Below are positions 1-64,000 of a stretch of DNA of 64,000 nt, piece by piece. This DNA comes from an uncultured Bartonella sp. (lineage in GTDB: Bacteria > Pseudomonadota > Alphaproteobacteria > Rhizobiales > Rhizobiaceae). Below the pieces are notes generated by a model. The model was not told the DNA's origin. It did not search any database and saw only the letters and a program-made list of their open reading frames with translations. The stretch's first letter is position 1. Every line of letters starts with the position of its first letter. The position numbers and the translations under genes are program-made. The DNA is taken from assembly GCA_946480935.1 (NCBI GenBank), contig CAMLLT010000001.1, positions 1,889-65,888 of the forward strand, read 5' to 3'.

Positions 1-305
1 ACCAATCACAAAACGATACAATTCTTGCTGTCGCACAGGGGCATATCGATGCAACTGTCTTGACCGAAAGCGTTGCGCAACTCGCTATCAATTCGGGTAA
101 TTATCCCGATCTCGTCATAACCGGAGTAGCGCCTTATATTCCGGACTATTACGCCATTGCGACAAAACGTGACGAATACGGCTTCATCAATTATCTTAAC
201 TTGTTTGTTCACCAGCAAGTACGTACCGGTCGTTATGCCGAGCTTTATAAAAAATGGTTCAAGAGCGAACCTGTCGATCTTACAATACCTTTAGTCTATC
301 GTTGA
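1..305 (+). CDS. Polar amino-acid ABC transporter substrate-binding protein, 3' part (starts before window)
   Basis: PBPb-type C-terminus (YYAIATKRDEYGFINYLNLFV...GRYAELYKKWF); cognate permeases and ATPase follow. Confidence 0.75.
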   Translation, partial: QSQNDTILAVAQGHIDATVLTESVAQLAINSGNYPDLVITGVAPYIPDYYAIATKRDEYGFINYLNLFVHQQVRTGRYAELYKKWFKSEPVDLTIPLVYR

Positions 306-348
306 ACCGCTAGTCTATCGTTAAACGGTTAGCCTATCGTTGATCGAA
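292..348. repeat. Three tandem imperfect 19-bp repeats copying the last codons of the SBP gene
   Basis: tagtctatcgttgaaccgc / tagtctatcgttaaacggt / tagcctatcgttgatcgaa. Confidence 0.85.
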
Positions 349-357
349 ACATGATAA

Positions 358-381
358 GGGCGAGTGGTCAAACACTCGTCC
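358..381 (+). terminator. Intercistronic stem-loop (mRNA stabiliser or weak terminator)
   Basis: gggcgagtg-gtcaaa-cactcgtcc stem, no U-tract. Confidence 0.4.
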
Positions 382-406
382 GGAAATAATCAATGAAATT
401 TTGTGA

Positions 407-2263
407 ATGAAGAGAATTGATGAGGGCTTCTCATCTTTACTCCGGATTACTGTCCAGGACATTTTGATGCAAGGATCACTCCAATATCCAGACCCGACTT
501 TTATTTCTGGAACAACCTATATTGATGGGAGTGTTTGCGGTGAGGTTCTCTATACGGAAACGCCATTAAGTTTTTGGGGCGGGATAGATCCTCAGACAGG
601 GAAAGTGATTGATAGCCATCATCCGCTTTGCGGGCAATCTATCTCGGGCAGGGTATTTGTTTTGCCATCCGGGCGTGGTTCATGCACAGGGAGCAGTATT
701 GTTCTGGAACTGCTTCTTAACGGTAAAGCACCTGCGGCACTTATTCTCTCTGAAATGGATAGTATATTACTGGCTGGCGTTCTCGTTGCCAAAATTTTCT
801 TTGGCCATTCTCTTCCTGTAATGGTGGTTCAAAAGGCAAAGTTTCAACGCATTGCCGAAATGGAACGGGTTAAGCTTTGCCATGATGGATTGATGGTAGC
901 CCGAGAGGTTGATGAGGAGAATATTCATCCCGAAGAACTTTCGCTTGCAGAATTTCCGTCACTTGATCTGACATCATATGATCAGGAATTGCTTTCGGGA
1001 AAACATGGCGAAGCTGCCAGACTTGCCATGACAGTTGTTTGTAAAATGGCTGTTTTTCAAAATGCGAGATCTTTAATCAATGTTCAACAAGCACATATTG
1101 ACGCCTGTATTTATACCGGCAAAGGCGCTCTCGCTTTTTCGGAAAAGCTGAAAATGCTTGATGCCAGAGTGGCTGTTCCGACAACGCTGAACGCTATTTC
1201 GATTGATCTTCTGAATAGAAGCCGTCAGCCGGTTCCAGAAAAGATTGCCCTTCCGGCGAAGCGTCTTGCTGAAAATTATTTGGCAATTGGAGCTGAAGAA
1301 AGTTTTACTTGTGCACCCTATCTGCTTTGTTCTGCTCCGTCGAAAGGGCAGGAAATCGGTTGGGCAGAATCGAATGCAGTTGTTTATGCCAATAGTATTA
1401 TCGGGGCTCATAGCCAAAAAAATCCGGACTTTATGGATGCTTGCATTGCAATTACCGGACGCGCACCGAAGACTGGGTGCCATTTAAAAGCCAACAGGAT
1501 ACCAACCATCCGAATTATTGTTGAAAAGCCGGAAGCCATTGATGACTCTTTCTATCCTTTGCTTGGCTACCAGATAGGGTTGATTTCGGGTTCGCATATC
1601 CCTTTGATCAAAGGTTTATCCGGACTTCATCCAAATCGGGATAATTTGAAAGCAATGTCTGCGGCATTCGCCACAACCTCTGCAGCTCCGATGTTTCATA
1701 TTGAAGGTGTAACCGCAGAAATTTCGGATAATCGCGATTGGCTTGATCTCGATTTGGAAACTTTTCGCATCGGGCGGGAAGAGCTATTAGAAGCATGGCA
1801 TGTTCTGAACGGGAATGCGGGCAATAAAAATGCCGATAATGCACCGGCATATGACAAAATTGATCTTGTAGCACTCGGCAATCCCCATTTTTCGCTTGAG
1901 GAAGCACTCCTGCTTGCGAAACTTTGTCAAAACAAAACCAGATCTCACAATACAGGTCTTTACATTACTATGGGTCGGCATTGTTTGAGCAAACTTGAAA
2001 AGCATCAATCTTTCCAAAGTCTTCAAGATTTTGGTGCCACAATTATAACAGATACATGTTGGTGCATGATTGGTGCACCAATTATCAAGAACAATCATAA
2101 AACTATTCTTACAAATTCAGGGAAATATGCCCATTACGGGGCAGGATTGACAAAATGCGCTATGCGTTTTTCCGATCTTGCCAATTGCGTTCAAGCGGCA
2201 GTCGAAGGAAAATTTGAAGTAAAACCACCGTATTGGCTTACGGCTCATGGAAACGAAAGTTAA
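407..2263 (+). CDS. acnX: Aconitase X, fused type I (cis-3-hydroxy-L-proline dehydratase-like); start may be ATG 467
   Basis: Swivel domain (LSFWGGIDP...GRGSCTGS) fused to catalytic domain (CAPY, WAESNAV, LGNPHFS, DTCWCM, NSGKYAHY). Confidence 0.85.
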   Translation: MKRIDEGFSSLLRITVQDILMQGSLQYPDPTFISGTTYIDGSVCGEVLYTETPLSFWGGIDPQTGKVIDSHHPLCGQSISGRVFVLPSGRGSCTGSSIVLELLLNGKAPAALILSEMDSILLAGVLVAKIFFGHSLPVMVVQKAKFQRIAEMERVKLCHDGLMVAREVDEENIHPEELSLAEFPSLDLTSYDQELLSGKHGEAARLAMTVVCKMAVFQNARSLINVQQAHIDACIYTGKGALAFSEKLKMLDARVAVPTTLNAISIDLLNRSRQPVPEKIALPAKRLAENYLAIGAEESFTCAPYLLCSAPSKGQEIGWAESNAVVYANSIIGAHSQKNPDFMDACIAITGRAPKTGCHLKANRIPTIRIIVEKPEAIDDSFYPLLGYQIGLISGSHIPLIKGLSGLHPNRDNLKAMSAAFATTSAAPMFHIEGVTAEISDNRDWLDLDLETFRIGREELLEAWHVLNGNAGNKNADNAPAYDKIDLVALGNPHFSLEEALLLAKLCQNKTRSHNTGLYITMGRHCLSKLEKHQSFQSLQDFGATIITDTCWCMIGAPIIKNNHKTILTNSGKYAHYGAGLTKCAMRFSDLANCVQAAVEGKFEVKPPYWLTAHGNES

Positions 2264-2267
2264 AGCC

Positions 2268-2933
2268 ATGTTCAATTATAAATTCCAGTGGGGTACAGTT
2301 TGGCAACATATCAACCAGCTTCTGGCAGGAGCCTGGGTTAGCCTTTATACAACAGCCATTTGTATGGTCTTATCGATCCTCATAGGGCTGGTTCTGTTGG
2401 TTATGAGGCGCTCCGCCAATCGCCCGCTTAAGGCAATCGCCATCACCTGGATATCAATTGCCCGCAATACACCGGCGCTTTTACAGCTTTATTTTTTATA
2501 TTTCGGTTTTGGCGCATTCGGTATTTTTATCTCGTCCTGGTGGGCTTTATTGATTGGTATAACATTCAACAGTGCCGGATATTTGGCAGAAAATTTCCGT
2601 GGTGGTTTGCAGGCCGTTCCCGATACACAGACACGCGCCGCCCGTTCATTGGGGATGACAGCATTCCAGTCCTTTCACCTTGTCGTGGTTCCCCAACTTC
2701 TGCGGGTTGTCTATTATCCGTTGACCAATCAGTTGATCTGGGCGCTTCTGATGACATCGCTCGGTGTTGTTGTCGGATTGGACAAAGATTTGATGGCAGT
2801 TACCAAAACTTTGGCTGACTCTTCCTACCGCACATTCGAATATTTCTTCGCCGCTGCAGTCATTTATTACGTCATGTCAAAAATGCTGCTTATCCTCGCC
2901 AGATTATCGGCATGGAAAATTCTGAGATATTGA
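2268..2933 (+). CDS. Amino-acid ABC transporter permease (HisM/GlnP family)
   Basis: RNTPALLQL, AYLAENFRGGL...AARSLGM EAA loop; ATG 2268 preferred over 2247. Confidence 0.9.
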   Translation: MFNYKFQWGTVWQHINQLLAGAWVSLYTTAICMVLSILIGLVLLVMRRSANRPLKAIAITWISIARNTPALLQLYFLYFGFGAFGIFISSWWALLIGITFNSAGYLAENFRGGLQAVPDTQTRAARSLGMTAFQSFHLVVVPQLLRVVYYPLTNQLIWALLMTSLGVVVGLDKDLMAVTKTLADSSYRTFEYFFAAAVIYYVMSKMLLILARLSAWKILRY

Positions 2934-2946
2934 TGGGGAGGGACAG

Positions 2947-3597
2947 ATGTTTACAACAAAACTTACCTGGAGCGATCTTGTCTATCTTTCAAATGGTGCT
3001 CTTGTCACGATAGAACTGACTGTGGCGGCAATGGCTATCGGTACGGTTTTAGGAATTGTATTCGGTTTCATTCGCGCAGGAATGCCGAAAATATCCATGC
3101 CGCTAGCGTGGTTTCTGGATATTCCCCGTTGTGTACCGTTGCCAATACAATTTGTCTTGTTCAATTCTTTCAAGACCGTTATTGGCATTAAATGGAGTGC
3201 TTTCACGGTTGCCTGCTTTGTGCTCGGCCTTTACACGGCTTCTTACTGTACCGAAGTTGTGCGGGGAGGCATTTTGGCCGTGCCGGGAAATTTGCGTAGA
3301 GCGAGCCGTTCTCTTGGTTTGAGCTGGTGGCAGGATGTCTTTTATATTGTCATACCGCTTGCGGTCAGAGTAGGCTTTTCCGGTTGGCTCAATCTTACCC
3401 TTTCGGTCATGAAAGATACCTCTCTGGTTTTCTGGATAGGAATTATCGAGCTGCTCCGCGCATCCCAACAATTGAATATAAGATTGAACGAGCCATTCGT
3501 AATCTTCTTCCTGGCAGGGATTTTTTATTACGTCATTAGTTGGGTCGTTTCCAACATTGGTTCGCGTTTTGAAAATAAATGGGTGATAAATGATTGA
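2947..3597 (+). CDS. Amino-acid ABC transporter permease
   Basis: EVVRGGILAVP...SRSLGLS, KDTSL motif. Confidence 0.9.
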   Translation: MFTTKLTWSDLVYLSNGALVTIELTVAAMAIGTVLGIVFGFIRAGMPKISMPLAWFLDIPRCVPLPIQFVLFNSFKTVIGIKWSAFTVACFVLGLYTASYCTEVVRGGILAVPGNLRRASRSLGLSWWQDVFYIVIPLAVRVGFSGWLNLTLSVMKDTSLVFWIGIIELLRASQQLNIRLNEPFVIFFLAGIFYYVISWVVSNIGSRFENKWVIND

Positions 3598-4312
3598 GAT
3601 TGATAATGTTCATAAATCCTTTGGTGCCTTGAAGGTTCTCAAAGGCGTTTCAATGACTGTTAACAAGGGTGAAGTTGTTTCCATTATCGGCGGTTCGGGA
3701 TCAGGAAAGTCGACACTGTTGATGTGTATTAACGGTCTCGAAAAAATTGATAGCGGCGCGATCAAAGTCGACGGTACGGATGTATTTTCGCCTTCTACCA
3801 ATCTTGACAAATTAAGACAGAAAATCGGCATTGTTTTTCAACAATGGAATGCATTCCCGCATTTGACAGTTATAGAGAACGTTTCATTGGCGCCTCGTAA
3901 AGTCTTGAAAATGTCGAAACAACAGGCAAGGGAAATTGCCATCAAACAGTTAGAACATGTCGGTTTGGGGCAAAAGCTTGATGTATATCCAAATAAATTA
4001 TCCGGTGGACAGCAACAACGTATGGCGATTGCCCGTGCACTTGCCATGTCTCCGGATTATATGCTTTTCGATGAGGCGACCTCCGCTCTTGACCCGCAAC
4101 TTGTTGGAGAGGTTTTGGATACTATGCGCCTGCTTGCAGAAGAAGGAATGACAATGGTTCTTGTTACCCATGAAATTTCCTTTGCCAGAGATGTTTCGAA
4201 CCGCGTGGCTTTTTTCCACCAAGGTCAAATCCACGAAATCGGCACTCCCGATGAGGTCATCAGAAATCCACAACGTCCGGAAACAGTCGCTTTTCTCCAG
4301 TCTGTTCGCTAA
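3590..4312 (+). CDS. Amino-acid ABC transporter ATP-binding protein (GlnQ family)
   Basis: GGSGSGKST, LSGGQQQR, FDEATSALDP. Confidence 0.95.
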   Translation: MIEIDNVHKSFGALKVLKGVSMTVNKGEVVSIIGGSGSGKSTLLMCINGLEKIDSGAIKVDGTDVFSPSTNLDKLRQKIGIVFQQWNAFPHLTVIENVSLAPRKVLKMSKQQAREIAIKQLEHVGLGQKLDVYPNKLSGGQQQRMAIARALAMSPDYMLFDEATSALDPQLVGEVLDTMRLLAEEGMTMVLVTHEISFARDVSNRVAFFHQGQIHEIGTPDEVIRNPQRPETVAFLQSVR

Positions 4313-5603
4313 TGATAATAATATAAAGTTATGTTTGAGAAACTATATCTATCGTGACTGGAAAGAACGAATCTTTCAGGAAGGTTAGCTTGCGGAACCC
4401 CTGAAGTCGAAAGTAAAATTTTATTTTAGGTTAAAAGGTTGAATATAATTATATGATGAATATTTTTGTATTTTTTTAAATACGTTTGTTGTTTTTTGAC
4501 TTGTTTATTTTTAATTTAACATAAAAATTATATTAAATATTTTTTTAAATTATTATAAGTGTAAAATTCCATAATAATTAAATTTTTTATTATAAATGTT
4601 GACGTTTATCCATATTTTTTTATTGAACCTTGTTCGTTTTTAAATGTTGGCGATGAAAGTAAATGGAGGGCAGCATAAAGATGGGTAGAAAGAGAATTTA
4701 AGGGAAGTTAATTTAGATTTAGAAGCCTTTTATAAAAGAAAAATCTTATCAATTAACCGGTTTTCGATGTTCCGATCAACACGTTGCTTCTTTAATGTGC
4801 GATATTTTTTTATTTAAATTCGATAACAAAGAAAGCAGCGGTCTGTCTTGAACTTTGTGGATATCAAAAATAGATGATAGCATATTCCGAGATATGATGA
4901 AGAGGATAGAGCCTTCTTTATAGGCGTTAATTTTTCTCCGATTACAAGTTAGCGCAACTCGCCTTTTCATTTATCTTTGAAAAAATCCTGCGGATGGAAA
5001 ACTCGTACGGAAGAAAAGTTTCAAAGATTATAGCTTCTTTCCCGGATGTTTTTTCAACTTAAAAACAACCGTTTTCTATGAGGAAGACGCAGTTTCGTAA
5101 AATCGGAAAACGATGTGACAAAGTGGGTTGGTGCACAAATTCATATTGCGAGTGGCGGTTTAGGACAAGCTGTAAATGCCTGATAGGAATGCGCAAGTGT
5201 AAATTCGAAAATTCAAACTTTGACTAATGAGAAGAATAAAAGCAGCGCCGAAGATGCAGGTCTTTAGCAGAGATACGGGCGAGATCTATTGCTTGGATAC
5301 CCTATGTCGGCGTCGTCATAACGCAACTGATTTTTCTTTTTGAACTCTTTATCCTTGCTATTTATATGCTTAAACTAGGAAATTTAAATAATTGAAATAA
5401 TTATAAATTATTTATTTTATATATATTGGAATGAATAAAATTTTTTTTAAATAAAACATATAAAACAATTTACATATTATAAAAAATATATCGTGCTTTA
5501 CGAAGTGGTGCACGTATCACCGTTAATTTATTTTTCAAATATCAAGTAATCCATATACTGATAAAGAATTTCATAAAAACAGTGTGTTTGGGGGAGAAAT
5601 TAT

Positions 5604-6341
5604 ATGTATAACTTCAGCAATAAAACATTGGTTTTGACAGGTGCCAATGGCGGCATAGGACGTGAAGTTGCCAAAACGTTTTATGAAGATGGAGCAAATC
5701 TTTTATTGGCTGATACTGACAAGACTAAATTGGAGGAATTTCTCCATTCAATAAACGCTGATGATAGCCGTGTTGCTACAATAGCTGTGGATGTGGCAAA
5801 CCCTGATGATAATGACCGGCTCATCGAGCTCGCTAAAATCAGATATGGTACTGTAGATTTCGTTGTTCCCTGTGCCGGAATCTATCCAGCTTTATCTTTC
5901 GAAAAAATGGATGACGAACAATGGCATCACGTCATTTCAATCAATCTAGATGGTGTATTTTACCTCTTACGTCGGATTGTCAATTTGTTGGGTGACAATT
6001 CCTCTATTGTAAATTTATCTTCGGTTGCAGCGTTTCGCGGCGCACAAATAAACGCCCATTATGCTGCAACAAAAGGGGCCTTGGTAAGCCTGACAAAAAG
6101 TTTGGCAAAAGAACTCGGGCCCAAAACCCGCGTCAATGCTGTAGCGCCAGGGATCATCGAAACAGCCATGACGAAAGATCTATTAAAAACACGTGCTGAA
6201 GAATCTATCAATTCTTCAGCATTGAAGAGATTGGGGAAACCGAACGAAATAGCAACGGTCATCGCATTCCTATGCAGTGATGCTGCAAGTTTTATCACGG
6301 GCGAAACGATCCATGTAAATGGCGGAATCTATATGGGATAG
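5604..6341 (+). CDS. Classical SDR oxidoreductase (FabG-like)
   Basis: TGANGGIG, YAATK, VNAVAPG; GGGGAG RBS. Confidence 0.92.
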   Translation: MYNFSNKTLVLTGANGGIGREVAKTFYEDGANLLLADTDKTKLEEFLHSINADDSRVATIAVDVANPDDNDRLIELAKIRYGTVDFVVPCAGIYPALSFEKMDDEQWHHVISINLDGVFYLLRRIVNLLGDNSSIVNLSSVAAFRGAQINAHYAATKGALVSLTKSLAKELGPKTRVNAVAPGIIETAMTKDLLKTRAEESINSSALKRLGKPNEIATVIAFLCSDAASFITGETIHVNGGIYMG

Positions 6342-6394
6342 AGAATATTCGAATTGCGTTTAGCTGGAGGATTACAAAAGTGGAGGGACAAAAA

Positions 6395-7141
6395 ATGCTA
6401 CGAGGAAAGCGTGTTTTGATTACGGGGGGTGGACGTGGCCTGGGGGCGGCAATTGCACATGGAATGGCCTTACAAGGTGCATCGATTGATCTTGTCGATA
6501 TTGACCAATCCACGCTTACACAGCAGGTGGAAAAACTGCGTAATGAAGGCTTTGATGTAACTGGTCGGGTGCTTGATATAAGTGATCGTAAAGCAGTTGA
6601 TGAGTTTGCGAAACGATTTACAATGGATTACGACGGGTTGGATGTACTAGTTAATAACGCCGGTATAGCTGGGCAAGCCAATTTTGACACCAACGAAGTG
6701 GTTCAAGTCTGGGATAAAATTATTGCAGTCAATCTGCAAGGAGCATTCAATGTTTCTCATGCATTCGTACCGGCTTTAAAAAAGAAGAAAGGGAATGTTG
6801 TACACCTTTGTTCGGTAGTAGGATTCGTTGCGGGGGGATCGACGACAGCCTATATTGTCTCCAAAGGCGCTATACGTTCTCTTACCCAAGCTATGGCGCG
6901 GGATTTGGCACCTCATGGAATTCGTGTCAACGCTGTTGCACCCGGTATTATGGCTAGCGATATGGGACTTGCTCTTATGAACAGGCCCCATGGTGCTGAT
7001 TGGTTTATAAACCGTGTTATGCTCGGGCGCATAGGCGATGTAGAAGAGGTTGTACCTCCTGTTATTTTTCTATCCTCATCAATGGCAAGCTACATCACGG
7101 GCACGATTTTACCGGTTGATGGTGGTTTTTTAGCGGCTTGA
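6395..7141 (+). CDS. Classical SDR oxidoreductase (alternative GTG start 6380)
   Basis: TGGGRGLG, NNAG, YIVSK, VDGG. Confidence 0.92.
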   Translation: MLRGKRVLITGGGRGLGAAIAHGMALQGASIDLVDIDQSTLTQQVEKLRNEGFDVTGRVLDISDRKAVDEFAKRFTMDYDGLDVLVNNAGIAGQANFDTNEVVQVWDKIIAVNLQGAFNVSHAFVPALKKKKGNVVHLCSVVGFVAGGSTTAYIVSKGAIRSLTQAMARDLAPHGIRVNAVAPGIMASDMGLALMNRPHGADWFINRVMLGRIGDVEEVVPPVIFLSSSMASYITGTILPVDGGFLAA

Positions 7142-7183
7142 TGAACCATTCCATTGCTCAATTCAGCTATGAGGACATAAACT

Positions 7184-9367
7184 ATGCCTACATTCAAAAA
7201 TCTGCTTCCGGCCTCGTCTTGGCGCGAAATAAATACAACAGCAGAAGATTGGAACACTCTCGACCCGACACTTGGCAAAACGATGCTGGTTCAAGAACAT
7301 TTAATCAGGGCGTTTGAAGAAAAAGTTCTCGATCTTTCCCGTGTTGATCTTATTCACGGTCCGGCACATTCGGCTATTGGTCAGGAGGGCGGCGCTGTAG
7401 GATCGGTGATATCACTTATAAAAGGCGATGAAATCGACGGTTCACATCGCGGTCATCATCAGTTTTATGCGAAGGCATTGTCTTACATAGAACCGGATGG
7501 GATAGCGATTGATCAAGATTTTCCGACAGCCGTTTTTGATGTCACCAAAAAAACTTTGGCAGAAATTATGGGGTTGAAACAGGGATTTTGCCGCGGGCGG
7601 GGTGGTTCGATGCATCTACGCTGGGCTGAAGCCGGAAACCTTGGAACAAATGCAATTGTAGGCGGAGGTGTGCCGATAGCTGCAGGAGCAGCATTTGCTA
7701 TCAAACAAGCCGAAAAAAACAATGTTGTTTATACCTATTTTGGTGACGGTGCTACCAATATAGGTTCAGTTCTTGAAACGATGAATCTTGCAGCGGCATG
7801 GAAATTGCCATTATGTTTTTTTATAGAAAACAATCGATATGCTGTATCCACAAATGTGGAGGAAGCAACCGCTGAAACACGCCTTTCCGCACGTGGACTT
7901 GCTTTTGCAATACCGGCACTGAAAGTTGACGGTACAGATACGCTTGCAGTTTATCTGGCCGCACAAGAAGCGAACCGGATTATGCGCTCGGGGAACGGTC
8001 CCGCCATCATCGAGGCTGATGTATACCGTTACTTCCACCAGAGTGGGCCACTTCCGGGAAGTGCTTTCGGTTACCGGTCAAAGCAGGAAGAGGCTGAATG
8101 GCGTAAACGCGATGCGTTGGATAAATTAGCCAATGAACTGATGAAACGTCAAATCATCGGTGAACAGGCAGTCGACAGACTACGCAAGCGGTGCGTTGAC
8201 TTAATGGAAAACGTAGCAAATGAACTGACAGAAAATTTCGAAGGGAAAAAGAGAATTATTCCTTCACTGTGGCCTGACAAGCAGTTTCGTGACTTCGGAC
8301 TAAGAGGTGATTTAAGCGAATTTAACGGAAAACGCTTTGAAGAAGAGAAAACTTATAAAGGAACAGTGAAAAAAAATGTGAAATTCATCGACGTTGTTTC
8401 AAGAACGATGTTGCGAAGAATGGAAACAGATGAACGAATTGTTGTTATGGGAGAAGATGTTCACCGTTTGAATGGTGGAACAGACGGAGCAACCCGTGGT
8501 TTGGTGGAGAGGTTTCCAAATCGTATTTTTGGTACGCCGATAAGCGAGAATGCTTTCACCGGACTTGCTGGAGGTATCGCCGCCGATGGGCGATTTATTC
8601 CGGTTATAGAATATATGTATCCAGATTTTATGTGGGTTGCAGCAGATCAACTTTTCAATCAAATCGGCAAGGCTAGACATATGTTTGGCGGAGAAACCGA
8701 TATGCCGCTGGTGTTGCGCACAAAAATAGCCATGGGAACCGGATATGGTTCTCAACATTCCATGGATCCTGCCGGTATTTTTGCGACTTCGGTCGGCTGG
8801 CGAATATTGGCTCCGTCAACGCCATTTGACTATATAGGACTAATGAATTCGGCACTATTGTGTCGTGATCCTGTTTTAGTGCTGGAACATGTCGATCTAT
8901 ATGCTTCCTATGGAACTGCTCCGGTTGACGATTTTGATTATTACATTCCCTTTGGCAAAGCGCGGATTGCACGAGAAGGGCAAATGCTCACCATTTTAAC
9001 CTATCTTTCAATGGTCAAAGAGTGCACTGATGTGGTCGAGAAATTGGGTATTGATGCGGAAATAATCGATTTACGCAGTCTGGATAGAGCAAGCATTGAC
9101 TGGAAAACTATTGAGGCGTCTGTCCAGAAAACAAACAATGTCGTCATTGTTGAACAAGGTTCAATCGGAACTTCTTACGGTGGTATGCTTGCTGATGAAC
9201 TTCAACGACGTTGTTTTGATTGGTTGGATCAACCGGTCAAAAGAATTCTTGGTGGAGAGGCCTCACCAAGTATTTCCAAGGTTCTTGAAGAAGTTGCCTG
9301 TGCAAATCATTCATATATTGAAAAAACGTTACGTCAAATGATGTCTGACCAAGGTTGGCCTCTGTAA
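7184..9367 (+). CDS. Fused E1 alpha/beta TPP-dependent 2-oxoacid/acetoin dehydrogenase component
   Basis: GRGGSMH, TPP motif GDGATN...ENN, beta-domain GEDV, TPISE, SQHS, EIIDLRSL. Confidence 0.92.
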   Translation: MPTFKNLLPASSWREINTTAEDWNTLDPTLGKTMLVQEHLIRAFEEKVLDLSRVDLIHGPAHSAIGQEGGAVGSVISLIKGDEIDGSHRGHHQFYAKALSYIEPDGIAIDQDFPTAVFDVTKKTLAEIMGLKQGFCRGRGGSMHLRWAEAGNLGTNAIVGGGVPIAAGAAFAIKQAEKNNVVYTYFGDGATNIGSVLETMNLAAAWKLPLCFFIENNRYAVSTNVEEATAETRLSARGLAFAIPALKVDGTDTLAVYLAAQEANRIMRSGNGPAIIEADVYRYFHQSGPLPGSAFGYRSKQEEAEWRKRDALDKLANELMKRQIIGEQAVDRLRKRCVDLMENVANELTENFEGKKRIIPSLWPDKQFRDFGLRGDLSEFNGKRFEEEKTYKGTVKKNVKFIDVVSRTMLRRMETDERIVVMGEDVHRLNGGTDGATRGLVERFPNRIFGTPISENAFTGLAGGIAADGRFIPVIEYMYPDFMWVAADQLFNQIGKARHMFGGETDMPLVLRTKIAMGTGYGSQHSMDPAGIFATSVGWRILAPSTPFDYIGLMNSALLCRDPVLVLEHVDLYASYGTAPVDDFDYYIPFGKARIAREGQMLTILTYLSMVKECTDVVEKLGIDAEIIDLRSLDRASIDWKTIEASVQKTNNVVIVEQGSIGTSYGGMLADELQRRCFDWLDQPVKRILGGEASPSISKVLEEVACANHSYIEKTLRQMMSDQGWPL

Positions 9368-9629
9368 CTTTCAGAACTGCTATTTCACTACAGGAATGAC
9401 GAAGGCTTCTCTCTGTGTAGAAGCGGATTTCAATCTGGAAGACGCCTTCCAGCGATCATCTTTGAATATATTTCGTGGGCAAGCACAATGCTTTTGACAA
9501 ATCGATAACCAAGAAAAAGATCATACTCGTTTTAAAGCTGTCTTTAAAGGAGTAACGCGTATTATCCTTGAACAATTCAGGCTTGAGCCAATGTGATTGA
9601 AGCAACACAGTTTGATTACACGAAACTAT

Positions 9630-9660
9630 TCTGCCAATCTTAACAAGAGAGATTGGCAGA
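9630..9660. terminator. 11-bp inverted repeat between convergent genes
   Basis: tctgccaatct-N9-agattggcaga. Confidence 0.45.
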
Positions 9661-9801
9661 CATTTCTGTAATTTTGACCACACAAGCCGAAGCGCACAAA
9701 ACATAAATCGTTTTTTCTGATATTGATTTTCCTAGCCGGTTCGAAAATTGAGGCAGAGTTCGGCATCAAAAACTTGATGTAAAGTCGAAATCGAACGTGG
9801 A

Positions 9802-10152
9802 TTAGTCAATTTTATATGTCTGTTTTTCAAAGCTGTAATCACGTTCCACTTTCGCAATGCGGATGACGTAATGGGAATAAAATATTTCCCGACCGAGTTT
9901 CTTGGCGAGTTTATGGTCAACATTTGCTTTCCAAGCCTTCATGCTCGCTTCATCTTTCCAGAACGAGTTGGTAATGCCAAAACCGTCAGCACTACGGGCA
10001 CTTTCAGCACCAAGGCACCCCGGTTGCTGTAACGCCAGTTCTTCCATTGCCTTCGCCATTTCTGCGTAACCATTGTCTCCTTCTGTTCTTCGGGAAGAAA
10101 AAGCAACAATGTAATAGGGAGGACTGGGCGTTTTCGAAAAAAACTTTGTCAT
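9802..10152 (-). CDS. Antibiotic-biosynthesis-monooxygenase (ABM) domain protein, YqjZ/HmoA-like
   Basis: PPYYIVAFSS...QQPGCLGAESAR...GITNSFW...AWK..VDH...Y.IRIAKVER. Confidence 0.85.
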   Translation of the reverse strand: MTKFFSKTPSPPYYIVAFSSRRTEGDNGYAEMAKAMEELALQQPGCLGAESARSADGFGITNSFWKDEASMKAWKANVDHKLAKKLGREIFYSHYVIRIAKVERDYSFEKQTYKID

Positions 10153-10981
10153 TTGAAATTTCCTTAATGCTAATAATTGTTAATACGTCAAATCTCTTGT
10201 TTGTACTTTTTTCTATCATTTATTTTGCCTGGAATGGAAGCGGCTGCTTGTTTGTTTTTGACCGTTATAACGTTTGTCCTTTTTGTGACTAAAAAGGAAT
10301 TTAAATAAGGTTCAGAACATTAATTTTCTTACTCTCAAGCGACGAAGATTGTTTAGGAAAAGACATGTTCATATTCATAGCCGGTTGCATAGGATTTCTG
10401 TCAATACGACCATTGGAGAAGAGTTTAGCCGCAGCTCTGGAATGCGAACTGCATAAAGAATGAAGAATGGTAATTTTTTTGGAAAAACATGATCTATATT
10501 TAAGAAATTGATATATAACGGTTTTTACGACATAAGATGCGTTTGATGCCAATTCTACTTTGAAAGTGCAGGACTTCATTTTCTATCCAAGGTAATCAAG
10601 CAAAAGAGCAAGTACAGACTACCGTAAAATTTTCCGTTCTGGTCGCAGCGTTCTTCATTGCCGGATTTATGTGTTTTCTTTTCCAAGTGGAAATGCAATT
10701 GCTTTGAATTTTTTCTGCCTTTATTCGATATGGCTCAAACTGTAACCAATTCAAAGCGGAAAGACCGTTTCAGACTTATAAATTTCTTCCAATCCTGTTT
10801 TTCTTTATTTTTTCTCATTACAGCTCATAGCTGCGTGATCAGACGAATGCCTTAATTTGTTTTTGTGCGGCATTCTGATAGTGGGATTTGTTGCAAGCGG
10901 GAAAAAATGTTATTTGATATTATAGAGGTTGATTTTGTTAACAAAATACGGTGCGACTGCATTTTTCCTAACGTTTTTCCG

Positions 10982-12193
10982 TTATATTTTTTTTAACAAA
11001 ACAAATGCCATCCAACATAAAAATATGAGACCGAGAATAGGTGAAATCAAAAAAGTTGTTTTAAAGCCCAAGTGAGCGGTAATCTGGCCGGCAATAATAG
11101 CAGCAATACTATTTGTCCAGCTTTCCATGCATTGCGTAGCTGTGAAATCGGTTCCGGCCTGTTTTAATGATGACCAGTGCATGAACAGGGTAAAAAATGC
11201 CACATATGAAATGCCACTTGCCAAACCACTAATAAAGCTGACCACTAAAACGGAACTTAGGGATATCTGCGGTAAAAGAGCTAGAAACCACCAAAAAAAT
11301 AAGCTTAATGCAGCAATCGAACTCGAAAAGACAGCCACTTTTTTCACGTTGAACACACGTGTTAGCCACCCCCCGATAATACCTCCGACAACAATAGTTG
11401 CCGAGGCAGCAACGCCTGTTACATTACCGACATCAATTAACGAGAAGCCCCTATCGATCAAAAAGGGACCTGTCATGGTCGAAGTTAGGGTATTCGAGAA
11501 ATAAAACAAACCGGCAACAGATAAAATATAAAAAACACCTTTACGTTGCAATAATCTGCGTAGGCTCGGCGTGTAACGTTTTATCTCTACCGTCGATTTA
11601 AGGCTTGAACTCTTCACAAGAAACACCGGAATGATGCTGAGAAGTGTTATAAGCATGATCATTGCAATAGTCGCAGACCATCCACTATAGGTGAAAATAA
11701 ACAAGGTAACAGAACCGCCAAGCAACATGCCTAAAGCGAACCCACTGATTTGCAAACCATTTGCCCAGGCTAGGTCATGACCTTTCAATAATTCGATTAC
11801 CCAGCCATCTGTTGCTATGTCTTGAGTGGCACATACGAGATTGATCAAAAATATAATCGACAATAAAACACCGGTTGAAGAAGTTATAAAACTTATAATT
11901 ATAAGAAAAGAATAGAGTATAATTGTAAGCAGTTGAGCCAATATAATGAAATAACGGCGGCCGCCTATATGTTTATTGCTGAATCGGTCAATGAAGGGCG
12001 CCCAAAAGATTTTTAGCGACCAAGGCAATATAACAAGTCCTATCATACCGATAGAGTCAGTGGAAATGCCCAGATTACGCAATATCGCAGGTAAAGCGAG
12101 AAAAGCGAGCCCCATAGGTATGCCTTGAGTCAAATAAAGCATACCTATTGCAGTAAGAGTAAGGCCTGCATTGGTTCGTTGAGCAATTGTCAT
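10982..12193 (-). CDS. MFS permease, RhtX/FptX/AmpG family (siderophore inner-membrane uptake)
   Basis: LYLTQGIP, LPWSLKIFWAP, ATQDIATDG, QAGTDFT; translationally coupled to the receptor. Confidence 0.85.
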   Translation of the reverse strand: MTIAQRTNAGLTLTAIGMLYLTQGIPMGLAFLALPAILRNLGISTDSIGMIGLVILPWSLKIFWAPFIDRFSNKHIGGRRYFIILAQLLTIILYSFLIIISFITSSTGVLLSIIFLINLVCATQDIATDGWVIELLKGHDLAWANGLQISGFALGMLLGGSVTLFIFTYSGWSATIAMIMLITLLSIIPVFLVKSSSLKSTVEIKRYTPSLRRLLQRKGVFYILSVAGLFYFSNTLTSTMTGPFLIDRGFSLIDVGNVTGVAASATIVVGGIIGGWLTRVFNVKKVAVFSSSIAALSLFFWWFLALLPQISLSSVLVVSFISGLASGISYVAFFTLFMHWSSLKQAGTDFTATQCMESWTNSIAAIIAGQITAHLGFKTTFLISPILGLIFLCWMAFVLLKKI

Positions 12194-14241
12194 TAGAAGC
12201 GGGCTTTCAGTGTTACACCAATCATACGTGATTGCCCGGCTACAGCTACATTGCTGGCAAATGGACTATTTTCAAAGTCACGATACCCGAAGGCGCGATA
12301 ATCTTTATCAAAGAGATTTTTAACGAACAAGGTTGACGAAAAACCATTTTTTTCGACACCAACCCGTAGATTGACCAGCCCGTATCCTTCCTGTTCCAAT
12401 TTATTGTCCACGTCAAAATATTGGTCACCGATAAAGTGGTATTCAGCTCGCATAAAAGCATCGAAAGGAAGTGACTGAAGCGCCCATCTATATTGTCCTG
12501 CAACACCGGCTGTCGTAGAGGGCGTATTTACCAATTTATTACCGGCGAGATTTTTACCGGTAGAACCGATAAAAGTATCATATTCACCGCTAATTATCCC
12601 CAGATAACCGGACAGGTCCAGCCCCTCTATTGGCTGCCAGTCCGCCTCAAGTTCGATACCCTTGCTATGCGAACGCCCCGCATTAACAATTTGCACAATA
12701 TTCGCACCAACCAAGGAGCTGACTTGTTGGTCTTTCCAGTCAATGTAATATATCGAGCTATTCAAGGTCAGCTTTTTGTCAAACCATTGTGTCTTCAATC
12801 CGGCTTCATAATTCCATAAATATTCCGGATCAAAAGCACGATCTGCCGCAATACGATTGTAACCTCCCGATTTTGCTCCCCTGACCGCCGATATATAAAC
12901 GAGCTTTTCATCGTCAAAGCGATAGGCAATACGATATTTCGGAGTTGCCATGTTAAAGCTTGCGGATTGATCAAAGGAATTATTCGTTAAAAGGGCGTGT
13001 TTTTCATCAGAAACACGTATACCCGTGGTCAGGTCAAGTCCGCCTATAATGTTCCAGGTAACTTCACCAAAACCGGCAATTTCTCTACGTTTATAATGGG
13101 ATGCATTTAAGGAAGGGGAACCGAATGCACGCATATTGAAAAGATAATCATAATCACTGCTTTCATTTAGAAAAAAACTACCAACTAGCCAACTCAGTCG
13201 GTCAATCTCACCTTTTAAACGAAATTCCTGGCTGATTTGGTGACCTTTTTCGTCGGAAGTCGTGTCTCCTCCACCCATCGTGGAAACAATATGGTTATAA
13301 TTCAAATCCTGATCTGCGGATAAATCATAATGTTGAAAACCGGTAATTGCTATGAGTTGCATTTTTTCAAAATCATAAGTGACGTTTGCATTCATATTTT
13401 GGCTGTCACGCACCTCTTTATTGGGAGGAGAAATATCAAGGACACGTTTTTTATATTGATCGAATGGTTGATAGGCATATGTGCCCTGATTAACGCGTTC
13501 GATTGATCCGCTTAAAACGATAGAAAGTTGATTGTCGGGCCTATAATGGATGGATCCCGAGCCGGTATATGTCTCAAGACCATCTATAGTACCTGAATAG
13601 TCGAGATAATCTGTATATCCGTTACGATGGGAATAATCAAAAAATAAGGTGCTGGTTAAATCTTTGCCTGTTATGGGACCACCGAACCATATGCTTCCCT
13701 GCCGCTGTGCCAGATTACCAACTGTTGACTCAACATCGATTTCAGATTTGTCACCCGGTTTCCGACTGGTCAGGTTAATTACGCCTGCAGCTGTATTATG
13801 ACCAAAAAGGGTTCCTTGAGGGCCACGAAGGATCTCGATATTTTCAATATTTCCCAACCTTTGGCTGAATTCGGCTGTTGTTAAAGGAACACCATCTAGG
13901 TAAATACCGAGAGAACTGTTGAAATAGTTTGTTCGAATTGTATTACCGATGCCGCGTATCGTATTTACCGTAAAACGCTGCGACCCTTGATCATTCAAAA
14001 CGACATTGGGTGTTGTGTTGGCGATATCTTTAATATTTTGAAGTCCCGCGTCGTCAACGTCCTGACGAGAAATTTGGGTGATACTTGCCGGCGTTTTTTG
14101 ACTTTTATATTTATTTTTTTCACCCTCGATTACGATAGTCTCAAGTTCTGTTGCGTTTTGTGCAAAACTTTGAGAAGTGGCCCCAAGAGCCGATATGCCT
14201 GCTAATAAAATATATTTACATTTATAAGAAAAATAAAACAT
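12193..14241 (-). CDS. TonB-dependent siderophore receptor (FyuA-like)
   Basis: Signal peptide, TonB box ETIVIEG, plug motif IEILRGPQGTLFG, NLFDKDY, C-terminal F. Confidence 0.92.
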   Translation of the reverse strand: MFYFSYKCKYILLAGISALGATSQSFAQNATELETIVIEGEKNKYKSQKTPASITQISRQDVDDAGLQNIKDIANTTPNVVLNDQGSQRFTVNTIRGIGNTIRTNYFNSSLGIYLDGVPLTTAEFSQRLGNIENIEILRGPQGTLFGHNTAAGVINLTSRKPGDKSEIDVESTVGNLAQRQGSIWFGGPITGKDLTSTLFFDYSHRNGYTDYLDYSGTIDGLETYTGSGSIHYRPDNQLSIVLSGSIERVNQGTYAYQPFDQYKKRVLDISPPNKEVRDSQNMNANVTYDFEKMQLIAITGFQHYDLSADQDLNYNHIVSTMGGGDTTSDEKGHQISQEFRLKGEIDRLSWLVGSFFLNESSDYDYLFNMRAFGSPSLNASHYKRREIAGFGEVTWNIIGGLDLTTGIRVSDEKHALLTNNSFDQSASFNMATPKYRIAYRFDDEKLVYISAVRGAKSGGYNRIAADRAFDPEYLWNYEAGLKTQWFDKKLTLNSSIYYIDWKDQQVSSLVGANIVQIVNAGRSHSKGIELEADWQPIEGLDLSGYLGIISGEYDTFIGSTGKNLAGNKLVNTPSTTAGVAGQYRWALQSLPFDAFMRAEYHFIGDQYFDVDNKLEQEGYGLVNLRVGVEKNGFSSTLFVKNLFDKDYRAFGYRDFENSPFASNVAVAGQSRMIGVTLKARF

Positions 14242-14456
14242 GATAGTTTTTATCCAGTTATTTTTCTTAATCTATGATAAATAATTTTAAAAAGTACCAG
14301 AGGGGAAATTTAGCGTTCAGCCAAAAAACTTTTTTGATCTGCTCAAAAACGGGCAGTCATAGATCGTGAATGAAACGAAGTTAATTTTTGAACTCTTCAA
14401 TAGAAAATATTGGCAATATATTCATGCGTTCTGGGCATACAAAATTGGCAACATAA

Positions 14457-15386
14457 TTATTTGTCATTTTGCAATAAAAACCGTGGGGGATAACCATAAT
14501 GCCGGCGGAACAAAGTCGAAAAATGTGCAGGTGTATAACCGATTTTATATGCAATTTGTGAAATGGACATTTTGTTCTCACGCAACATTTGCCGCGCATA
14601 TTCAAGGCGCTGATGTTGGAGAAATTCGACAATTGACATTGAAAAAATTTTTCTGAAACCGGCCGTTAAACGTGAGGTGCTAATGCCAACTTGACGTGAT
14701 AATTGAGCCAAACTAGGTGGTTCGGAGAGTGATGCAATTAAAATATCACGTATATGCATAAAACGTTCTATTTCATGATGGGGAATGAATTTATCATTAT
14801 CAGTCATACTGGATGGTTTTAAAAAAAGATTTTCGAAAGCAAGTGCGAGGAACTCGAAACTTTTCCCTTCAAAGTAAAGCGAGCGTAAACCATTTTCATA
14901 AGAACAATTGTGAATTTCATGGCAAAGTCGTATCAACCTCTCATCAGGCATAAAGCATTGTAGATCGTTATTTTGTTGATCATTGTTCTGCAAAAGTTCA
15001 TGAGTTGTAATATCATGATGTTGTTTTTCCAACTGCAGCAGAGCTTGTTGAGGGATATGTAGGAATGTGCCCCTTATTTCCTCATCAGCAAAGATAGAAT
15101 GGTGCGTCGTCATAGGTCCTGATGCCTTAAGAAAATAACCGAATTGACGGTTGAACGACGAAATGCTCCCTCTGTTGAATTCGAATTTCATTCTTCCCTG
15201 AATAACTCCAACATATAAGCCTGCTTGAGTAGAAGACATCCACTGGGTATCATCGGGCACAACGATCCTGGTCTGGGATAACAACCAGCCTGCATGATTT
15301 TTAAATGATTCATGAATGCAGCCGGTATTTTTTGTAATAAGAGAAAAATTTTGATCTTTAATTTGCAAACTATCGCTGCTCCGCAT
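14457..15386 (-). CDS. AraC-family regulator (PchR/YbtA-like)
   Basis: LYFEGKSFE, PPSLAQLSRQVG, second HTH IAYKIGY..HFSTLFRRHYGYPP. Confidence 0.9.
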   Translation of the reverse strand: MRSSDSLQIKDQNFSLITKNTGCIHESFKNHAGWLLSQTRIVVPDDTQWMSSTQAGLYVGVIQGRMKFEFNRGSISSFNRQFGYFLKASGPMTTHHSIFADEEIRGTFLHIPQQALLQLEKQHHDITTHELLQNNDQQNNDLQCFMPDERLIRLCHEIHNCSYENGLRSLYFEGKSFEFLALAFENLFLKPSSMTDNDKFIPHHEIERFMHIRDILIASLSEPPSLAQLSRQVGISTSRLTAGFRKIFSMSIVEFLQHQRLEYARQMLRENKMSISQIAYKIGYTPAHFSTLFRRHYGYPPRFLLQNDK

Positions 15387-15734
15387 AGTAGAAATCCCCG
15401 TTTGAGCATTCGTGATTAGAAATTTTTATTTCTTTTTGAAATCATCCCGATAAGGGAATTGGAAAACTAACGTCACTTTGGCGATTAATTTATATGTATC
15501 GGGAGTGAACAAACCGGATCCTTTCAACTATTTCTGAACTCGCTTAAATGCAGTTGCATAGAGGCAATGTGTTCAGTGATATCAATCAGCTTTTGTGAGG
15601 TTGCAGATATCCCGCAGGGTGATTTTGATATTTATCTTGAACTTTTTGGTATAGAATTGCAAGTTCGGAAATATTCCGGGTTCGCATCAGTTTTTAAAAA
15701 GAGAAAAGAACTCTAATCAAACCGGCAATAACAG

Positions 15735-15777
15735 CGGGATTGATTGTTTATAAAAACGGGATTGACTATTTATAAAA
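15735..15777. repeat. 22-bp tandem direct repeat
   Basis: cgggattgattgtttataaaaa / cgggattgactatttataaaa. Confidence 0.7.
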
Positions 15778-16055
15778 TTCATCGCGTGCTGCGTTGTTCG
15801 TGTCTTTTTGTCAATCTGGATAGTGACATTTTTAATTCAGTTTTTGTAAAAAAACGCTGATTTAATCCGCCATAAAATTGGCTTTAAAATCATTGAGAAA
15901 ACATGGTTGTTTCTACGTTGCGACAATAGAAGAACTTACTTATTGTGGGGGGAGCGGCCAAGGCCATTGATAACTTTTTCGCGAATCCGAGAAATTGGCT
16001 CCGGCTTTTTTCGCGCTATTGTTACGCTTTATCATCTCACCTGGAAAAATATAGC

Positions 16056-16858
16056 GGTGTTGTCAGGCTAACTTTAACTTGCCTTAAAAAGGTAGAGTAG
16101 GGGTGTTTTAAGCAAGCAGAAAATTAAAATTTATGAAGAGCAGTCGTTCGTTTTTCTTTGTAAGCTCGTCTGGAGATGGCGTGCCTTTCATGATTGAAAG
16201 GATTGTAAATTGGTCCTTTTATATCGACAAAATCTTATAAACCCATGAGGCTTTCAAACTTTTAAATTGCTCGTTCTCATTGCCGAAATGCGGTCAAGAA
16301 TTCTCGTATCAATAATTTAATCGTCGGCCTTTTCTTTGGAGTTAAGCTAATTCCATATCCCTAAGTACTGCATGATAAGAGGGAAGTTTATCTGTATTAA
16401 AATTTTTTGGAACTTAACGCTTTTTCAGCGATTTCAAATTGAATTCTTTGCAGAGTTCTTATCATGTTTTTTAGAAACATAGCATTCAAGAATTTCACCT
16501 TTATGATCAACGGATTTTGATAAATAGTGTTTTTCACCGTTGATTTTGACGAGGGCGTCATCCAATTGCCATTACAATTCGAACATTTGTGTCTTCGCTT
16601 TATTTGCATGGATTGAGCAATCGATTTACTAAAGTGCGCAACCCAATAACGAAGGGTTTAGTGACGAATATCGATATCACGATCATGCAGAATATCTTCA
16701 ACTTGATGAAAACTCTGTGCTTATCGCACATAATACATAACTACTAGACGGATAATTTCCGGTGACGTTTTAGAGTATCTGAATGGATTTATCTTGCTCA
16801 TGGCGCAAAATTAACGCGCCACGTGCAAAAGGCAAAGTTAATCTAATCTGATAATGCT
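16056..16858 (-). mobile_element. Decayed IS6-family element, copy 1 (transposase pseudogene, ATG at 16801)
   Basis: Cross-frame translation MSKINPFRYSKTSPEIIRLVVMYYVR*..VEDILHDRDIDIRH*T..WQLDDALVKINGEKHY..VDHKGEILECYVS..TDKLPSY..FNHERH; terminal IRs ggtgttgtcaggctaactt and aagtt(aatct)aatctgataatgct. Confidence 0.88.
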
Positions 16859-17856
16859 GTCATGAACGTCTTAAAAGATCGTTTCAAAAGGTCACCATCA
16901 ATATTGCGTACAATAAAGACCAGTTTTGAAACACCTTCTTCCCACGGCCATTTTTCCAAATGTTCAGGTGGATAAAGGCAATGCTGCACCCCTTGAATAA
17001 GCACCGGCATGTCAAACTCTGCTAAGTTAAGAATGCCTTTGACACGTAGGATATTCTCACCATGCTCTTTCAATAACAAATTAAACCAAATGCCAAAAAC
17101 CAGCCAATCAATTTTGCCTTTATGGGTGACAACAAAGCTTTTTGCTTTTGCGTGAATTTCTTTTTCATTTTCAGCAAAAAAATGCACATTGACTCGCGCC
17201 TTTTTGCCGCTTCGTGCTTTGGCAAAAAGCTCGCTTAAAGTTTGCCTTTCGCTGACCAGTGAAATCTCAGCATCTTCATTCAGCCGCGTTAAAAGCGCTT
17301 CAACATTAAGGCGCGCATCGTCATCGATTCTATCACTTTTGCTGATAAAAAGCTGTTGCGAAGCCACCACTTGCGTCAACCATTCAGGGTGAAGACGATA
17401 TTGCAATTCGGCATTTTCACCATCGATAATCGTGGTTAAACCATTTAAAACAAACGAGCCTTTTAAATGCACATCATCCATGATCGTCGATAAAAGCGAG
17501 GCTGGATTGGCAAGGCCAGTTGTCTCAATCAAGATTTTATCAAAAAACGGAATTTCCTTAGCATTGCGCTTGGCGAGCACGCTAAATAATGTCATCTTCA
17601 AATCAGATAAAACCGCACAACACACGCAGCCATTGGGCATGAGATAGGTATTTTCGGCAACATTTTGCACCAAAATATCATCAATCCCCACTTCCCCCAA
17701 TTCATTAACCAGAATAAGGGTTTTTTCGTCTTGCCCGTTTTTAAGAATATTCTTAATGAAGGTTGTTTTGCCGCTGCCTAAAAAACCCGTGACAATATGA
17801 ACGGGAATTAAATTGGGATTATTTAAATTGGACTGCGTTGATGATTGAGAGGTCAT
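16843..17856 (-). CDS. COG0523/CobW-family metallochaperone GTPase
   Basis: GFLGSGKT, NELGEVGID, GCVCC, IETTGLA, SKSD, CobW_C (LRVKGIL...QGVQH). Confidence 0.93.
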   Translation of the reverse strand: MTSQSSTQSNLNNPNLIPVHIVTGFLGSGKTTFIKNILKNGQDEKTLILVNELGEVGIDDILVQNVAENTYLMPNGCVCCAVLSDLKMTLFSVLAKRNAKEIPFFDKILIETTGLANPASLLSTIMDDVHLKGSFVLNGLTTIIDGENAELQYRLHPEWLTQVVASQQLFISKSDRIDDDARLNVEALLTRLNEDAEISLVSERQTLSELFAKARSGKKARVNVHFFAENEKEIHAKAKSFVVTHKGKIDWLVFGIWFNLLLKEHGENILRVKGILNLAEFDMPVLIQGVQHCLYPPEHLEKWPWEEGVSKLVFIVRNIDGDLLKRSFKTFMTALSD

Positions 17857-18182
17857 ATTTTGTCATGTCCTTCAAATGCGCTATCACCCTCAACAGCAAG
17901 TGCGCTTAGCAATTTCGGGTCAAGCACATCCATCCTTTTGCCTGTCAAAGCAGCAAATTCATCCCATAGAAGATTAAGCCCATTGGCCATGCCTTGCTTG
18001 CCTGTTGGCGTTTGCAAAAGATAATTGACGCCATGCACATCGGACACTTTAACACGGTGATAATGCAACATCTGATTGATGATCTTTATCTTACGAAACC
18101 TATTTTGCCGTTTTGGCAAATCCGATGTGATGTGATCGCTCCACTCTTGTTGTTCTTCAATTAACCCACATAAACCACACAT
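17853..18182 (-). CDS. Small CxxC hypothetical protein (MCGLCG...WSD), coupled to the COG0523 gene
   Basis: ATG 18182, about 109 aa, 4-bp overlap with the GTPase start. Confidence 0.75.
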   Translation of the reverse strand: MCGLCGLIEEQQEWSDHITSDLPKRQNRFRKIKIINQMLHYHRVKVSDVHGVNYLLQTPTGKQGMANGLNLLWDEFAALTGKRMDVLDPKLLSALAVEGDSAFEGHDKI

Positions 18183-18709
18183 GACGCACCCTTTCACACA
18201 CAAAATATGATGAAATAGTTTATCATATTTGCGAGAATTAGGAAGCGAACCTTGTAGAATAAATCTATAACCGAAGTAATTTTGAAAAACGCAAAGTGTC
18301 TTCGATTCAATAAGTTATTTTAAATATAAACAATGCAAAAATACAATATTTATCTATTTTCTGTTTTTAACTTAATTTCATAAATAATTAATTATTCAAT
18401 TATAATATCGTAAAAACAATATAATCAATATTTTTATTTATTGAACAAACGTTAAAATTTTCAATTGCTTTATAAAATAAAAAAAGACGACTTTTGTAAT
18501 CGATAAAGATAGATTTATTCGATTTTTTATTTAAATAGTATTAAAAGAATAATAAATATAATATTATTATATTATAATTGTTATATTCTATATGTTATGT
18601 AATCACGTTTTTAGTATAATAAATATAATTTATTAATAATATTATTAGTATAGCAATAGTTATTAAAACCATCAGGCTTAATTAATTTACAAATTGCGCT
18701 ATTTATTAA

Positions 18710-19190
18710 TTATCCTGTTTGAGTTTTTCCGATTTTTATCTGTTCGTCAAGTAACCGTACTTGCTTTTGTATCGTTTTAAATGAATTTTCAGCTGCTTTT
18801 GTTTGCGCTTCAGCTGCCCCAATCTGCTTCTCTCTGAGAATGTGGGCTTCATCCATTTTCTCGCGTTGCAACTCCATTTTATGATGTTGTGCTTTCATCT
18901 CACTTCTTTGTGCACGTAATTCTAATTGTACACAACTGATTACTTTGAATAAGCATGACGTCAAGTCAAAGAAAAGCAAGCGGAGCAAATAAACCAGCCA
19001 ATGCGTCACCAAAGCCCGAAGCCTTAAAATCAAATAAAGCTGTAAACCAAGCTGTATCGCTTTCATAAAAACCGCCGTCTAAATTATCGACTTGAGCAAC
19101 AGGCTGTTGTATTCTGACAGAAAATATAAGTAAAATAATATAGATGAGAAAACAAATGACCATTATGCATTTTGACCATTTTAAAACCAT
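18710..19190 (-). pseudogene. Broken membrane/coiled-coil hypothetical gene in an AT-rich insert
   Basis: TM segment and GDALAGLFAPLAFL* in one frame; ELRAQRSEMKAQ..MELQRE coiled coil in another. Confidence 0.6.
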
Positions 19191-19489
19191 ATCGGTTTTC
19201 TTTTATGGATCATGAATTTCATCATTTCCAAGTTAATAATTAAACGGTATTAATTGCTATTTTATATTGATAATAATTTTCATTTTATGTGGTGTTGATT
19301 ATATTTTTTAAAAAAAATATAGTGATAAAAACTTCATCTATAGATAAAAATAAACCATTTTGAAGAAAATAGTTGTATTTATCCTAAGTTATCGACCTAA
19401 GTTATTTAAAACACATTTACATAAAGCTAACAAAAAACGCAGGTCATTTAAACCTGCATTTGAAATATGATAGCGTGATAGAGATATGA

Positions 19490-20239
19490 TTATGGCATTA
19501 CATCGCCGCTATTGGGACCTAATGTTTGGCCAACAAATAAATTTCCACCTGGGTCAGAAGCCAACAGAAGAGCTGTTGGGGCAATTTCTTCTGGTTTACC
19601 AAAACGGCCAAGTGGAAGCTCTTTGGCTTTTTCAATTTTCCATTTTTCACTAATACCATCAACCAAAGCAGTTGAAATTGGCCCTGGTGCAATGGCATTG
19701 ACGAGCACATTATCTTTGGACACTTCCAACGCCAAAGATTTTGTAAAGCCGATAACACCAGCTTTTGCCGCGCTATAATGTGCCAATTCTGCACCGCCTT
19801 TAATGCCTAATTGTGAAGCGATATTAATAATACGCCCCCATTTTTGTTTGAGCATAAAAGGTAATGCGCGTTGTGAGGTTAAAAACACGCTAGTTAAATC
19901 CACCTGCAACATCTGATCCCACATCTCTTTTGTCAGATCTGTCACAGGGGCTTGTGTCAGCATGCCAGCATTATTGACCAAAACATCAATGCCTCCATAA
20001 GCATCAATACATTGATCAACTGATTGATGACAGCCTTCAACGGTGGAAATATCAGCAATAACGCTTTTAACATCTTTGCTATGGGCTTGGCAAAGCGCCA
20101 CAGTTTTTGCCACACGCTGCTCATTCATATCGCTGAGCACTAATTTTGTACCCTGTTTGGCAAATTCTAAAGCAATGGCCGAACCAATGCCACCGCCTGC
20201 ACCTGTTACAACAACACGACATTCACTTAATTTTTTCAT
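19490..20239 (-). CDS. SDR oxidoreductase
   Basis: TGAGGGIG, NNAG, YSAAK, C-terminal GQTLGPNSGDVMP. Confidence 0.92.
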   Translation of the reverse strand: MKKLSECRVVVTGAGGGIGSAIALEFAKQGTKLVLSDMNEQRVAKTVALCQAHSKDVKSVIADISTVEGCHQSVDQCIDAYGGIDVLVNNAGMLTQAPVTDLTKEMWDQMLQVDLTSVFLTSQRALPFMLKQKWGRIINIASQLGIKGGAELAHYSAAKAGVIGFTKSLALEVSKDNVLVNAIAPGPISTALVDGISEKWKIEKAKELPLGRFGKPEEIAPTALLLASDPGGNLFVGQTLGPNSGDVMP

Positions 20240-20264
20240 GAGTTATCCTTTTGATTTGAAAGGA

Positions 20265-20292
20265 ATACGCCCCAATATATTGAGGGGCGTAT
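20265..20292. terminator. Intercistronic hairpin
   Basis: atacgcccc-N10-ggggcgtat. Confidence 0.4.
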
Positions 20293-20343
20293 CATTTACT
20301 TTCATTCATCACGCTTTTAATTGAAGCCCTTAATCAGGCTCCA

Positions 20344-21111
20344 TTAGTCAGGCCAACGTATTGTTAGGCCACCATCAACAATAATGCTTTGACCCGTGAC
20401 ATAATTAGCCTTTGAGCTGGTCAAGAACTGAATGACGTCTGCCACTTCTTCTGCCCTACCAACGCGCCCTAATGGAATAACGCGCCCTGCTGCTTTTAAG
20501 CCATCAGGTCCCAAAGAGTTTTTAGCGTCTAAAGATTGCGGCGTTTCAATCAGGCCGGGAATGATGGCATTGCAACGGATTTTGCGTGGAGCTAATTCCA
20601 CCGCAATTGAACGGCAAAGACCGGGCACACCCGATTTAGCCGCCGCATAACTGGTATGATCTTGCCAGCCATAAACACCGCCTGCAATCGATGAAATCGC
20701 CACCATTGCACCGCCATCATTCATATGGCGTGCGGCCGCACGAAAGGTGCGCATCACGCCTGTCAGATCAACATTGATCATCTCACTCCACGCATCGTCA
20801 CTCATTTCAAGCAAAGGTGATTGGCGCAGCAAACCAGCATTGGCCACCGCATAATCCAAGCGGCCAAAATGAACAACGCCTTTTTTCGTGGCTTGCTCAA
20901 CGGACTCGGCATTACCAACATCAAGTGACACCATCAAACATTCACCACCATTTTGCTCAACCAAGTTTTGGGTGATTGTTGGGTCATGGGGGTCTTTTTC
21001 AAAATAACCACCAATGACACGGACATTACTTTTTGCATAAGCAACAGCAAGCGCTTGCCCGATGCCGCTTGCAGCACCTGTAATTAAAGCAACATGAGAT
21101 TTATTTGTCAT
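20344..21111 (-). CDS. SDR oxidoreductase
   Basis: TGAASGIG, ANAG, YAAAK, VDGG. Confidence 0.92.
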   Translation of the reverse strand: MTNKSHVALITGAASGIGQALAVAYAKSNVRVIGGYFEKDPHDPTITQNLVEQNGGECLMVSLDVGNAESVEQATKKGVVHFGRLDYAVANAGLLRQSPLLEMSDDAWSEMINVDLTGVMRTFRAAARHMNDGGAMVAISSIAGGVYGWQDHTSYAAAKSGVPGLCRSIAVELAPRKIRCNAIIPGLIETPQSLDAKNSLGPDGLKAAGRVIPLGRVGRAEEVADVIQFLTSSKANYVTGQSIIVDGGLTIRWPD

Positions 21112-22465
21112 TTAAAGCACCTTCACTGATAATAACGGTTTCTGGCTTGATATGAGGAACGCCAAAAACAACGATCCCAGATAAGAAACAAGGAACGGCA
21201 CCAAACCAAAAAGCAGCCGAAGACCATTCACCACCATTTTTGAGAACGAGGGTAATACCTAAACCTGATAAAATGGCACCAATAGGCCCCATAGCATGAA
21301 TAATAGAACCACCTGTTGCACGAATATGGGTCGGGAATGATTCACCCATAAAGAACATCATTGCTGAATATGGGCCTGTTAAAAAGAACAAACCAACACT
21401 GTATAAAGCAATAACAATATAGAGATTATTTGGCGCATAAATCATCAACGAAAAGGCAATGCCGCCACAAATCCAGCCAATTGCCACAGTTGTACGCCGA
21501 CCAAGTCTGTCGCCCACCCAACCATGAACCAAATAACCAGCAAATCCAACGAAGTTAGATAAGATCAAAATGATCAATGAGTTTTCAAAAGAGATTTTAT
21601 GGATATTCACAATAACAGATGTACCCAAAACACTGAAAACCTGGATAGATGCCCAGTTGAACAAGACAGCTAAACTCAAAACAACCGTAGAGCGTAATGC
21701 TTTGCCCTGAAAAGCTAATTTGATGCTGGTTTGGTGTTGCACAACACCAAAACGGTTAGCAATCGTTGTTGCATCACTATCTTTACCTGCTTTTTTCAAT
21801 TGAGAAATTTTTTGCATAATTTCAAATTGGGGGCTTTCTTTGAGTTTTCTGGCAAAAAAAGCAACTAAAAAACAAGGAATAGCAGCAAAAAGAAAACATC
21901 CCTGCCAGCCAATCCAAGGTAGCAAAATTGCTGTTAATGTAGCAGCAAGAAGCGCCCCCACTGGCCAACCACTTTGCACCAATGAAAAGATAAAACCTTT
22001 GCGTTGTTGAAATTTTGCACTTTTTGACATTGAGTACATTTCTGTCAAATAGGCAGCATTCACACCTTCTTCGGCATAACCAAGCCCAGCAACAGAACGC
22101 ACAACAACAATAGCACTTTTACCAACGCCAGCAAGCAATGTCGTTAAGGCTGAAGCAATACCAGCACCAGCAATGGTCACAATAATACCTTTACGCCGCC
22201 CAATACGGTCAACAATTGGCCCAATAGCAAAAGCGACAATCACGCCGCCAATTGCAATCATCGTTGCCATTTCAGTTTGTTCAGCTAAATTCCAATTAAA
22301 ATGATCGCCCATAACAGGCAGAAGCATTCCAAAAAGAATAAAGTCATAAACCGCAAATACCCAAGCGAAAAAAGCAATCCACGAGGCATAATTGATATCT
22401 TTTTGAGTAACGGGCGCGGGCTTCCAAGTCGATACTTTATCCGCATTTTCTTCTATTTTATTCAT
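21101..22465 (-). CDS. MFS transporter (small organic solute)
   Basis: DRIGRRKG and DRLGRR motif A, ESFPTHIRATG, about 12 TM segments. Confidence 0.9.
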   Translation of the reverse strand: MNKIEENADKVSTWKPAPVTQKDINYASWIAFFAWVFAVYDFILFGMLLPVMGDHFNWNLAEQTEMATMIAIGGVIVAFAIGPIVDRIGRRKGIIVTIAGAGIASALTTLLAGVGKSAIVVVRSVAGLGYAEEGVNAAYLTEMYSMSKSAKFQQRKGFIFSLVQSGWPVGALLAATLTAILLPWIGWQGCFLFAAIPCFLVAFFARKLKESPQFEIMQKISQLKKAGKDSDATTIANRFGVVQHQTSIKLAFQGKALRSTVVLSLAVLFNWASIQVFSVLGTSVIVNIHKISFENSLIILILSNFVGFAGYLVHGWVGDRLGRRTTVAIGWICGGIAFSLMIYAPNNLYIVIALYSVGLFFLTGPYSAMMFFMGESFPTHIRATGGSIIHAMGPIGAILSGLGITLVLKNGGEWSSAAFWFGAVPCFLSGIVVFGVPHIKPETVIISEGALNDK

Positions 22466-22708
22466 ATTGTCGGTCCTAATCTAGGATCAGTATGTATTCA
22501 CGTTAAAACAAGCCCAACAAACAAAAAATTTAAAGGCTATTTTTAAATTCCAAATAAGAGAAAATTCATTCGATATTCGCACTAAAAAAAAGCCTGAAAA
22601 TTTATATTTCTCAAGCTTTTCTGATCTTTAAAGATTCTCAATACTTAGAATTGGAATTTGGTAACTTTGTTAAAGTTAGTGAATCCTGATCCTAATAGTA
22701 AATATGTT

Positions 22709-23590
22709 CTATTTTTTACGGGGGAAACGCTTAGCAAAATCGGTGGCGATTTCATCCATCGTGACAAATTTCACACCTTCATGTTTTTGGAAATGCTCAA
22801 TCAAGCGTTCCAACATCAAAAGCACTTGCGCACGGCCAGACACATCAGGATGAATAGTGATTGGGAAAACAGCATAATCCATTTCACGATAGACCCAATC
22901 AAACTGATCACGCCACATTTGCTCAATATCACGAGGGTTTACAAAGCCATGGCTATTGGGTGATTTTTTGATAAACATCAACGGTGGTAGATCATCCAGA
23001 TACCAATTGGCTGGAATTTCAATTAAATCAGTTTCTACACCACGCACAAGCGGTTTCATCCATGTGTCAGGATGTTGGCTATAATCAATTTTTGTCCATT
23101 TATCACCCACACGCACATAATAAGGCGTATAATCATTATGCATCAAGCTGTGGTCATATTTAATGCCTTTTTTGAGCAATAATTCATTGGTGACATTGCT
23201 AAATTCCCACCAAGGCGCAACGTAACCAGTTGGTCTTTTACCAGAAAGCTTGGTGAGTAAATCAATGGTTTTATCCAAAATTGCTTCTTCTTGCTCACGT
23301 GTCATGGCAATCGGGTTTTCATGGCTATAACCATGCAAGCCAATTTCATGGCCAGCTTTTGCAACGGCTTGCATTTGCTCAGGGAATGTCTCAGCTGAAT
23401 GGCCTGGAATAAACCATGTTGCCTGAAGCTTATATTTATCAAAAAGCTTCAAAAGGCGCATAACGCCAACTTCACCAGCAAAAAGGCCACGTGAAATATC
23501 ATCTGGTGAATCCTCACCACCGTATGACCCAAGCCAACCAGCAACAGCATCAACATCAACACCGATTGAAACAAAAATTTCTTTAGCCAT
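22709..23590 (-). CDS. CE4/polysaccharide-deacetylase-fold metalloenzyme, H. pylori PgdA(HP0310)/PuuE-like subfamily
   Basis: [52 protein letters not shown]; 293 aa, no signal peptide. Confidence 0.9.
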
Positions 23591-23643
23591 TTTTTCCTCC
23601 TCTAAGATAATTTTTATTATGGCAAAGTGCTAAATGATCGACA

Positions 23644-24987
23644 TCATGCATGCAAAATATCTTCAATTTGCATCGCAGCGTGTAAAAGGCTTTCATCATG
23701 CCCATTCACACCTGATATCAATATTCCAGTAGGGAGCCCATTTTTACCCTGACCATTAGGGAGTGTAATAGCGGGCATATCCAAGAAACTTCCCGGCATT
23801 GTAAGCCTTAGAGTTTTTGAATTTGTTTTAACGAATAAATCAGAATCCGCCTCAAGTGGCGCAAGCAATGGCGCTGTATGCGCAACCGTGGGGGTAAGCA
23901 GAAAGCCGTTGCCCAATTCATTTTTTATGTGCTGTTTGAGCAAACGCGCTTGCTCATAAAGATGAATTTGCGTGCTTGCCAAAATGTCTTTAGCTTTCAT
24001 CAAACGTTGATATACACGCTGGTCCATAAGTTTTACTTTATCGCTTTTAAGCAATTTTTGATGCAATGTATAAGCCTCAGCCGCACCAAGCCAATTGCCC
24101 GCATCAATATAAGATAAAGCTTGATGGAAAGCGTTGATCTTTTTAAAGACCACCTTAACTCCAGCATCCTGAAAGGCCTTTACAGCTTGCGTAAAATTAG
24201 CTGTCACATCATCCTGAATATCAGGATGGTCAAGTATATCAAAATCCACCACCAAGTGGAAATTGCCTTTATCGGCATAATTCTTATTGTTAAAGTCTAT
24301 ATGATAGTTTTGTGATAAAATCAGCCGATCAAGAAAAAAGCAATCTTTGACATTATGCGCAAGTGGACCAATAGTATCAAGTGAAGATGCGAGCGGAAAA
24401 ACTCCTTGTTGTGAATAGCGGTTGATGCTTGGACGATAGCCCACCAAGCCATTAAAAGCCGCGGGAATACGAATAGAGCCTGCCGTATCTGTCCCCATTG
24501 AAAAAGGGACAATTTGTTTAGCAACAGATACAGCTGCTCCTGATGATGAACCACCAGGAGCGTGAAGTTCATTAACCGCGTTGGGTGGTGTACCAAAAGC
24601 AGGGTTAAGACCTAAACCTGAATAGGCAAATTCGCTTAAATTTGTCTTACCAATATTGATCATGCCAAGTTGTGTAAGTTTGGCGACCAAATTCACATCT
24701 TGAGTTGCCGGTGCATTGTCTTTGCGTGTTGCTGATCCAGCTGTTGTGATTGTGCCTGCAACATCAAACAAATCTTTCCAAGCGATAGGCACTCCATCAA
24801 ATGAGGAGAGTGGCATTTTTGCTTTCCACCTTTGCTTTGATGCTTCTGCTTCACGATAAGCACGATCAAGACAGGTAGAAATAAAAATATATTGTGTCTT
24901 ATTTAAACGCTCAACAAGCTCATCAAGAATAATAACAGGGTTTGTTATTCCATTGGCAAATTGTGTCGATAATAATTCTGCATTCAT
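23644..24987 (-). CDS. Amidase-signature family amidase
   Basis: GVPIAWKD, GKTN.SEFA, PGGSSSG, GTDTAGSIRIPA. Confidence 0.93.
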   Translation of the reverse strand: MNAELLSTQFANGITNPVIILDELVERLNKTQYIFISTCLDRAYREAEASKQRWKAKMPLSSFDGVPIAWKDLFDVAGTITTAGSATRKDNAPATQDVNLVAKLTQLGMINIGKTNLSEFAYSGLGLNPAFGTPPNAVNELHAPGGSSSGAAVSVAKQIVPFSMGTDTAGSIRIPAAFNGLVGYRPSINRYSQQGVFPLASSLDTIGPLAHNVKDCFFLDRLILSQNYHIDFNNKNYADKGNFHLVVDFDILDHPDIQDDVTANFTQAVKAFQDAGVKVVFKKINAFHQALSYIDAGNWLGAAEAYTLHQKLLKSDKVKLMDQRVYQRLMKAKDILASTQIHLYEQARLLKQHIKNELGNGFLLTPTVAHTAPLLAPLEADSDLFVKTNSKTLRLTMPGSFLDMPAITLPNGQGKNGLPTGILISGVNGHDESLLHAAMQIEDILHA

Positions 24988-25073
24988 GCCTTCTCCTCCA
25001 AATGAGAATAATAATTATATTTTTTTATAAAATGCAATATTAAAAATTACCTGTTTGAAATAAATAATTTTGG

Positions 25074-25871
25074 GGCTTTATAAGGCTAACTCCAACTTGT
25101 CTTAAAAAGGTAGAGTAGGGGTTTTTAAGCAAGCAGAAAAATGAAATTTATGAAGAGCAGTCGTTCGTTTTTCTTTGCAAGCTTGTCTGGAGATGGCGTG
25201 CCTTTCTTGATTGAAAGGATTGTAAATTGGTCCTTTTATATCGACAAAATCTCATAAACCCATGAGGCTTTCAAACTTTTAAATTGCTTGTTCTCATTGC
25301 CGAAATGCGGTCAAGAATTCTCGTATGAATAATTTAATTGTCGGCCTTTTCTTTGGAGTTAAGCTAATTCCATATCCCTAAGTACTGCTTGATAAGAGGG
25401 AAGTTTATCTGTAAAAAAACTCTTTGGAACTTAACGCTTTTTCAGTGATTTCAAATTGAATTCTTTGCAGAGTTCTTGTCATGTTTTTTAGAAACATAAC
25501 ATTCAAGAATTTCACCATTATGATCAACGGATTTTGATAAATAGTGTTTTTCACCGTTGATTTTGACGAGGGCGTCATCCAATTGCCATTACAATTCGAA
25601 CATTTGTGTCTTCGCTTTATTTGCATGGATTGAGCAATCGATTTACTAAAGTGCGCAACCCAATAACGAAGGGTTTAGTGACGAATATCGATATCACGAT
25701 CATGCAGAATATCTTCAACTTGATGAAAACTTTGTGCTTATCGCACATAATACATAACCGCTAGACAGATAATTTCGGGTGACGTTTTAGAATATTTGAA
25801 TAGATTGATCTTGCTCATGGCGCAAATTAACGCGCCATGGTTGAAACATAAAATTTAATCTGACAAGATCC
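25074..25871 (-). mobile_element. Decayed IS6-family element, copy 2 (direct repeat of copy 1; ATG at 25818)
   Basis: Near-identical to 16056-16858 at about 9017-bp offset; right IR aatttaatctgacaagatc. Confidence 0.88.
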
Positions 25872-27104
25872 TTAAATCGCTTGCCTTTTTACAAAATGAC
25901 CGCCTTTCATAATGATTGGCATATGCTTACCTTGTCCTGTTAAGAGTGAAATATCTTTTAATGGGTTGCCATCAATAACCAAAAGGTCAGCATAAGCATT
26001 ATTGGACAAAGTTCCAACTTTACCTTCTAAGCGCAATAATTTGGCTGCTAAAGATGTTGCGCTTTCAATCACTTTATGGTTTTTCAAAACACGTGCACGA
26101 ATGATAAATTCTTCTGATTGATGAATTTGCATACCACCTAGCAAGTCGCTCCCATAGGCCATAGGTAAACCGGCATTTTGCATAATTTCTAATGAATTCA
26201 TGCCGGCAAGACGCACATCATCCACCTTTGCTATCGAGGCAGCAGGGAGACCCATTGAAGGACCGTCACTTGCAAGTTTGTCATAGGTGACAAGTGTTGG
26301 AACGGCAATGCACCCTTTTTCAACGGCTAATTTTGCTGTTGCTTCATCAATCAAGTTACAATGTTCTAAAGATTTTACACCACATTCAATAGCACGTCGA
26401 ATAGCCTGCTTGGTATAAAGATGTGCTGAAACATAGGTTCCAGCATTTTGTGCTTCTTCAACAATTGCTTTTAACTCATCTATAGAAAAACCTAAGAAAT
26501 GAATAGGATCTGTGGGAGAAGATACACCACCATTTGCCATGACTTTAATAAAATCAACGCCACTTTTTATTTCTTCTCTGGCAGCACGACGAACTTCGTC
26601 GACACCATCACAGACCCGTCCGAGTGCCCCCAGAGGAATGGCATATTTTGGCGTTGGATTGTCATTGTAGGGGCCACGATAATCTGTGTGCCCACCAGTT
26701 TGGCATAGCGCGTTGCCGCTGATAACAAGACGCGGGGTTGGTGTCATTGCTTCTGCAGCCGCAATACGTAAAGCCGATGTCGCACCACCGACATCTCTTA
26801 CCGTAGTAAAACCACGGTGGATCATGTCATGCATGATTTTAAGAGAGCGTACAGTTACAATCTCGTCAGGTAAGCGACTATTGGCACCAAGGTCTGCCAT
26901 GGCAGCAATGACATGCACATGGGCATCAATGAGGCCGGGCATGAGGGTCTTTCCCTTTAGATCGATGATTTCTGCAGACGTACTGGAAACAGTTTTACCG
27001 CTTTCTTTAATCAGACCATTTTCAACAAGAAGGTTTGTTTCTTCTGATTGTTCTGGTGATGAACCATCAACTAAATGGGCATTTTTAAATAGAATATTCG
27101 ACAT
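25872..27104 (-). CDS. Metal-dependent amidohydrolase (prolidase/carboxypeptidase-like subgroup)
   Basis: PGLIDAHVH, GFTTVRDVGG, carboxylated-Lys region DFIKVMANGG, AH, EH, YGSD; ATG 27104 after AGAGGA. Confidence 0.9.
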   Translation of the reverse strand: MSNILFKNAHLVDGSSPEQSEETNLLVENGLIKESGKTVSSTSAEIIDLKGKTLMPGLIDAHVHVIAAMADLGANSRLPDEIVTVRSLKIMHDMIHRGFTTVRDVGGATSALRIAAAEAMTPTPRLVISGNALCQTGGHTDYRGPYNDNPTPKYAIPLGALGRVCDGVDEVRRAAREEIKSGVDFIKVMANGGVSSPTDPIHFLGFSIDELKAIVEEAQNAGTYVSAHLYTKQAIRRAIECGVKSLEHCNLIDEATAKLAVEKGCIAVPTLVTYDKLASDGPSMGLPAASIAKVDDVRLAGMNSLEIMQNAGLPMAYGSDLLGGMQIHQSEEFIIRARVLKNHKVIESATSLAAKLLRLEGKVGTLSNNAYADLLVIDGNPLKDISLLTGQGKHMPIIMKGGHFVKRQAI

Positions 27105-27151
27105 AAATTCCTCTCTTCTTCTTTTTTGGTTATTGTTTATTAACAAAATAA

Positions 27152-27643
27152 TTAAGCGTTTTTTGGTTGTATAATTTCTTGTCGTTCTATTAAAAAGGCT
27201 GGAACAAGATAAGCGGCAGCTTCCAAGGCGGCAGTAAGATGTTGTTCATTATAATGATATTCCTGATCCAACATGCTAATGACACCCAGAGTTTGCCCAT
27301 CATAACGAACAGGCACACTTATCACAGAGCCTAACCCCAAACTAAAAATTAGCTCGTGATCAAAGAAAGCCCATTCAATAGATTGATGATCTTTGCCAAG
27401 AAAAGGTTGCCCTTTTTTTATAAGGAGTTCGCCCCAGTCTGTTGGGCCCATATGTTTACGTCCTAATACGGGATAAGCATCAGGCATATTAGAATAAAGG
27501 CGTGCAACATTTTGTCCATCTACAAGCAAATAGGTTAAAAGTTTGCACCCGCATTTTTGCGTTATATAGTGCTCCAGGGCTTTAAATAATGGCATAGGTT
27601 GATTTGGCTCAGACCAAGCAATTGTAAGGTCTTTAATATTCAT
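27152..27643 (-). CDS. Stand-alone GAF-domain protein
   Basis: RLYSNMPDAYPVLGRK, FFDHELIFSLGLGSVISVPV..DGQTLGVISML. Confidence 0.8.
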   Translation of the reverse strand: MNIKDLTIAWSEPNQPMPLFKALEHYITQKCGCKLLTYLLVDGQNVARLYSNMPDAYPVLGRKHMGPTDWGELLIKKGQPFLGKDHQSIEWAFFDHELIFSLGLGSVISVPVRYDGQTLGVISMLDQEYHYNEQHLTAALEAAAYLVPAFLIERQEIIQPKNA

Positions 27644-29031
27644 TATGCACCTTCATTTTGACGGTTATCATTCAAGAATTCGGCGTCTTCAATTTCCTCC
27701 AAGGAGCGTCCTTTTGTTGGAACACCCAAGAATATAACTGCGAGTGCACCCAGGATTAATATTGTTGTTGTCATGCCGAATACGCCAAACAAACCGCCAA
27801 TTGGATATATATAGCCGACAAGAGTTGGTGCAGAAATAGCACCAATACGGCCAATTGCTGAAGCAAGACCAACGCCTGTTGCACGTACCCTTGTTGGAAA
27901 AACTTCAGGTGTGTAGGCATATTCACCTGCATTCACCCCATTAATAAAGAAGGATAAAATAATACTCATCGCAATAATCATGACATCTGTTTGTGCCAAT
28001 GCGAGCCCGATACCTGACAGGGCAGCTATAAGCATATAAACGACAATCGTATATTGACGTCCCCATTTTTCACAAAGCCAGGCAGCAGAAAAATATCCTG
28101 GGATCTGCGCGACATAAATCCAAATAGAGACAGAAAAGCTTTGAGTGATTGTCATACCACGATCAACTAACAGGCTTGGTATCCATATGAAAAAAGCATA
28201 GGTACAAAAAATCACCGACAACCATAATGCCCATGTCATGATAGTGACGCGACGTAACTGTGGAGAAAATAGAATTTTAAAATTATCAATGAAAGATTGT
28301 GGAGCCGGTGCTTGGATGTGTTTTACATCTTGCGGTGTTGTTAACTCAATTCCATGGTCAGTATAGTATTTTTTTTCAATTATCGTAACGATCGCATTCG
28401 CTTCGTCTTTACGCCCACGGCTTTCAAGCCAGCGAGGAGATTCATAAAGAGAGCGGCGCCACCACAAAACAAAGACAACTGGCAAAGCACAAATCACAAG
28501 TGCGTAGCGCCAGCCGTCTTCATTAATTGGTACAATAAAACGACCAATAAGGGCTGCAACAACAAAACCAAATGAAAAGAAACCAGCAAGTGAAGCAGTA
28601 AAGGAACCGCGCTTTTTAGAACTGATAAATTCAGACAAAAATGGTGCAATAATTGCTGCTTCTGCGCCCATACCCACACCGCCTAGAACTCGAAGTGCAA
28701 AGAAACCATGCCAGTCTTGAATAAAAGCGGAGGCTAAAGAACAAATACAAAATGCGGCTAGTGCCCACATCATAACATTGCGGCGGCCATAGCGATCACC
28801 GATCGTTCCTGCAATTAATGCGCCAAAGAAAAATCCGACATAAGTACTGCTACCTAATAAACCTGTTTGAATTGAATCAAGAGCCCATTGTTGTCGTAAG
28901 GCAGGTAAAATAAAAGCAACGATGGCAGCGTCGACTGCCTCGAACATATAACCAACCCCTCCCATTAGGAGAATTTTAAATTGAAAACGCCCAAAAGGAA
29001 GGCGTTCTAATCGCGCAGAAACTGATGACAT
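27643..29031 (-). CDS. MFS transporter (SV2/aromatic-acid/niacin-like)
   Basis: ARLERLP, GDRYGRR, ESPRWL, PEVFPTRVRATG, TKGRSLEEI. Confidence 0.92.
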   Translation of the reverse strand: MSSVSARLERLPFGRFQFKILLMGGVGYMFEAVDAAIVAFILPALRQQWALDSIQTGLLGSSTYVGFFFGALIAGTIGDRYGRRNVMMWALAAFCICSLASAFIQDWHGFFALRVLGGVGMGAEAAIIAPFLSEFISSKKRGSFTASLAGFFSFGFVVAALIGRFIVPINEDGWRYALVICALPVVFVLWWRRSLYESPRWLESRGRKDEANAIVTIIEKKYYTDHGIELTTPQDVKHIQAPAPQSFIDNFKILFSPQLRRVTIMTWALWLSVIFCTYAFFIWIPSLLVDRGMTITQSFSVSIWIYVAQIPGYFSAAWLCEKWGRQYTIVVYMLIAALSGIGLALAQTDVMIIAMSIILSFFINGVNAGEYAYTPEVFPTRVRATGVGLASAIGRIGAISAPTLVGYIYPIGGLFGVFGMTTTILILGALAVIFLGVPTKGRSLEEIEDAEFLNDNRQNEGA

Positions 29032-29376
29032 ATATATTTCCTCTCATTATAGCATTACGCTGTTGAATGGGACGAAAGTCGAACTGTCGATTTAAACGAA
29101 AATAAATAAAGTTTGAAATATCAAATATTTTGCATCATTTGCCAAAAATGCAAAAAATGCCGGTAAAAATACCTATTGATATCACATTTATACCCCATTT
29201 ATGACGAGTAAAGTTGCTCCATCCCATTTGGTCCCCATTAAACTGTGTCTAGCTGTCTGAAATCGTCATTTTATATCTTCTATAGCTGGACAACAGTTCC
29301 GACATTTTTTAATTCATCTATGCCGGAATTAGAAAATTTGCACATTTTTTTAAAAATCGAAAGAAAAAAATTACAA

Positions 29377-29790
29377 ATGACAAAATTTTTTACAGAATTT
29401 CAAGATTCTGTTCATCAAACTGTTGAACAATAATTGGTTGAAATATCAACGATCCAAAATCTATCTCGTGCTTTCAGTGATCTTTTAGACGAGTTTTGCA
29501 TAATCCTGAAAAAGCCCCTTATGCTTCTGCAAGGGAGGTGAATGAGATTGCTGGTGTTAACCTTGCTACTGTAACATGTGCTGCGCAAACACTCGGATTT
29601 TCAGGTTGCCCAGAAAGGCAAAAAGAAATTTGTGCATGATTTTTAGGACGCTTGAGTTCCTCTAAATTGGCCAATGTGCACGCTCATGGGTAAGCAAAAG
29701 AGCCTGGTGATGCAACCATCACAAAACATATTGCTGATTTGTTTATGATTAAGCGTTCACAAAATCATCGCGCAACTCAAGATATTCTAT
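29377..29790 (+). pseudogene. MurR/RpiR-family regulator remnant, divergent from the MFS
   Basis: VLHNPEKAPYASAREVNEIAGVNLATVTCAAQTLGFSG HTH with stops and frameshifts; SIS domain absent. Confidence 0.7.
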
Positions 29791-29796
29791 AACGTA

Positions 29797-29815
29797 AAAT
29801 TAATCTGACAATGCC
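29797..29815. mobile_element. Isolated IS6-type terminal inverted repeat
   Basis: aaattaatctgacaatgcc matches the right ends of the two IS6 copies. Confidence 0.65.
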
Positions 29816-29934
29816 CATGGGCGTGCTCAGGTGATCAAACGCAATGACCTTAAATCCATTCGATTATAGTATATATTGATACGGCTCTATTAGTTCAAAA
29901 ACTATTGCTGTGTTATCAAGAGATTTTATCGGGT

Positions 29935-30279
29935 ATGACCTTTAGTCTTCCCATGACACTGCGAAAGCGTGGTATTGAACAAAAGCTCATCATTGCTCAA
30001 AGGTCACCGCAACAAGATCTGGCTCCCATCAAAAGTCTCGTTAAAGCTTATCAATGGTTAAGTAATATGAAGTAAGGGCAGGCCTTTGCATCAATAGCCA
30101 TCAAAAAAAGCATCAATATGGGTTATATCCGCACACGCATACCCTTAGTCGTTTTATCGCCAAAGCTTCAAAAAGCTAGTCTTGACGGTAATCAATCGAT
30201 TGATCTGACATTGAAAAGACTTGTCTGTTGTAAAATACCACTTGATTGAGTGGAGCGAAAACAGCTCTTCGTGTCATAA
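29935..30279 (+). pseudogene. C-terminal remnant of a large serine recombinase
   Basis: PMTLRKRGIEQKLII...KAYQW..*..LSPKLQKASLDGNQ..LTLKRL..IPLD*VERKQLF, two internal stops. Confidence 0.7.
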
Positions 30280-30660
30280 GACGACACTTCAAAAGGCAAT
30301 AAACACTCATATCCTTGATACCTGGTTCAAATATACAACCTGAATGATCATAATTCTGAAAAATTAAATGCTTCACTTCACAAAATTACATCTCAAAGTT
30401 GACGCCAACAACTGCAAAGCGATTGCTCGTGTTTGACGACATTTGAATAACAGTAAAAAATAAATTCCTATTATTTTTAAAATGCTCGTTAAAATTCCAA
30501 ACTTTAACGCCATAAAATGCAAACAGAGACAGAACGCATAAAAAGCCCAAAAATAATAACAGGAAATAAACCTTTTAAAAAAAAGACAGCATCCAACCCA
30601 TTGAAATCTTGTTGTATCGCATGGGATAAATAGAAACATCAGTTGGTTATGATGTCTTAA

Positions 30661-30750
30661 TGGCGGAGGGGGTGGGATTCGAACCCACGGTACAGTCGCC
30701 TGCACGCCGGTTTTCAAGACCGGTGCCTTAAACCGCTCGGCCACCCCTCC
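30661..30750 (-). tRNA. tRNA-Ser (anticodon UGA)
   Basis: GGAGGGGTGGCCGAGCGG...CCGGTCT-TGA-AAACCGG, long variable arm, GGTTCGAATCC, CCA end. Confidence 0.97.
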
Positions 30751-30823
30751 AAAAAGGATGCGCAAGTCTTTACAAGGTTCTGGCTAAAGGTCAATCACTT
30801 ATTTGAATTTTTTTGAGCCAAAT

Positions 30824-32281
30824 TTAATTTGTCCGAGTTCCTTTATAGATGTTCACTTTCAGATCGCGTACTTTTTTGCGCAAGGTGTTGCGATTAAGCC
30901 CCAAAAGCTCTGCTGCTTTGATCTGGTTACCCTTTGTTGCCGTGAGGCACGCGAGAATAAGCGGGTATTCGACTTCTTCCAAAACCCTGTGATAAAGCCC
31001 TGCTGGTGGTAATTCTTCACCGAATGATGCAAAATATTTCTGCATATTCATTTCGACAGCTTCGGCGATTGTGACACGATCATTAACAGAAGCCGGATTA
31101 TGAGAATCATGATTTCCGGTTTCGTTTTTTAATTCTGTCTCAATAACATCAACCGCGATTTCTTCTTGCGGATAAAGAGCGGCAAGTCTGCGTACAAGAT
31201 TTTCCAATTCCCTGACATTGCCGGGCCAGGAATAGCGGCGTAACAGATCAAGCCCTTCATTGCTGATATGTTTCAAAGGCAAGCCGTCATCAGTTGCCAT
31301 TTTGAAGAAATGACGCACGAGATTTGGAATATCGTCAGCTCTTTCACGTAAAGCGGGAATGCGCAATGGTACGACATTAAGTCTATAAAACAGATCTTCG
31401 CGGAATTGTCCCTGATTGATAAGCTGATGCAAATCCTTGTTTGTTGCAGCAACAATTCTGACATCGGTCTTGATCGGTGTCCGCCCGCCAACGGTCATAT
31501 ATTCGCCCTGTTGCAGAACACGTAAGAGGCGGGTCTGCGCTTCCATGGGCATGTCGCCAATCTCGTCAAGGAACAATGTGCCCCCGTTTGCTTGTTCAAA
31601 ACGCCCGCTTGAACGCGTATTGGCACCGGTAAAGGCTCCTTTTTCATGACCGAATAATTCTGATTCAATGAGATCCTTAGGGATTGCTGCCATATTGATT
31701 GCGACAAACGGCCCTTTGCGGCGTCTGCCATATTCATGAAGTGCACGTGCGACAAGCTCTTTTCCTGTTCCTGACTCTCCGGTAATCATAACAGTAAGGT
31801 CAGTCTGCATCATGCGTGCAAGAATACGATAGATTTCCTGCATTGCAGGTGAACGCCCGACAAGTGGCATCGTGTCGTTCGTTTCTTCGGATTTTTGTTT
31901 TTCACTCTCGGGACGGGGTTCAACCATAGCGCGTCCGACAATATTAATCAGCTCTGACAGATCAAACGGTTTAGGCAGGTAATCATAGGCACCGGCTTCC
32001 GAAGCTTTGATGGCGGTCATAAAAGTGTTTTGTGCACTCATGACAATAACAGGAATTTCCGGACGCGCCTTTTTGATGCGGGGTATAAGATCAAATGCGT
32101 TTTCATCCGGCATAACGACATCGGTAATGACGAGATCCCCATCGCCATTGGCAATCCAACGCCATAGCATTGCTGCATTCGGCGCTACCCGCACATCATA
32201 GCCGGCTCGCGAGAGCGCCTGGTTGAGAACAGTGCGGATTGCCGCATCGTCATCGGCAACAAGTATCATCCCTTTGGTCAT
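30824..32281 (-). CDS. ntrC: Nitrogen regulation response regulator NtrC
   Basis: Receiver (ADDD, TDVVMP), AAA+ [14 protein letters not shown], Fis HTH; ATG 32281 overlaps the ntrB stop. Confidence 0.95.
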
Positions 32282-33408
32282 TGGCTTTCTCCGCTTGACT
32301 TTGGTTCTATCTCTTCCGGTCGCCACATGGGCAAGAGAACACGGAATATCGTCCTTCCCGGTTGTGACTCGCATTCAACGACCCCGCCATGGTCGTTCAC
32401 AAGTTTTGCAACAAGCGCAAGTCCGAGGCCGGATCCATTCGGTTTGCTGGTGATGAACGGGTCAAAAAGATTTTCCTGAATGTCTTTGGGAACGCCCGGT
32501 CCATTATCTTCGACACAGAATTCCATAGGCAATGTGACTTTATCATGCCGCCCTTGCACAGAAAGCTTGATGCCCGGCCGATAGGAGGATGTCAGTGTTA
32601 TCGTGGCGTCCTTCACATTTTCCAGTGCTTCTGTCGCGTTTTTAACAAGATTGAGGAAAATCTGGATAAGCTGGTCGCGGTTGGCATAGACCGGTGGCAA
32701 TGATGGATCATATTTTTCAATAAATTTGATCTTTTTTGCAAACCCGCTTTGCGCCAGCCTTTTTACGTGATCAAGCACTGTATGGATATTGACAGGAAAA
32801 CGTTCGATTGGACGTTCATCAGAAAACACTTCCATACGATCGACCAGAGCAACGATACGATCTGTTTCATCGGTAATCAAACGTGTGAGTTGCCGGTCAT
32901 CATCGCTGACGACACTTTCAAGAAGTTGCGCAGCACCACGAATACCTGAAAGCGGGTTTTTTATTTCATGGGCAAGCATTGAAGCAAGGCCGGTCACCGA
33001 ACGGGCAGCCCCTCTATGGGTCATCTGCCGGTCAAGCTTTTCAGCCATGGATTTTTCCTGAAACAACACAACGACACTTCCTGGAATTTCCGGTAGTGGC
33101 TGAACAAAAATATCCACGAGCTTGTCATAACCGAGTTTTGGTGATGATAAATCGACATGATATTCATTGACCGGTTTGGGTTTTTCTCTCACCTGATTGA
33201 TAAGCGAGAGAAGAGGGCTGCCAAAGGGCAAGAATGTTTCAAGCTTGTTTCTTGCCAATACAGAAGAACTCGCCTTGAAGAATTGTTCGGCATCGGCATT
33301 GGCATAGGATATACTATTATCCTTGTCGACAAGGATAACCGGATGTCGGACAGCATCAAGCACCAGTCTTGCAAGATTTTGTTCAGAATTTTTTGCTTTT
33401 TGTTGCAT
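32278..33408 (-). CDS. ntrB: Nitrogen regulation sensor kinase NtrB
   Basis: [24 protein letters not shown]1/F/G2 boxes. Confidence 0.95.
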
Positions 33409-33410
33409 CG

Positions 33411-34397
33411 TCAGGCTGCCTTTTCCGGATTACCCAAATCTCTTGAAAATATCGAATTCAACAATGTCAGAACCTGTTCCGGCTTACGTGAAGTCATAAT
33501 TTCCTGCCGCTCTTCATTGCTATAGAAGCCCTTGGCGTGTTTGTTCAGATACCAGTCGAGATGTTTTCGGGCGTGGCGCACACCGGTATTTTCGCCATAA
33601 TAGTCGAGCATTGCGCGATAATGGTCGCAAATATAATGGCCGAGATTCTGACAGAAGGGATGGCCTGCGATTTCTCCTGCCAACCATGGTGCACCATAGC
33701 TTGCCCGCCCGATCATGACGGCATCAGCGCCAGAACGACGCAGGCACTCTTCCGCTTGCTTAAGATTGCCGATATCGCCATTTGCTACCATCGGAATCGA
33801 AATAACATCGCGAACTTTTTTCAAAGCATCCCAATCGGCTTGACCGTTATAAAATTGCATTCTGGTGCGGCCATGTACTGTAATCATGGAAATGCCGGCT
33901 GCTTCAGCCATTTTTGCCAGTTCCGGCGCATTGATTGTTGTTTCATCCCATCCAAGCCGCATTTTGAGCGAAACGGGAATTCTTGCTACTTTTAGAACCG
34001 CTTCGATCAAGGACATGGCAAGTTTCAAGTCGCGCATAAGGGCAGCACCGGAATATCCGCCGATAACCTTTTTGGCCGGACACCCCATATTGATATCAAT
34101 CATATCGGCATGATTATCCTGAACAATTTCGGTTGCTCTTGCCATCCATTCCGGCTCGCGACCGGCAAGCTGTACAACGTGTTGTGGGAGACCTTTGCCA
34201 TTTATGCGCATTTGGCTTTCAACCGCGCCGGAACATAATTCCGCACTCGCCACCATTTCCGAAACCACCATGCCAGCACCGGCACACCAACTTCTTTGGC
34301 GGAAAGGCAAATCGCTCACACCCGACATAGGAGCAAGAAAGACGCGGTTTCTAAACTCGATATTGCCAACTTTGAGAGGTGTGGAAAGAAAGGTCAA
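33411..34397 (-). CDS. dusB: tRNA-dihydrouridine synthase DusB (NifR3)
   Basis: [30 protein letters not shown]; upstream of ntrBC. Confidence 0.95.
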
Positions 34398-34404
34398 TCA
34401 TTCA

Positions 34405-34421
34405 TGCCTTTTTGTTGTGCA
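34405..34421 (-). promoter_or_regulatory. Candidate NtrC-binding site just upstream of dusB
   Basis: Minus strand TGCAC-N7-AGGCA, resembling the 17-bp NtrC palindrome. Confidence 0.45.
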
Positions 34422-34665
34422 ATTTTAAAAACGCCTAATCTTTTATCATTTTATCTATAAAAGGCAATGCTAAGGGGATAATTTCGCTGTAAAAATCGAC
34501 TTTTATCTATCGGAAATAATGGCGTGAAAAAACGGGGTGTTAAATATAAATTGAAATGCGCAAACGAATTGGACATTGTAAAATGAAAAAAGCTTATTGA
34601 AAAAATCGAAAAGCTGTATCAATTTTGGGCTATAAGACCGCAATATTTTTGAAGGGATAGAGATT

Positions 34666-35268
34666 ATGAAATTGTATTTTGCCCCCGGTGCCTGTTCACT
34701 CTCTCCACATATCGTAGCGCTGGAAGCCGGAATACCAATCACACTTGAAAAGGTTGACTTGGCCAAAAAGAAAACGGCGAGTGGCAAAGATTATTTGACT
34801 GTTACTCAAAAAGGCTATGTTCCGGCGCTCGAGCTTGATGATGGCCGGGTTATTACCGAAGGTCCCGCTATTGTTCAATATCTGGCCGATCTCAAACCCG
34901 AAAAGAATTTGGCTGAAAAACCGGGCACATTCGAGCGGGCAAAAGTACAAGAATGGTTAAATTATATTGCGACCGAACTTCACAAAGGTTTTGGACCGCT
35001 TTTCCACCCAGGTTCGGAGGAAGAAAAAAAGGCTGCCAAGACAAAGCTTATCCAGAGGCTAGTCTATGCAGAAAAACAGCTTGAAAATTCCGAGTTTGTT
35101 GCAGGTAGTCATTTCACTGTTGCCGATGCCTATCTTTTCACTGTTTTGACATGGTGCAAATTTGTGGGAATTGATCTTCTCGATATGCCGGCCTTGTCTT
35201 CCTACATGGAAAAAATAAATAATCGCGATAGCGTCAAAAAGGCTTTTGCTGACGAAAAGGCTGCTTGA
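34666..35268 (+). CDS. gstA: Glutathione S-transferase, beta class
   Basis: MKLYFAPGACSLSPHI, KGYVPAL, TEGPAIVQYL, ATELHK, FTVADAY. Confidence 0.92.
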   Translation: MKLYFAPGACSLSPHIVALEAGIPITLEKVDLAKKKTASGKDYLTVTQKGYVPALELDDGRVITEGPAIVQYLADLKPEKNLAEKPGTFERAKVQEWLNYIATELHKGFGPLFHPGSEEEKKAAKTKLIQRLVYAEKQLENSEFVAGSHFTVADAYLFTVLTWCKFVGIDLLDMPALSSYMEKINNRDSVKKAFADEKAA

Positions 35269-35351
35269 TAAAGGATTAAAGTAGGCGGGAAATAATCGCA
35301 AAAGCAGAATAAATATTCTGCGCAACTTGTTGCAAGAGTTTTCAAGGGGAA

Positions 35352-35390
35352 GAAAAGCCTGCTTTTGACCGAGTGTCTGGCAGGCTTTTC
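35352..35390. terminator. Putative intrinsic terminator after gst
   Basis: gaaaagcctgc-N17-gcaggcttttc. Confidence 0.5.
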
Positions 35391-35725
35391 ATTTGGGAAA
35401 TTTTCCCTTTCCATAATACCCTCTTTCATAAGAAATTTATGGTATCCCAACCATGCACGTTCGTCCGATTTTAACTATTATTGAAAGACGGTCCTATTGC
35501 CAAATTGCTGCTGATATCTTTTCAGCATCTGATGAGGCAGTGCGGGTTCAGTAATTGCGGGAACGAGTTATAACTTTTTCACACATAAGGACATTTCTTT
35601 AGGACACTATTTGGCTGTTTATTGCCGTTATCGCTGCAGACAATGATGAATGAGTGACTTTTTCCGGTATGAAATGAAGTTTCCTCTTGAACTCGGAGTC
35701 TTTCCCGTTATATTGCAGCCTCGCT

Positions 35726-35815
35726 GGAGAGGTGGCCGAGTGGTTGAAGGCGCACGCCTGGAACGCGTGTATACGGGCAACCGTATCAAGGGTTCGAATC
35801 CCTTTCTCTCCGCCA
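35726..35815 (+). tRNA. tRNA-Ser (anticodon GGA)
   Basis: GGAGAGGTGGCCGAGTGG...CACGCCT-GGA-ACGCGTG, long variable arm, GGTTCGAATCC, CCA end. Confidence 0.97.
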
Positions 35816-36225
35816 TTATAGTCAAAAAAATTTATATAAAATAATAATCTATATTACTTTTGTATCTTTCTATCCCCCATTTCATCCCCCAACTAAATTG
35901 CAAAGGCAATGTGTTAAGTAGGTTAACAAAAGCTTACATGTTGAAGTTATTTAGCGAAAAAATGTACTGGTTCATTAAACACCTAATTCGGATAATAGAA
36001 AAATTTATCTATTGATATAATTTTATATATAATTTTTTTCGACATGACTATTTAATTAAAATAGATTATAATAATTAATTATTGTATTTTATTTTTTTAC
36101 ATTAAAATAAATAAAAATATGTTATAAACTCGATGTAAAATTACTTTATAGAATATAATTAATAGAAGTGAATTATATATAATAAAATAAAGAATTGACA
36201 AAACATTATTAATTAACACATAATT

Positions 36226-37740
36226 CTATATCTTTAGAACAAGATTATTAATACGATCCAATAATTCAGGTTCGAACTCCTTAACAGGCATGTTTGAAAT
36301 ATCTTGTTCTAAGCGTTTAGCCTGTACGTTGACAAGAGTCTTCATGCCCCAGTCACTTAAACATTCCATCATTAACATTTCCCATAATGTTTGCGATCGG
36401 GGAGAGTTACTGTTTGACCTAGAGTTTTCTAAGAGGCTGATTGCTTCATCTAATCGACCATTATTAGCTTTATCACGAGCTTGACGAACGATTTGTTGCA
36501 TTTCTGTGTCGATCATTTCGTTGCTTGCTGCGAGTCTCTGGTGAGCATTTGAAACTTTACCTCCCTCCAACCATTCTTTAACTTCATCTGGCACAAATGG
36601 GGTAGCATTTGAGAATTGGAGTTGAGATATCCAGTCAAATTTTGAATAAAATCTATAGGTTTCATCCAAAATAGCGTCTGCAACATAAATGCGCTCACAT
36701 ATGGCTGCTAATTTATATGCAAGATATTGCCCTTCGATCCAAAAAGGCTGAATATTGCAACTTCGTTCCAATTTTTGGACAATTCCGGTATCCATTGGTC
36801 CACGTTGAGCTGCCACACGGTATTCTTCAAGTGCATTAGCCGACACAGGTTGGATAACGGTTTTATTATCGTCTTTTCTCTTTCGTTCTGGAGCATTATG
36901 AATGCCAAACCACGTCGAAAAGCGCCGTAAACGATAAGAAAGCGGATTCGCAACATCGAAAGTTAGAATAAAGTCGGCTACACTATTTAAACTTTGTTTA
37001 AGGCTTCTTTCGTGACGGGCATCAAGTGTCAAGTTTTCTGGATGGAGTTCGATTACCAAATCGTTAGAGTCATTTTTATCCTTCACTTCTAGTACAGGTT
37101 TGGTTTTTATCGGCTCTTTTAGAATCTTTTCTAACGATGGTAGTCCGCTATCCTCGTTTAATAGTGCAGAGACTTCAACACGATTGCTCAGCACAATCAT
37201 TTTTTGTGCAAGTTCTGCATCATATTGTTCTATGAAATTGGCAATTTGTTTTAATTTCTTTGAAACAAGATCAATATGCTCTTGTTTCGTTTCTTGCGCC
37301 AAAGATATCTCGACTATGTGCTCCATGGCGTCAACGATTTTACGAAATACCGTCAGTCTTTTTTCTTTTGATGGATATGCCAAGTTACCCCATAAATCAA
37401 AAAATCTGAACGTAATCATTGCAGCCAATGTCAATGGATCTTTATATTTTTTTAAATGAGGAAGACATAGCAATATATAACATAGAAGGCGAAAGTCTTT
37501 TGCTTCTCCTTTAAGCAATAAATTACACTCATCACAAACCCACTCCCAACGAATTGAGCTTTGATTAAGCGTACCACGCTTCATCATCTCGCTCATAATT
37601 TCGTCAAAAGTATCATTTTCCTCAAGATCGGTTCCTTGTGGTGGTGAGTTGGTAAGTTCTGACCCGATGCTGTGATAGAGTGGATCATTATCAACCCACT
37701 CTACACCGGTAAGTGCATTGAAAGATTTATTAGCCACCAT
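36226..37740 (-). CDS. tssA: T6SS TssA, VasJ-type
   Basis: ImpA_N (KDFRLLCY), VasJ motifs SYRLRR..TW, PFWIEGQ, FSNATPF..W. Confidence 0.8.
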   Translation of the reverse strand: MVANKSFNALTGVEWVDNDPLYHSIGSELTNSPPQGTDLEENDTFDEIMSEMMKRGTLNQSSIRWEWVCDECNLLLKGEAKDFRLLCYILLCLPHLKKYKDPLTLAAMITFRFFDLWGNLAYPSKEKRLTVFRKIVDAMEHIVEISLAQETKQEHIDLVSKKLKQIANFIEQYDAELAQKMIVLSNRVEVSALLNEDSGLPSLEKILKEPIKTKPVLEVKDKNDSNDLVIELHPENLTLDARHERSLKQSLNSVADFILTFDVANPLSYRLRRFSTWFGIHNAPERKRKDDNKTVIQPVSANALEEYRVAAQRGPMDTGIVQKLERSCNIQPFWIEGQYLAYKLAAICERIYVADAILDETYRFYSKFDWISQLQFSNATPFVPDEVKEWLEGGKVSNAHQRLAASNEMIDTEMQQIVRQARDKANNGRLDEAISLLENSRSNSNSPRSQTLWEMLMMECLSDWGMKTLVNVQAKRLEQDISNMPVKEFEPELLDRINNLVLKI

Positions 37741-37741
37741 A

Positions 37742-40700
37742 TTACAATTGCTCCGGCAATTTCATGGAAGTCAATGGGCGAATAACAAAAGGATTTTTAT
37801 CTGTTGCTGACATTTTGATACGGTATTTTACTTGCCCGCCATCTACATTGAATACAAGATCTGCACTGTCAGGATTTACCTTCACAACTGTTGTCTGATC
37901 GAAAAGTCTAAAACTTGACCATAAACCGGAGTAAGAAATCGATCCCGATCGCGATGTACTTATCTGGCTGATATCTTGTTGGCTCGACAGCGCATTCGGC
38001 CAGAGAATCGAAATTGGCCGGCTTGCTCCGTGACTGTAAGGAACCAGTTGCCCTTCAAGATTTAGAACTGCTCTCGAAATATTGCCACTCATCGTTACAG
38101 GTTCAACGGTGTAACGTAATGTTGGCACACCATCTGAGTTAAAGAAAATATCCCGAATAGCTCTAATTTTTCCTATTTGATTGATAAAATTCTCGCTTAC
38201 ACTTAGACTCTGCCCGTCGATTAAAATCGGTGAACCATTATAAGGATTGATGAATGTTTTTAAATGATCGTTAAAGAACTTATCAAATTCACCCTCAGGT
38301 CCAAAGAATCTCTGGAATTCCTGCAGAGATACTTCTTCTTTACTGTTAGTATTAAATGGATAACGACCAGCAAGTTCAACATTATAAGTTCTATAAACTC
38401 CGTTTTGCCAGACAGATTGCAGATCTATCTTTGCTGCATAAAGTATAACGTTCCAACTATGGTTTGCTATCTGATCATAAAATTTATCGAACGGCTTAGG
38501 AAGATTACCACCAGTACGCCTTAATACGAAAATAGGGTCATCACCTTGTAACTTGGCACGTTCCTGTGCACGTTCAAGTGCAATCGGCTTACTTGATTGT
38601 TGGCCACTCAATATACCACGCAAGTAACCTTCCATACCTGATAGATCGGTCATCATCTCCTCAAGTGGTTGCCTCTGGCCTTCACGAGCACTCACTAGAG
38701 CCGAAAGATCAGCAAAAGCACGTGCTATGCGCAAACCATGCTCGCGATTAGGATCGAACGCGATTTCGGTTTTCGACTGCTTTTCGTCTGTGTCTATCGG
38801 CTCAGCCGGATAGATTTCTGTTTCTGATTTTATAAGATTCAGCATTCGTCCGAATGGATTTGAAGGTCCGTTAATTTCTGACAGAACCAACGTTGCATGA
38901 TCTACATTCTTAAATTCAACGATGTTGAGATTATTAATTAAAGATGACCAATAATTGATATAATCTGTCGCGTAGGAATGGCGTATCTTGTCCATAAATG
39001 CTTGAAGGTCTTCCTCCGAATAGCGAACGCGCTCCCGTTCGCCCGTTACCCATGCATCTTCTACTGCGATAATTGATAAATCTTTGCTCTTCGGTACAAA
39101 GAAATCAAGAAAACCTCGTTTAGTGAAGAAGTAAGGTACAGTAACATCGCCTTTTGTTGTTTCATCGTCGCCATTCTGGACAAAAACAACGTCAAAACTC
39201 GGTCCTAACGCGTTACGTAAACTTAGACCGTTTGGCACTTGACGAAGCGCCAATGTCTTCAAACCTCTGTAGAGGCGAACGTCACGAGGGACTTCACGCA
39301 AAGCAGTTTGTGTATCTGTTACAAGTGCTTGGTCGATAGGGGATGCAATTCTATTAGTGTTTAAAGCATATTCAAGGTGTTTGGCCAAATCATTTTGGAC
39401 TTCTCTTTTTCCCTCAAACCTTTTTTGCCAATTTTTCTGCATCCATGCTAAAATAGCAACTTTACCCAAAGAACTTGTATTGTCACTGGCATCAAGTTCC
39501 TTCCGACGTTGTATATCTCCAAGCAAAAGATAGACGCGTAGCGCGTCAAGTCGTTCATCACTGTTGTAGGTTTCGGGATTTTTCCCAAGTCTAACAATTT
39601 CATTTTTAATTTTATCTGAAAGGCTAGGTAAAAATCGCTCGCGCAAAAGGTCTTCATAGGCCTTTTGTACTTCCGGTCCAACTCTGCGCCCTTGATAAAG
39701 AGCGGAAAAACGTCGAACGCTACTTTTATCTTCCCATCCGGGGTATTCATTATTGGCAGATGATATCGCCTCCAAAGCTGGCAAGAATTGAACTTCACTC
39801 CCAATTATACTTGCGTCACGTGGGAGATTGATAAAATCTCTACTGGCTCTTAAAACGTTATCGGCGCGATGTGTGTTATCACTCATCGTTTCATTTAGAA
39901 CAAATCCCAGTCCAAGTAAGACAAGTACACTTCCCAAAATTGTGCTTCTCAGCACTAGCCGCTTGTGATGCTCTACTTTATGATTGTCTCCTGCTAAACC
40001 GGCTTCTTTGAAAATTACATTGTTAAACAATTTTTTTGTAAAATAGGTTGCCGTGTTTCCGGCATAGGCTGACATGACGGGTGGATTAATATGGTATTCG
40101 TTAGATATCTTTGTCAGGAGTGCATTAAAAGGTACTCCTTCCTGCATGGTTGATACATAATAGATACCGCGCACCATCGGAGGGGTTGAAAAACGGTCTG
40201 ACAATAATGCTTTATGAAAAAAATTGGTAACGATTTGACCGGAGGCAGCTAGCTCTCGTAAAAATGAATAAATATTTTTGCGAATTTCGGTGTCTCTGTT
40301 CGCATTGAAGCGATCAATTAACTGTTGGTTAGAAAAGTTTATAAAACGTGAAAATTCTTTTTCAAAATCTTCAACCCACTTATCTGCATCAATTTCACTA
40401 TAAACAGGAAACGAAAAACCAAAAGGTTCATGGCGTTCAGTCGTTGACATATAATTGAAATAATCGGTAAAGCCAGCTAGCTTATCAAGCTTTGTCAAAA
40501 CTACATGCACCGTGAAACGCGTTCCAAGCCGATCAGCTATATCGACCAGACGAGCATGGATATTCATCGCTGCCGCATTTCGTTCTTCGTTGCTCATGCG
40601 TATGAGTGAGCCAATTTCTATAGTTAATATTACGCCATTGATTGGACGACGTGGACGCACCTCGTTCAAAAGATCAGTAAAAGCATTCCAAAGTTGCCGT

Positions 40701-41395
40701 CGTCCTTCTTTAGGGGGAAGTTTGATAACTGGAACATTAGGATCAATGTTTTCTGAATCAAACATGTCAAGTGATATAGGTAATTTCATATCCAACCACG
40801 ATCCGGGGATATCAAACAGAACACTCTCACGGGTCACCCAATATTGCGGCAACTCTCGATTAATTGATTCACTAAGGAGATCGTCTTTCAATTCGTGAGC
40901 CAGTGGAAAGTTTAAGTCAGAATCTAAAATCAAGGAGGTTTTTCCAGATTCTGACGGGCCTATCACCAGGTACCAAGGCATAGCATAAAGTGTCCGACCA
41001 CCGCTATCCTTGCCTGTCCATTTGTCTTTGATAACTCGCATAGTTGAGTGAAATGATTTACGTAAAATGGCAATCAATTCTTCCACAGGTGCACGAGGTT
41101 TAATTTCGTCATCAAATTGTCGTTTTGTCTTTTTTCGGGATGTTGTGCGTGCAAGAAAGTAATTGTTAATGCCCCATAAAATGAAAAGTACACCTATAGT
41201 GATAACTCTATTTGAAATTGGCCGTAGCGGAGCGTATTCCAAATACTGGAATTGAGGGCCATAAAACCAAACCAAACAAGAAATTATAACTAATAAAATT
41301 GTGCTTACAAAGATGCCCGACCTAACAACACGTGCTATCAAACGAGTAAATGTTGTGATCCGGCTTAAAAATGAAGTGGCTCCAGAAACCTGCAT
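37742..41395 (-). CDS. tssM: T6SS membrane complex TssM (IcmF)
   Basis: N-terminal TMs, LYAMPWYLVIGPSESGKT, RPRRPINGV, TKLDKLAGF, RYPF, F.RFFGP.G. Confidence 0.95.
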   Translation of the reverse strand: MQVSGATSFLSRITTFTRLIARVVRSGIFVSTILLVIISCLVWFYGPQFQYLEYAPLRPISNRVITIGVLFILWGINNYFLARTTSRKKTKRQFDDEIKPRAPVEELIAILRKSFHSTMRVIKDKWTGKDSGGRTLYAMPWYLVIGPSESGKTSLILDSDLNFPLAHELKDDLLSESINRELPQYWVTRESVLFDIPGSWLDMKLPISLDMFDSENIDPNVPVIKLPPKEGRRQLWNAFTDLLNEVRPRRPINGVILTIEIGSLIRMSNEERNAAAMNIHARLVDIADRLGTRFTVHVVLTKLDKLAGFTDYFNYMSTTERHEPFGFSFPVYSEIDADKWVEDFEKEFSRFINFSNQQLIDRFNANRDTEIRKNIYSFLRELAASGQIVTNFFHKALLSDRFSTPPMVRGIYYVSTMQEGVPFNALLTKISNEYHINPPVMSAYAGNTATYFTKKLFNNVIFKEAGLAGDNHKVEHHKRLVLRSTILGSVLVLLGLGFVLNETMSDNTHRADNVLRASRDFINLPRDASIIGSEVQFLPALEAISSANNEYPGWEDKSSVRRFSALYQGRRVGPEVQKAYEDLLRERFLPSLSDKIKNEIVRLGKNPETYNSDERLDALRVYLLLGDIQRRKELDASDNTSSLGKVAILAWMQKNWQKRFEGKREVQNDLAKHLEYALNTNRIASPIDQALVTDTQTALREVPRDVRLYRGLKTLALRQVPNGLSLRNALGPSFDVVFVQNGDDETTKGDVTVPYFFTKRGFLDFFVPKSKDLSIIAVEDAWVTGERERVRYSEEDLQAFMDKIRHSYATDYINYWSSLINNLNIVEFKNVDHATLVLSEINGPSNPFGRMLNLIKSETEIYPAEPIDTDEKQSKTEIAFDPNREHGLRIARAFADLSALVSAREGQRQPLEEMMTDLSGMEGYLRGILSGQQSSKPIALERAQERAKLQGDDPIFVLRRTGGNLPKPFDKFYDQIANHSWNVILYAAKIDLQSVWQNGVYRTYNVELAGRYPFNTNSKEEVSLQEFQRFFGPEGEFDKFFNDHLKTFINPYNGSPILIDGQSLSVSENFINQIGKIRAIRDIFFNSDGVPTLRYTVEPVTMSGNISRAVLNLEGQLVPYSHGASRPISILWPNALSSQQDISQISTSRSGSISYSGLWSSFRLFDQTTVVKVNPDSADLVFNVDGGQVKYRIKMSATDKNPFVIRPLTSMKLPEQL

Positions 41396-41407
41396 CTGTA
41401 TTGCTCC

Positions 41408-42208
41408 CTACCAATGACAGGCTAGCCGCAAAGGCCTGAGCCGGTCTTTAAGATCGTTCATGTCAAAAACAAATGTGCGAGATCCTTCAGGATAATTGAC
41501 CTGAAGTTGTACACGTGAATAATTGCTAATAGTTTTTATCGTGGCGATGCTTTCTAAACCTCGGCCGGCAATCACCACCGTCCCGTTTTCCACGTCACGC
41601 CAATTAAGCTTAAACGTGCTTCCACTGTTGGATGACAGAAGCAAATTTGCCTGCAATGTTTTGATAGGCTTAGGTAGTAAGACGGCCAAAGTTGTGATAT
41701 CATTTTCACAACTTAACATCATGATTGCGTTGTCAACATTCGCGTTATCTAGAAGATTGTTACTGTTTCTTATTGTCATGAAGATATCAACTGTTTGAGC
41801 AGTCCATTCATGGTCTGGGCCGCCTCTATGTTCGGTTGGCTTTTCTTTACCGTTCAGCATTGAATTATAATCGTTATCGGTGAGCAACATCGTTTCTTGC
41901 CAAGGACGAGCTCTCATGATCCAATTCATATCCCCTTCACTGCGTTGACGCTCAAGCGTTTCCGCCATGATACGAATTGGTCCCGCAATATTCTTTGTTT
42001 TATTTTCGACGTTAGTTGTTTTCTCTTTATTCACAGGACTTTTGTAAACTTCATCAAAACATAATAGACGCTGCACGCGATCGCTGATTTCAATGCACTT
42101 TTTCCCTTCGCGCCCTAGTATAGCTTCGTCAGCCATTGCGTTGTTATTTAAAAGGCTCGTTGATAAGATGAATGCGTTTAAGGCTATAAATTTATTCCAA
42201 TTTTTCAT
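41408..42208 (-). CDS. vasI: T6SS-associated VasI/TagO-like exported protein
   Basis: Signal peptide, C....RVQRLLCFD, MLSCENDIT, GRGL.SI, C-terminal LRLACHW. Confidence 0.75.
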   Translation of the reverse strand: MKNWNKFIALNAFILSTSLLNNNAMADEAILGREGKKCIEISDRVQRLLCFDEVYKSPVNKEKTTNVENKTKNIAGPIRIMAETLERQRSEGDMNWIMRARPWQETMLLTDNDYNSMLNGKEKPTEHRGGPDHEWTAQTVDIFMTIRNSNNLLDNANVDNAIMMLSCENDITTLAVLLPKPIKTLQANLLLSSNSGSTFKLNWRDVENGTVVIAGRGLESIATIKTISNYSRVQLQVNYPEGSRTFVFDMNDLKDRLRPLRLACHW

Positions 42209-43763
42209 CCTCAATCCCTTCAAAACCAAATTTTTTCAATTTATTGTACAATGTTCTAATCGGGAGCTTCAGCTGTTCTGCTGCTCTCACGCGAGACCCA
42301 TTATTCATTTCAATAGCGTCAAGCAAAATCTGCTTTTCGAACGAGTTGCAAGCTGTTCGGAAACCTTGAGTAAATGCGGTTGTTACTGGGGTTATTTTAT
42401 TTACTACGCTGTTATCATGATAAACAGAACGGATTGTATTTGTGTTGATTGATCCGATTTGTTCAGATACGCGGCACACATGAGTGATCAATGAGCGTAA
42501 TTGACGCACGTTTCCATCGTACTCTAACTGAGTTAATAACTGTATAGAGTTTGCGTCCAAATTAAAGTGTGTTCCCAAATTTTTGTTATATTCTTCTACA
42601 AATGAGATTGCTAAAGCCTCAATATCATTAATGCGGCGCCATAATGGATCAATTGATATTCTGCTTTCTGCCAACCGATAATAAAGATCTTTACGAAATA
42701 CATCCGTTAATATCATTTTCGGAAGATCTTTATGCGTGGCGGAAACAATCCGCGCATTGAAAGGAGTTTCGATTGTCGCCCCGACGGGAACAAACTTTTT
42801 TTCCTCCAACACGCGTAATAATTTTGCTTGAAGTTCAAATGGCAAATCGCCGATTTCATCCAAAAATAAAGTACCATTTTCGGCGCGTTTAAAATAACCA
42901 TCTTTATCTTTATTAGCCCCTGTAAAGGCGCCCTTAACGTGTCCAAAAAGTTCGCTTTCGATAAGGTTTCGATTTAGCGAAGCGACATTAACGGCCATAA
43001 AAGGTCCGTTACGGTTTTCCGAGTAATAATGAAGTTGTTTTGCTACAAGTTCTTTGCCCGTTCCCGTATCTCCTTGGATCAAAACGGAAAGCCTCATGGG
43101 GGCTAATTTTAAAATGTCATCACGAACCTTAACGATATTCTTTGAGTTCCCAATAATTTTTAATGAAAGATGATTACGCTTAATTATGCTTTGTTTCTTA
43201 ACTTCATTAGACAAAGTGTCTACTGCTTTTTGCAAGTGAACTTTTCTGAACTTTTCTTGATCACTACTTGCTTTCATCAAGTTAAGGGAAGAGCAGTAAT
43301 TGGCATATTTTTGTGCCACTATAAGACGGTTTTCAGTCAGTAAGTTCACATCGGCTGTAATGATAAAAAAAAGATCAGGATAACTTGCGAGGTTATGGCG
43401 ACCAGGGATAATCATGAAGCCCGTATCAGGAGAATCCGGGAAAAATTTTTGTTTAATTAATTTCATAATACCATAGTTATTCTTATTCAAAACATGAATG
43501 TTTTTTTGCTTGAATAACCAACTTAATGGGTCATTTTTATTTTCGCAGTCTTCAATATTTATAATTTTGAAGCTATTTTTTGGGGGCCAAGCGGCTAACT
43601 CTACGTAATTTTCAAATGTCTCATCACGTCCGATAATTGTTGCTTTAATTGCATTGAAGAAATCATACATTGTATGAACCATATGGCTTCTGAGCGATTT
43701 CAATTCGTCAATCAAAATCTCTTCACTGCACCTAGTAATAATTTCGGACAATGGAAAATTCAT
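42192..43763 (-). CDS. vasH: Sigma54-dependent enhancer-binding protein, VasH/Sfa-like
   Basis: GDTGTGKE, ESELFGHVKGAFTGA, FLDEIGD, Fis-type HTH; lies between clpV and vasI. Confidence 0.85.
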   Translation of the reverse strand: MNFPLSEIITRCSEEILIDELKSLRSHMVHTMYDFFNAIKATIIGRDETFENYVELAAWPPKNSFKIINIEDCENKNDPLSWLFKQKNIHVLNKNNYGIMKLIKQKFFPDSPDTGFMIIPGRHNLASYPDLFFIITADVNLLTENRLIVAQKYANYCSSLNLMKASSDQEKFRKVHLQKAVDTLSNEVKKQSIIKRNHLSLKIIGNSKNIVKVRDDILKLAPMRLSVLIQGDTGTGKELVAKQLHYYSENRNGPFMAVNVASLNRNLIESELFGHVKGAFTGANKDKDGYFKRAENGTLFLDEIGDLPFELQAKLLRVLEEKKFVPVGATIETPFNARIVSATHKDLPKMILTDVFRKDLYYRLAESRISIDPLWRRINDIEALAISFVEEYNKNLGTHFNLDANSIQLLTQLEYDGNVRQLRSLITHVCRVSEQIGSINTNTIRSVYHDNSVVNKITPVTTAFTQGFRTACNSFEKQILLDAIEMNNGSRVRAAEQLKLPIRTLYNKLKKFGFEGIEDEKLE

Positions 43764-46423
43764 TTAGCAGCCTCTAAAACAAGAGGCTCTGCATATTCGA
43801 AAGTAAAGGTAAACTCTCCACTATCATTATCGAAGTCTACGAGCGCTTTTTTTAAAGTCTTTTCAGAGAGACGGCTTTCGAGGATAGTTCTTGAAATTTC
43901 AGGAATAATTCGTTTTTGTAAAAGTTGTTCAATTAGCCGTGCGCCCCCCGCTGTATCGTCGCAAAGTGTTTCAAAATAATGAATAGCTTCATCTGATATT
44001 GAAAACATTAAACCTTGCTTTTCAAAGAACAAAGCTTTTAACTCATTAATTTTATAATCTATAATTTCTTTAACGACTTCTTTACTGAGTGGGAGGTAGA
44101 CAATAGGGTCTATTCTCGCAAATAATGCGGGTTTAAAATAGTTTATTAAAATTGGACTGATGTGATTCAGTATTGCATCGGATGTAATATTATTATCTTG
44201 GTTAACGAGATCAATTATCTGTTCACTCGCTAAATTTGAACTCATAAAAAATATGACGTTTTTGCAATCAATATCACGACCTTCTCCATCCGTTAGAATA
44301 CCTTTGTCAAAAACTTGATAAAATAGATTAATAACGTCCGGATCCGCTTTTTCAATTTCATCCAACAACACGACAGAATAAGGTTTCTTTCTTATAGCTT
44401 CGGTGAGTTTTCCTCCCTCACCATATCCTACATAGCCGGGAGGTGATCCTATCAAGCGAGAGACGGTATGTTTCTCTTGGAACTCGGTCATATTGACAGT
44501 AGTCATAAATTGTTCACTGCCAAACAATTTTTTTGCTACTTCAATTGCAGTTTGTGTCTTCCCCGTGCCTGTCGAACCGACGAGAAGAAAGACACCGAGT
44601 GGACGTCCGGTTTTTTGCAGATCCAGACGTGAAGCCTGCAGACGTTCCTGAATAATTTGAAGAGCGTGATCTTGTCCTTTGATAACTTGTCCGATTTTTT
44701 CTTTTAAATTCAAAAGAGTTTCGATGTCGTTTTGCGCCATTTTTGAGACAGGTATCCCAGTCCAATCAGAAATAACTGACGCAATTTCTTCCGGTCCAAC
44801 TTCCAAACTGATCAAAGTTTCATCTTTGCGAGCTCTATCAAATTGCTGATTAGCGTTTTTAATACGTTCACGCATCTCAGTAGATTTTTCTTCTCCTATA
44901 TTTTTATCACGGAGTTCTTTCAGTTCTTCCGCGAGCTGCTTTTGCTTTCTGTGCATTGCGAGCAGCCGTTCTCTCTCGTCACTATCGGTTTTTAGTTTTT
45001 TTTCGATCAGATCAATTTTTTCGTAAATTGACTTATCATCGTGTCCTGCATCTAGATCGCGTATCAGCCGTTCTTTTTCGCGTGAAAACGAGGCTATTTC
45101 TTGGTTTAATTTTTCAATCACCAATGGAACGCCGGTCAAACCACCCCGTACACGTGCACACGCGGTGTCTAATACATCGATGGCCTTGTCGGGTAATTGG
45201 CGTCCAGTTATATAACGTGAAGATAGTTTTACTGCAGCTTCAACTCCGACGTCACTGATATAAATTCCGTCATGGGCTTTTTCGTATGCTGGCACGAGAC
45301 CTCGAATGATAGTACATGCTTGTTCGAGAGATGGTTCGTCCAATTTAACGAGTTGAAAACGCCGTGTTAAAGCGGGGTCTTTTTCAAAATATTTTTTATA
45401 TTCTGACCAAGTTGTTGCCGCGATTGTTTTTATTTCGCCTCTGGCCAAAGCAGGTTTTAATAAATTTGCAGCATCATTCCCTCCGACCTCACCTCCTGCA
45501 CCAACCAATGTGTGGGCTTCGTCGATGAATAAAATTATCTGATGGCCCGAATTTTTTACTTCGTCTAGAACTGATTTCAGGCGTTTTTCAAATTCTCCTT
45601 TCACTGATGCGCCAGCTCCAAGTGCCCCCATATCAAGGCCATAGATTTCAGCGCCTTGCAAACTATTGGGCACATCGTTATGGACAATTTTATACGCTAG
45701 TCCTTCAACGACAGCAGTTTTCCCAACGCCAGCTTCCCCTACACAAATAGGATTGTTTTTACGTCGGCGAGCTAGAATATCGATTATTTGACGAATTTCA
45801 TTATCGCGGCAGAATACCGGGTCAATACGACCGTCCCGTGCTTGCTGAGTAAAATTTTCTGCATATTTTTCCAGTGCACTTTCAGAATGAGAGGACTTAA
45901 CTGTTGACGGAATTTTTTCATTTTTGTTTTTATGTACTTCTTCTATTGACCCTGATGTGGATGTTGCAAAGTTTTTTGAAAGGTTGTCATGTGGAATTCG
46001 ATCTAACAAATCGATATATTCATATCTACAGAAACGCCCGGCATCGCGAATGATCGCCAGTAAAATTGCACCACTTCTTATCAATTGTTCATTAAACTCT
46101 AATGAAGTAATCATCCAAGATGATTCAAGCATTTCGAACAATAATGGAGACAATATCGGAAGCTCCCCATTGCTCGAACGAAAACGAGAAAAGCTTTTTT
46201 TCAGTTGTTCTGTAAAAATATCGATATCCAAATCGAAATTGCGAAATATCCAACGAATGTCGTTACCGTTTTGTTCGCATAATGAAATCAGAAAGTGCTC
46301 AATCATAACCTCTCTATGACCAGCTGATACACAAAGATTTGTTGCCTCAGTCAATGCAACGTGGCAAGCCTCTGATAAACGGTCAACAATTCGTCTCCTA
46401 TTATCAACGATAGCCATGATCAA
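43760..46423 (-). CDS. tssH: T6SS ATPase ClpV
   Basis: Two AAA+ modules ([16 protein letters not shown]), [24 protein letters not shown]. Confidence 0.96.
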
Positions 46424-47280
46424 TCTCCTTTCAATACGTGAGACAAGTCGTTGATGATCCCGTTAGTGTAATTTTCAGTGTAGAAGAAATAGCCTAGGTA
46501 CATTATAATTGCGATTATTAATGCGAATGAAATTACCGCAATAACGGGCGTTTGCCATTTAACGAAGTGGTCTTTTGGAACTATATTAGAGGAATCGAAC
46601 GTGGAGAATTCGGGGGGATATCCTCTCTCTTTGCGTATAATATCATGTATTTCTTGCATGAAGGCTTCGAGCTTGAGTTTCCCGTTGTGCTCCGGGCGGA
46701 ATTTTCCTTCATACCCCAAGACCATGCATAGATATAAAAATTCTAGGATATCAATATACCGTTTTGCTTCGTCTGATAAACGCTCTGCTACAATGAAAAA
46801 TTTTTCACCTCCCCACGTTTCCTGATGATAAATTGATAAAAGACTCTTTTGTGCCCATCCACTTTTTTCTCCCCAGTCGGTTGCTAGTACTGTTTCGTCA
46901 ATAAAACTGCACATACAATAACTAAATGCAATTTGCGTTGAACGGTCATACGCTTCTTTGTGGAGCTCAAGGATGATTGTATCCAGTTCACTACGGCATC
47001 GTTTGTGTAAATCTTCCACTTCATCATAATCAGAGAGTGAAGATATTCTCATTATCAACGCTATTAGGGGTGAAGCAGCATCAATAATCTTGTTTATTGA
47101 CATACCACGAATAGCAAAAGAAAAATCAGGTCGATTTACGACTATTTTTTTCAATGATTTTTGCTCTAAGACGGGACTCTTTTTTGAAGCGGCTTCGCTG
47201 TCATCATCAGCAATATAAAAGTTGTCAGTTTCAAAAATCGTCGGGACTTCATTTGTTGTTGTGTTGTTGGTACCGCTCAT
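46420..47280 (-). CDS. tssL: T6SS TssL (DotU)
   Basis: YCMCSFIDE, SLLS..HQETWGGEKFF, LGYEGKF, single C-terminal TM. Confidence 0.95.
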   Translation of the reverse strand: MSGTNNTTTNEVPTIFETDNFYIADDDSEAASKKSPVLEQKSLKKIVVNRPDFSFAIRGMSINKIIDAASPLIALIMRISSLSDYDEVEDLHKRCRSELDTIILELHKEAYDRSTQIAFSYCMCSFIDETVLATDWGEKSGWAQKSLLSIYHQETWGGEKFFIVAERLSDEAKRYIDILEFLYLCMVLGYEGKFRPEHNGKLKLEAFMQEIHDIIRKERGYPPEFSTFDSSNIVPKDHFVKWQTPVIAVISFALIIAIIMYLGYFFYTENYTNGIINDLSHVLKGD

Positions 47281-48650
47281 GCCGTTCCTCCATTATTTTT
47301 ACGCCCTCGAATAGCCCAAAACTGCATATCAAGATCGGGAAACTCACCTGCAATATGGAAAGCGAACCCCGACGACTTTTCGAGGCTTTTCCAACCGCTT
47401 GAGTTATGGTCCAAATAAAAATACGTGTAATCAGCATGGTAAGGCAGCTGACGGGGGGCCGTTGGCATGGGTTGTAAACTAACGCCTGGAAGATGCGATT
47501 TGACCAAATCACGAATTTTATCAATCGAAGATATTTTGACCTGCGTCGGAAATATCCTGGCTAGCTGATCGCGTGGTATTGATGCTTTGACAGCTAGTAC
47601 GAACGAACACTGGTCAATAAGCCGATCGTCGGAAACCGCAGCTGTATAAAACCCAAATTCATGAGGTGTGAGCTTGAGGGAAATAGCATTCGGTTCGAGC
47701 ATCACACTTAAAGATTTGCGTAATGAATTGATAAGAGGTTGAAAGCACACATGTGGTTTTTCATGGTGATAAATAGGCCAACTTTCGGGAATGCGCCCAT
47801 CATGAGTAAATGTTGCTAATTCGCCAGCTGCGCTTGCAAATAATTCATAAAGTCGTTCCGGGTGAACTCTCTGGATAGTGCTGTAATGGTTGAAGACAGG
47901 CGATAATCGGTTGGTAACCTGTAGCAACATAAAATCGGCAACATCAGCAACGCTATTTTGGGAAAGTTGCCCAAGTCGTTCAGAAATTTGGTGCGATCTT
48001 TGTTGTAACAATCCTGTAAAATCATCCAAGGTTCTTCCTAATTGAGGGATGGCCTGAATGTCATATGCCATTGGCATAAATTCTCGATCCAGAATGATGC
48101 TTCCATCACTACGTTTTTCTTTAACACGTGCAATTGGTATGCAACTGTACGAACTCCGGTCTTCTCGTTCCATCATTAGCGTTAAACGCAACTGACCAAC
48201 TTGAATTTCCCAAGGATCGGCATCAGCACTCGTAACATCACGTGTTTCTTGATTAAATATGGTAAGCCGTGCAGATTCCTCCGCATTTCCCTCGGTTAAT
48301 ATTTCAGGAACCCCGTTTGTCCATAACGGCAAACAAAGATATATTACTTCATTGACGATATTTTTTTCACCAATATCTAAAGCAGGTGGCGGTGGAGCTT
48401 CGTTCGGAATCTCGAAGACTGTTCGGTCAGGAAAAATTCCAATAGCTGAAACAATTGTTATCCTGCCATGCAAGAGGTTTTCTTGATTGATCTCAATAGC
48501 CTCCAACCCGTATTGATATGCGTTAATTGCATCACTGCGGCGACGAATGACGTAGTCATGATATCGAGATTGCTGCTGAAAATGATTGGGACGAATAAAC
48601 TGTCCGTCAGTCCATAAAGGGGGATTACGATTTGACACTGATATCTCCAT
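47277..48650 (-). CDS. tssK: T6SS baseplate TssK
   Basis: WTDGQFIRPNHFQQQ, HPERLY, APRQLPYH, QFWAIR. Confidence 0.96.
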   Translation of the reverse strand: MEISVSNRNPPLWTDGQFIRPNHFQQQSRYHDYVIRRRSDAINAYQYGLEAIEINQENLLHGRITIVSAIGIFPDRTVFEIPNEAPPPPALDIGEKNIVNEVIYLCLPLWTNGVPEILTEGNAEESARLTIFNQETRDVTSADADPWEIQVGQLRLTLMMEREDRSSYSCIPIARVKEKRSDGSIILDREFMPMAYDIQAIPQLGRTLDDFTGLLQQRSHQISERLGQLSQNSVADVADFMLLQVTNRLSPVFNHYSTIQRVHPERLYELFASAAGELATFTHDGRIPESWPIYHHEKPHVCFQPLINSLRKSLSVMLEPNAISLKLTPHEFGFYTAAVSDDRLIDQCSFVLAVKASIPRDQLARIFPTQVKISSIDKIRDLVKSHLPGVSLQPMPTAPRQLPYHADYTYFYLDHNSSGWKSLEKSSGFAFHIAGEFPDLDMQFWAIRGRKNNGGTA

Positions 48651-49195
48651 TATCTATGCACTTGCACAGAAACGCCTTTCGAAGTGATAGGAATTAATAT
48701 TTTGTATTGTTCTCCAATTGGATTGACTTTTTCAGTCGCTTTCCACGTCACTTTATCCATGTTGCCATAAGCAACTGCCACGCCGATAAATCCGGTATCT
48801 TCAGTAAATTTGAATGGTGTCATTACTGTTGATTCTCCCGGATTAACCTGTTTGTTCATGTGACGAATGTAAGAAGTTTCCAAAGCGCTCTTAGGGTTCT
48901 CAAACAATGAAAAATAATCAGCATTGTTCAATTCGTCGGGGTCCTTAAGTTGGAATACGAACACGTTTACAGGGGCGTCACCATATTCGGATTTATTTGC
49001 ATTCTGATCGGCATAAAGAGTAATTTGTGCCGTTGAAGGTTTATCCGTGTTTTGTTGTCCTACTGGTAGATCGGGATTAGCCATAATCTTGCCCATTTTG
49101 CTCATAGCCTGCATGGATTTAGAAGGAGCACAGGCTGCGACCGACATCAGAGCCAATCCCAATGCAATACATGATACGATTGATCTCAATGACAT
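48650..49195 (-). CDS. tssJ: T6SS lipoprotein TssJ
   Basis: Lipobox VAAC, VFQLKD, ADYFSL, IGVAVAY. Confidence 0.9.
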   Translation of the reverse strand: MSLRSIVSCIALGLALMSVAACAPSKSMQAMSKMGKIMANPDLPVGQQNTDKPSTAQITLYADQNANKSEYGDAPVNVFVFQLKDPDELNNADYFSLFENPKSALETSYIRHMNKQVNPGESTVMTPFKFTEDTGFIGVAVAYGNMDKVTWKATEKVNPIGEQYKILIPITSKGVSVQVHR

Positions 49196-49198
49196 AAT

Positions 49199-50716
49199 TT
49201 AACCTTCCACCGTCTGTCTACGCATTTCACGGTCATAGACTTGTCGGTAAACTTCCCAATACATGCGGCCAAGCCCGCCCTGTTGTTCTGATCTAATTTC
49301 GTTGTAATAATGTTGATACATTTGCCAATGCCATGCATCTAAATCTCCTGCGCGAGGAGCGTGTCCTTTGTATTTTTTAAAACGTTTAGCTAGCGCCAAA
49401 GGCCCCAATGCTCTCAGTACAGCGTCAAGAGCTTCCTCAGCTGCGATTTCACTGGCTTTTTCATGATATTGTATCAATTCAAGGCTTTCGCTAATAGCAG
49501 CAGCTGCTGATAAATGGACGGGGCTATTGATAAGAAACATATCCTTGATTGCTTCTTCGACCGATTTATCTAGGCGGAGTGGATTGTCCTCAATGGCGTG
49601 CAGGTGGGGTGGTGACAAATGACTTTTGTCCGAAAGTTCATGTTGATGAGCGGAAATTAATCCTTGAACTGTTGCCCTCACTGCCTCACCAACGTCTGCT
49701 AAGAGGCGATTGGCTTTAGGGACAGGCATCTTTTCAATTGGAAGGCCCATTGCCAAACATAAAGGCCGTAGAAGAACGTGATCAATCAATTCACCTTCTT
49801 CATCATCATTGCGTAATTCAATATCATTAAGATAATGATCGCGTGTTGAAATATCATCCAGATCCGATTTAGTTAATTTAGTTTCCGAACCCAAATTTGA
49901 TGCGATAGATTCAAGGTATTCATCGATATTTTCTTGATTTTTATTTTTCGTCATCTTTGGATTGACTTTCTTTCTGGTATTTTTTTTTATACTCAAAACA
50001 GGAAGATCCATATACGCCGACCCCGGTTGCAGGTCGTCGGGCACATCCAGCGTGGTTTCTTCCTCAGGTGCATCTTTTATGATGTCTTCAAGTTTACTTG
50101 CTGTTACGTCTTTTTCCGCGGAGAGATCTTTATCAATAAGCTTAATCGGGTCACGTTCGGTAGTCGATTTGCTTTCGTAATTCTCTTCAATTAAAGTAAT
50201 TGGGTCGGTTATTCGTTCACGTTTCTTCTTTTCTCGCGTACTAATTTTTTCAGGCCCTTTCATTGTTTCGTTTTGAAAAAAATTTTGTGCTGTTAGGCTT
50301 TCTTCATCACGATTATCAATGAGTGATCCGATTGACATGAATCGGCGTGCCCATCTAGCGCCGCGAGCTACTAGCGACTCTGTCTCTTCATCGGTCATCT
50401 CGACATAGGCTGTAAGTTCAAATTTACCGATTTTTAGAGTATCACCGTCTTTTATTTGAACGAGTTCTCCAGCAGGAATAAATGATTTTGCGTTATTAAT
50501 TGACAAACCCTTTTTAACGCTCGTTGCTAAACAAAATTGCTTATCTCTAAATGTAATTACAATATGTTTGTCTTTAATTGTGCCTGAATGGTCCACAATT
50601 TGCCACGTATTATTCTCGTCAGCACCAATCGTTCCGCCGTGCTCGTCAAAATCCTTAATGGCTGCGTAGCCTCCACTTAGGTCATCTGTATTATTGATCA
50701 CCAATCTCAAGTGCAT
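49199..50716 (-). CDS. tagH: T6SS FHA-domain protein (TagH/Fha)
   Basis: N-terminal FHA-like domain, EDNPLRL, W.MY..YY...YDREMR C-terminus. Confidence 0.85.
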   Translation of the reverse strand: MHLRLVINNTDDLSGGYAAIKDFDEHGGTIGADENNTWQIVDHSGTIKDKHIVITFRDKQFCLATSVKKGLSINNAKSFIPAGELVQIKDGDTLKIGKFELTAYVEMTDEETESLVARGARWARRFMSIGSLIDNRDEESLTAQNFFQNETMKGPEKISTREKKKRERITDPITLIEENYESKSTTERDPIKLIDKDLSAEKDVTASKLEDIIKDAPEEETTLDVPDDLQPGSAYMDLPVLSIKKNTRKKVNPKMTKNKNQENIDEYLESIASNLGSETKLTKSDLDDISTRDHYLNDIELRNDDEEGELIDHVLLRPLCLAMGLPIEKMPVPKANRLLADVGEAVRATVQGLISAHQHELSDKSHLSPPHLHAIEDNPLRLDKSVEEAIKDMFLINSPVHLSAAAAISESLELIQYHEKASEIAAEEALDAVLRALGPLALAKRFKKYKGHAPRAGDLDAWHWQMYQHYYNEIRSEQQGGLGRMYWEVYRQVYDREMRRQTVEG

Positions 50717-50718
50717 CT

Positions 50719-51744
50719 TTAACTCCGTACTTTTATAATCACATCACGCATTTCGGTGATGCGACCATCGCCAAGAAATGATGACCAACCAAGACGACTG
50801 GGGCTGTTTTTTTCAAGAGTAAGTGGATGGGCTTCTTTAGGCTTTAAACCTAGCTTAAGATCATAACCAAGTTGATCGCGAAACATGAATTCTACAAGAC
50901 CTCGCAAACTCTTGAAATCTTTGCCATGAGGTAAAAAGTCTTGGAATCTCTTGAAATCAAGATTGCCGATAACAATCCGAATTTTACTTTGAACATCTGG
51001 TGAATATTGTCCGACCACCATATTACAGCCTAGCTCAGAGTTACTATGTCCAATTTGGGTCAATTGGTTAGCTGGAATTTGGACTTTTCTTTTTGTCCAT
51101 TCCTCAATACGGACATCCGTCAAATTGAACGCGCGAGCTATTACTGTCGAAATCAAAGCTGGTGATCGGTTACGCGTTGCCATCAAGCCTGCAAAACATA
51201 AGAGTCTTGGCCAATAAACACTAGTGAAATTGCGGGAATCCGGATCACCTAATCCAAACATAGAATAAATCCATGTTGAAAAACGATCTTTCCCTTTCGG
51301 TTGATATTTTCGATGGTACCGTGATCGTTTCCAGGAACGATAAAAAAGACCGACCAAACGATTATGGAAGTAATCAAAAAAATCTTTAATTACCGACTGA
51401 TCCTGTTCGTATTGGGCTATTTGTTCCGCAAAATAGGTTGGCAAGGGAGTTGATGAACCATGTAAACCTAGAAATGTAACTTTTAATTTGTATCTTGGAC
51501 AATCCTTTTCATGAAAGGGTGCGATAAATTTAATGCGTGAAATATCTGATGTCGGAAAGCCAAGGCCGGAATCGACTTCAAATAATATTTTTTCATCAAT
51601 AGCATGCAAATGTGTACCGACTTCGATTCCTCCATCAATGGTCTTTTCAATCAATTCGATCGCTTCGAATGCGGAGAAATAGCGCGCTTTTCTATCAAGA
51701 AACCCGCTAAAATTAATCAGGCTTCTCTTATTTTCGCTGGCCAT
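50719..51744 (-). CDS. tssG: T6SS baseplate TssG
   Basis: LGFPTSDI, FLGLHGSSTPLP, FFDYFHNRL, LGWSSFLG. Confidence 0.95.
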   Translation of the reverse strand: MASENKRSLINFSGFLDRKARYFSAFEAIELIEKTIDGGIEVGTHLHAIDEKILFEVDSGLGFPTSDISRIKFIAPFHEKDCPRYKLKVTFLGLHGSSTPLPTYFAEQIAQYEQDQSVIKDFFDYFHNRLVGLFYRSWKRSRYHRKYQPKGKDRFSTWIYSMFGLGDPDSRNFTSVYWPRLLCFAGLMATRNRSPALISTVIARAFNLTDVRIEEWTKRKVQIPANQLTQIGHSNSELGCNMVVGQYSPDVQSKIRIVIGNLDFKRFQDFLPHGKDFKSLRGLVEFMFRDQLGYDLKLGLKPKEAHPLTLEKNSPSRLGWSSFLGDGRITEMRDVIIKVRS

Positions 51745-53471
51745 CTATAGACCTCCCCATTTTCTACGTTATGTACCTCTAATTCATGAAATGAGTTTAC
51801 TGTCGCATAGAGTGCAAAGAATTCAGACAGAATTGACATAAAAAGATACATGTCACCTTCAGTTTGAAATGCGCTTTCTCGGACATTCAATATTGACTTC
51901 AAACCTTTGATCATAAGATTTTTATGAATCAACGTGTGAGGTTTTGTCGTCAGCGATAAAATACCATCAATACGTTGTTTAGCTGCTCGTCTTTCTGCAG
52001 ACTTAGTAAGACTTTGAAAGTCGTATATCATCAGGATTGCCGAAAGCGATTCAAGATTTAGTAAGGATGTATAATTGAGAGATAAATTAGAGAGGCTATG
52101 CCAATTAAGGGTGGCGTCTAATGGCGGGTAAACTGGTTTGGTAGGCCGCGTAATATTTTTCGCGGTTACAAAGCGAATAGATTGGTCATAAAATTCATTT
52201 ATATCACCAAATGCTAATTCATCGCATCCTTCTCTATTAAAGCATGTTAGTCCAATTGATATAACCTCTTCCGAAGGCACTATTTCATCTGAATTGTGTA
52301 GAATAAAAGAAATGTCGTAATCAAAGCCGTTATTTTTTTTCGATATATTTGGTCGACCCGAATAAAATATCTGCTCTCCAACATATTGCGCATTGATTTC
52401 GTGATTAAAAGATTCAAAAGAATAATATTGGCGCAACAGTGTACGATGTGGGCCATCAGTGCTAATTCGTTGTCCTCTAACATCATCAATTGAGAAAATT
52501 TCAAACAAATCAGGAGCGAACCCCATTGGTCTAACGCGATAGCTTGTTTTTGTATGATCTACTAATAGCGGTTCGGCATCTGTTTCAAAAAGATTGACAG
52601 CCGGAACACAATAGAGATTTAGATTATCTGTTTTTATGCGTATATCCTGCGGAAGGTTACGCTCAAACGTCAGTTCTATATCAAACTCATCATCTGTAAT
52701 TGAAGATAAATAATGATTAAGACCAGAAAAGTTATATCCATAAAATTTGTTTGGAAGAATAAAGTATTCTTGCAAAAGTCGATGGCCATCAAATGCAGTT
52801 GAATGTTGAGGCAATATAGCATCATCATATTTAAAACCCATCGGCAATATGCAAGTCCTGGGTAAGATCTTTCGCGCTCCGTCTTTTGAAACGATCGTCG
52901 CATGCTTAAGATACCGGCCTATCCAAAGATATAGTAATTGCTGTGATGACGTATCACCAGTGATTGTGAGGTTAAAATAGTCGACGCCTATTTCATTAAT
53001 CGGTATGTTCGAGAGGCTTTTGAAATTAATCTTAATAAGATTATCGTTATTTACACGATTAAGGACGACGTTTTCTATATTCATTGGATAAATTAGGCAA
53101 TCTGATGTCGTCCGAAACAAACGTTGTGTTCCCCTCACAGGCTTTGATTTTAATAAAGTATCTTTTTGCAATATTCTGTTTGTTCTTAAATTTAAGACAG
53201 AAGGGGTAAACTTGATAATTGTTGATGAAGGAAATGCCCGCAAAAAGTTGGGCCAAAGCAATTGAATGATCGAGAGAGTAAAATTATCTTCTTCTTTGGC
53301 GATCTCCTCTCGAGTCATAGATGTCAAATAAGCAAGGCCTTCAGTAACCCTTTCTACGTCGGGGTCGACATTATTCGCCCCCATATAGGGCGCCAACTTC
53401 GGGTTCTTTTTGACAAATTGGCTACCGCCGACCCGCAAATATTCTAATTCGTCACCAAATAACCGGTTCAT
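51717..53471 (-). CDS. tssF: T6SS baseplate TssF
   Basis: ELEYLR, DPDVERV.EG, LLQEYF..P.KF, C.PAVNLF, YATVNSF. Confidence 0.95.
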   Translation of the reverse strand: MNRLFGDELEYLRVGGSQFVKKNPKLAPYMGANNVDPDVERVTEGLAYLTSMTREEIAKEEDNFTLSIIQLLWPNFLRAFPSSTIIKFTPSVLNLRTNRILQKDTLLKSKPVRGTQRLFRTTSDCLIYPMNIENVVLNRVNNDNLIKINFKSLSNIPINEIGVDYFNLTITGDTSSQQLLYLWIGRYLKHATIVSKDGARKILPRTCILPMGFKYDDAILPQHSTAFDGHRLLQEYFILPNKFYGYNFSGLNHYLSSITDDEFDIELTFERNLPQDIRIKTDNLNLYCVPAVNLFETDAEPLLVDHTKTSYRVRPMGFAPDLFEIFSIDDVRGQRISTDGPHRTLLRQYYSFESFNHEINAQYVGEQIFYSGRPNISKKNNGFDYDISFILHNSDEIVPSEEVISIGLTCFNREGCDELAFGDINEFYDQSIRFVTAKNITRPTKPVYPPLDATLNWHSLSNLSLNYTSLLNLESLSAILMIYDFQSLTKSAERRAAKQRIDGILSLTTKPHTLIHKNLMIKGLKSILNVRESAFQTEGDMYLFMSILSEFFALYATVNSFHELEVHNVENGEVYRWPAKIREA

Positions 53472-53504
53472 CTATTCACCATACCAACTCAAACAAAATT
53501 CGTT

Positions 53505-53987
53505 TTATGAGGGACGAAAATGCCCGTCCCGCATAGCCATTTCTATTCTTATTTTTTCTTCCGAACTTTCCACACATAGATTAGCTGTTATTATGAAATC
53601 TAAATCCAAAGGACTGTTTGGATCAGATGCGGATCGAACTTCAACGCCTTTCAGTCGGGGCTCAGCTATAGTGACGCATCTACGTACTGCATCAACTAGT
53701 TGCTTTGATACTTCCAACGTGCTCACTGTACTGTGATTGAAATCTGGAATGCCTAGTAATAAATTGGAAGGCGCCCCTCCTGAATGAACGTTTAGAGCTC
53801 TATCCAGATTTCGTTTAATCGAACGTATCACACCATCAACACTATATTGATAAGATGCTATTCCAAGCTCTTCTTCATCGTCTATAAGCCGATCAAGTAA
53901 GCTACCACTTGCTCCTCGCGTCATAGAGTCCAACACATTTTTCATACTGGAGCTGTCAAATTGGCGTGGCGAGTTGTATATTTTCAT
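53505..53987 (-). CDS. tssE: T6SS baseplate TssE
   Basis: SLLDRL, LGIPDF, EPRL (gp25-like). Confidence 0.9.
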   Translation of the reverse strand: MKIYNSPRQFDSSSMKNVLDSMTRGASGSLLDRLIDDEEELGIASYQYSVDGVIRSIKRNLDRALNVHSGGAPSNLLLGIPDFNHSTVSTLEVSKQLVDAVRRCVTIAEPRLKGVEVRSASDPNSPLDLDFIITANLCVESSEEKIRIEMAMRDGHFRPS

Positions 53988-55507
53988 GGCCGATCGTCCT
54001 GTTCACCTTCCACAGCAGCTTTTTCAAGCTTTCCAACAAGAGACAATTCAAAATTAGCGCCCATATATTTGAAGTGTGGACGTACTTTGATCGCGGTTTG
54101 GTACCATCCAGGTTCCCCTGCAATATCAATAACTTCAACACTAGCTGCACGCAGTGGACGTTTGCTGCGTACCTCAGAAGGAGGATTCTCTTGATCGGCA
54201 ACATATTGCTTAAGCCAAACGTTCAACTCGCGTTCTAGGTCTTCTCGTTCTTTCCACGAACCAAGTTGTTCTCGTTGTAAAACCTTGAGATAATGAGCAA
54301 TACGATTGATGATAAAAAGATACGGCATCTGAGTACCAAGCTTGTAATTTGTCTCAGCTTGTTTTCCTTCTTTGGTATTAGGAAAACGTTTGGGCATTTG
54401 TATTGAATTAGCTGAAAAAAAAGCCGCATTATCCGAACCTTTGCGCATAGTTAAAGCAATAAAGCCTTGATCAGCCATTTCAAGTTCGCGACGATCTGTA
54501 ATCAGCACTTCAGTCGGAATCTTGGCGTCAAGCTGTCCCAAGGATTCGTAAACATGGACCGGTAAGTCGTGAACTGCGCCACCACTTTGGGGACCAATAA
54601 TATTGGCACAAAAGCGATATTTCGCAAAACTTTCAGTGAGACGTGTTGCAAAGGCATATCCTGTGTTACCCCACAGATAATTTTCATGATTTGATGCAAC
54701 ATCTTCAACGTAAGAAAAATTACGTACAGGATTGTCGACGGGGTCATAAGGCTGACGAAGAAGAAAACGAGGAACTGTTAGCCCGATGTAACGGGCATCT
54801 TCAGATTCACGAAGGCTATTCCATTTGCGATAACGCGGACTTTCAAAAACTGAAGATAGTTCTTTAATCGCCGGTATATCAAGATTGCTTTTGACACCGA
54901 ACATTTCGGCTTCCGTACCACCGAAAAAAGGCGCATGTGCCATAGCCCCGACTGAAGAGACATATTGCAATAGCCGGATATCAGGTGTTGACGGACCGAA
55001 ATTGTAATTTCCAAAAATTGCAGCTACAGGTTCTCCACCAAATTGTCCATAATGAGCCGAGTAAATGTGTTTATAAAGGCCAGATTGTACCACTTCCGGT
55101 GCCTGATCAAAATCTTCAAGAAGCTCATCCTTAGTGGCTGAAAGCAGATCAAATTTTATATTTTCGCGAAAATCTGTACGATCGACAACGAATTTAAGGC
55201 CCCGCCATGCGGATTCAATTGCCTGAAAATCTTTATTATGTAAGACTTGATCGATTTGTTGGCTAATACGTCTGTCAAGATCGGCGATAAGACGATCGCA
55301 GGATCGCTTGTTTACTTTTTCATCTGGATCAGTGGATTTAAGTATTTCATTGATTAATACTTCAAGTCCTGTTTTGGCAATATCGTATTCTTATTGATCT
55401 GGAGAATAAGGGGTTGCCTCAAGAAGTTGATCAAGGATGGACGCATTAGCTACGATTTCGCCTTTAGATTCCGGGTTGTTGACAACCTGAGTTTTACCTA
55501 CGGCCAT
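53984..55507 (-). pseudogene. tssC: T6SS sheath large subunit TssC with an in-frame TAA at codon 39 (55391-55393)
   Basis: ATG 55507 after AAGGAA; frame runs ...SPDQ*EYDIAKTG...QIDQVLHN.DFQ.IESAWRGL into the 369-aa ORF; 507 codons. Confidence 0.9.
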
Positions 55508-55518
55508 TTTGCTTTCCT

Positions 55519-56076
55519 TTATTTCTTATCATCGGAAGAGTTTGAAGGGGCTGCGTTAAACGTATCCACGTCATCAAGGAGAGGTTGACGGGAAGAAATT
55601 TCTTTCAGTATTTTTTCGCGTGCCTGAGGGTCCTCAATGATATGTTGAACTGCATTGCGGAATGACGGCATATTACCGAGGGGGCCTTTCAACGCATTGA
55701 TATTTTCCCGTAAATCTAAAAGCTTTTTTATTTCTGGTATTTGTCTAGCAATCGCATCCGGCGTAAAGTCATTTAAGGAAGCAATGTTCAAGCTAACCTT
55801 TAATTCATCATCCTTGTTTCCGCTTAACGTATTTGGGACAGTAATATCGATCTTTATATTTTGTTCTTCCATCACTTTTGCGAACGTATTTTTGTCGACC
55901 GACAACACCTTCCGCTCTTCGATAGCAGTTTCATCAGAACGTCCAGTATAATCCCCAACAAAAAACAATCGTAAAGGCAGTTCTTTTTCTTCTTGTTGTC
56001 CAAGTGTTGCAGGCGTGTATTTAATATTTATGCGTTCTTTGGGAGCAACTGATCCCTCACGTGTTCCACGTGCCAT
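55519..56076 (-). CDS. tssB: T6SS sheath small subunit TssB
   Basis: GSVAPKERINIKY, ELPL, DFTPD.IA.QIPE, LKGPLGN. Confidence 0.96.
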   Translation of the reverse strand: MARGTREGSVAPKERINIKYTPATLGQQEEKELPLRLFFVGDYTGRSDETAIEERKVLSVDKNTFAKVMEEQNIKIDITVPNTLSGNKDDELKVSLNIASLNDFTPDAIARQIPEIKKLLDLRENINALKGPLGNMPSFRNAVQHIIEDPQAREKILKEISSRQPLLDDVDTFNAAPSNSSDDKK

Positions 56077-56592
56077 ATTTATTCTCCTTTTGGTTGTTAA
56101 TATCTCATCGTAGGTGGCAATTTTGACTAAAAAGGGAGAAACATAGCCTTCATCCGGCTTAAATAAACAACACCACTCTATAAGGTTATGAATGGCTATT
56201 TTTTATAAAATCGGTTATTGAAAACTATACATATGAATATTTCAGTTAAAATTTCTGAAAAATTCGATTTATATAATTTTGTTTAAAAACATCTAGGCAC
56301 CCTACTTCCGCTCTATCCAAAATTCATATTAACGTACCCTATCAACTTTTTGAATGTAAACGGGTACAATCCAAAAAGAATTGGCTGCGCAATAATCTAA
56401 TCTGGGGACTCTCGCTAATTATTAACAAAAAGTTAAATATTAAATTATGGACTTGTCAATAAACAATTTTAAAAAAAATAATTATAACCAGTTTTTTCTA
56501 CGATTAAATAGATGTAAACCAAAATTGGATGTTAACATCTGTAATTATATTGATAATGTCATTTGGCATCATGAAAGATATTTTTTTATGAA

Positions 56593-56880
56593 CTATGGTT
56601 TTCCACATGGTGCGTCATACGGACGATTTTCGTCGTCAAAGTAATGACAATAACGCACATTATTTTTATTGCGCTGGTATCCAATGATTCCGCCAGCGAC
56701 CGCACCTCCAACTGTAGTGGCATAAATTGCTTTTTCATGGTGCCCAAATAATGCGCCAGCTGTAGCGCCTGCAACAGCTCCCCCGACAGCCCCTTTACTC
56801 ACACCGACTTCCGAAGCGGTACATGCTGAAAGAATAATAAAAAATGGTAATATTAAAATAGCTGTTTTATTGGAAATCAT
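56593..56880 (-). CDS. Small glycine-zipper lipoprotein (about 95 aa)
   Basis: Lipobox LSAC, GAVGGAVAGATAGALFG...GGAVAGGIIG, C-terminal C..C. Confidence 0.8.
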   Translation of the reverse strand: MISNKTAILILPFFIILSACTASEVGVSKGAVGGAVAGATAGALFGHHEKAIYATTVGGAVAGGIIGYQRNKNNVRYCHYFDDENRPYDAPCGKP

Positions 56881-57124
56881 TGAATAAAGCCTTGTTGGAT
56901 TTTTAAATTTATCGCTAACGGTTTTGACAACTAATAGCTGATAACATCTACGGAGTAATTGAAGATTTGGTTTGATAAGTGAGAACATGTGTATAATGAG
57001 ATTTTGTATTGTTAGAATTGGATACTTAATAATATAAAACTTACAATTAGTTTTGTCTTTGTAAATATAAAATAGGAATATTTTTTGTGTATTAAGTGAT
57101 ATATTTGTGAGTGAGGGTGAAGAG

Positions 57125-57240
57125 TGCCAAATATGGCATGATGCATGCCAAAACAGGCAAAGCATTGGAATTGTATGATAATTATTGATTATTATTGATA
57201 GATTTGATTGTTTTTTATTTTTCAAATGCCAATAATGGCA
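57125..57240. promoter_or_regulatory. Three TGCCA-N4-(T/A)GGCA palindromes, candidate VasH upstream activating sequences
   Basis: 57125-57138, 57146-57159 and 57227-57240, upstream of the sigma54 promoter. Confidence 0.65.
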
Positions 57241-57353
57241 TGGTGTATGTTGGGTGTTGTAAGTTTATGATTTAATGTAGTTAAAATAATATATTGTTTA
57301 ATTACAGATGGTTAGGTTATTTATTTTTATTTTTTTGTTGTTTTTTTATGAAT

Positions 57354-57369
57354 TGGCATGGTCTTTGCT
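57354..57369 (+). promoter_or_regulatory. Sigma54 -24/-12 promoter of the hcp operon
   Basis: TGGCATGGTCTTTGCT fits TGGCAY-N5-TTGCW; 150 bp before hcp. Confidence 0.85.
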
Positions 57370-57518
57370 TAATATTGTTACAGGTGGCAGAGCAAATACC
57401 TAAGATCGGTAGTTGATTGTAAGATGTGTGTTTTTGCCACTTCCATAAGGCTTACTGGTGACGCCGTTGGCCTGATGATCAAGTTTGTAACATAACAAAT
57501 CTTTAAAGGATGTAGAAC

Positions 57519-58034
57519 ATGCCAACACCGGCCTATATAAAAATTGAAGGTGCAACACAGGGTCTTATCACTCAAGGTGCAGCGACTGAAGATTCCATCG
57601 GCAATATCTGGCAAGAAGGACATGAGGACGAAATCCTCGTGCAGGCGATCGATCATGTGATCACTATTCCTCGTGATCCTCAGTCGGGGCAACCATCAGG
57701 CCAACGTGTGCATAAACCATTCAAGTTTACTGCACCACTCAACAAAGCAACGCCTCTGCTTTATAACGCATTGACCTCGGGCGAGATGTTGACCACCTGT
57801 GAAGTGCATTGGTTTCGTACTAATACGGCAGGCAAACAAGAACATTTTTTTACAACCAAACTCACTGATGCACTGATCGTTGATGTTGATTGTGACATGC
57901 CTCATTGCCAAGATCCAAAGAATGCTGACTTTACTCAACTTGTGACGGTTTCCTTGAGCTATCGCAAGATTGAGTGGGAACATGTCGTTGCAGGTACTTC
58001 AGGTGCCGACGACTGGAGATCGCCGAAGGTTTAA
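57519..58034 (+). CDS. hcp: T6SS tube protein Hcp (Vibrio/Aeromonas/Pseudomonas-H2 type)
   Basis: MPTPAYIKIEG.TQG.IT.GA, GHEDE, PRDPQSGQPSGQRVHKP, YRKIEWEH, DDWR. Confidence 0.97.
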   Translation: MPTPAYIKIEGATQGLITQGAATEDSIGNIWQEGHEDEILVQAIDHVITIPRDPQSGQPSGQRVHKPFKFTAPLNKATPLLYNALTSGEMLTTCEVHWFRTNTAGKQEHFFTTKLTDALIVDVDCDMPHCQDPKNADFTQLVTVSLSYRKIEWEHVVAGTSGADDWRSPKV

Positions 58035-58042
58035 TGGATAAA

Positions 58043-58081
58043 GCCACATCTGTTACGAGGTATGTCTTTTGCAGATGTGGC
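58043..58081 (+). terminator. Stem-loop after hcp (stoichiometry/processing element)
   Basis: gccacatctg-N19-cagatgtggc. Confidence 0.5.
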
Positions 58082-58317
58082 AATCCTCTAGGAGGGAAAG
58101 CCCGCTTATTGGCGTTGTTGTTCTATGGCTGCCGAATAGCGTTCTCACATTGTTCAGGCTTTCTTTTTTACAAGAACCTGTGTCGGACAATCTCCGACAT
58201 GGGAACTTCAGGGTAATTGTCATATTGCCCGATCCAATCGTTGAATGGATTTTTTAAGCAGAAGAACTAAGACCGGACAGGGGGAGTAATCTCTGTTTTA
58301 TGTCAGGAGAAGCATAA

Positions 58318-60702
58318 ATGAGTGCCATGCTGCAAATACCTATATTGGATCAGAATAATGATATTGCCTTCAGCTATTGGATGAAGGAGGCGCCAGATAA
58401 CAAATTTGTTGTCACGGCCTTTGCAGTAGATGAAGCCGTGTTTGGCATGACGCGCATTGAGGTGATGCTTTCGTCGGATGATGACAATATTGATCTGCAG
58501 GTATTGATGGATAGTCCAGGAACACTGACAGTCCACCATAAATATCTTGAGACATTGCGCCACTTCTCGGGTGTTGTTGTTGAAGCGGAGCGTGGCGATT
58601 GCGGTCATCATCGCACAGCTTATCGTCTGGTTTTGATGCCGAGCCTTTATCGTTTTGATCACGGTTCCGACTGTCGCATTTTCCAGCAGAAAAAGGTCAG
58701 CGAGATTGTCAAGCAACTGTTCCAGGAGCATGAGATCGAGAATGTGATCTGGGATATTGATGATAGCGGCCATCAAACCCGGGAATATTGCGTACAATAT
58801 CGTGAGAGCCATTTGGCTTTTGTTGAACGCATTCTGTCCGAAGAAGGCATGTTCTATTATTTTGAACATGGCAAAGAAGGCGAACTGAAATTGATTGTTT
58901 CGGATAATCCTGCAGATCCGCAGGCCTGTCCGGGGCAAGAAGACCTTGAATATAATGCGTTGTCATCGGGTGCGGTAAAAGGGGTTTATTGTTCTTCGCT
59001 GAATTATCGCGAAAAGCTTCGTGCAACCACTATGGTGCAACGCGATTATACGTTCAAGAACCCTGCTTATGATCAGGAGCATAAAGAGCGCACGCCCAAT
59101 CCCAATGGCGAGAAGCAAGATTACGAGCTTTATGATTATCCGGGTCGTTATAAGCAAGATGCGGTTGGCAAGCCATTTACGCGGTATAAACTTGAGGCAG
59201 CAAGGGTTGATGCCTCATTGGCTTACGGGATATCGAATGCTCCGCATTTACTCACTGGTCATGCAATTAATCTTGAAGAACATCCCGATGATAAACTGAA
59301 CCAGAATTGGCGTTTACTGACGATCCGGCATGAGGGGGTGCAACCGCAGGCATGGATGGAAGATGGGCAGGGTGCTCCGATTGCCGATACCGGCTTGGTG
59401 GCACCGGGACTACCTGGTACAGAACTATCCGGCCTTGCTTTTGGCACGACATCATCGATGAGCCCCAATCTTCTCAAACAGGCTCTCAGCCGGCGAATGA
59501 ATTTGGCGGTACAAAACAGCAATGGCGACGATGCGCAACTTGCCACTACTTACGCCAATGCTTTTACGGCACAACCATCGAAACTTCCCTATCGTCCGCC
59601 ACAGTCTGTCAAGCCTTTGGTCGATGGCCCGCAGATTGCCACTGTTGTTGGTCCGCAGGGGGAAGAGATATTTACCGACAAATATGGGCGTGTCAAAGTT
59701 CACTTTCCCTGGGACCGTCATAAAGATCCCAAGGCAGAAGATTCTTCCTGCTGGATCCGTGTATCTATGAATTGGGGTGGCGCCAAATGGGGGCACGTTG
59801 CTCTTCCACGCATTGGCCATGAAGTTATTGTTGACTTCCTTGAAGGCGACCCCGATCAACCCATCATCATAGGTAGAACTTACCACGAAACTAATCAACC
59901 ACCTTATATACTGCCTGATAATAAAACCAAGATGGTCATCCGGTCGGATACGCATAAAGGCAATGGCTTTAATGAAATCTCTTTCGAAGATGAAAATGGA
60001 CAGGAGAATATGTTTGTCCATGCCCAGAAAGATCAGACAGTTAAGGTGCTGAATAACCGTGCCAAACGTGTGGAGGCAAACGAGCTGGAAAGCATTGGAG
60101 CCAACAAATCTGTACAGGTTGCCAACAACCATCAGGAAAAAATTGGTGGTTCGATGAATAAATTCATTGGTTCGGGTTTGGGAAGTCTGTCAGGGCTTTT
60201 AGGTCCCATTCTGGCCGCAGGAACAAAGGATGTAGAAATTGGCTCAGAGGCTATTGATAACCCGCTGTTAAAAGCTTTTGCACAAGGGCATGCAGCAGCT
60301 ACTGTCGCAGGCGAAATTTCATCGTTGTCAGCGGGTGGTGCCTTCAACTCTGCTGCCGGGCACTTTGTTAAAGCTGGGTTGAATATGGCAGGTAAAGGAA
60401 GTGCCTTGAGCAGCGTCCTGTCACAGATCATGCCAATGTCAGGTATTGCCAATACAATGGTTGAAAAATTCCAGTCTGATACGATTGGTATTGCCAGAAC
60501 CGAACAGATCGGCACCTATAAGAATACATCTGTCGGACATACAATGACAATCAATGTGGGTGAAGAATTCATTATCAAAGTAGGTGAAAAATCACGTTTT
60601 ATAATGGATAAGGTTGGTAATGTAACGATCATTGGAACTAGGTTTAATTTTTCTGCCTCAGGCGCAGTCAGCATTAACGGCAAAGTTATTGATTTGAACT
60701 GA
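58318..60702 (+). CDS. vgrG: T6SS spike VgrG
   Basis: RIFQ, REYCVQYRES, YDYPG, GPQIATVVGP.GEEI.TDKYGRVKV.FPWDR, PRIG.EV.VDFLEGDPDQP. Confidence 0.97.
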   Translation: MSAMLQIPILDQNNDIAFSYWMKEAPDNKFVVTAFAVDEAVFGMTRIEVMLSSDDDNIDLQVLMDSPGTLTVHHKYLETLRHFSGVVVEAERGDCGHHRTAYRLVLMPSLYRFDHGSDCRIFQQKKVSEIVKQLFQEHEIENVIWDIDDSGHQTREYCVQYRESHLAFVERILSEEGMFYYFEHGKEGELKLIVSDNPADPQACPGQEDLEYNALSSGAVKGVYCSSLNYREKLRATTMVQRDYTFKNPAYDQEHKERTPNPNGEKQDYELYDYPGRYKQDAVGKPFTRYKLEAARVDASLAYGISNAPHLLTGHAINLEEHPDDKLNQNWRLLTIRHEGVQPQAWMEDGQGAPIADTGLVAPGLPGTELSGLAFGTTSSMSPNLLKQALSRRMNLAVQNSNGDDAQLATTYANAFTAQPSKLPYRPPQSVKPLVDGPQIATVVGPQGEEIFTDKYGRVKVHFPWDRHKDPKAEDSSCWIRVSMNWGGAKWGHVALPRIGHEVIVDFLEGDPDQPIIIGRTYHETNQPPYILPDNKTKMVIRSDTHKGNGFNEISFEDENGQENMFVHAQKDQTVKVLNNRAKRVEANELESIGANKSVQVANNHQEKIGGSMNKFIGSGLGSLSGLLGPILAAGTKDVEIGSEAIDNPLLKAFAQGHAAATVAGEISSLSAGGAFNSAAGHFVKAGLNMAGKGSALSSVLSQIMPMSGIANTMVEKFQSDTIGIARTEQIGTYKNTSVGHTMTINVGEEFIIKVGEKSRFIMDKVGNVTIIGTRFNFSASGAVSINGKVIDLN

Positions 60703-60709
60703 GGTCGTT

Positions 60710-61813
60710 ATGTTAGCGGAAAACTCCACTCCATTTGCAGCCATTGCTTTTGAACAAGTTCATCGGGATGGAGAGCCTATGGGGGTCATCACTTGTAGAG
60801 CAACTTATGATCTTTTTGCAGATGGTCGTCTGGAATTAAGACGACAACAAAAACTCATTCTAGCGGATGAATATAAAGGACCACCGCAAGAAAATGGATT
60901 ACAAAGAGCCGGAGATTTAATTCCATTCAAACCCAACACCGATATTACTGTAATTGGCTATAGCTATGCTCCTACATTCGAACCAGCTACCGAATGGGAA
61001 TTCGGACTTAAAGTTGGTGCATATGAACGAAAATTACGATGCCATGGTTTGCGTGACTGGATAGCCAAAAAGGACCAAGATAAATGTTCGTGGTTTATTG
61101 GACCAACGCGTGGAGTTGATCGTGTGCCTTTGGATTATAAATATGCGCAAGGCAGTCGAATTGCAGGTGGTCCTCATGACGTGGCAAGCCAGTGGAACCC
61201 TATCGGTGCGCCGCAACTGAGTGAAGACTATCATCCTCATGATGAACGTATAAGAATGCCGATGATTGAGGCGTTGCAAGATCCTATAATATCACCATTT
61301 CGTTGCTATTCTCCGCGAGGCTTATCGCCCATTGCCCCGTTTTGGAAAACTCGGCAGAGATTTTCTGGCACCTATGATGAGGAGTGGATGCAACATCGCA
61401 AGCCGCAACTTCCGGCAGATTTTAACTATCTATTCTATCAAACAGCCAGTCCGGGGTTAATTTATTTTGGCTATATGAAGGGTGACGAAAGTTTAACAAC
61501 CAATAATTTGACAGCGAACAGAAAATCGCTGACCTTTAAACTACCTGGCATACAGCCTTATGCCAAATTTTCATGGCTTGATGATCGTGAAGCGCTTGTT
61601 CGCCTGAATTTGGATGGTGTCCATTTGGATTTGACCTCGGAGGTTGCACCGTGGCGACTTGACCTTACATGGCGTGCATGGGGTGTCATTTGTCCGCAAT
61701 TCTTCAAGATTGACCTTTACAGCACTCGCTTAGATGATCCTGTGCTTGATGGTATGCTCGGTTGCAATATTGAAGGGTTTACGCTCAATCAAAATAGGGA
61801 GCAGAATTTATGA
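60710..61813 (+). CDS. DUF2169 T6SS effector adaptor
   Basis: N.TPFAA, DLIPFKPNTDI.V.G, NPIG, R..F.GTYDEEW, LP.DF...F.Q.A. Confidence 0.88.
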   Translation: MLAENSTPFAAIAFEQVHRDGEPMGVITCRATYDLFADGRLELRRQQKLILADEYKGPPQENGLQRAGDLIPFKPNTDITVIGYSYAPTFEPATEWEFGLKVGAYERKLRCHGLRDWIAKKDQDKCSWFIGPTRGVDRVPLDYKYAQGSRIAGGPHDVASQWNPIGAPQLSEDYHPHDERIRMPMIEALQDPIISPFRCYSPRGLSPIAPFWKTRQRFSGTYDEEWMQHRKPQLPADFNYLFYQTASPGLIYFGYMKGDESLTTNNLTANRKSLTFKLPGIQPYAKFSWLDDREALVRLNLDGVHLDLTSEVAPWRLDLTWRAWGVICPQFFKIDLYSTRLDDPVLDGMLGCNIEGFTLNQNREQNL

Positions 61814-63496
61814 GTTACCCGCCGCGTGAAGGCAGCCGGGATATTAGTGATGCTCTGGTGATCTCGAATTATCCTGATTATTGCCGTTCGCCCAAGGATA
61901 TCATTCCCTATAATATTTACGCCTATCAATCAGATGATGCCAATACAGCAACCTCAGTACGCTTTACGGGCAAGAAGGCTCATACAACAGGTTCGATTGA
62001 AACTTGTTGTTATGGTGATGAAGCAGGTGTGGGGCTTGGTATTAATTCTGGAACACAGCTATCAATCTGTGAAGCCAAGACATTCTCCAAGACAGTGCGT
62101 ATAGAAGGCAAGCATGCCCTTCGCCATGGTGACACATGTTATATGAACAACAGAAATACTACTGGCAAAGTGTGTTATGTCAAAGATGTTAAGACCTATC
62201 AGCCAACACTTCCCTATCAAAATCCGCCACAAAAAGGGGAAAGTGATAATACAGCCAATAGAGCTCAGCCAGATTCCCATTTTTTGAGTGATGAGGCACA
62301 ACAGGCGTTGGCTTCTGGTGAACAAGTGATGACTGATGCAATGCCAGAAAGCCCGATTGCAAATGCTGATTATGCACAGGTACGCCCAATGACCGTACCT
62401 GCACCTCGTGCTAATCCGGCAATGCGTCCGCCATCGTCATTTCCGTCGCGACCACCTCGCCCCGCCAACAATGATAATTATCTCTCGCCACCACGTTCCA
62501 CGGGGCCAACAGGAGGCAGAGGAGCCCCCCCCCCGCCCAGAAGTCAATTCATCGCAAAGCGGACAGAATGTTAATCGTTATTTTATAAATCCGCAGAATA
62601 TGCACGAGTCAGGGAAACCAAACAATGGTCAAACTGAGATAACGCTTGAAATCTTGGATTCACGTTTTTGGAAAAGCGCACCAGCAGAAATCTGGGATGG
62701 CTATCGCGAACTGTCTTCTTTGCCTATATTTAATGGGGATGTAATATCAACAGCGTTCGAAAACCTATGGGCTCCATATCCTTATCAAAGGATAATCAGT
62801 CACTATAATAATTGGAACAACAGAACTAGCTGGCGAGACGAAACAGGTACGATCATTCTTCCAGAAGACATGGCCGAAATACAAAAGCTATATGCCACGC
62901 GCCTAAAGCTGATACGATCTGGGCTATTAGAAAGACCAGTTTCAGAAATAACAGACGAAAATCTGCGTGTCAGCGAAAGAAACAGGCGGCGACTGGAAGA
63001 TTGTGGCATATGGCCCTATAAATACGCCAAATGCGGTTTGTTGGACAAGCAGGCACATCACGGCATTGTTGACTATACGTTGCGGACAGGACCGTCTTTC
63101 CTCTCCAAAGCGCGGGTACCCGGTGCTCCGTCATATCTTGATGGTCTCACAATTTGTATCGATCCCCACGAACATGGTAAGATCCATCAAAAATTCGAGA
63201 GCATGATGAAGCTCAAAATAGATGCCAACAATACCGTTAGTTTTGGTGATGTGATGGAGGTTGCTTTTAAAAGTTTAGATGAAGAAGCTCGTTCAGTAAG
63301 CAAGATTTGCAAGACTTTATTTAAAGCAGCATTGAAGGTACAATATAGCGGCATTCACCCGGCGGATGGAATTGGTTTTTTTAACAGTACATACGATACG
63401 CGCTTGAGAGGGTTACGTAATCACTCTGAAGACAATCCGAATATACCGATGATGAACACATTATCCAAAGAATGGGGTTTTAAGTTTCCATGGTAA
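61810..63496 (+). pseudogene. DUF4150 (PAAR-like) plus C-terminal HNH/GHH2-like nuclease effector, split by a frameshift at C10 (62525-62534)
   Basis: PDYCRSP..IPY, GDEAG..G..SGT, SKTVRIEG...RHGD..MN..NT.G in the 61810 frame; QAHH...TICID...HGKIH in the next frame; C9 would give one ORF of about 561 aa. Confidence 0.8.
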
Positions 63497-64000
63497 ACGC
63501 AACATCTGAAGACTGGAAAATATTCGAAACGGATGATGGTTTTTTTGAAACTGATGCTTTAAGCGTTGTTGGCGAAGACCTCATCTGCATAGCAGCTTCG
63601 TTTATGCAAACTGCGCGAATAGAATACACACGACTTTACAAGTTTGATCATGGTGTGTGGACAGCCGAGGACATGGATGAACGAATCATCAGTGCAGTCA
63701 ATTTGCGCGGCCGGTATGATATAACAGCCGACGAGACCATCAATATGTTGTTTGTAACCTATGAAGGAAGGGTTTTTACGGTTGGAGCAGAAAACAACCA
63801 GTATTTTTTGCAAGACAAGATTACAATAAACAATGATATGCTGGTTTCTTTTATGAATCAAAAGATCATTGATGATAAATTGTTTTTGTTCGGTCTTGAC
63901 CTGATTGTTGAATATTCGCATGGCCAATGGCAAAATATCTCAGATAAGCTTTATCGATGGACGCTTGATGACCAGTCTTATAGCTTCGATGACATTGAGG
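63490..64000 (+). CDS. Putative cognate immunity protein (runs off the window; absent from the ORF track)
   Basis: ATG 63490 overlaps the effector stop; open frame MVNATSEDWKIFETDDGFF...SFDDIE to the window end. Confidence 0.7.
   Translation, partial: MVNATSEDWKIFETDDGFFETDALSVVGEDLICIAASFMQTARIEYTRLYKFDHGVWTAEDMDERIISAVNLRGRYDITADETINMLFVTYEGRVFTVGAENNQYFLQDKITINNDMLVSFMNQKIIDDKLFLFGLDLIVEYSHGQWQNISDKLYRWTLDDQSYSFDDIE

Follow-up and report, generated by a model that had tools for sequence, protein, structure and literature searches.

What seven intact genes do together, and whether they form a system of their own, was the question raised by positions 16843-24987 of the window (the whole 64,000-nucleotide stretch analysed), where all of them lie on the minus strand and are read in one direction. 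The initial annotation had seen here a candidate undescribed system for import, redox conversion and double amide hydrolysis of a small compound. It was built around a CE4 metalloenzyme of the type of H. pylori HP0310, which carries the annotation of a peptidoglycan deacetylase and has been studied as one. The most likely role of the operon is to degrade a small cyclic imide as a nitrogen source. The full reading, cytoplasmic catabolism of a cyclic imide or hydroxylated lactam together with a dedicated metal-delivery pair for the imidase, is regarded as somewhat more probable than its contrary.

Gene content and mobile elements

The amidase, CE4 enzyme, MFS transporter, two SDRs, AT-rich insert, CxxC protein and COG0523 GTPase described previously were all found, the genes co-oriented on the minus strand:

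25083..25840, minus strand: degraded IS6-family element, right copy, in direct orientation relative to the left copy
23644..24987, minus strand: amidase-signature enzyme, 447 aa (PF01425, E 4.8e-79)
22709..23590, minus strand: HP0310/HpPgdA-type CE4 metalloenzyme, 293 aa (3QBU match, E 1.9e-161)
21101..22465, minus strand: MFS transporter, 454 aa (PF07690 and PF00083)
20344..21111, minus strand: SDR oxidoreductase A, 255 aa (PF13561 and PF00106)
19490..20239, minus strand: SDR oxidoreductase B, 249 aa (PF00106 and PF13561)
18183..19489, no strand: AT-rich 1.3-kb insertion (GC 0.28-0.29)
17853..18182, minus strand: small MCGLCG protein, 109 aa (alignment with orthologues)
16843..17856, minus strand: COG0523 G3E GTPase, 337 aa (PF02492, E 2e-39; PF07683, E 5.5e-19)
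16065..16824, minus strand: degraded IS6-family element, left copy (95.5% identity to the right copy)

The window carries one copy of an operon that is widespread in bacteria; this copy is intact, yet truncated and captured by IS elements. The gene order is far beyond chance and was found in dozens of genera. A GntR-type regulator and a cytoplasmic SBP-like gene, which accompany the operon in most relatives, are missing from the window copy. Its position between IS6 relics, already proposed, was borne out: the flanking direct repeats (16065-16824 and 25083-25840, 95.5% identical) both contain remnants of an IS6-type transposase with stops at identical positions (e.g. a WQLDDALVKINGEKHYL-type DDE segment). 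These are the only two IS6 copies of this kind in the genome, and the operon is captured between two elements that are now dead.

The 1.3-kb insert is foreign. Its GC content is 0.28-0.29 vs about 0.41 around it and its sequence is unique in the genome. It splits the operon, parting the chaperone pair from the enzyme genes; Acinetobacter bereziniae has no such insert, and the SDR B and small-protein genes lie 17 bp apart there. A terminator-like hairpin (19461-19435, minus strand), promoter-like sites and two small minus-strand ORFs (18710-19066 and 18966-19190) were detected in the insert. Neither ORF could be assigned to a family in Pfam, NCBIfam or PHROG.

The CE4 enzyme, its neighbours and their distribution

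The CE4 protein matched HP0310 (PDB 3QBU) over its full length (E 1.9e-161, about 80% identity), which confirmed the resemblance noted earlier. The metal and catalytic residues D12, D14, H86, H90 and H247 are conserved, as are the lid tryptophans W127 and W128. No signal-like hydrophobic segment was found in the N-terminus, where D12 and D14 sit; the earlier statement that the enzyme has no export signal stands, the N-terminus being part of the catalytic fold. Homologues 77-90% identical occur across Alpha-, Beta- and Gammaproteobacteria and on Helicobacter-like contigs. In databases the name 'Cyclic imide hydrolase' is attached to some of the 293-aa members, and cd10938 bears the CDD label 'proposed as cyclic imidase'. 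Cyclic imide hydrolase, EC 3.5.2.16, is the activity of the imidase from P. putida YZ-26 (AAY98498); the A. nidulans cyclic imidase HxnM shares >60% identity with that enzyme and has its closest structure in 3QBU (PMC9304392, PMC8478523). As judged from sequence, the window CE4 appears to belong to this already characterised family (EC 3.5.2.16), its tie to AAY98498 passing through HxnM and the database names. For HP0310, Shaik et al. (2011) reported an occluded pocket, a missing signal peptide and inactivity on allantoin and on GlcNAc oligomers including chitotriose; they made the case for a small molecule of the cytoplasm as the substrate, and their comparison of gene contexts was anchored on HP0310 and HP0312 (PMC3084791).

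Linkage was examined in 80 imidase-anchored loci from alpha-, beta- and gammaproteobacteria. The imidase gene was adjoined by a COG0523 gene in 76 loci, by the small-protein gene in 74-75 and by an amidase orthologue in 63-64. SDRs were present in 69/80, and an MFS gene occupied the same position in 42/80. Positions are constant even where unrelated proteins fill them: an ABC system stands in place of the MFS in alphaproteobacterial loci, and a C-N hydrolase in place of the amidase-signature enzyme on Helicobacter-like contigs. In type A loci, orthologues of SDR A (60-75% identical, same position) and SDR B (65-73% identical) were found. SDRs are missing from the minimal loci of Moraxella and Helicobacter-like contigs, which means that their steps are not shared by all loci. 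Two Helicobacter-like contigs matching a published HP0310 primer carry a C-N hydrolase, the HP0310 homologue, a small hypothetical protein, a COG0523 protein and an MFS, and HP0309, HP0311 and HP0312 are listed consistently with this order (PMC3866246); the H. pylori neighbourhood given in the initial annotation was therefore correct. Among 401 sampled genomes, the small protein was present in seven, exactly those with an imidase at at least 63% identity. The two genes are adjacent in all seven, and the small protein was found in none of the 394 others, including 11 with only distant CE4 hits. Linkage across taxa, the absence of which had been named as evidence against a common system, is thus conserved in both samples.

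Aligned to 24 orthologues, the small protein begins with the ATG at 18182 (MCGLCG..., 109 aa); a TTG at 18203 was rejected by the same alignment. M1, C2, C5, G6, W14, R25, G61, L72, W73, D85 and L87 are invariant in 19 orthologues, and the exact MCxxCG start is present in 110 of the best 150 family representatives. No family was found in Pfam and NCBIfam and no match among solved structures; the fold matches nothing informative. The gene overlaps the GTPase gene by 4 nt, and the two overlap or abut in loci L002, L008 and L015 as well. Fused forms were searched for and none was found. The GTPase has cobW and CobW_C domains, a Walker A motif (GFLGSGKT, residue 24) and a CVCC motif (residue 77), and scores under the cut-offs of ZigA, CobW and YjiA-type models. 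The Cys2/Cys5/Gly6 register of the small protein is that of the N-terminal high-affinity metal site of HypB (PMC12284835), but the third cysteine of HypB is absent and the small protein has two cysteines only. We propose that the small protein is a metal 'hook' partner of the GTPase and that the GTPase is a metal insertase for the imidase. The imidase is taken as the client because it is the sole metalloenzyme constantly adjoining the pair; the amidase, C-N hydrolase and SDRs belong to metal-free families.

Proposed pathway and alternative readings

The amidase has GGSSSG at residue 145 and scores 556.8 bits vs a cut-off of 559 for NF004766; it is a candidate 'half-amidase', with NH3 released from the ring-opened monoamide. 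The nearest NCBIfam model of the MFS protein is the aromatic acid/H+ symporter family, with a score far under its cut-off, and the protein is presumed to be the substrate importer. Given the gene identities, active-site conservation, linkage and co-distribution observed, the following route is proposed. The compound would be brought in by the MFS. One or both NAD(P)-dependent SDRs would set its oxidation state, on the model of fungal HxnW (hydroxylactam to imide), or may instead oxidise a hydroxy-acid product. The HP0310-type imidase would open the ring to a half-amide, which the amidase-signature enzyme would split into a dicarboxylate and ammonia. A non-catabolic role is proposed for the last two gene products: as a dedicated pair, the small MCxxCG protein and its COG0523 GTPase may supply metal to the Asp-His-His site buried in the imidase tetramer. 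Imidase activity and the order SDR, imidase, amidase are carried over by analogy from the literature on homologues. Inference covers which compound exactly is the substrate, in what order and to what end the two SDRs act, which metal serves, and how it would pass physically from the small protein and GTPase to the imidase.

With a cyclic imide as substrate class, the import, redox and double hydrolysis put forward earlier is the function best supported by enzyme identity, linkage and literature homologues. The claim of novelty holds in part: the enzyme family and the SDR, imidase and amidase chemistry are known, whereas the dedicated small-protein/COG0523 pair, and the complete operon in bacteria, are still undescribed as far as searched, no literature on such a chaperone pair having been found in the searches made.

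The ring substrate could instead be a cyclic ureide (hydantoin-, dihydropyrimidine- or allantoin-like), processed in a hydantoinase/carbamoylase-like pathway with a carbamoylase or allophanate-type second hydrolase. This was considered unlikely: allantoin is not a substrate of HP0310, the Asp-His-His triad absent in PuuE is kept (82.5 bits vs the 424.6-bit PuuE cut-off), and imides are the substrates of the close characterised homologues (P. putida imidase, HxnM), even though PuuE allantoinase is the nearest characterised structural relative of the CE4, the best solved relative of the amidase is allophanate hydrolase 4CP8 (E 4.8e-43) and HP0309 is annotated as an N-carbamoyl-D-amino-acid amidohydrolase. 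That the CE4 is a true peptidoglycan N-deacetylase (PgdA), with neighbours that are unrelated or serve cell-wall recycling, is very improbable. The H. pylori literature credits HP0310 with peptidoglycan deacetylation and lysozyme resistance (cited in PMC3084791, PMC3688963), genetics in H. pylori ties it to the deacetylation, and acetyl-esterase and deacetylase activity was measured on chitin, chitosan, acetyl-xylan and pNP-acetate (PMC3688963). Against this, the export signal is absent, the active site is occluded and inactive on GlcNAc or chitotriose, NCBIfam PgdA models give 19-43 bits vs cut-offs of 400-800, and linkage to a cytoplasmic amidase, SDRs and importers is constant in many non-pathogens.

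The role of the chaperone pair was weighed separately. The small protein and COG0523 GTPase might serve general zinc homeostasis, or be a regulatory or assembly factor (e.g. for tetramer formation), and merely be co-transcribed with the imidase. Most studied bacterial COG0523 proteins are in Zur regulons and their clients are rarely known (PMC11672702). The two cysteines and uninformative fold matches of the small protein also fit such a role. The imidase, moreover, is reportedly active without partners: Shi et al. (2007) reportedly obtained active P. putida enzyme from E. coli that expressed it on its own, in which case the small protein and GTPase would not be strictly required with plentiful metal. 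We hold this reading to be unlikely in view of the strict co-distribution (7/7 vs 0/394), the adjacency in 75-76/80 loci, the four other CobW-family genes available in the genome for general duties, the GTPase score of 86.6 bits vs the 600-bit ZigA cut-off, and the N-terminal register that corresponds to a known metal site.

Comparison with known systems

On indirect evidence, namely the 293-aa CE4 type, the names given in databases and the link through HxnM, the P. putida YZ-26 imidase (AAY98498) appears to belong to the same family as the window CE4. In Blastobacter sp. A17p-4, the imidase/half-amidase pathway follows the same logic in two steps, from imide to half-amide and on to dicarboxylate and NH3 (PMC1940265). 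The work found on P. putida and Blastobacter concerns single enzymes, and not an operon with a transporter, two SDRs, an MCxxCG protein, COG0523, GntR and an SBP-like protein.

In the lower nicotinate pathway of A. nidulans, the same three enzyme classes are clustered (HxnW, HxnM, HxnN); HxnW, an SDR, makes the imide and HxnN, of the amidase signature, deamidates the product (PMC9304392, PMC8478523). The chemistry, from hydroxylactam to hydroxy-imide, hydroxy-glutaramate and hydroxyglutarate plus NH3, was established by knockouts and metabolite identification (PMC9304392). This eukaryotic pathway belongs to a nicotinate regulon of 11 genes that includes hydroxylases, which the window lacks, and neither a COG0523 protein nor a small Cys protein has been reported from it. 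Two SDRs and the lack of nearby pyridine-ring hydroxylases set the bacterial loci apart, so their entry substrate probably differs from the fungal one.

The G3E systems (HypB, CobW, Nha3, ZigA, ZNG1) share with the window a P-loop G3E GTPase, a CxCC metal site and a gene beside the presumed client. Of these, CobW and Nha3, the nitrile hydratase activator, are COG0523 members. HypB carries an N-terminal CxxCGC site, and its flexible Cys2/Cys5/Gly6 motif is shared by the small protein; in the window this motif is on a separate 100-aa protein without Cys7. Here a CE4-fold hydrolase would be the client, a type unreported for any G3E protein.

PuuE allantoinase has the same tetrameric CE4 fold and a small occluded pocket for a small cyclic C-N compound. 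In PuuE, Glu-His-Trp replaces Asp-His-His and metal is not needed, whereas the window CE4 keeps the triad and falls far below the PuuE cut-off. A further counterpart is HP0309-HP0313 of H. pylori, with an orthologous core of second hydrolase, imidase (77-80% identity), MCxxCG-type protein and COG0523, and an MFS nearby. It differs from the window in the absence of SDRs and in its second hydrolase, a nitrilase-superfamily C-N hydrolase in place of the amidase-signature enzyme.

Gene content and setting of the locus

The seven co-oriented genes that the initial annotation had listed at positions 16843-24987 were all found present and intact on the minus strand. The start of the small-protein gene was set by orthologue alignment, which ruled out an upstream TTG.

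Genes of the locus and the insert that splits it
Amidase-signature enzyme, minus strand, 447 aa; PF01425 at E 4.8e-79, GGSSSG at residue 145
22709-23590, minus strand, CE4 protein (hereafter the imidase), 293 aa; similar to PDB 3QBU over its full length
MFS transporter, minus strand, 454 aa
Two SDR oxidoreductases (SDR_A and SDR_B), minus strand, 255 aa and 249 aa
18183-19489, AT-rich insert of 1.3 kb, GC 28-29%, between SDR_B and the small-protein gene
ATG at 18182, minus strand, small cysteine protein, 109 aa, beginning MCGLCG
16843-17856, minus strand, COG0523 GTPase, 337 aa; PF02492 (cobW) at E 2e-39, PF07683 (CobW_C) at E 5.5e-19

The amidase scored 556.8 bits with NF004766, slightly below the cut-off of 559. 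Searches of solved structures returned only allophanate-hydrolase-like matches for the amidase and only generic FabG-like matches for the SDRs, with no clue to a substrate in either case. The GTPase carries a Walker A motif (GFLGSGKT) at residue 24 and a CVCC motif at residue 77, and fell below the curated cut-offs for ZigA (86.6 bits versus 600), CobW (108.3 versus 332.1) and the YjiA-type PRK11537 (150.7 versus 361).

The proposed position of the locus between IS6 relics was borne out. It is flanked by direct repeats at 16065-16824 and 25083-25840 (95.5% identical), the only two copies in the genome, and the left one starts 19 nt past the GTPase stop. Both relics carry, on the minus strand, the remains of an IS6-type transposase with a DDE-core segment that can still be recognised; neither holds an intact transposase. 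Multiple stops occur in all frames at identical positions in both relics, which were therefore duplicated or homogenised after inactivation. The two copies lie in direct orientation around a cargo, as in an IS6 compound (pseudo-compound) transposon. No 8-bp target-site duplication was seen (outer bases GTGTTGTC versus TTGAAACA), the element ends being not precisely defined. An origin from a plasmid was rejected: no near-identical plasmid carries the locus, the sole matches being Burkholderia CE4 genes at 73%, and the IS relic matched no plasmid. Outside the repeats, an AraC-family gene was located at 14457-15386, just beyond the left relic. Genes for an Amidohydro_1 protein (424 aa), a GAF-domain protein (163 aa) and an MFS transporter (462 aa) were located at 25872-29031 (minus strand), just past the right one; these three could form a separate C-N hydrolase module.

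The AT-rich insert is unique in the genome of the window and is missing in Acinetobacter bereziniae, where SDR_B and the small-protein gene are 17 bp apart. It contains a strong terminator-like hairpin just after SDR_B (19461-19435, minus strand) and promoter-like sites upstream of the small-protein gene. Its two ORFs (118 and 74 aa) matched no family in Pfam, NCBIfam or PHROGs; they have hydrophobic N-termini and one has a coiled-coil-like tail. The window copy is a set of seven intact genes captured between dead IS6 copies and split by a foreign AT-rich insert.

Identity of the CE4 enzyme and conservation of its neighbours

Residues 1-293 of the imidase were aligned with residues 34-326 of 3QBU, the solved structure for HP0310 (PgdA) from Helicobacter pylori, at E 1.9e-161 and about 80% identity; the likeness to HP0310 pointed out in the initial annotation thus extends over the full length. 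The metal ligands D14, H86 and H90 are kept, as are D12 and H247, which serve catalysis, and the tryptophans of the lid, W127 and W128 (residue roles in the HP0310 active site from PMC3084791). The absence of an export signal was confirmed by inspection: the N-terminus belongs to the catalytic fold, bears catalytic residues and shows nothing like a hydrophobic h-region; HP0310 was likewise judged to be without a signal peptide (PMC3084791).

Several other identities were weighed for this enzyme. A canonical peptidoglycan GlcNAc deacetylase of the PgdA/PdaA type, exported to the cell envelope, is unlikely because the N-terminus is not signal-like and the scores were far below the cut-offs (NF045821, 43.4 bits versus 400; NF045820, 21.7 versus 800; NF045822, 18.9 versus 400). 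Esterase and deacetylase activities on polymeric acetylated substrates have been reported for HP0310 (PMC3688963) and leave a small probability for deacetylation. They conflict with the work of Shaik et al. (2011; PMC3084791), in which HP0310 was a tetramer with an occluded pocket, closest to PuuE allantoinase, and showed no activity towards GlcNAc, chitotriose, acetyl-polyamines, acetyl-dipeptides or allantoin. Those authors suggested that the substrate is a small molecule, and took HP0310 and HP0312 as anchors for a comparison of gene contexts. The PuuE allantoinase family itself was rejected (82.5 bits versus 424.6 for TIGR03212): PuuE has a Glu-His-Trp site, whereas the Asp-His-His metal triad is retained in the window enzyme. 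BpIH, also called an "imidase", was discarded as a family member since it is of the PuuE type and belongs to another family.

The window enzyme is assigned from its sequence to the HpPgdA-like CE4 / cyclic imide hydrolase family (CDD cd10938, worded there as 'proposed as cyclic imidase'), with a predicted activity on cyclic imides. The name 'Cyclic imide hydrolase' is attached in databases to some 293-aa Klebsiella members; P0173 and P0227 bear it. Activity on such imides (succinimide, maleimide, glutarimide) is known for the Pseudomonas putida YZ-26 imidase AAY98498 and, from genetics, for Aspergillus nidulans HxnM (PMC9304392); the window enzyme is tied to AAY98498 only through the identity of HxnM to it and through database names.

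To determine the neighbourhood, 80 loci were fetched, each around a gene for a close homologue of the imidase (80-88% identity). They came from Acinetobacter, Pseudomonas, Paraburkholderia, Caballeronia, Delftia, Pantoea, Erwinia, Raoultella, Halomonas, Marinomonas, Moraxella, Rhizobium, Agrobacterium, Ensifer, Shinella, Aureimonas, Thioclava and others. Neighbours within 6 kb of the imidase were counted by tblastn with the window proteins, and further members of the operons were sought by an all-against-all ORF census of the same loci. The linkage across taxa, on which the initial annotation had staked its proposal, is conserved.

Neighbours of the imidase in 80 loci, and layout types
COG0523 GTPase, 76/80
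Small protein, 75/80
Two SDRs, 69/80
Amidase, 64/80
MFS transporter, 42/80
Type A (gamma- and betaproteobacteria and the window): amidase, imidase, MFS, SDR, SDR, small protein, GTPase
Type B (Rhizobiales, Rhodobacterales): imidase, small protein and GTPase inside an ABC-transporter operon, SDRs upstream, amidase downstream
Type C (Moraxella, some alphaproteobacteria): hydrolase, imidase, small protein and GTPase only

The majority of the missing neighbours were at contig ends. Two additional genes were recovered by the census: a GntR/FCD regulator, which accompanies the operon in 65 of the 80 loci, and an SBP_bac_8-like gene directly after the GTPase gene in 66.

Examples of the additional genes
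L002:18123-19229 and L008:7273-8400, minus strand, GntR regulator of about 370 aa with two GntR-type HTH stretches and an FCD domain
L002:16905-18095, L008:15100-16284 and L015:12351-13568, SBP_bac_8-like gene

The SBP_bac_8-like protein (395-405 aa) has no signal peptide, belongs to no NCBIfam family and showed no more than a faint resemblance to PotD; within the system it may serve to bind a ligand in the cytoplasm. Neither gene was found in the window or in the rest of its genome (85.7% complete). The window copy is without both, and is itself an ordinary, truncated, IS-captured example.

The imidase is 77-90% identical among the Helicobacter-like, alpha-, beta- and gammaproteobacterial copies. 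Identities of the neighbours to the window proteins were lower (amidase 39-60%, GTPase 32-53%, small protein 25-60%). This pattern points to strong constraint on the enzyme and not only to recent transfer of the whole cluster. Such constraint is unusually strong for a peripheral catabolic enzyme.

The small-protein profile was also run on 401 genomes spread evenly over the phylum. It matched seven, the same seven that were matched by the imidase query (63-100% identity), and the two genes were adjacent in all of them; 11 more genomes had only distant CE4 relatives (at most 37% identity) and no small protein. A second sample, from another class, gave one carrier in 300 genomes, which shows that the distribution of the module is patchy. 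Pseudomonas, Klebsiella, Pantoea, Rhizobium, Agrobacterium, Paraburkholderia, Acinetobacter, Moraxella and Helicobacter-like genomes carry the operon, and a nitrogen-salvage route that has no name is therefore common.

The small protein, the GTPase and the Helicobacter operon

The small protein matched no Pfam or NCBIfam family, and a sequence search of the PDB was empty. An exhaustive HMMER search gave a family of 586 clusters at 50% identity (365 at E <=1e-10), nearly all members being 95-125 aa long. The exact MCxxCG start was found in 110 of the 150 best representatives, and Cys2, Cys5 and Gly6 were invariant in 19 orthologues. Fused forms were absent among the longer proteins searched, which is weak evidence; two representatives of 268-275 aa carry an extension without a Pfam domain. 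The AlphaFold model (pLDDT 79, core above 90) has a disordered N-terminal tail and a confident core made of a helix, a three-strand sheet and two helices. No fold was assigned: the best Foldseek match to the PDB had E 0.34, a wide VIA-align search gave a best Z of 4.7, with frataxin/CyaY at Z 3.6-4.2, all inside the stated noise of the tool, and the ESM Atlas returned only 'hypothetical protein' clusters, the best from Campylobacterota.

Two Helicobacter-like contigs were retrieved by an exact match to the HP0310 forward primer (PMC3688963). Each has genes for a C-N hydrolase (292-294 aa), an imidase that shares 77% identity with that of the window, a small-protein homologue of 122-125 aa and a COG0523 GTPase; in one of them (L092) an MFS gene comes next, on the opposite strand. 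The genes that H. cetorum lacks together include HP0309 (of the C-N hydrolase type), HP0311 (a hypothetical protein) and HP0312 (an ATP-binding protein) (PMC3866246). The H. pylori neighbourhood given in the initial annotation is therefore correct. The second hydrolase has been replaced non-orthologously, an enzyme of the nitrilase superfamily standing in for the amidase-signature type, which argues for a required second amide-hydrolysis step. An N6/N4 DNA methylase gene and a second ORF lie on the opposite strand between the imidase and small-protein genes (L092:5008-6841), and the pair formed by the small protein and the GTPase is evidently separable from the enzyme genes. The junction broken there, between the imidase side and the small-protein gene, is the one interrupted in the window.

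No metalloenzyme other than the imidase is constantly beside the pair, and the imidase is therefore its likely client. It is possible, if rather doubtful, that HP0310-type imidases cannot do without the MCxxCG mini-protein and the COG0523 GTPase, the two being a maturation system specific to this client and to its buried metal site. If so, no G3E metallochaperone system would have been known before for a hydrolase of the CE4 fold, and the GTPase would join the very few bacterial COG0523 proteins whose client is defined. Lack of these partners or incorrect metalation could then partly explain why no substrate was found for recombinant HP0310, and the effect of pgdA mutations on the peptidoglycan of H. 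pylori would be an indirect one. The genome of the window has four further CobW/G3E-family genes (contigs C16, C136, C8 and C295); the assembly is about 2.6 Mb in 313 contigs, family-mates in the sample being 6-7 Mb and a genus-mate 1.5 Mb.

Relation to known systems

Bacterial COG0523 clients are hardly known beyond those of CobW and Nha3, the nitrile hydratase activator (2024 review, PMC11672702). Here a whole COG0523 subfamily and an unnamed small-protein family are strictly linked to one enzyme type, which offers a directly testable client. No description of the small protein, of this COG0523 subfamily or of the bacterial operon was found in the literature. Nothing relevant was found for COG0523 combined with polysaccharide deacetylase, HP0311 and HP0309 appeared in gene lists only, and the imidase and imide-hydrolase literature described neither the bacterial operon nor the pair. 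HP0310, a solved structure called a "peptidoglycan deacetylase" and of uncertain substrate since 2011, can now be tested as a cytoplasmic imidase working with HP0309, HP0311 and HP0312.

The small protein has a parallel in the CxxCGC site of HypB, where the N-terminal amine and thiolates bind Ni(II) with picomolar affinity (PMC12284835). Both have Cys2, Cys5 and Gly6 in the same register at their extreme N-termini, whereas the third thiolate of HypB, Cys7, is missing from the small protein: none of the 110 MCxxCG sequences has a cysteine at position 7, where L, V, I, A or another residue stands. Unlike in HypB, the motif is borne by a protein of its own, and the gene for this protein overlaps or abuts that of the GTPase.

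For the enzymes, the counterpart is the Hxn pathway of A. nidulans (PMC9304392, PMC8478523). The SDR HxnW converts a dihydroxy-lactam to 3-hydroxypiperidine-2,6-dione, the cyclic imide hydrolase HxnM opens the latter to alpha-hydroxyglutaramate, and the amidase-signature enzyme HxnN then frees ammonia. HxnM has a CE4_HpPgdA_like domain (cd10938), is more than 60% identical to AAY98498 and has 3QBU as its closest structure. Bacterial imidase genes had been cloned by 2002-2007 (PMC1940265). For the window operon we infer which substrate and which metal are used and what the two SDRs do. The initial reading of the locus as import, redox and double amide hydrolysis is largely supported. Its claim to a new system has to be narrowed: the catabolic core belongs to a known kind with known enzyme chemistry, and the parts that appear unexplored are the dedicated pair of small protein and COG0523 GTPase and the cytoplasmic SBP-like protein of the complete operons.
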